Positions 1-32,435 of a DNA stretch of 32,435 nucleotides are shown here, in pieces. The notes under the pieces were generated by a model. That model did not search any database, had not been told where the DNA came from, and saw only the letters and a list, made by a program, of their open reading frames with translations. Source of the DNA: Sarea resinae (taxonomy: Eukaryota); assembly GCA_026026165.1 (NCBI GenBank), contig JAPEUD010000123.1, positions 1 to 32,435 on the forward strand. The letters are read 5' to 3'. How positions within the stretch are numbered: the first letter of the stretch is position 1; each line of letters starts with the position of its first letter. The translations under genes and the position numbers were made by a program.

Positions 1-1973
1 CGTTTGCGTTTTTTGTCGTTGGTGGTAGTAGTGTCGGGGTTGAGGGTGCGGCTGCGGCGGTAGGCCTCGAGGTCCTTGAGTCGGGCCGCTTCGCGGGCTC
101 GGTCCTTGTAGGCGTAGGAGTCGAAGTCGAAAGCACCATCACCACCAGCACCACCGTCGTTTTGGGCTTCAGTAGGGTCAGTGCTGGTAGTGGTAGTGGT
201 AGTAGCAGCAGCAGTGAGACCCAGCGAGCGATCGCCGCCCCACTTCTTCAGTTCGGGCATCTTGGGCAGTCGCAGCAGGGCCCAGGCGTGCGCCAGCTCG
301 GTCCAGTCGAGGTCGTCGACGCGGAAGATGCTGCTGGCTTGGTGTTTGCGGTAGGCCTGGACCCAGGAGACGAAGGCGCGCTGCGCCTTGTCGTGCAGGG
401 CGCGGTCGGCCCGCACCACGGCCCGCAGCTGGCGCGTGGTCGCTTCGGCGTCCGAGGCCGAGATGGCGATCGTCGGCGTCGAGAGCGCCGTCACGGGCGT
501 CTTGCGCACCGCTAGAAACGAGATGTAGTCTTCTTCCCTGCCGGGCGTCAGGAAGAGGACTGCGAGGCCCTTGCGGCCGGCGCGGCCGGCGCGGCCGCAG
601 CGGTGGAGGAAGGCTTTTGGGTCCGTGGGCGGGTCGAGCTGGATGACGAGGTCGACTTGTGGGATATCGAGCCCGCGCGCGGCGAGGTCGGTAGTGAGGA
701 GTAAGGAGGGGGTTGGGGAGTTGACGAAGCGGGAGAAGTTCTTCTGGCGCACTTGAGGCGGGTGTTTGCCGTGGAGGGGGATGAGGGTGAAGTTAGTGTT
801 TGGAAAGAGGGCCGGGATGAGGTGCTGGTAGTAGTCTACGGCTGCGCAGGTGGAGAGGTAGATGATTGTTTTGAGAGGTGTCGGGGTCAGAGAGGTGAGG
901 AGGGAGCGGAGGGCGGGGAGTTTGTGTGTCGGTGGGGCGAGTATGTAGGTCATTTGGAGACTGGGATGGTCAGCGATTTGAATACTGTGTGGATTCGACA
1001 TCATACCTAGCTGGGGTCCTTTTATCTTCTATGCCAGCTGCGCCTTTGACTTTTACAGCAACTTTGACGGGATTCCGCAGGCCAACCCGGACGATTTGGT
1101 CGACTGCCTCGCTGACACTAGCGCTGAAGAGACCTGTTCGTCTCTGCTTAGGGAGTCTTGCCAAGATCTTTTGCAGGTCTTCTTTGAAACCCATGTCAAG
1201 CAATCGATCCGCCTCATCTAAGACCAGGACCTCAAAAGAAGATTGCGGACAGTGGACATGTGGTGAGGAGAGCAGCTCGAGCAACCGGCCAGGAGTAGAG
1301 ATGAGTAGATTTGGGGAGTGTTTCAAGAAGTGGCTTAGATCCTGGGCTGGCGTCGTGGTGCCCCCGAGGAGAAGTTGTGGGATGACCTGGAGAGTAGATG
1401 CCGGAGAGGTGGTTTCGACTGGGGCATCGGTGCCATCTTCTGTCATCTCGACGTCTCCTTCTTGCTTCCTAAGTGCTGCGGCAGACGGTGCATGAAAGGC
1501 TAGGAGAGAGAGCAGTACGGCGTTGATCTGGGAAGCAAGTTCTCTGGGGACCGTACTTTAGTATGAGGGGGCAACCACTCAAATTCCAGAGTACCCACCT
1601 TGTCGGTGAGACGATAATTGCTCCAACGTGATGCTTTTTGATGGGCTCTTCTAGTCGCAGTAATCTCTCGACGATTGGGATGAGGAAAGCCAGCGTCTTT
1701 CCGCTACCGGTGACAGCCTGAACAAGCACCAGTCAGCCAAATCCATCAACTCATATGCAGATCTTAGCAGCTCACCTCGACGACGACGTCTTTGTGGCCC
1801 ATGAAGAGGGGCATCGTAGAAGCCTGCACCGGTGTCATGCGATGGAAGCCCATGCTGGACACCGCGTCGAGGATCCATTCGGACAAAGGAGGCGTGAGAG
1901 CATCCCAAGCCCGAGAGGAGCCTGGCGACGCTTTGCCCTGGACAGGCTTGGGTTTTGACTTGGTGGAAGACAT
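1..1973 (-). CDS. SPB4: ATP-dependent DEAD-box rRNA helicase Spb4/DDX55 (3' end outside window)
   Basis: Exons 1973-1776, 1717-1599, 1543-1007, 960-<1 with GT..AG introns. Motifs: MTPVQAST (Q motif), [47 protein letters not shown], plus the Spb4-type C-terminal AFVSWVQAY. Confidence 0.93.
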
Positions 1974-2774
1974 GGTAACATGAAGATGGATTTGGGGGAT
2001 ATGGGGGATATGGGGGATCTGGGGCATTTGGTGGAGGAAATGTCGCGAAATATTTCTTATCGGTCGTATCACCTCGTGACCTGCGCAATGGAACACAACA
2101 GATCAAGATCTCTTGGAATGCTGTCACCATGACTCTGACCGCCCGGACTGAGATCTTGATGTTCTTCAGCTCATCATCGTCTTGACCATCTTCAGACCAT
2201 CTCTCGATCATACATCTTCGCATCGGGCGACTTTGCAGTGGACATCTCGTCGCTCTCTTCACCCAGCAAGGCGGTCTCGGAGTTCGGGGAAACGAAAAGT
2301 CGAGTCTTCTGCGCGTGGACAGCGACTCGGGAGATCCGACAGCAGACCTCCCACACGGCTAATTACCACAATAATCCCACGATCCTCATTGTTCCCTACG
2401 CCCTCATCTCTCTGATGTAGATATCCAAGGGAGACAGCATCTCATATCCAAGCCGGACGCCATCATCAGCATCATCTCCGCGGCCCTCCATTGGCATCAT
2501 CTTTCATCGCAGCCCACGACAGCTTGTGTCGCTGAGTCGCTGAGTCGCCGGGCTGTGCTGTGCCAACTTTTCTAACCCAAAGCACCGCCATCCAGCACAC
2601 GTCACGATAGCTTCCCACGCGCCCTTTTCACTCTCCACTCACCCTCTTTTCTGTTCTCGCGACAATACCACTTCCATCGCTGCTGCTGCTGAATTGCAGC
2701 CCCTCACCACCTTCTCTGGCACGATCCGATTGTCACCACTACCTTTGTTCGCCGGCCTGTATATAGCCCCAGCC

Positions 2775-4059
2775 ATGCCCGTCGCATCACAGTCGCCGCC
2801 CGTGCCAGCAACGCCGCGGGTCATCTCCCCATCGCCCACCCCTTCCGAAGGCAGAGGCAGAGGCAAAGCCGACCAACATGCATACTTTCCACCCGTGACC
2901 CGTTCGGCATCAAAGCAGCGGATGACGTCCCCACCCATCCACGAAGAAAAAGAAAACAGCGACGAAGGCTCCGACTCGAGCCTGGAAAAGCGCGCGCGAG
3001 CTCGAAGTCGAAGTCCTGTGTTGGATGGAAGTGGGAACAGCCGGAGGAGAATGGCCGGTTTGGCGGCTGTCAATCCGAAAGAAGGCACGCCGACCGCTGC
3101 AACGTCGAGACCAAGCAAGAATAAGTCAGATCCGGCCGCGGCCACGCAAAACGGCAGCGCTTCGAACGGCCATCTCTCGCCTTCGAGCGCCGCATCAAGC
3201 TACTGGCGCGAATTCAGCCGGAGTCCAAGCCCGCTTGGTCTAATACCCATCCACCGCCACTGGCGAACCTTTGTACGTTCAAATACACCCCCAAAGGCGC
3301 TCTCGAGCTAATCCATGTCGTCCGCAGGTCCACCGTCATGAAATCCCTCGCAAAGCCCTCCACGTGTCCATCGGCTTCTTCACCATCTACCTCTACACAT
3401 CTGGCCTCCAAACCTCGATCATCCCCCCCTACCTCCTCTCCGCACTGCTCCCAATCGCCTCGGTCGACTTCCTCCGGCACAACTTCCCCTCCTTTAACCG
3501 CATCTACATCCGCTGTCTAGGCGCTCTGATGCGCGAATCCGAAGTCGCCGGCTACAACGGCGTGATCTGGTACCTCCTCGGCGCCTGGATCGTGCTGAAA
3601 TTCTTCCCGAAAGACGTCGGCATCATGGGCGTACTGCTGCTGTCATGGTGCGACACGGCGGCCTCGACGATCGGCCGACTATGGGGCCATTACACGCCAC
3701 GACTGCGGCGCGGCAAATCGCTCGCTGGGTCCCTCGCCGCGTTCGCAGTGGGCGTGGCTACCGCCGCCGCCTTCTGGGGCTGGCTCGCCCCGCGCACGGG
3801 ACCCTTTCCCGACGATCCACCACACGCCTTCATGTTCACGGGCACCTTGACCCTGCCGGCATGCGTCAAGACTTACCTGGGCTGGGGCACCGAGGATGGC
3901 GTGCTCGGCGGTGGATTGGCGCTGGGGTTGATGAGTCTGTGGACCGGGTTCGTGGCGAGCGGGAGCGAGGTCGTCGATCTCTGGGGCTGGGACGACAATC
4001 TCACCATCCCGCTCCTCAGCGGCGTTGGGCTCTGGGGATTCTTGAAGGTTTTTGGGTAG
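2775..4059 (+). CDS. DGK1: CTP-dependent diacylglycerol kinase Dgk1 (cytidylyltransferase-like membrane protein)
   Basis: Exons 2775-3272 and 3328-4059 (intron GTACGT..GCTAAT..CAG). Motifs HEIPRKALHVSIG, LMRESE..YNGVIWYLLG, LSWCDTAASTIGR, KSLAGS and DDNLTIP. Confidence 0.92.
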
Positions 4060-4179
4060 GGGCCAGACTATTGTCCGTCGGCCATGGTGGTCCCAGGGTG
4101 CGCTATTAGGAGCAGTATAGGCATTTCGGGGCGGGGGTTTTGACTTTCTTTCTCTCGTCACATATTACACTCCGATGTT

Positions 4180-6170
4180 CCCGTGGGTAGCTTTTATCTA
4201 TTTATTTATCTAATTTTTCTCGTCTGCTGTTCTTGTATTTCTGCGTTTATTTGGCCCCACGGGTTTCTTATCGCCATCCATCCACCCATCCCTCCATCCG
4301 TCCATCATCTATCCACCGTTTATCCACCACCTATCCATGCCCCCATCTCCACAACCCCCCCTTCTCAAGCTCAACCCCAATCCGATGTTTTTCTTTCGAT
4401 GCTTCATTTCAACATCCAGCGCGGCGTTTGCTCGGGCAACTAGACCATATCCCCGCAATCAAACCATTTCCCTGCCTACATATTTTTTTCGCCCTTGCAA
4501 TTGGGCCACACCATTTCATCTGACTACCTAATTCTTTCCCCTCTTTTATATCCTTGATGCTGTTGATGTTGTTTTTATATATGGCTTTTGCTCTTCTGGT
4601 CTTATTCTCTGTTTCTTTTCCCTTCTTTGCCTCTTGTCTCGTTATATTTTCGCCGTTTCTTTGCCGCGTGTCTCTATATTGCACATTTCATATTACACCT
4701 TCGCACCAAGTCCAGAGATCAACCAACCATTCGGCCAACCGGCCGATACACCCAGTTAACGATACTGAGATCTGTATCCATCCATCCATCCATCTATCCG
4801 CAACCACCCCCCCACCCAAATCACCCTCGTCGATGTCAATGCAGAGCTGGAATAGTTTCTCTGGTCCCCCTCTACGTGTCCTCGATCCTGCTAGCGCGCT
4901 ATATCACACCACACAACCACAATCCTAACCACAATCAGAGCAAGTACGAGAACCGTTAATTACAATTGCAGTGGTGTCTTCCTTTTTCTGTATATCGATA
5001 TGTGTATATATGTGTATATATGTAGATTAATAGATAGATGGATGGATGGATGATAAGTTCAAGAGACAAGAGGATAAACAGACAGCCAAAATCCATCTCT
5101 CCATCTCTCTATCAATATCCACAACCCCAACCCTTTTTCCTGCCCCACACGCCTAGCCCCTGGCCCCCTATTCCCTATCCCCTGGCTCCCAACTCCGCTC
5201 AAGAAGGAACCTAGGCGAAAGGGAATGCCTTTATATAAACCTTGCTTTCACCCTGTCGGTCTCGTCTCTGGGTCCGGCTCTAGCTCTAGCTTAGTGCTGG
5301 GTGCTAGTTTTACTGGTGCGTGTTCTATGGCGGTGGTGATGTTGTGTGTTAACGTCGTCATGTGTTGATATTGTGTGTTGGATGTCGGTGGTTAGTGATG
5401 TTTGTTAGCGGTCATGTTAATGCTAATGTCAATGTTGGTGCCAGTGCCGGTATCACCGCCAATCTCAGTGTCAATATCGACCGTCAGTGCCAACCCCAAC
5501 CCCAATCCCAATCCTAATCCTAATCCTAATCCTAATCCCAATCTGAATATCAACCCCAACTCCAATCGCAAACCTAATCGCCCCCACCCCAGTCCCCCCC
5601 CCCGCGGCCCCCGGCATGCTCATAGCACGAAAAGAGGAACAGGAAGAGGAAGAGGAAGAGAGCGAGGAGGGTACTGTTGAGTATACTCTTTTGTGTATGT
5701 CTATGTTTATGTGTATGTGTATGTCTACGTCTATATCTATCTCGGTGTCTATCTATAGGTATATATCTATGTCTACGTCTACGACGGTGTCTATACCTAT
5801 AGGGAAGAACGATGGGGGAAAAGGGCACGGGGCGTGAGCCTGTAGGTCGGTAAGTAGGTAGGTAAGTTAGTGAGTAGTTAGGTATGTGTGCAGGAAAAGT
5901 TGGTAGGGAGATCGGTCGGTTGGTTGGTTGGTTGGTGGGTGGGTAGCATGGTGGGGCCCGGACGGGCCAAATACATAGAAGAAATGATATACTCCGGAGT
6001 AGATATATCTAGATAGGCTTCGGGGGGGTGGGGTTACAAGGGCTGATAATACTCACTTACGTAGTACATACACAGCGGACGTAGCGGCATACAGGCATAC
6101 AGATCTACACATCTACAAACACAGACAAGCATACAAACCTACAGCAAAGAGGCAGATGCAGATGATATTC
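4180..6170. repeat. Microsatellite/low-complexity-rich intergenic region between the convergent DGK1 and RPS0 genes
   Basis: (CCAT)n, (GATG)n, (TA/TG)n, (AAYCCY)n at ~5491-5545, (GAGGAA)n at ~5634-5662, (GGTT)n at ~5920-5937 and (AGGT)n runs. Confidence 0.85.
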
Positions 6171-6703
6171 CATGTGATTTCTCTTTTTCAATTGCTTTCT
6201 CTAAAAGTCCCTCACGCGTGGCAGGACGGCGCGCAGCTAAAAGGAACAAAGACACAGGAGATGGGATAACGATCAAGTCCATCCCGGCAAGACAGCGCAG
6301 GGCTTTCCCCCAATTCTCCCCTTTCCTTGGATCAAGGAGAGAGAATTGGATATCTTTCCCTCATGAGCGCCAGTCAAGTGTCTTCACAAGGTCTCCCGGT
6401 TTCCGACATTGCTGAAGATGTAGTGTGCGAGAGAGGTAGAGAAAAACGGAAATACACTAGGTGTAGGGCAGGATACAGGTGATGATGGCAGCGTGAAGTA
6501 GGTAGTCAGGTGGGTAGTCGAGGCGCAAAAGGAGAGCCGGACAGACAGAGTGGATGGATCAAGCAAGCGGGTCGCGCGTATGCGTGTGCGTGTGTAAAGG
6601 TAGAATAATGCTTTCGTTTTGTTTGGATTTTGCGCTTTTTCATCCATGCTTATCTCATCTTTCTCCACACTTCCTCCGACATGCATCCCTCCTGTACTAT
6701 CGT

Positions 6704-7705
6704 CTACCACGAAGCAGCGGCGCCCTCGGTACCAGTCTGGGCTGGTGCGGAACCAGCAGCCCAGTCGGTGCCGTCAGCCTCCCAGCTAGAGCCAGCAGCA
6801 GCACCAGCGGTGGCAGCGGGGGCGGTGAAGGCACCGGCTTGAGCGGCACCAGCAACCTCCCATTCCGTGTTCCCACCGAAGCCTTGCTCGACAGCAGCGG
6901 GGCCAACCTCGTCGGCGCCCGGTACCTTGGCCTCCTCGACACCAGTGGCGTCCTTGTTCTCCTCGGCCTCGGGGTCGCGGTAGAAGTACAGATCAACCAT
7001 GACGTCCCAGTCGGTCTCTCGGGTGGCCAGAGTGCCACGGAGACGAAGCACCTCACGGGCGAGGAGCCACCAGACGAGACCAATGGCGTGACGACCCTTG
7101 TTGTTGGTGGGAATGGCGACATCGACGAACTCGGTGGGCGAGTCGGTATCGCAGAGGGCGATGACGGGGATGTTCACGTACGAAGCCTCCTTGATGGCTT
7201 GGGCGTCGGTGCGGGGGTCCGTGACGATGATCAGGCGGGGCTCCTTGAACGAGCGGGTGATGTAGTTGGTGAAGTTACCGGGCGTGAAGCGACCTGCGAT
7301 GGCAACGGCTCCAGTGTGCGCGGCGAACTTGAGGACCGCACGTTGGCCGTAGGGACGGGCGGAGATGACGCAAATGTCAGCGGGGTTGTCGACGGCAGCG
7401 ATGATACGGGCTGCGAGGACGATCTTCTCCCTGCAGGCATGGCATGTTAGCTCTCTCAGTCTTCAACGTGGGAGCTCCTGGATCTGCCAAAGTGCGACTA
7501 CACAGCTCCCCTTCATACACCATAAATCCACGTACCAGGTCTTGCCAATGTTGATCACATTGATGCCATCAGGGCGGGTCTTCCAGAGGTACGGCTCCAT
7601 GTGCACCTGGAGATTCTTGGAGCCCAGGTGGCATTGCGCCGCAAGCAGCATCTCCATGTCCTGGGAGGTGGCATTGAAGACCGAGGGGAGTTGAGGTGGC
7701 GCCAT
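6704..7705 (-). CDS. RPS0: 40S ribosomal protein S0 (uS2/RPSA)
   Basis: Exons 7705-7536 and 7430-6704 (intron GTACGT..GCTAAC..CAG). Sequence [67 protein letters not shown]. Confidence 0.97.
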
Positions 7706-8139
7706 ATTGAGAGTGGTTGGAAAAGGATTGGCTTGACGTTGAAGAGTCTCAAGTATGGTCGTCACCGTGATGTTGTGCGTGAACTTTTGCAACTGCAGCG
7801 ACTTTCACGATGGTGGAGCTCGGCGACTTGGAGTTCGCGATTCGCTTCGTGCGGGCCACATTAGGGCTCAGGGCTGCAAGCGAAAGTTCGACGTCGGCTG
7901 AGTCAGCAGCCAGCAGCCATTCCCGATTCGACAAGCTGGTACCCTTTCCTGTTGTGGACTAGCTCGGTACCTTTCGAAAATGAATCCAAACCTCCGTCTC
8001 CATCTCCATCTCCGTCTCAGCCTCCAGCTTCAGAGATTATTGATATCTCGTTGCTGAGCCATTGTCACCACCACCCACCGGTTTCGGTGCTATAGTGACT
8101 ATCACCTCCCGTCTTCATTGTCAGGGGACGCAGCCAACA
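7706..8139. promoter_or_regulatory. Bidirectional promoter region between RPS0 and the mitochondrial uS15 gene
   Basis: Head-to-head ATGs separated by 434 bp. TTAGGGCT at 7861-7868 (AGCCCTAA-type fungal ribosomal-protein promoter motif) and TGAGTCA (Gcn4/CpcA/AP-1 consensus) at 7899-7905. Confidence 0.6.
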
Positions 8140-9320
8140 ATGCCCCCACAACTCAACCTCCCTCTCCGCCTCCGGGCCTCAAATCGTAAGTAGCATTCTC
8201 CATGTGCTAAAGGAACCCCTCCTCACCAACGATTGCAGTCTCTGTCTCCAGCATACCCTCCCAACGCTCCTTTACAAGCACCTCCCTCCTCTCCGCCAGT
8301 GGCGCCTCTCAAAAAAACAAGCACCGCGATTCCTATGCCCTGGCCCAAGCGCGCCAACGAAAGGCGGCCAACCTCGCCCGACAAGAAGAGCTTCGCCGCG
8401 AACGAGCCGCCTCGCTCGGCGACCCTGTCAGAGGCACCGATACGCCTTTCCTCCAATCCCTCGGCCGAGTCAACGTCAAGAAATTCGACCGGACCTTCTC
8501 CGCATCCAACCCCCCTCCGAATAGCAAAGCAGCCATCCCAGAATGGTCCAACGAAGAGGACTTTCAACTTCAAAAAAGTAGGAAAAGGGACATGACAGCC
8601 CCCTCGAAATCCGCACCCAAGACCGAAATCTCAGACGCCGAGCGAGCCCAGCGCATAGAAAAGCAAAAGGAAGCACGCCTCCGGAACGGACACCCGTGGT
8701 TCGGACACCGCTGGTACGAAGACCGCCCCGTTGATTTCAGGAAGCTCAACCACTCTCTCACGCGCGGGGAGCTGGAATCCGCCCTCAACTACTCCTACGC
8801 CCTCACGACGCCACCCCCCAGCAACCACACGACCTCGGACCCGGAGCTCGAATCCGCGCGCATCGCAGAGCACATAGAGCGCGACTCGAACGCGCGCGTG
8901 GCCATCGAGAAGATCGTGGCCCTCTCCGGCGGCTCGGGCGCCTCGCACCGTCGCTCCAACATCCAACACTGCATATCGTATTTCGGGCGGCATCACACGG
9001 ACCACATGCTCGCGCCCAAGCCGGCCTCGTCGGTGCCGGGGAACCACCCTACCAAGACGCCTCGCGCCGGTCCGGACACGGGCTCGCCCGAGGTGCAGAT
9101 CGCGATCCTGACGGCCAAGATCCAGGCGCTGGCGCGCCATCTCGCCGGCGTGGGCCGCAAGGACATGGTCAACAAGCGCAACCTGCGCATCCTCGTGCAC
9201 AAGCGCCAGAAGCTGCTGCAGTATCTCCGCCGAAAGGAACGCGGGGGCGAGAGATGGCAGCATCTGATCGCGGAGCTGGGGCTCACGGACGCGACCTGGA
9301 AGGGCGAGATCAGTCTATGA
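8140..9320 (+). CDS. MRPS28: Mitochondrial small-subunit ribosomal protein uS15m (yeast Mrps28-like)
   Basis: Exons 8140-8185 and 8239-9320 (intron GTAAGT..GCTAAA..CAG) give an Arg/Ser-rich presequence and YALAQARQRKAANLARQ in frame with the 8592 ORF. C-terminal S15 domain DTGSPEVQIAILTAKI..NKRNLRILVHKRQKLLQYLRRK. Confidence 0.9.
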
Positions 9321-9336
9321 TAGATAACGTGAGGAC

Positions 9337-10180
9337 TGGTGGTGGTGGTGGTGGTGGTGCATATATCAGATGTAGATACTTCCGTTGCCCCCCTTTATGT
9401 ATTATTTCTCCTCTATTCTATCATTTCTCGAGAAGAGAAGGAAAGCCAGCCAGCCAGCTAGCCAGCCAGCCAGCCAGCAAGTGAACAGCGTACTAACTGT
9501 ATAGCGAGAGGGCTACTACATGTACTATTACTACTACTACCATACCCAAGTTCCATACCTACTACCTCACCTACCTCACCTACCCTTCCAGTTGTCTCTT
9601 CCCCCCCCTCCCTCCCCCATCCATCCTGATAATCACACTTGACCTCCTCCTCCTTCTCCTCCTCCTCCTCAACCTCCTCAAACTCCTTAACTTCCTAAAC
9701 CTTAGCAAGCCTAGTACACCCAGTACACCAAGTGACCACCTACCTATACCTTCCTACCTACCTACTTCGTACATAGACAGGTTGACAAGAGGCGACAAGA
9801 GACACAATAAGAGTAGTAAACAAACAAACAAACAAACAAACAAACCTAGGCTAGCAGCTACTATCATATCTAGGTAAACAGCAACCTACCTACCTTACCT
9901 TACCTACCTAACCTACCTAGGTAAGCATTAACGGTATGAGGTATCTAAGGTATCTATGTTTTTGCACCGTTTTATCCTACTACTCTCTGTCTGTCTGTCT
10001 GTCTTAGAGCCTTCTCTTATCATAGCTAAGCAAAACACCTCACTTTAGGATACTACTTACTCTCTTGGAAACACGCTACAAGTTATACATAGCACTTCAC
10101 TTCACTTCCCCAATAGCGTCAAAAGTCTCTATTAAGTGATTGATTACAAGAATGTTGACAGACGAAGATGATGACGGCTG

Positions 10181-10211
<31 letters not shown>
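9337..10211. repeat. Microsatellite cluster ending in a C29 homopolymer
   Basis: (GGT)7, (GCCA)n, (TAC)n, (CCT)n, (AAAC)n, (ACCT)n and (CTGT)n runs; poly-C at 10183-10211. Confidence 0.9.
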
Positions 10212-10213
<2 letters not shown>

Positions 10214-11518
10214 CCAAAAAAAGAGAGACAGAAAAAGTCCACCCGCAAGACCAACAACAAGATGACCAGTCCCCGTTGCGCGCCGTCCCGTAGCGTTCTG
10301 CATCAACCATCAAGGGGCATCAGCGTGGCTGTTCTGGTTTTATCCGCACGTGTGAAGATCCCCACAATGAAAGAAAGGGCAGCGCGTTGCAGTATCACCG
10401 CGCAGGTAGGTGAGATTTGGCGCCCCCTACTATTTTGGGACGATCTGCATGGCTTCAGCGACGGCAGAGAAAGGAAGACCTGGTATCGATTGATTGCAGA
10501 AGATATTGTCTCCTGCTCAGTCTGTTAAGAGAGTAAAGACGGAGATGATAGGTCTAACGGGGATTGCTCGATTCGATACCAGGAGTCCAATTTGGGATCA
10601 GTCTGCAACCAAGGCAGTCTCAGAGCAAAAGATTCGCCGACCATGTCCGCAAGCGCTGTACATAACAGAGAAACAGAAAAGGCCGTAAGCGATGGGCGTC
10701 GGAAACCAACCCAAAGGGGTAGCGTCCCCTGAAGGACTTGCTCTTATTCGGCTACATATTGTATTCCGACAATACAGCAGATGGGCGTACGCAGATCCTT
10801 CCTAGAAATCTAGAAGGGTATCGGATAATCAGGGCATTTCGACGTCGCCATCGGTGTTGGTATCGGCAACTACTATGAGTATACCTTCGAGTTGCTGGGT
10901 TGACATCGTATCACTCTCAGAGTCGTAGGAGTGAGCCATAGGCTGGAATGTTGGCCATTGAATGGAGATTGACTTCTAGTCCATGTTCCTGCGGCGGCCC
11001 TACTGGTGATAGAATATTGTAGTGACATCGATTGGCCTGTCAATCTTGCTTTGCTTCTGAGCTTGCTGTCGAGAACTATTGCATCTCCTAGCCATATGAT
11101 AGTAGGTGTAGCCCTCAGGCATCTTGAAACTTTTAGGGTATGGCGATCCGCAGTGCCCATTTCGCTATTCACAGTGCCCATTCACACCATGTATTTCAGA
11201 ACGCATCATATTCTTGGGTCACTGATAGTCACGGATCGAGTGTATGTATGGTGGAAGCATTCCTGGACGGACTTCCTCATTGTAGCTAGATGCGGCAGCA
11301 ATCCACAGACGATGATATACAATAATGAGAAGGGTAGCAGCAGACGCCAAGTACCTAAGCATTACACGTGACCCTATCCATACTCCGGGTGCCCATCCAT
11401 GATCTGCTATGCTTTTTGCTCCCCCAGACGAAAGCATCGAAGTAATGGGACGGTGACGACAGCAAAGTGTTGATGATGCAACAGTGAAGACAACGCCGAT
11501 ACAAAGCGTAGGCCAGAC

Positions 11519-11824
11519 AGGTGGCCCACCACCCAATCACTGGCCGGGAACCCCAAGAGGGGCTCAACCGGTTCGATCATGAGCAACGGGTCAACCCAAT
11601 CCGCCAAGTGGGGGACAGTCATCAGCAATGACAGAGTCGACAGCAGTCTCAAGCCGCCAGCACCAGGAACCCCTAGGGGCTCGACTGGTGATGACGTCTC
11701 GGGACTGGCAATTGCCGACCCCGCCAAGCATCATCTGGCTGTCCCGGCCAGGCAGACAGCCGCGCTCAAGGACATCGGGAACCCCGAGGGGCTCGACCGG
11801 TGAGGCCTTGAGATGGTGCCTGCC
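11519..11824 (-). other. Three tandem structured-RNA-like hairpins sharing a conserved apical motif (probable 3'-UTR elements or ncRNA)
   Basis: Near-identical cores GGAACCCC-N2-4-GGGGCTCRACYGGT start at 11547, 11666 and 11778 (spacing 119 and 112 bp). Each is embedded in a longer self-complementary arm pair (~11519-11597, 11644-11707, 11751-11824). Confidence 0.7.
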
Positions 11825-11936
11825 CGCCTTACAGGAAAACTCTCGACAGCACGACCGAATGAAGAACAACAAAGAGTAGCGGGCATTCAGAATAAACGGA
11901 CCACCCACCACAAGACAACTCGCACACTGTTTGGCA

Positions 11937-14435
11937 TCACCATGGAAGAGCATTGAGCGCTTCCTGAACAACGGGGTCAGTCGTGTCCTCGGGCCACGTG
12001 ACAGGACCCAGCCCAAAAACTACATAGTCAGCCTCAGACATCTTGAACTCTGTGACCTTGGCCAACTCGGCTTCGACCTCCGCTTTCTCTTCAGCGGTCA
12101 ATGGAGACATGCTTTCAATAGGTGATGTAGAGACAAGGCTATTAGGAGACGTAGACTCCAGCTGAGGCACATCAGGTTCGATGAGCTGGCCATTGGCAGG
12201 TTCGATCAGCTGGCCGTTGGCAGGTTCGTCACCAATGTCTGAGCCAACAGTGGAGGTGGATAGACGGCTTGAGGCTCTCAACCCACTTGGCTGCTTAGGC
12301 TTGTACTTCTCGGCCTGAGACCTCGCACGAGCAAGGGCATCCGATGGCAATGATGCGTGGGCGGGCGTGGGCCTGGGTGGAGGGGGCTGAGTCCACGACT
12401 CGGATTTTGAACCTTCCATGCTCTCCGACGGCGTAGTGACTGTCACCTCAGGTACAGATGAACCCGCGTTTTGGGATGCTTGAGCTGGATTAATCTGAGA
12501 CTTGGCTGATTCTGCGGTCTGATCCGATGGCGTAGTGACGAACGAGAAAGCGGGCTTTTCAGTCAGCGGATCTGCACTGGCCTTGGCGAAAATGTTGTCT
12601 GTGATCGTAGCCGTCGGTGCTACCGCATCACCCCCGTTAGAGAGTTCTTCGTCACTATCGCTTGAATCGGAGTAGTCTGGAACCCGGAAACATCCTCTAT
12701 AATTTCTTTCCTCTGGAGGGATGCCGAGGTTCTTCCACACTTGGGCATTCTCTTTACCTTTCCAATCCGGTTCTTTACCTTTCCAATTCGGTTCATCATC
12801 TTCAGATGATGATGATGAGTCGCTATAACTTGGCGCACAAAATGTGCCTCCATAGTTTCGCTGTTCGGGAGGGACTTTTGCAAGATTCTTGGGAACCTTC
12901 TTGAATTTATGCTGCCACTCTGGAGGAACTTTATCCCAAGATGCAGGATGTTTCGCTGGGCGATCTGGAGAATCTGTATCTACCCTCTTCCTCTTCTGGC
13001 CGACAGAATGGGCTGTCTCATCGTCAGAGTTATCATCGTCTTCTACTGTCGCTTGCATGACCCTTATGTTTTGGGCCTTTCTTTCTTCTATGCGTTTGGC
13101 TCGGTCTTCTCTGGCCTTAGCCTCGGCCTCGGCTTTCTTTTTCTCGGCTGCAGCCTCACGCATACGCCTCCTCCTCCCATACACCAAGTCTGCCTTTATC
13201 AACATCTTTTTCTGGTCTTCCTCAATCTGGGCAGCCGTCCTCCTACTGGCAGCTTCAGCAAGCTTAGCCGACTTGGCATCTTCATTTGGTTCCGAGAACC
13301 GTCGATGACCTCGAGCCGCTCCAATCTTCTTTCTCTCGGTTGCAGCTTCACGCATGCGCCTCCTCCCATACATTGAATCTGCCTTTATCAACATGTTCTT
13401 TTGGCCTTCTTCAGTTTGGGCATCCGTCCTCTTGCTGGCAGCTTCAGCATGTTTAGCCGACTCTGCATCTTCATTTGATTCCGAGAACCGTGAATGACCT
13501 TGAGCCGCTCCAGTTGATGCATTTGACTTATCAGTTCCAGTAGCGGCTGTAGCTTGAGGAGTAGGCCCTGCGCGAAACCTGAAGCCAGGAATGATGCTCG
13601 CGAAGTTGATTCGAGGCACTGAATTCACCAGAGCACTAATGCCCCATCCTTGGCGACGAGGAGTTTCGGGGACTTCTTCCGGGGTGGCAGGTTGAACTCC
13701 TTGTGCTTCCTCTTTCGCAGGATCATTTCGATCACCCACAGGATGTCGTGCAGTACTTGTGGCAGGTAGTTTGCGTCTAGTCCTGCGTCGTGTGGGCGGT
13801 GGGCTTGATTGAGGCTCCGTATCGAGTCGTGCTCGTTGTTGTGGACGAGGATTCTGCTCCTCTTCCCCTTGAAACGCAGAGCGACGCTTGCGCGAACTTG
13901 CTAGAGGGGCGAGTTGAGGGTTGAAAAGCTGATGGTCTAAAATCAAGTTGATTAGAACCTCTCTCGGAAACATCTTGAGCTCATCCCGACTAAAATGTCG
14001 CATGGGGCCAATCATTGCCTTGGTCAGACTGTCGATGCTCTTGACCTCCTCAGGCGTATTTGACTTCCTCCGCAATGCTTTCATGATACGGGGTGTTGCA
14101 GGATTGTGAGGAGAAATGGCACTGGACACCATAATTCTAGAGAAAGAATTATGGGACTGGGGGGGGTCCAATGCCAGGTTTGTAGGAGGGGCCACTGGCT
14201 GTATTGAATTGATCTCACTCTTGAAGTTCTCCTGTCCACCTCTTTGCTCTTGACCGCTTGCGCTATCTACTACCTGGCCTTCATCATGGTCGGACCTCTG
14301 CTCTTGGTCTTGATCAGAGGTGGGTGGTGTGGGTTCGGTAGCCTTATCTGGCTTTTTCTTGCGTGTAGTACGCTTCTTTGGTGTTTCGAGAGATTTATAC
14401 CCCCCTGGGGACTGCGCCATACTGCGCGTCCTCAT
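11937..14435 (-). CDS. Uncharacterised ~832-aa low-complexity, probably disordered protein with internal tandem repeats
   Basis: Long uninterrupted ORF. The likely start is MRTRSMAQSPGG (ATG at 14435); the upstream in-frame 153 codons look like UTR. Contains basic NLS-like clusters (KRKR, RKRR), acidic Ser tracts and a C-terminal ALARARSQAEKYKPKQPSGLRASSR segment. Confidence 0.8.
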   Translation of the reverse strand: MRTRSMAQSPGGYKSLETPKKRTTRKKKPDKATEPTPPTSDQDQEQRSDHDEGQVVDSASGQEQRGGQENFKSEINSIQPVAPPTNLALDPPQSHNSFSRIMVSSAISPHNPATPRIMKALRRKSNTPEEVKSIDSLTKAMIGPMRHFSRDELKMFPREVLINLILDHQLFNPQLAPLASSRKRRSAFQGEEEQNPRPQQRARLDTEPQSSPPPTRRRTRRKLPATSTARHPVGDRNDPAKEEAQGVQPATPEEVPETPRRQGWGISALVNSVPRINFASIIPGFRFRAGPTPQATAATGTDKSNASTGAAQGHSRFSESNEDAESAKHAEAASKRTDAQTEEGQKNMLIKADSMYGRRRMREAATERKKIGAARGHRRFSEPNEDAKSAKLAEAASRRTAAQIEEDQKKMLIKADLVYGRRRRMREAAAEKKKAEAEAKAREDRAKRIEERKAQNIRVMQATVEDDDNSDDETAHSVGQKRKRVDTDSPDRPAKHPASWDKVPPEWQHKFKKVPKNLAKVPPEQRNYGGTFCAPSYSDSSSSSEDDEPNWKGKEPDWKGKENAQVWKNLGIPPEERNYRGCFRVPDYSDSSDSDEELSNGGDAVAPTATITDNIFAKASADPLTEKPAFSFVTTPSDQTAESAKSQINPAQASQNAGSSVPEVTVTTPSESMEGSKSESWTQPPPPRPTPAHASLPSDALARARSQAEKYKPKQPSGLRASSRLSTSTVGSDIGDEPANGQLIEPANGQLIEPDVPQLESTSPNSLVSTSPIESMSPLTAEEKAEVEAELAKVTEFKMSEADYVVFGLGPVTWPEDTTDPVVQEALNALPW
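13132..13512 (-). repeat. In-frame tandem duplication of ~189 bp (63 aa) within the uncharacterised gene
   Basis: GAAQGHSRFSESNEDAESAKHAEAASKRT...MREAATERKK is followed directly by GAARGHRRFSEPNEDAKSAKLAEAASRRT...MREAAAEKKK. Confidence 0.9.
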
Positions 14436-15807
14436 GATGACGATGATTTCAAACGACGAGGAAAGTGGTTCGCGTGTCGAGGCGTCGGATTGAAGCAGTC
14501 GAGGAAGTGACTTGTCGATATGAGGCGTGTCGGTCAAGTTCGATGACTCGGATGGAAAGTGCTGATCATTGGCGACGATGGTGGTGGAAAGTAACAAGTG
14601 ATGAAGAGAGAGATGATGTTGATGATGATGTGCGCCTGTCGTTGTTTTGTTTACCGAAAGAAGATGAGAGAGATGATGAAGAGTGAAGGGCAAGGTAGAG
14701 ACGCGATGGGTGATGAGCGATGGGCGATGAGCGATGATGGTATCGTGGTGAATCGACTCCAAGTTACGAGTGCGACGGCGCTGGCGGGTACGAGAGCACT
14801 GCAGGATGCAAAGTGCCAGGACGCGGAGGTACCTCGTCTTGGCGACGCGAATCGAGTGTTTGGTTGTGTCTGTAGGTAGGGTGACATGCAGCACGCGTAC
14901 CTACTTCTGCATTCGGCAGAAAAGTCCTGGTGGAATGCGGAAAGGGAAGGCGGAGAGAAGAACGAGACGGAGATGAGGTACTCCGTAGTAGCAGCAGGTG
15001 ATGCTTACCGCGAGTCGAGTCGGTGTCGCGATGTTCTGAGACCATACGAAGACGAAACCTGGAAGGAGGGAAGAGTCTACGAGTACTGGACTGGGAGGTG
15101 GTCGTTGGCATCACGGCGTCGCTCCCTCGTTTTCGTTGTTTACCTTACGGCTGATGTTTCCGAGGCGATAACACAAACGTGCGTACATGTATGGTGAATA
15201 TGGCAGGCACCCACGAAGTCATTCACTGTCCACTAGGTACGAGATTCGCACAGCGGAGCTTTGACCGTATCGATTGCCAAATTGGCCCATTTCAAGCTCA
15301 TCGGTGGTCTTCCAGGATTGCGTTGACCGCAAACGTCAATAGGCATCTTGAAGCAAGTTGCACAGCTGCCTTACTGTCTAGTGTATCACTCATGAGGTAT
15401 CTATAAAGCTCACACGACTCCCCAAAATTACAATGATATTACACCTGGCAAGCGACGCTCCTTCCGACCAGTCAAGGTGACAGAGCCATGCGTACACAAG
15501 CCGTAGATTCTCGACGCTGCTCGATCCTGCTCCGGCCGGTATGAGCTGTCAGTGTCCTGCCGTGTGGTGCAGACTTCGAATGTATAGCAAGGAGTTCGGA
15601 CGCCCTTCATGAACAAGGCAGATCAAAAGAGACAAAACGCTGTGAATGGGTAAGGCCCGTTTCAGGCGGCGACAGAGTGTCAGGATAACTCACAAATGAC
15701 ATTTATGTGTGAGAGCTACAGCTCTCTTTCCAGATCCAGACGCCGATAGTGTGGATATGCAAGAACAAAGGAGATGCACCGATGGCGTTAGGAGTCGCCG
15801 AGAACAC

Positions 15808-17282
15808 TCAATCATACTGAAACAAGACGCTAATGCTCTCGCCATGATGAACTCTTCGTATGGCCTAAGTGTTCATTGTAAGAGGTGAAAAGCCGCATAA
15901 TCGAATGTGAACCAACTTACTTCGGCGAATACAGTACCCACATCCAGAACTTCTAATTTGGGGCACCGCTGCTGATGATCGGCCTGGGGGACACTGTTCG
16001 TGACGATGATTTTGTCTATTGCGCTTGCGTTGATTCTCTCAATGGCATCTCCGCTCAAGACCCCGTGAGTGATCAGCGCATATACCTCAGTAGCCCCTTC
16101 TTTCTTGAGCAGTTTCGCTGCCCGAGTGATGGTATTGGAGGTGTCCGCGAGGTCATCGATCAGGATAGCAGTGCGGTCTGCTACATCGCCAACCAACATC
16201 ATTGTTGCGTTCTGCCGGTCATTTATGCGGGTTGGTCGGCGTTCCTAAATACCTGTCAACATTCGCCTATGGCGATAGCCCGCCTTTCCTACCTTGTGAA
16301 TCAATGCAAAAGGCATCCCCAGCGAATCTGCAATAGCAGTGGCTCTCTTGGCACCACCGGCATCGGGGCTGACAATGACGGCTTCTCGGTAGTCAGGAAT
16401 GTTGTATTGAATATACTTCTTGAGGAGCGGTCTTCCGTATAAGTTATCTACGGGAATATCGAAGAAACCTTGGTACTGGGGGTCGTGCAGATCCATAGTG
16501 ATGATGTGATCGGCTCCAGCACAAGTGAGAAGATCCGCAACAAGAGTGCCCGCCTGAGCAACCCACTGCTTGTATCCTGGACGAGGTTGGAAGTTTGATG
16601 TCTTTGAGGTTTTTGATGAAATGCTAGCGTTCTCATCGGCGCCGTTGGCTTTGGTCAAAGAAGAAACAGACGTTCCGCGCTCGCGGCCACCAGTATTCGA
16701 GCTCGTGGAATCGCACCCGTCCGATCGCTTCGAGGTTCCATTCAGATAATCCGACACCCGAGCTTTCTTGAGAGGACTCAAATTCTGCTGGGCATCCTGA
16801 CTATCATCGAGCTGTGCTTTACTCAACTTCTTATACAGGCCCTCAACACTTCCATTTAGCCCAGGACTCTCGCCCAAACTAGGATGGGGTGTCTGTGGGG
16901 TGCTCTCAAAGGTATAGAACCCAGGCTTGTTGTAGTCGTTGGAGGCTTTTGCGAGAGGCGCCCCAGCCTTGTTGTAAGGAATGTCGCTCTGCCTGGAGTA
17001 GGGGAAAAGTGGAAGGACAGCCGTCACCCGTTTCGCAGAAGCGGTTTTGCAGGCGGAAATGGTGATCAGTAATTCCATGAGATGATCGTTGACTTTCCCT
17101 CCGCCGGACTGGATGATATAGACATCTTTCCCTCGGACGGATTCTTTGATCTCGACTCGAGTCTCTCCCACGGCGAATTTGGAGAGCAGAATATTGGCAG
17201 GAGGGATGGAGAGGTGGTTGCAGATAGTCTCGTTCAATTGTGGATGGGAGCTCCCCCCGAGAACGACAATATTGCGAACCAT
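15808..17282 (-). CDS. PRS5: Ribose-phosphate pyrophosphokinase (PRPP synthetase), Prs5-type with a non-homologous insertion
   Basis: Exons 17282-16293, 16244-15921, 15864-15808. Motifs [74 protein letters not shown] ~130-aa low-complexity insert follows YSRQSDIPY. Confidence 0.9.
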
Positions 17283-18458
17283 GACGGTGGTGGTGAGGGC
17301 ACACCGAAAGCCAACACGGACTCAGCGATGAAGGGATCGGAAAGAGAAGCGCTTATTCGAAGGTGGTGAGCAAAGATCTGGGCTTTTCCCGAATTTTTTT
17401 CCTTCGTGGGGTAGCTCCAGAGTCCCAGTTGGCAGGACACGACGGAAGTATCCGGTACTGATCTTTTCTTAAGTGCGAAGTGATCTCCGCGATGACCAGC
17501 AAGGATTCCAGCGTCGCAGGATCTTGTATCACCGAGGTCTATTGTGTCGCATAGCAGAAGCACTGATGGTGGAGAGTCGTGATGATGAGGATGATGTGAA
17601 CGAGAACAACAGTTGATGACAAGTCTCGTATTCAGCAGTGAATGCCTGGGGTAATAACCTAAGGATCTGGCAAAATTGGAATACCGGCTAGGTTTCGGCA
17701 GAGCTAGGGGGCCAAGATTAAGGTGAAGAGAGCAAAGCCAGCGGAAAATTCTCTTTTGTGGTCACCGACCGGCCACGGTATACCGACTAATACTGCTGAC
17801 TTCTTCTATCTCTACGTGCTACTAACATGAATGATCTCCCAATTCTCGTCTTTTGCCATCCCAGACGAGCAATCTCACTGCTAGCTCGCACGTCAAAAGG
17901 TCGGACGATCTCGCCTTCACTGAAGGGGCTGTCGTGAAGTCTCCAAGGAAATGGGCGTGTACCGACGTTTGCGACTAAGCGTATGTTAGCAAGTAGGTAG
18001 AGTGTACTCGCTTATCGATAAAGAGATGGATGCGTCCACTGTGTTCAGAAAAACAAAGGAAACAGCGCGCGCCAGGGTATCATTCGTAAGCTGCGCCAAT
18101 GGAATGAATTATCCATCCCTTGGGTAACTGCAATTGCTGAAGCAATACATCCCATTGGGACATAGTACTGTGCAGTAAGGTAGGTTGCATGCGAGAAGCC
18201 AACTGACACAGCCCGACATACGGAACATCCATGGATGGCGAAGACTACGTAGGTAGGTAGCTAATGCTGATCTTGATGATTCTAATGTTGCGATACGGTC
18301 CCATTACATATATCAGAAACATATCTCAATTGCACACATGCACGTATTTTACCTTGCTTCTACTATATACTCCCGCTGCTTCAGCTGTCTACCATACAGT
18401 TTCCCAAGATCATTCACAAATCTCCACGGCTACATTGGACCAGCCCTGCTTCGTCGAT

Positions 18459-19306
18459 TCAGGATGACCTCTTTGTAAGAACGCCGACCATGCCTGGCAC
18501 GGCCGAGTACTTGGAGGAGTCCATTCGCAAGCCCATCCGGACATCATCCCACTCGCCCACCTCCTTGAGCATCTCATCCGTGTTCCTGAGAAGTGAACAT
18601 CCATTGAAGAAGCGTGGCCATACGATATTGAGGGCCTCTTTCAGCCCGTTGAGGCACGGATTAGCTTGCCGGTCCTGAGCAGCGCAACTGACATCGATCT
18701 TCTCGTACCTTGATACCGTGCCACGAATCCCTTCTGATGCGTCCTCACATGCTCACACATGATCCACTGCCCGCCAGGCTTCAGATAGTCGTACAATTCC
18801 CGAATCAGCGTTGCCGGCTCAGGTACACTGCATAGCACCTGCAGAGTGACGATGGTGTCGACGCTCTCCTTTCCGATGCCCAAGCCCAGGGTCTTGAGGT
18901 CCTCGGCACCAGCGCCAATCACTTCATAAGTCCCTTCGAGGCCAGCCTTCTTGACCTTCTCTCGAAGCGTGGCATGATGTCCAATGTTTGGCTCGACTCC
19001 ATAGACCTTGGTCACGTTGGCTGCATTGTACAGGTGCAACCACTCGCCGCTGCCAGGACCGATATCTAATACTACGCCCCGCGCAAGAGAGATGAAGGGT
19101 GTGACATCGGGGGTTCCTTGTTCTGCGATTGTGGGACCGATCTGAGACCAGAAGTTTGCAAACCAGATGGATTGGAAGGTCGGCCAGTCGAGCAGAGCGG
19201 AAAACTGCCGATTGCGAAGGATCTTTATGACAGTACGTGGAAGAAAGGTGAGTGCGAGTACGATTAGATATAGAGGGGCTAGGAGGGCGATAATAGCAGA
19301 GAACAT
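18459..19306 (-). CDS. Class I SAM-dependent methyltransferase, METTL7/thiol-methyltransferase-like, with an N-terminal hydrophobic anchor
   Basis: Exons 19306-18709 and 18637-18459 (GTACGA..GCTAAT..AAG). Motifs VLDIGPGSG, GVEPN, VLCSVP, LKPGGQWIMCEHV; exon 2 gives WPRFFNGCSLLRNT. Confidence 0.85.
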
Positions 19307-20438
19307 TTTGGGAGACGGGTATTAATACTGAGGACAGTCCAAAGTGATCAATGGAGGGATGCTCGGCGCATACATATGGTACCTTACGGTAGTTTGCCCA
19401 GGGAATTCAAAGTATTGCAACCGTCATTGGATCCCTCGATGACAGATGGCGTCGCTGACTGATCATTTCAGAGAACTCCGGAGTAGTTCTCGCGTCCGCT
19501 CGGGTTCCTTCTTCCTGCAGGTTCCCTTCCTTGCGAGAGCACCTGATAGGTACTTCTAGGAAGTACACCCTCATGTCGTGACCGAGCGGTGTGCCATAGT
19601 AAGACGTCCTCTCCGGTACTTGCATTGCAGATGAGGACTTGAATAACGAGTACTACGTACTCCGGAGTACGTCGATCATGTCAAGTTTCCGCTGTGGAGA
19701 AAAGGCCCCGTCCCGATAGCTGTCCAGATGATGAGGGTGGACAGCCTTGGAAAGCATTGATCTCACCTTGGGGGCGCGCGGCAGCCTGCTACGTAGTACA
19801 CCGAAGTACACGAGCAGAACGTGGAGGTCAGACTGTTTCTATTTATGAGCCTCCTTAAGGCTGGCTCTTTGGGGAGGGGCAGCGGCGGGGTGGGTGGTGG
19901 TGTTGGAAGATGGCTCAAAGTGCTCCCTCCCGCCTATCGACGCGGTGGTCCCGGGCATGGTGGCAGCGCTTGCTAGGGGTGGAAACGTCCGTTTGCAGTT
20001 CATTTAGGGAGCATCATCACCGTGGCTGGCTGGACATGGACGACTCTAGGAAGTACGAAGTACTCCACAGTCACGGTCTGGTACCGGCCACCAGGCTTGA
20101 TACTGGCGTGCTACTGTATTAGCTACTTGAGTCTACTTCATGACTACCTATCCCTCGTACCAGACGCAGACGAGCCGCTCGCTCCCTTAGCTGGTCCACA
20201 AGAGAGTCGCACGCACATGGGATACGTCCTCCGTAATCCGTACCGGAGTACACACTAAGGTACGTAGTGCGAGTAGTATTCGTAGTGTACGGATAAACTG
20301 AGCGTGGTGGTAAAAGGGCTGCCGAATTCAGAGGGATCCAGCGCTGTTTCTAGCTGCCCTTTTACTCTGCGAGTCGCCGCCTGAAGCGCTCGCTTTCCGA
20401 GATCGGCTAGAATTGAACCCATGACGGAGGCTCTCTTG

Positions 20439-22380
20439 ATGGGCCCGGCCCTTGACGCCGACATGGTCAGACCTCCGAATAGGCGCACGCATAACATGGA
20501 GGGTTGCCCTAGAGTGAATGAGGACAGACTCCTCGGACCCTGGGTTTGCGGATCAGCAGTAGACTTCGCGAACCGTCTGCAACGAGGGTCCGACGCCAGA
20601 AAGAGAAGACCCCCCACCTCGACGCCGAGCATTACGCTCGTCTTGCCCAGGACAAGAAGAACGAGCCTTCCCTTCCTTTGGTGGCTTTCTCTACGCAACA
20701 GAGCATGGATAGGGAATAGAACCATTGGCAGTGGTAAGTCTACGATTGCCGTTGTCTCTTTCCGACAGTGCACCAGCTGATTTCTTCTCTCAGTCTCTGC
20801 TCTATGTTCGACACCGGCTCGTCGCTTCTCGAACGTCTTCGTGATATCGACATAACGGTGTTGAAGGTCTACATGGTTTAGTATCTAGACAAGCACAATG
20901 TCACCAAGTTAAACTCGTTCTACGTCAAGATGCGCACCTAGAGGATGGTATACAGGCACAAGATACACAAGTATCTTCCCGTTCGTATGACAACAGAAAT
21001 GAAGAATGTACGTCTCTTAATCGAGTTCAATCTCAACGAAGAAGTCTAATACCCTTCAGTATATAGGGACCGAGCTGAAAGAGGCTTATGAACTCGATGA
21101 AAGCTCCGCTGACAAGCCGGTCATGAACGTCGATGACTTCCTTTTGCTTGTATTTCATCACTAGAAGTTCCCTACTCAATATTATTCGACCGCGCGAGAT
21201 TCCCATCAACATAGCCTACTTCTTCTGTTGATCGTATATACAACCGCTCGCGGTGGTACTCTCGTTGAAGGCGGCGGCTAACATAGAAGAAGTGATTGTC
21301 TCAAGTACAAAGACATTAAGCTCTTTCTGATACGAGATCCGAACGCCGTTTCCTGTCGATCAATCCTCATGAAAATCAAGCTTCGTCTTACAAAGGGCAA
21401 GAGGAACAAGGGTGCTTTGTTAGTATGTCTTTCCGCGATAAATTTTCAGCACTAAGACCTTGACGCAATAGTCCTATCTTTGTTTTTCATGAGCGAGACG
21501 ATATCTGGCGCTCTGTCCAATTCTACATGTTCTAGCACTTTCTTTCGCCGATCACGCATTCAAAAGTCTGCATCTTCAAACGTCTGCACAACTCTACAGT
21601 ACAGAAATACCTATCATTCTGCAAAGCGTCCCGCTTGAGTAGAAAACGTCAATGAAAGAGACACCACTTCTTCGACGCTCCATTCGTACTATAAATGGGG
21701 TTGTCACCTCACCTACAGAGGCCTTACAGTTTGGAACCGTTTCTCGTCAAACAATCTCTCTAGGACAGTCAGCTGGGTTTGAAGCACCCCTGCAGCTGTA
21801 CGCTCTTCGAAGAGGAGCTAGGAATGCTGTTAACAGTTAGTTATGTCTATCAATTATCTATCTTCAAGTTCTAATCCTTCTCTTGAAGAGACTGCCAGTA
21901 TATCCGAGCGGAAACAAATCATAGGTCATTCTTGAGCTGACATATTCGATCAATCCTATCTCAATCAGATCGTCGGTGCGGATGTGCAATTAGCCTACCT
22001 CGGGACGCCTTCCAAGGATGCACTGATCAAATTAGCGAGTCACATGAGCTTCACTCGAGATCCACGAGCCATGCTTGCTGTAACAGCTATGACCGCGAAG
22101 AATATAGAGCAGAAGGTTCGAGATAGTTCTCAAGCGCAAGACCTCATTGCGAGACGTGACGATCTGAGAAACAGTATTATCGCCGAGTATAGACTTCTCA
22201 AGAATGCTCAAGATACGAAATTAGGTAACGACTATCGAGATGTCAGAGCAGATCTTAGGACGGAGAAGGCGTCAATCCAGCGCGCACAATTCCAGATCAA
22301 TTAGAAGACGTATTTTGCCAACATCGGCTGCAATGAGATTGATCGGCAGCGTCGTGGCTATCGCGGCAGTCAGAACTTGT
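20439..22380 (+). pseudogene. DUF3435 tyrosine recombinase (Starship 'captain'-family) pseudogene, RIP-mutated and 3'-truncated
   Basis: Manual spliced translation uses introns 20734-20793, 21008-21059, 21419-21471 and 21836-21888. It gives DKPVMNVDDFLLL, LLLIVYTTARGGTLVE, CLKYKDIKLFLIR, KGKRNKG, PIFVFHERD-LALCPILHVLALSFADHAF, LGQSAGFEAPLQLYALRRG, RKQIIGHS*ADIFDQSYLN, HMSFTRDPRA and EIDRQ. Multiple stops and at least two frameshifts; the start position is approximate. Confidence 0.85.
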
Positions 22381-23032
22381 CGACCGGTCAGAAGATGCTA
22401 GACACTCGCTTCAAGAGCTTCAAGATATCTCGGCAGAAGAAGGCAATCTCCTTTTCGTCCTGTCGCCTTTTCGTCTTTTCCACGCGACAGAGCTCTCCGG
22501 TAATTAGCATTGGTTGATCCCTCGGTACCGAAGCGAGCAGTCACGGCTCGTCATGTCGCGCGAGCTCAGCATGCTAACCATGCGTGGTAGAATCTCCTAC
22601 ATCTCACCTCTACTCCTAAATTCCACGTGTTCGGCCGTTGCCGTTCCTCCTGTCGCTGACGGTTTCCGCGTGTCTTACCGCTCTTCTTGGTCCTCATGGC
22701 TTATTTGTAGCGTCTACTACGTATAGCTCGACTACCGGACACCTTGTCTGCTTTCCTGACTGCCGGGCTGATCAAACTCCGCCCCGTCGGTACTTATTTC
22801 CTGCCTTCTTCAGTATCTTTATTACTAGTTTGTTGGCTAGTTAGGCTACCGCAATGGCCATTTCCCTCATAGCCGCAGCCCCGCAGCTCCAGTCCAGCGC
22901 CCCTTTCGAGGCCAAACCTGGTTCCGGGCCGGCTCGACCCTAGCGCCAGATTCAAGCCCACATTTCACTTATAAGAGGCACAGATGCATGAAAGATGCGT
23001 CTCAGAAGCAGTGTGCCGTCTCCTCGCTCAAG

Positions 23033-24214
23033 ATGTCTTTCTCCTCTCCCGTTCGTTCGTTGTGCCTGCTCTTCTCGACAGCGGCCCTGATCGCTCCTTC
23101 GCTTGCTGTGCCCACCTCTTCTAAATGTGCGGCCGGCCCGGTGTGCCAGGATTTTTTCCTTTCCGTCACTGCCACCAGCCTTATTGCTCAGTTCCCGGAC
23201 TCTGCCCTGGCCAACCTGACCGATTCGTCATCGGTCGTCGCTGCAATCGACACTCTCGCGGCCAAGATCAACTCGACCGTCCACACTGACGTGACAGGAA
23301 CCTACAACATCAGCGCCAGGTACTGCGAACCTAATGTCACCATTGCAGACCGCAAAAGTTCCATTCAGCTCCTCGGCCACGGTATCACCTACACCAAGAA
23401 CTATTGGTCCGCACTTGGTGAACCCGGCTACGAACCCGAGCAGTACTCTTGGATCAGACACGCCTCTGCCAACGGCTACCCGACTCTCTCTATCGATCGA
23501 GTCGGATATGGCAACTCCTCCCACCCGGACCCCTTGATCGTCCAGTCCTCGCTGCAGGCCGCCGTGATCGCTAAGATCGCTGAGGGCCTTAAGGAAGGAC
23601 AGTTCGGCCTCCGCAGCTTCAAGAAAGTCGTCTATGTCGGACACTCTCTCGGCTCCGTCATCGGCAACACCTTGGCCACCCTGTTCCCCGACAGTGTTGA
23701 TGGCTTGATGCTGACTGGCTATTCCGCCGTTGCCTGGTACCCCGTCGTCCTCGCCACATTACCCATACCCGCCAACCTTTGGAACTCCTCCGAGTTCGGC
23801 GATCTGAGTCCCGGGTATATGGCTTCCTCCAGCTACGCGAACCGCCGAGATCTCATCTTCGGCCACGACGGCACCTTCGCCAACGAACTCCGAGTGCTCG
23901 AATTCGAGGAGCAAAATACGGCCCCCCTTGGCGAGATCATATCCATCATTCCCACCGTCGCCACCAACTTCACCGGCCCTGTCTCCGTCATCACTGGCTA
24001 TCAAGACACCGCTTTCTGTTCCACCCTGAGCGCCGAGGGCGCTTGTGGCGAGGGTGACAGTTCCCTGCCCGGTCAAGTGAAGATTCTGTTCCCCAACTCT
24101 TCCAACTTCACCTACTATACCCCCGCAGACATGGGCCATTGTCTCAACATCCACTACAAGGCACCCGAAGTCTTCGCGTACGCCAACAATTGGTTTGCGG
24201 ATCACGGCTTCTAG
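23033..24214 (+). CDS. Secreted alpha/beta-hydrolase-fold protein
   Basis: Intronless, with a signal-peptide-like start (MSFSSPVRSLCLLFSTAALIAPSLA). Motifs QLLGHGITY, IDRVGYGNSSHPD, nucleophile VGHSLGS, Asp in GYQD and His in GHCLNIH. TATAAG at ~22970. Confidence 0.88.
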   Translation: MSFSSPVRSLCLLFSTAALIAPSLAVPTSSKCAAGPVCQDFFLSVTATSLIAQFPDSALANLTDSSSVVAAIDTLAAKINSTVHTDVTGTYNISARYCEPNVTIADRKSSIQLLGHGITYTKNYWSALGEPGYEPEQYSWIRHASANGYPTLSIDRVGYGNSSHPDPLIVQSSLQAAVIAKIAEGLKEGQFGLRSFKKVVYVGHSLGSVIGNTLATLFPDSVDGLMLTGYSAVAWYPVVLATLPIPANLWNSSEFGDLSPGYMASSSYANRRDLIFGHDGTFANELRVLEFEEQNTAPLGEIISIIPTVATNFTGPVSVITGYQDTAFCSTLSAEGACGEGDSSLPGQVKILFPNSSNFTYYTPADMGHCLNIHYKAPEVFAYANNWFADHGF

Positions 24215-25873
24215 GTGGTAGGAGACAGACAACGCGCTGGTGGAAAACGGCTGGACGGCCGGTCAAGAGCCTTACTGTAATGTTCTCTGGGCCGGCACAT
24301 TGAGAGAATCCAGGGCCCTATCTAGACAGTCCCGTCTAGGAGTAAATATACGGGCGATATTCTATGTATAATGTATTGCCAGATAGTCTGCCGAGAACCA
24401 CGCACCAAGTCCTCGCGCATTCTTCCACTCACTCAGACAGACCAAGTCATTCGCCCATTATATAAACTAAAGCGGTCCTGCTTACCTGCGGTCTCACCTT
24501 GCTTCGCGCTCGAGGGTTGAACTGCCATGATGCAGGGGCTGACGACATCTGACATTGGATGGCAATGATGAGCAAAGTAGTCTGTCAGGAATTCCTCTTT
24601 TAACTAAGGAAAGAGGTCTTTATAGTGTACACAGAGCTATTGGCCTTCATGATGCTTCGGAGCATCATGAATCATGCCGGGACACTGCCTCCTTCGTCTG
24701 ATTCGAGCAAGGTTGAAGCACTGCCTCGACAGCATGACAGGGCCCGGAGTTGAACCGAATTCTGCCTTGCAAGCCCCTTCGATAATCCCTTTCGATAAAA
24801 TCACATATCGCGATCGAGACAGGACACAGGAAAACGAGGAGACCCTTACCGATCATAGAGTTCCGCTCCTCCCTGCTGCCTGCGGCCTACCTATCGTGTC
24901 AGCAGTGAGACTTGAGGGGCTGTGTTGCGTATGACGTACAATGTCGGAGATTGAGCAAATGCTCGAATGTGCTTGTTCGAGAGATGGAGAGAATCTTCTC
25001 GTCGGAAAGGCAATTGCCACATGATGGAGTGGGGGTCGAGAGGATGAGGGAACCGGCCACACTTTGGAGACCAGGCGGCAGGGAGACGCTTTGCCATAAA
25101 CGGTGCGCTAAACCGGAAAGCGTAATTTACCGTCATGCCCTGTACGGAGTAGTTCTCGAGTATTCGTACTGCGTAGAGGGCTGTGGATCTCAATCCCATC
25201 CATCAAATGAGGCATTGATGGGTTTGGATGGCTGCTCGCTCAGTTGCGCCTGGCATGCCGCAAAGAGACACGAAAAGGCTTGAAAGCAGCAGAAGCTTCG
25301 CTTCACCATCCATGGGTGTCGATGCACAACGTGAACACGGTCATGTCGCCGTACTGAGTACCTCCTACAGTAGGTATAAGGTAGAGTAGCTCCCTACTAC
25401 GTACATGTCCACTGCACATCCTCTTCTGTCACTCAACGGTCCTTGTCCTCCGTCGGATTTCCGCCTTGACCTCCCTACTAAGGTATGTATGTAGTACGCT
25501 GTACACCACCTAACCTCCACTCCCTCTTCCCAGCCCGTATCGTGATGGCGTAGCGCTCTTCCATCCATTTCGACTCCCATGGGAAGCTTCAGCGCCGTTC
25601 TTTATCCGTGATCAGTGTCCTCACGGCCAGGAGCTTGGAGCATTCAATCCTCTTGCCTTCACTCCTTTGAATCACCTCGGCCGTCCGATGTGGCCAGCGC
25701 TGGCGCATGAACCTTGGGACGAATCTCTAGGCAGCACGTTCGCTCCTCGGTCGTAACTATACGAAGCACGGTATGCCCTCCTCCGGACAGGGCGCCTGAT
25801 GATTCCACATGCCTTGCTCATTCGTCGAGTGCAGACTTTCCCACGCTCGTTGACATCCAATATCCCCAAGGCC

Positions 25874-27749
25874 ATGATGAATCTGTCCCGAGGTTTGGGG
25901 AGAGCAGATGAATCGTTACCGACGCTCAATGCTCTGAAGCAGGCTGTTCGTCCCATGGCCAGAGCTCGCAGACATAGGGTTGTCTTGATTGCCCTCGCAA
26001 CAGTTGTTCTCGTGATTACACTATCATGGCACGGCATGGACCATGTAAGCTTTACACCGCTTACACAGTACATTTGACGCTTGCTAATCATGCCATTCCC
26101 AGGTCTCCCAATCTAGATTCTTCCCTGCGTATCAAAAACCCGCATCGCCTCGGCCAAGCTCTGCAGCGGATGACATGATCTCTCCATTGCTTACGCCTTC
26201 GAACTCGTCAGCGTCACTGAACAGTTCGACGGTGCCAATCGCTTTGAAAAAGGAAAATCCGTCTTTCCACCTACTCATTCTAGCTTCGGAGCCGAATCCC
26301 AATCTATGCAAGACCCTTCTCTCGACCTTCATTCTCGACTACCCTCCCCCAACACTCATCAATTTCGAGCAAAATTCCCAGGACTCCAACGGCAAAAAGG
26401 CGTCGCGTGTCGGGAAGATCGATGGGGTATACGACTATCTACGGAAAGCAAAAGAAGTAGATGAAGATGACATGGCCCTCATCATCGACGGCTATGATGT
26501 GTGGTTTCAGCTCCCGCCAGAGGTCATGATCAAGCGTTATCACAATACCGTAAGCGAAGCGAATGATCGATTAAGGAGCAGGTACGGATTGGTCGTTCAG
26601 AATGGTTCTAGTGGGGATATGAATGTTGCGCCGAAATACACGGAAAGAGTCATTTATGGTGCGGATAAAAAGTGTTGGTCAAATGACCCGGCGGATCTTG
26701 CTTGCGCATCCGTCCCCGCATCCACCCTTCCTGAGACAAGTTATACATCGAAAACGGAATCGGATCCAAAGGGATCTCTAACCAAACCGCGGTTCCTCAA
26801 TCCGGGGACAGTCATTGGTCCAGTGTCTGACTTGAAAGCCATCTACGAGTCCGCTTCTAGGAAGATTGGGGAGAAGGATCGAACGGACATTGGCGAGCAA
26901 TCGATTTTTGCTGAGATCTTTGGGGAACAGGAATACCAGCGAGAAGAATTCAGGAAGTCTACGCAAACGTTTGGAAGTAGGTGGTGGGAATGGATTTCAG
27001 ACAAGCTGAATTACATTGATGGGACTGCCAACGCTACCAGCCCAAAGAACATGACCGTCTTGCCGGGCCAACAATACGAATTTGGAATTGGCCTCGACTA
27101 CGAGTCTTCTCTGTTCCAAGCCATTACTCACGCTGACTCCGATGTCGAGATGATCATTTACAATGACACCTCTCTCCTCACACATTTTGAAGCAACACAC
27201 CCCGCAGCAGGCGGCTCTCCACTCACTCTTCCCCCCGAGATCCTTCACTCGACATCTCCTTACTCTTTGCACAATGCCACGGACTCAACTCAAACTACTC
27301 TACCCCTGAGCCCCACCCTCGACATCCTACCTCAAAATAAAACCTGGAAAGACGTCTTCCTAGCTACAAACCTACGCGTTCCCAGCATTTCGCCCCTCCT
27401 CCACTTCAACGGTGACAAAAGCTATCTTTCCAGCTGGTGGAACCGAATGTGGTACCAGAGCGACGCACGGGCACTCCTCCGCCACTACATGCGAACGCCC
27501 GAGGGTTCACATGCCGCGCAGGCCGCGGCTGTCGGTGGGCAACGATGGTGGAACATGCGGGGTGGTACCGGCGGCGTCTGGACGGATAAAGGACACTGGT
27601 TGGAATGGGCTGATATCTGCGGTGGGTATGAGGACATCATCTTTGCGGATGGTAAAGGTCAATGGGGGAAGGAGGAGGGGTCAAAGAAGGTGTACAATGC
27701 TTTTGGCTTGCTGATATATGGTGATGAGGAGGATGATGATGATGAGTAG
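25874..27749 (+). CDS. Type II membrane protein resembling the PLOD/procollagen glycosyltransferase (GT-A) domain; uncharacterised fungal family
   Basis: Exon 1 (ATG 25874, or 25955) encodes RRHR plus a transmembrane helix. Intron 26045-26102 (GTAAGC..GCTAAT..CAG) joins it in frame to the 26175 ORF. Motifs LCKTLLS..LDYPPP, IIDGYDVWFQLP, IYGADKKCW, RFLNPG, LDYESSLFQ, LHFNG. Confidence 0.75.
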
Positions 27750-28099
27750 ATGTCTGCTGCTAGCTCTCCCGTTCGGTGGCTTCCGTGCTTGCTTGCTCTT
27801 CCTCTCCATCCATCTCTGGGTTTTCTATCTCGTTCTCTAGCATCTACATGGTACACGGGCATTTAGCTGGTCTGGTCTGGTCTGGTCTTGGCCCGGATAG
27901 ATTGGCCGGGCGTTCCCAGGAGTCGCTCCTGTTGTGGGTTTTATTTTTCTACGAGCTTCCAATCTACCCTATCGCTAAAATATCAGCTCTTCTGAGTTCA
28001 TCTCCTTTGTTTTCCGTCTATAGGTACTGCTAGGGTGCGTGAGCAACGGTCTTCGCTTCACCGACCATAAGAGATGGGCTATAGCGATTTACAGGCTGT

Positions 28100-28580
28100 G
28101 GCAGGAATTTTATCAAGCTGAATTTATATTAGAATTGAAAGTTTCATACTCGCAGTAGGTGTTAAACTATAACGATACTACATGAAGTATAGTATCTGTT
28201 AAATACATCCTATACCTAGAGGCGTCTAGTGTGTATTATCTGATGCAAAATAGTCTGACCCTTAAAGAGATACTATTATAGAAAGCTAATTATAGAAAGC
28301 TAATTATAAATTGTATGATTATATATATACAGAATTAGATCCACTGAATCTAGTACCTGTTGATAACTGAACCTTTTCGATCTTGACACAACCAAGGTTT
28401 TTCTACAAGGACTCTTATTTCACGAGCCACAGGTGGATCTGTTATTGATTTTGATGATGTGCGTTATGTGGTGCTATAAGATGTCGCTTAGATGCTAGAG
28501 ACCTCCTCGACGGCTCCGTCTCGGGAATCAGAATATGATCAAATATCTTTAAGTCATAATCTGCCCTAGAATTAATTCTT
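28100..28580. other. AT/TpA-rich island with a short tandem repeat
   Basis: GC is visibly lower than in the flanks, with abundant TA/TAG. ATTATAGAAAGCTA x2.4 at 28275-28308. Confidence 0.55.
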
Positions 28581-28645
28581 TACTCTCTCGGCACGTACTT
28601 TGGGGCTCCCTTTCTCAAAAAGAGGCCAATGTTCACCCCGCAAGA

Positions 28646-30171
28646 ATGGCGTCGGCATTCCTCGCAGCTCATGGCGTCAACCTGCAGCAAGAGATGACCC
28701 GAGTCCAATTTGGGGAAGACTCGGAGCAGGCCTTGAGTGCCGTTCAAAGCCCAGGCCATCAGCACTATGTTCCCATATCAAGAATTACAGGTGTCTATCT
28801 ACCCGGTAGAGATACAAATACTCTTTGGGACGTCACCATCTCCCCGGGACTGAATGAGCATCAAACTCGAGTCATTGAGTCCATCGAGCCCCACCAAGCG
28901 AATAGATTACAATTTCAGCATCCGTCCATCATAGATGCAGAGGGCCAGTTTCTTGGACCTTCCCTTTGCCATCCACACATTCATCTCGACAAGGCATTTC
29001 TTCTATCGCACCCCAAATATGCGGACTTGGAAATCGAAAGGGGCGACTTCGCCGAGGCCATGGATATTACTTCTCAAGCCAAGGCAAGGTTTGATGACGA
29101 CGATCTGTTGGAGAGAGGCCGTCAATTGATCAAGGAAAGCGTTTCTTGCGGTGTTACGTGTATGCGTGCGTTTGTGGAAGTCGATGGGAGCGTGGGCTTG
29201 AAATGCCTTGAAGCGGGATTGAAGTTGAAGAAAGAGTTCAGAGAAAGATGCCTTGTCCAGATCTGTGCGTTTGCTCAATTACCTGCTTTTTCGGGAGATG
29301 ATGGCGGGAGTGAGGTGAGGAAGTTGATGGAAGAGGCTGCCGAAAGGGAGGATGTAGCTGTTTTGGGAAGCACACCGTACGTCGAAGCTGATGAGAATAG
29401 AATGAAGGAGAATGTGGAATGGATCGTGGAGCTGGCCGTGAAACATCACAAACACCTGGATCTACATCTGGACTACTTCTTAGATGCTGAGCGTAAGCCG
29501 CTCATTTGGTACCTGCTGGATGTGCTAAAGAAACGGTGGCTATCAAGGGCATGGGCTGGCAAACGAATCGCTTTGGGCCACTGCACGCGGTTGACGCTGT
29601 TTGAGCCCGAGGAATGGAGGCACTTGGTCGACGAGATTGGGGATTTGCCCATTCATTTCGTGGGCTTACCGACGTCGGATCTATTTATGATGGGGAGGCC
29701 AGAAGAAGAACAGCCGTGTAGCCAGCGGACCAGAGGCACGTTACAGATTTTGGAGATGATCCAGAACCACGGGCTTCAGGGGGCAATAGGTGTCAACAAC
29801 GTGGGCAACGCCTTTACACCCCAGGGCACCTGTGATCCTCTGAGTGTAGCCAGTCTGGGTGTAGGTATCTATCAAGCGGCCAGTAAACAGGATACAGACG
29901 TCCTCTATGTAGGTCTTCTGGGCCTAATCGAGGCTGATGCTGGTGCTAATAGGGGCCATAGGAATGTTGCTCTTCGCGGGCGAAATCCGCGATTGGTCTT
30001 GCAGCAGGACCGCTCGCTCTGAGACCGGGAGTGCCGGCGAATCTTGTCCTTTTTAGAGGCAACCAAGGAGGAGATGGCGATTTTCGGAGAAGGAAGACCG
30101 TCCAATCTGTTGTTTACGACGCCGGTCCTGACCGGGTGGTCATTTACGACGGACGGAGAATAGCTGGATAA
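28646..30171 (+). CDS. Metal-dependent amidohydrolase, bacterial cytosine deaminase (CodA)-like family
   Basis: Exons 28646-29908 and 29962-30171 (intron GTAGGT..GCTAAT..TAG). Motifs HPHIHLDK, GVTCMRAFVEVD, VQICAFAQ, DLHLD, LGHCTRL, LPTSDLFM, GVNNVGNAFTPQG. Confidence 0.88.
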
Positions 30172-30492
30172 AGGACAGGGGTGTAGATCTCTTGATTGAT
30201 TGCAGCCACAAGCATAACATAGATTCATCATCACTACCTATGTAGAGCATCTCAATAAGAACACGGAATGGATGAATTGATGATTCAAATCGTGCTGCCT
30301 TGAGGCGTCCAGATAGTACGTCCCAATTGGGTTTAGCGTGATCTCCATTGACTTCGGCCAGAACGCGAAATCGCAAAGATGGAGCTTCGCGATCAAGCCA
30401 ACGCGCAGAATCTACCAACTTCACAGCGACTTATAGCGAGCAGCCATTGTCGAGATCGAGTGGGAGATTTCCCTGCCTAAAGGAGATTCACA

Positions 30493-31773
30493 ATGCAGCC
30501 AGGATATCGGAATTATCCTTCCCAAGGGGCACAGAGATCGCCTCATGCCCCTGCCACGGGCAGCCGAAGGGGACCAGGTCTGTCCGATCATTATGGCTCC
30601 TTCTTGCTTCAGGGAAGCTATCATTCTACAATGCTGACCGGATTCCAGGTCCTATCGTGGCCGGGCCTCATGGTGCTCAATCAGTCCCCAACGCCGCCCA
30701 ATTACAAGCACAGCAAGCTCTCGCGGCGCAAGAGCGAGAACTAGCCAAACGACGAGCTCGAAAGCCCACGGACAAGAACATCCCACCGGGCGTCGAGAAC
30801 TTCATCATTGGCGATGGCGCAAAGAATTACAAGGCCCTTCGCGATGTCGAGCGGAGGCTGGATGCGGTCATGATGAGGAAGCGACTGGATATCCAAGACG
30901 CCGTCAATCGAAACGTCAAGAAATACAAGACCTTGCGCATCTGGATCTCCAATACGGCCGAGAATCAGCCATGGCAAGCCAAAGGCCTTGATGAGAACGC
31001 CTTCGATTTCAGCACGGGAGTCGAGCCCACATATAAAGTCAAGATCGAGGGTCGACTGCTAGACGATGATGAGGATGATGAGGAGGACGACGACTCGGAA
31101 AACGAAGACGAATCGTCCGGCTCCGATGCAGACGAGATGGAGCACGACGGAGCGCCCAAATCCAAGAGTCCCAAGATCCCCAAACCGCGCAAGAAGCTCT
31201 CGCACTTTTTCAAATCCATCACGATCGACTTCGACCGCAGCAAATCGCTGCAGCCGGATTCGACGGCCCAGATCGAATGGAAGAAACCGGTGCTGCCGCC
31301 CAACACGGCCAACATCCCTCCGGCCGCCGACTTTGACAGTCTCGAGTTCGAGCGCAAGAGCGACGAGAACCTGAACTGCACCATCAGCCTCGTGCGCGAC
31401 GAGAACCCTGAGCGCTTCAAGCTGAGCAAGGAACTGGCGGAAGTGCTCGACACGGACGAGGAGGCTCGCGCGGGCGTGGTGATGGGCATCTGGGAGTACG
31501 TCAAAGCGATGGATCTGCAAGAGGGCGAGGACAAGCGAACAGTCCGATGTGACGACCGTCTGAAAGCCGTAAGCCCCCCTTCCCATTGACCTCCAAACCT
31601 CTCCTCCCCTCTCCTCCACCAAACCCGACCCAAACCTTCTAACTCCCCCTCCCCGCAGATCTTCCGCCAAGACCAAGTCTTCTTCCCCAAGATCCCCGAG
31701 CTAATAATCCCGCACCTCTCGCCCCTCCCCCCCATAACCCTGGCCTACACGATCCGCGTCGACCCCTCCCACC

Positions 31774-31808
<35 letters not shown>

Positions 31809-32261
31809 CCGTCCTCATCCTCATCCTCATCCCCATCGAGCACGGGGCCACAACCAACCATCTACGACGTGCGCCTCCCCCTGCAAGACCCGCTCCGCGC
31901 CCGCATGCTCGCCCTCACCACCTCCCCCGCCTACGCCACCACGCTGCGCGCCATCGGCGCCCTAGACGACCACCTCGCGCTCATCATCCAGGGGCTCGCG
32001 CACGCGGGCGCCAAGCACGCCTTTCTGGCCAGTCTGGCCGATGACCCCGAGGCGTTTGTTGGTCGTTGGGTCCGGAGCCAGAGGCGCGATCTGGAGGTTA
32101 TTCTTGGTGAGGCGGTTCGTGGTGGTGGTGGCGGTGGGGATGGCGGCGATATGGGGATGGGGATGGGGGAGGAGTTTCGGAGGGGTGGGATGGGGGGCGT
32201 GTGGGGGACGGAGGAGGTTAGGGAGGCGGTGAATTTGCTGCTGGCTACGCGGGGGAGGTAG
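30493..32261 (+). CDS. SNF12: SWI/SNF and RSC complex subunit Snf12/Rsc6/Ssr3 (BAF60 homologue, SWIB domain)
   Basis: Exons 30493-30577, 30649-31568, 31659-32261. Motifs KPTDKNIP, ERRLDAVMMRKRLDIQD, LRIWISNT, KIEGRLL, KLSHFFKSITIDF, SWIB domain FKLSKELAEVL..IWEYVK, and RWVRSQRRDLEVILG. Confidence 0.92.
31773..31808 (+). repeat. (CAA)12 coding microsatellite (polyQ) in SNF12 exon 3
   Basis: 36-bp perfect CAA run in frame, followed by (TCCTCA)3 encoding poly-Ser. Confidence 0.95.
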
Positions 32262-32435
32262 ATTGGGGGGGGGGGGGGGTTTCCATGGCGCTCGGCTTGG
32301 CTCGGCTCGGCTTGGTCTGGCTTGACTTGACTTGGCTTGTTCGGTCTCTGTTCTTTGTTTGTTTCTTCTTCTTCAAAGCTGTACTTGTATTGTGGTAATC
32401 TCGAGAAATCGTCCATACCCACGTCAGACAGATAG

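Follow-up and report, generated by a model that had tools for sequence, protein, structure and literature searches.

Three tandem bulged-apex hairpins 3' of a gene of Sarea resinae: a possible structured RNA array

The analysed window, a 32,435-nt stretch of contig JAPEUD010000123.1 of Sarea resinae, carries on its minus strand an array of three real hairpins that share a conserved bulged apex. The array is placed on the same strand as an upstream gene, 109–426 nt 3' of its stop codon. We propose, with a probability of roughly 40%, that it represents a cis-acting, protein-binding structured RNA in the 3' UTR or 3' flank of this gene; the case for function is moderate and rests on one genome. 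The catalogue of structured cis-elements in the 3' UTRs of fungi is poor, and no such element is known to have been described for lichen-related fungi. A full-text literature search found no array of this type.

The upstream gene (11937–14435, minus strand) is an ORF for a largely disordered protein of 832 aa, which ends with a UGA stop codon and matches no Pfam family. The called protein P0002 has a C-terminus identical to that of this ORF, and its relatives are found in lichen-forming fungi and Onygenales. The array starts 113 nt past the stop at 11937, exactly as estimated in the first-pass annotation, or 109 nt when the outermost pairs are included. A convergent plus-strand gene of the ribosomal protein S15 family (8211–9320; Pfam PF00312, E = 1.4e-23), which we read as the mitochondrial type, forms one border of the 2.6-kb gene-free interval that holds the array. 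No tRNAs were detected in the 32-kb window.

The motif GAGCCCC-N(2-4)-GGGGTTCC occurs three times on the minus strand (11778–11794, 11666–11682 and 11547–11565) and nowhere else in the 32 kb, and it was matched in none of 100 shuffled controls. A covariance model (R1), built on the 34-nt core of the three units, identified in the window only these units, i.e. the minus-strand cores of unit A (11771–11804, comprising the apical helix, the bulge and a lower 3-bp helix; 49.9 bits, E = 6.9e-11, alignment A3), unit B (11659–11692; 49.3 bits) and unit C (11540–11575, with a loop 2 nt longer; 43.2 bits). The next-best minus-strand or unrelated match reached at most 11.8 bits (E of at least 0.68). The three minus-strand bulged hairpins with a common apex, as first described, were thus recovered by both searches. 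Over the aligned positions the cores are 83–88% identical (A-B 28/33, A-C 28/32, B-C 25/30), with conservation z-scores of 9.3, 6.8 and 4.4 for the three unit pairs. The pair lists give the apical loops CUCG (A), CUAG (B) and UCUU, or CUCUUG (C), and a 5' bulge of 2 nt in all three units (UC, UC and UU, respectively), in agreement with the loops and the UY bulge originally reported; a G.U pair of the apical helix is conserved in three of three units. The core differences among the units comprise one G-C/A-U pair swap, the second bulge base (C or U) and changes in the loop, and each of these substitutions is compatible with the structure.

The core is near-palindromic (half sites GAGCCCC and GAACCCC), which would also suit a protein-binding site in DNA present in three copies, e.g. 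for a dimeric transcription factor, or as an insulator or origin element. Purine/pyrimidine covariation is likewise dyad-symmetric, and the core contains motifs of the CCCCT/AGGGG type, which are found in stress response elements. We consider such a site very improbable, however, since every copy retains the 2-nt insertion and the G/A difference between its half sites, although binding of a homodimer would not require such asymmetry, the array is situated between two convergent 3' ends and not in a promoter, and the long arms and strand-specific G.U pairs would have no role at the DNA level. The retention of the 2-nt bulge in each unit, together with the broken dyad symmetry, fits an RNA better than a dimer site.

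On the minus strand hairpin A (11746–11828) contains 30 bp (MFE −47.9 kcal/mol, z = −3.58, equalled by none of 200 shuffles) and hairpin B (11630–11725) contains 38 bp (−57.6 kcal/mol, z = −6.42); both form near-continuous helices, interrupted only by bulges or mismatches of 1–3 nt. Hairpin C (11511–11605) consists of a 7-bp apex above the bulge, a 4-bp lower helix and a basal stem; as a whole it folds with −43.5 kcal/mol (z = −1.60), and 13 of 200 shuffles equal it. The pairing of 20 of 23 positions within 11644–11707 and the unit A stems CUCAAGG/CCUUGAG and GGCAGGCA/UGUCUGCC, all proposed from inspection by eye, hold. When only the 3' arm was shuffled, the z-scores were −3.04 for A (11 of 1000 shuffles equally good), −4.95 for B (0 of 1000) and −0.91 for C (177 of 1000). 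The basal stem of hairpin C is indeed G.U-rich, as had been noted (10 G.U pairs in the hairpin), and its pairing is at chance level; comparison with shuffled controls thus bears out the folds of A and B, and fails to do so for C. A GC-adjusted ranking of 6470 sliding 90-nt windows of the contig placed B first (z = −3.53) and A fourth.

Compared rung by rung, the arms of A and B prove homologous (z = 3.62; of 1000 order shuffles, 1 reached this score), as the alignment of the 3' arms also indicates (z = 2.66); their pairing is therefore largely inherited and not re-evolved. The arms of C align with those of A and B at random level, MAFFT across whole units aligned the core alone, and the array was not reported by Tandem Repeats Finder. 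The original statement that the basal arms differ in sequence yet pair with themselves can consequently be kept as far as the pairing of A and B is concerned, but not as a case of three independent stems. Among the A-B rungs, 26 are identical, 2 carry one-sided pair-keeping changes, 1 is compensatory, 8 are lost in one unit and 6 are paired indels. Only one clean compensatory pair was identified, the one beside the bulge to which attention had already been drawn (G11798-C11777 in A, A11686-U11665 in B, G11569-C11546 in C). Given the homology of the A and B arms and the chance-level stem of C, the covariation argument, judged from three units of one genome, shrinks: the expression "covarying stems" is overstated, and what is left is this compensatory pair, some wobble-keeping changes and the paired indels. 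The few single substitutions between A and B keep pairs about as often as they break them, which is no different from neutral decay.

Much of this pattern is also expected from the main rival explanation, a functionless tandem duplication of palindromic DNA, in which an inverted repeat arose once (e.g. by replication template switching), was triplicated and is now decaying, its RNA structure being incidental. The homology of the A and B arms, the GAUGA and CUUGGCGG motifs common to both linkers, the stem of unit C, the balance of pair-breaking and pair-keeping changes, and the lack of relatives in Rfam and among the metagenome matches listed are all in line with such an origin. Template switching is reported to generate and maintain hairpins without selection (PMC8794818; bioRxiv 10.1101/2021.04.15.439925). 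We regard this explanation as somewhat doubtful, since uniform decay does not predict that the 34-nt apex should remain so similar in three units while the arms of C have been randomised, a contrast that argues for purifying selection on the apex, nor that all changes in the core should be structure-neutral.

A further feature unexpected from strand-symmetric decay is the difference between the two strands. The 341-nt region folds with −169.6 kcal/mol on the minus strand (z = −4.64) and −135.3 kcal/mol on the plus strand (z = −1.82), which agrees with the preference for the minus strand first deduced from the wobble pairs, and the plus-strand z-scores of A, B and C (−2.39, −1.16 and −1.16, respectively) are weaker than those of the minus strand. 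Helix wobbles comprise 20 G.U versus 3 A.C (approximately 13–15 versus 3 when homologous positions are counted once), an excess to which the base composition of this strand, rich in U and poor in A, may contribute (13% A on the minus strand and 13% T on the plus strand in the array region). Repeat-induced point mutation (RIP) was rejected as the origin of the G.U pairs, since the indices are not RIP-like (TpA/ApT 0.23; (CpA+TpG)/(ApC+GpT) 1.36).

Sequence from an RNA library covers part of the locus. A 215-nt contig of metatranscriptome run X2 corresponds to 11721–11935 with one differing letter and spans hairpin A together with the spacer that separates it from the stop, and a 244-nt contig of the same run corresponds to 11255–11501, downstream of the array, with six differing letters and three gaps; contigs of this kind carry no information on strand, ends or expression level. 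None of the X2 pieces listed falls within 11502–11720 (units B and C) or within the upstream coding sequence at and above 12005. DNA may also be present in RNA libraries. The whole stretch is present in one sequencing run only, its probable source, while X2 (RNA) and X3 (air DNA) contain small shares of it, and the runs with this sequence include no small-RNA library. The strand asymmetry of folding, the G.U excess, the bulge, the structure-compatible changes and the contig over 11935–11721 together favour an RNA element of the minus strand. Selection on RNA structure, as originally proposed, is thus backed by the asymmetry, the G.U excess and the bulge, but independent covariation contributes a single compensatory pair.

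By read depth the array is single-copy: depth in the source run is 350 over the array, as in the single-copy flank, while nearby repeats reach 954. The units resemble MITEs and foldback transposons in being palindromic and in their size (~85–96 nt). However, MITEs have conserved termini and a variable middle, whereas this array has the opposite pattern, a conserved middle between terminal arms that vary most. The many dispersed copies with target-site duplications by which the first-pass annotation would have recognised a MITE were not seen in the data covered: the 32 kb contains three adjacent copies at single-copy depth in the source run, and no target-site duplications were found in the flanks of A, B and C.

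Stop-free frames of ~107–142 codons cross the array on both strands, and an automatic gene caller predicts a 74-aa plus-strand ORF (P0044). All four variable positions of the core lie in the same codon phase, a coincidence with a chance of ~1 in 27 by our count from the alignment, and the changes would be synonymous; this counts against the RNA reading, since coding constraint would give the same pattern. Nevertheless, a repeat peptide encoded by the minus strand ((S/E)PVEPLG(V/F)P) or by the plus strand (RGSTG) is hardly credible. Open frames of this length are expected from the low A and T content of the respective strands, and no Pfam family was found for the array ORFs of either strand. 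An exhaustive HMMER search of 1.84 billion representatives with the minus-strand ORF yielded one match (E = 7e-6), a bacterial protein which, judging by its sequence, is probably of the RCC1-repeat type; it has only the short motif SPVE.LGV in common with the query, and we read the match as spurious. For the plus-strand ORF the sole homologue is its own called product. A tblastn search with the proteins of 40 relatives gave nothing meaningful between 9300 and 12100 (best E = 1.1), i.e. no exon at the array. The units are also in different frames, given the A-B spacing of 112 nt and the additional 2 nt in the loop of C (B-C spacing of 117 nt for the 5' halves and 119 nt for the 3' halves). The earlier claim that the spacing breaks any reading frame applies to A and B, but not to B and C, which have a common frame up to the loop, and open frames do traverse the units. 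Single-copy depth, the three-copy motif, the absence of a RIP signature and the lack of coding support all count for the structured-RNA reading.

The near-continuous helices of A and B have the shape of Dicer substrates, and on the presumed transcribed strand they have the imperfect hairpin of at least ~20 bp (30 and 38 bp, respectively) expected of fungal milRNA precursors, whose products are discrete 19–25-nt small RNAs of one arm that depend on Dicer or QDE-2. Tandem long imperfect hairpins produced by local duplication are also characteristic of polycistronic miRNA clusters, milRNAs from hairpins are documented in fungi, and the sole Rfam resemblances of the array, very weak ones, are to generic miRNA precursors (15–16 bits versus gathering scores of 88–90). 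The array might therefore supply substrates for a dsRNA-specific RNase (Dicer-like or RNase III), as a polycistronic milRNA precursor or as a 3'-UTR cleavage site that destabilises or terminates the mRNA. We consider this unlikely. In miRNA paralogues it is usually the arm that is conserved and not the apex, whereas in this array the apex is kept, and the conserved part extends over ~15 loop-proximal nt per side, which is less than a mature small RNA of 21–22 nt. Moreover, the loops do not fit the AGNN type of yeast Rnt1.

The two linkers contain elements that place unit B in a particular context. Inverted-repeat analysis (I13 for linker 1), a motif/stem scan and folding revealed in linker 1, between A and B (11726–11745, minus strand), the sequence GGGACAGCCA, the 5' half of a clamp stem (11745–11736), followed by a C-box-like AUGAUG (11734–11729), and in linker 2, between B and C (11606–11629, minus strand), a D-box-like CUGA (11625–11622) followed by UGACUGUCCC, the 3' half of the clamp stem (11621–11612). 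GAUGA and CUU-GGCGG are common to both linkers. The clamp and hairpin B together (11745–11612, 134 nt) fold with −74.6 kcal/mol (z = −6.24). AUGAUGC matches 6 of the 7 positions of the C box RUGAUGA, CUGA matches all 4 of the D box, the abutting stem is paired at 9 of 10 positions, and the elements around the internal loop GAUGAU/UGA follow one another as in a canonical k-turn (C stem, 3-nt bulge, G.A, A.G, U.U and G-C).

This segment could in principle be an independent box C/D (k-turn, Snu13-binding) small RNA from the transcript of the 3' flank, with A and C as processing or decoy structures. It is the only site combining C/D boxes with a stem on both strands of the 32 kb, at least one such site appears in 3.3% of 300 block shuffles (an optimistic p-value, as the motif was spotted after inspection of the sequence), and the C-to-D distance of ~103 nt is within the normal snoRNA range. 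We find this origin quite improbable, however. A snoRNA would be expected to have, upstream of D or D', a single-stranded guide of 10–21 nt complementary to rRNA or snRNA, whereas the interior is locked in the 38-bp hairpin, in which all of the segment preceding the D box is paired, apparently leaving no guide free. Moreover, D' and C' boxes were not seen, and a complete C/D pair is missing from units A and C. No Rfam snoRNA family was matched; a single row (sR28, opposite strand) reached 10.4 bits, far below its gathering score of 39. A combined possibility is that the array belongs to an undescribed class of fungal structured RNAs, i.e. a 3'-UTR bulged-apex array (UY bulge, GAGCCC/GGGUUC helix, obligatory G.U) with a k-turn-clamped middle unit, which could act both as a protein platform of the mRNA and as a source of a Snu13-bound small RNA; we regard this as conceivable, although rather unlikely.

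An AUGA...UGA quartet is also present at the base of B, and SECIS was considered as a further candidate. In the SECIS elements of selenoprotein mRNAs, ~11–12 bp separate the AUGA/GA quartet from an apical loop or bulge that contains an unpaired AA, whereas the quartet of B is followed by a helix of ~38 bp with no unpaired AA at the required distance. Reading of the UGA of the upstream gene as selenocysteine, which would add 35 codons up to a UAA at 11831–11829, was rejected as no SECIS geometry is available. Ascomycota are not known to possess selenocysteine machinery.

Returning to the protein-binding structured RNA, we envisage the array as a probable diverged tandem triplication of a ~115-nt unit, which would be transcribed from the minus strand within the 3' UTR or 3' flank of the upstream gene. 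Each unit would present one module, consisting of a small loop on a 6–7-bp apical helix with the fixed G.U and, beneath this, a 5' bulge of two pyrimidines and a short helix; in A and B the module would top a long stem. The bulged apex may constitute the recognition site of a structure-specific RNA-binding protein, and three copies could permit multivalent binding with a presumed effect on mRNA stability, translation or localisation. The closest parallel is the IRE array in the 3' UTR of the animal transferrin-receptor mRNA, in which multivalent protein binding sets mRNA stability: both comprise several hairpins with a conserved apex, a 5' pyrimidine bulge at a fixed distance and lower stems free in sequence. 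In the IRE, however, a CAGUGN hexaloop tops an upper helix of 5 bp, and the bulge is a single C (or the C is part of an internal loop), in contrast to the dinucleotide bulge, the longer G.U-containing helix, the different loops and the far longer stems of the array. Stems of 30–38 bp exceed those of typical protein-binding elements, which counts against the structured-RNA reading, and fungi are not known to have an IRP/IRE system. If the apex proves to be kept at orthologous loci, the array would establish a new RNA family, suggest that a matching RNA-binding protein exists and provide a natural multivalent hairpin platform outside animals; if not, the locus would be a tandemly duplicated palindrome that mimics covariation.

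Consistent with the first impression that no described RNA family could be recognised, Rfam 15 gave no match for the array, IRE, TAR and SECIS included (10800–12600 at E up to 10, and the whole window at gathering score). The likeness to HIV-1 TAR, a pyrimidine bulge in the 5' strand followed by a G-A-G-C stem, is as superficial as originally stated: TAR, with its UCU bulge of 3 nt and CUGGGA loop of 6 nt, is located at the 5' end of viral transcripts, whereas the array has 2-nt bulges and 4-nt loops and lies in the 3' flank of a fungal nuclear gene. A hammerhead was rejected, as CUGAUGA is present without GAAA, fitting stems or an Rfam match, and the sequence does not fit the CNGG loops of Smaug/Vts1 or the CGG-N-CCG sites of Zn-cluster proteins.

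A metagenome scan with the pattern GAGCCCCTN{1,4}GGGGTTCCYG detected at least 120 loci, with one match each among those listed, most of them on GC-rich contigs that we take to be bacterial. No second loose copy or comparable array was present among the matches listed, in a collection that may hold few fungal contigs, and this absence of a related array is only weak evidence. In two related metagenome contigs (L049 and L115) a hairpin with a comparable UC bulge precedes a run of T, an arrangement that we read as a bacterial terminator.

The minus strand carries the motif GAGCCCC-N2-4-GGGGTTCC at three places (11778-94, 11666-82 and 11547-65), one in each of the hairpins A (11746-11828), B (11630-11725) and C (11511-11605), and the motif was matched in none of 100 dinucleotide-preserving shuffles. 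A 34-position covariance model (R1), built from an alignment of the three cores (A3), scored these at 43–50 bits; with filters off, no other hit in the window exceeded 11.8 bits, except the cores' own reverse strands. Thus, the three hairpins proposed in the first-pass annotation are real in their core. In each unit, the predicted fold consists of a 6–7-bp apical helix with the same G.U pair and a 3–6-bp helix beneath the bulge, with loops CUCG, CUAG and UCUU, and 5' bulges UC, UC and UU, in A, B and C, respectively.

The suggested minus-strand bias was also borne out. Folding z-scores against shuffles were -3.58 (A), -6.42 (B) and -1.60 (C) on the minus strand versus -2.39, -1.16 and -1.16 on the plus strand, and -4.64 versus -1.82 for the whole 341-nt region. 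As GC-adjusted outliers, B ranked first and A fourth among 6470 windows of 90 nt from both strands. The helices contain 20 G.U and 3 A.C oppositions (approximately 13–15 to 3 when homologous positions are counted once), and this excess (13/16; one-sided binomial value of about 0.01, on a strand that is itself U-rich and A-poor, 24% vs 13%) favours minus-strand RNA, since G.U pairs only there and A.C only in plus-strand RNA. RIP-like composition was not found. The array is therefore a set of real, strand-specific, locally triplicated hairpins with a conserved bulged apex, placed in the 3' flank of a fungal gene. Ten nucleotides in the 3' tail of hairpin A are perfectly complementary to the 3' half of the C core (CTGGCCGGGA / TCCCGGCCAG, 11540-11549 and 11742-11751), which could permit an alternative long-range pairing or be a mere reflection of the CCGG/GGCC-rich repeats.

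The apex (~34 nt) is 83–88% identical across A, B and C, while the arms of C have diverged to random level. This contrast points to purifying selection on the apex, without which it would be hard to obtain. All differences between the cores are tolerated by the structure (a compensatory pair, changes at the second bulge base and in the loop, and C.A vs C-G at the lowest pair). The 2-nt bulge and a G/A difference between the half-sites are retained in all three copies, which suits an RNA hairpin well but sits uneasily with a symmetric DNA site.

Stop-free frames of ~107 codons span the array on both strands, and the four variable core positions fall in one codon phase, giving (S/E)PVEPLG(V/F)P on the minus strand. 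A protein-coding array is nevertheless highly improbable: the low A content of one strand and the low T content of the other (13% each) lead one to expect long open frames, and Pfam returned nothing for the array ORFs. An exhaustive HMMER search of the minus-strand ORF against 1.84 billion representatives gave one match (E 7e-6), resembling a bacterial RCC1-repeat protein and aligned only through a repeated SPVEVLGV motif, while the sole match of the plus-strand ORF was its own automatically called 74-aa product. The latter (P0044, 11579-11803, plus strand) runs antisense over the whole array, had no homologue among 5.8 billion clusters and is probably a spurious call due to T-poor composition. 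The units are spaced at 112 nt (A-B) and at 117 nt (5' halves) or 119 nt (3' halves; B-C), so the earlier statement that the spacing breaks any reading frame holds only in part, B and C being in frame up to the loop.

Pairing outside the conserved core was assessed by shuffling the 3' arm alone (1000 shuffles). Equally good basal stems were obtained in 11 shuffles for A (z -3.04), in none for B (z -4.95) and in 177 for C (z -0.91), i.e. C keeps the conserved apex without a significant basal stem. The hairpins were then aligned by rungs, starting at the apex, using our own dynamic-programming scheme favouring pairs. The arms of A and B proved homologous (1 of 1000 shuffled rung orders reached the score; z 3.62), while A-C and B-C could not be distinguished from random (z 1.13 and -0.36). 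Linear alignment was significant for the cores (z 4.4–9.3), and among the arms only for the 3' arms of A and B (z 2.66). The outer helix of A, GGCGGG-CAGGCA/UGUC-UGCCU(G)GCC, matches GGCGGGGUCGGCA/UGUCGACUCUGUC of B, and both units contain a CUUGAG segment. The A-B rungs comprise 26 identical pairs, two one-sided pairing-preserving changes, one two-sided compensatory change, eight positions paired in one unit only and six whole-pair indels.

This homology indicates that the pairing was mostly inherited from a single ancestral hairpin and not independently maintained. Moreover, about half of the handful of single A-B substitutions preserve pairing and about half break it, which is indistinguishable from neutral decay. 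The only clean compensatory change concerns the bulge-adjacent pair (G-C in A and C, A-U in B). Of the covarying stems described in the first-pass annotation, this pair stands, and, judged from these alignments, the case for covariation loses much of the strength first given to it. Template switching during replication is reported to generate hairpins and apparent compensatory changes (PMC8794818). The main rival reading, a decaying tandem palindromic duplication, would account for the A-B arm homology and the neutral-like substitutions; given the contrast between the apex and the C arms, we consider it rather unlikely. The best, still tentative reading (probability of about 0.4) is a cis-acting structured RNA, in which the apex may act as a protein-binding module.

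Hairpin B is enclosed by a predicted clamp stem with 9/10 positions paired (GGGACAGCCA, 11745-11736, with UGACUGUCCC, 11621-11612, minus strand), whose internal loop (GAUGAU opposite UGA) brings AUGAUG(C) and CUGA into the register of a canonical box C/D k-turn (C stem, 3-nt bulge, G.A, A.G, U.U, G-C). Clamp and B together (134 nt) fold at -74.6 kcal/mol (z -6.24). Within the window this configuration was found at this site only; at least one site appeared in 3.3% of 300 block-shuffle trials, an optimistic figure, as the motif was noticed after inspection of the sequence. GAUGA and CUU-GGCGG are common to both linkers (11726-11745 and 11606-11629), which traces the boxes back to the repeated unit. 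The abutting stem and register would suit a true box C/D snoRNA, which is a minor possibility, because the interior of B is fully base-paired and leaves no free guide, A and C have no complete box pair, and Rfam, searched with the whole window, gave no match at gathering score. The clamp also enters the boldest reading considered, a rather unlikely one in which the array would be an undescribed class of fungal structured RNA.

The array lies, as far as sequence comparison can tell, outside every described family, in line with the first-pass annotation, which did not recognise it as a described fungal RNA family. Nothing resembling it was found in the portions of text covered by a full-text literature search. 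The likeness to HIV TAR is, as initially remarked, superficial, given the different bulge size and loop. In functional terms, the nearest counterpart is the transferrin-receptor IRE array, likewise a set of repeated 3'-UTR hairpins with a conserved apex, a 5' pyrimidine bulge and free lower stems, but the array lacks the defining IRE features and so is analogous to this group without belonging to it. A Dicer or RNase III substrate, ranked after the palindromic duplication, is quite unlikely: long helices are shared with milRNA precursors, but the array conserves the apex and not an arm. Among the matches listed, two metagenome loci (L049 and L115) on a GC-rich contig taken to be bacterial carry a similarly shaped hairpin, with a 9-bp stem, a UC bulge and a GAGCCCC...GGGGTTC apex, followed by a T run; this reads as an intrinsic terminator and was taken as a chance look-alike.

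Only one sequencing run, probably the source of the contig, holds the whole stretch; small shares were found in a wood-decay metatranscriptome (X2) and an air metagenome (X3). A 215-nt X2 contig covers 11721-11935 with one differing letter, i.e. hairpin A plus the spacer, ending 2 nt short of the stop codon, and a second (244 nt) covers 11255-11501. The sequence therefore occurs in the RNA library of an independent study, which suggests that the 3' flank is transcribed, although strand, transcript ends and expression level cannot be read from the contigs, and carried-over DNA may be their source. A MITE is made less likely by single-copy depth in the source run (350 for both array and flank, versus 560–954 for repeats of the same intergenic interval), the three copies detected by the covariance model, and the absence of visible target-site duplications in the array flanks (one contig of one assembly).

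The window is a complete fungal contig of 32,435 bp, whose other ORFs, for ribosomal protein S15, ribose-phosphate pyrophosphokinase, an SPB4-like helicase and a SWIB-domain protein, are housekeeping genes of an ordinary nuclear kind; ARAGORN detected no tRNA in it. The array lies at the upstream-gene end of a 2.6-kb interval, without exons recognisable by comparison with relatives' proteins, between this gene (11937-14894, minus strand) and the convergent S15 gene (8211-9320, plus strand). The upstream ORF was called as an 832-aa protein (P0002, C-terminus ...ALNALPW) with no Pfam family; its relatives are only hypothetical proteins of lichen-forming fungi (Candelina, Candelaria, Pycnora, Circinaria) and Onygenales, at identities of at most 54% over a quarter of the query, and share the C-terminal motif SWTQPPPPRPTPAHASLP...ARSQAEKYKPKQPSGLRASSRLS. 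The gene contains short in-frame tandem repeats at 12173-12228 (24-nt unit x2.3, (I)EPANGQL) and 12751-12794 (21-nt unit x2.1, EP(N/D)WKGK), and a duplicated segment of ~50 aa (GHSRFSE.NEDA.SAK.AEAAS.RT.AQ.EE.QK.MLIKAD..YGRRR). Readthrough of its UGA stop would add 35 codons (11829-11939, minus strand) up to a UAA (11831-11829) directly at the foot of hairpin A (outermost pair at 11828), which is probably a coincidence; readthrough or selenocysteine was rejected as unsupported. An X2 contig at 15497-15787 omits 59 nt (between 15634 and 15694), which would fit the splicing of an intron in the neighbouring gene, though five other letters at the joint make the match not clean. The remaining intergenic interval (9329-11307) is repeat-rich and of low complexity, with a G/C homopolymer tract near 10175-10210; source-run contigs break within it, and its raised depth is a summed value. 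Elsewhere, the source-run assembly contains a diverged second copy (11 differences) of an 83-nt piece (11050-11132) of this interval.
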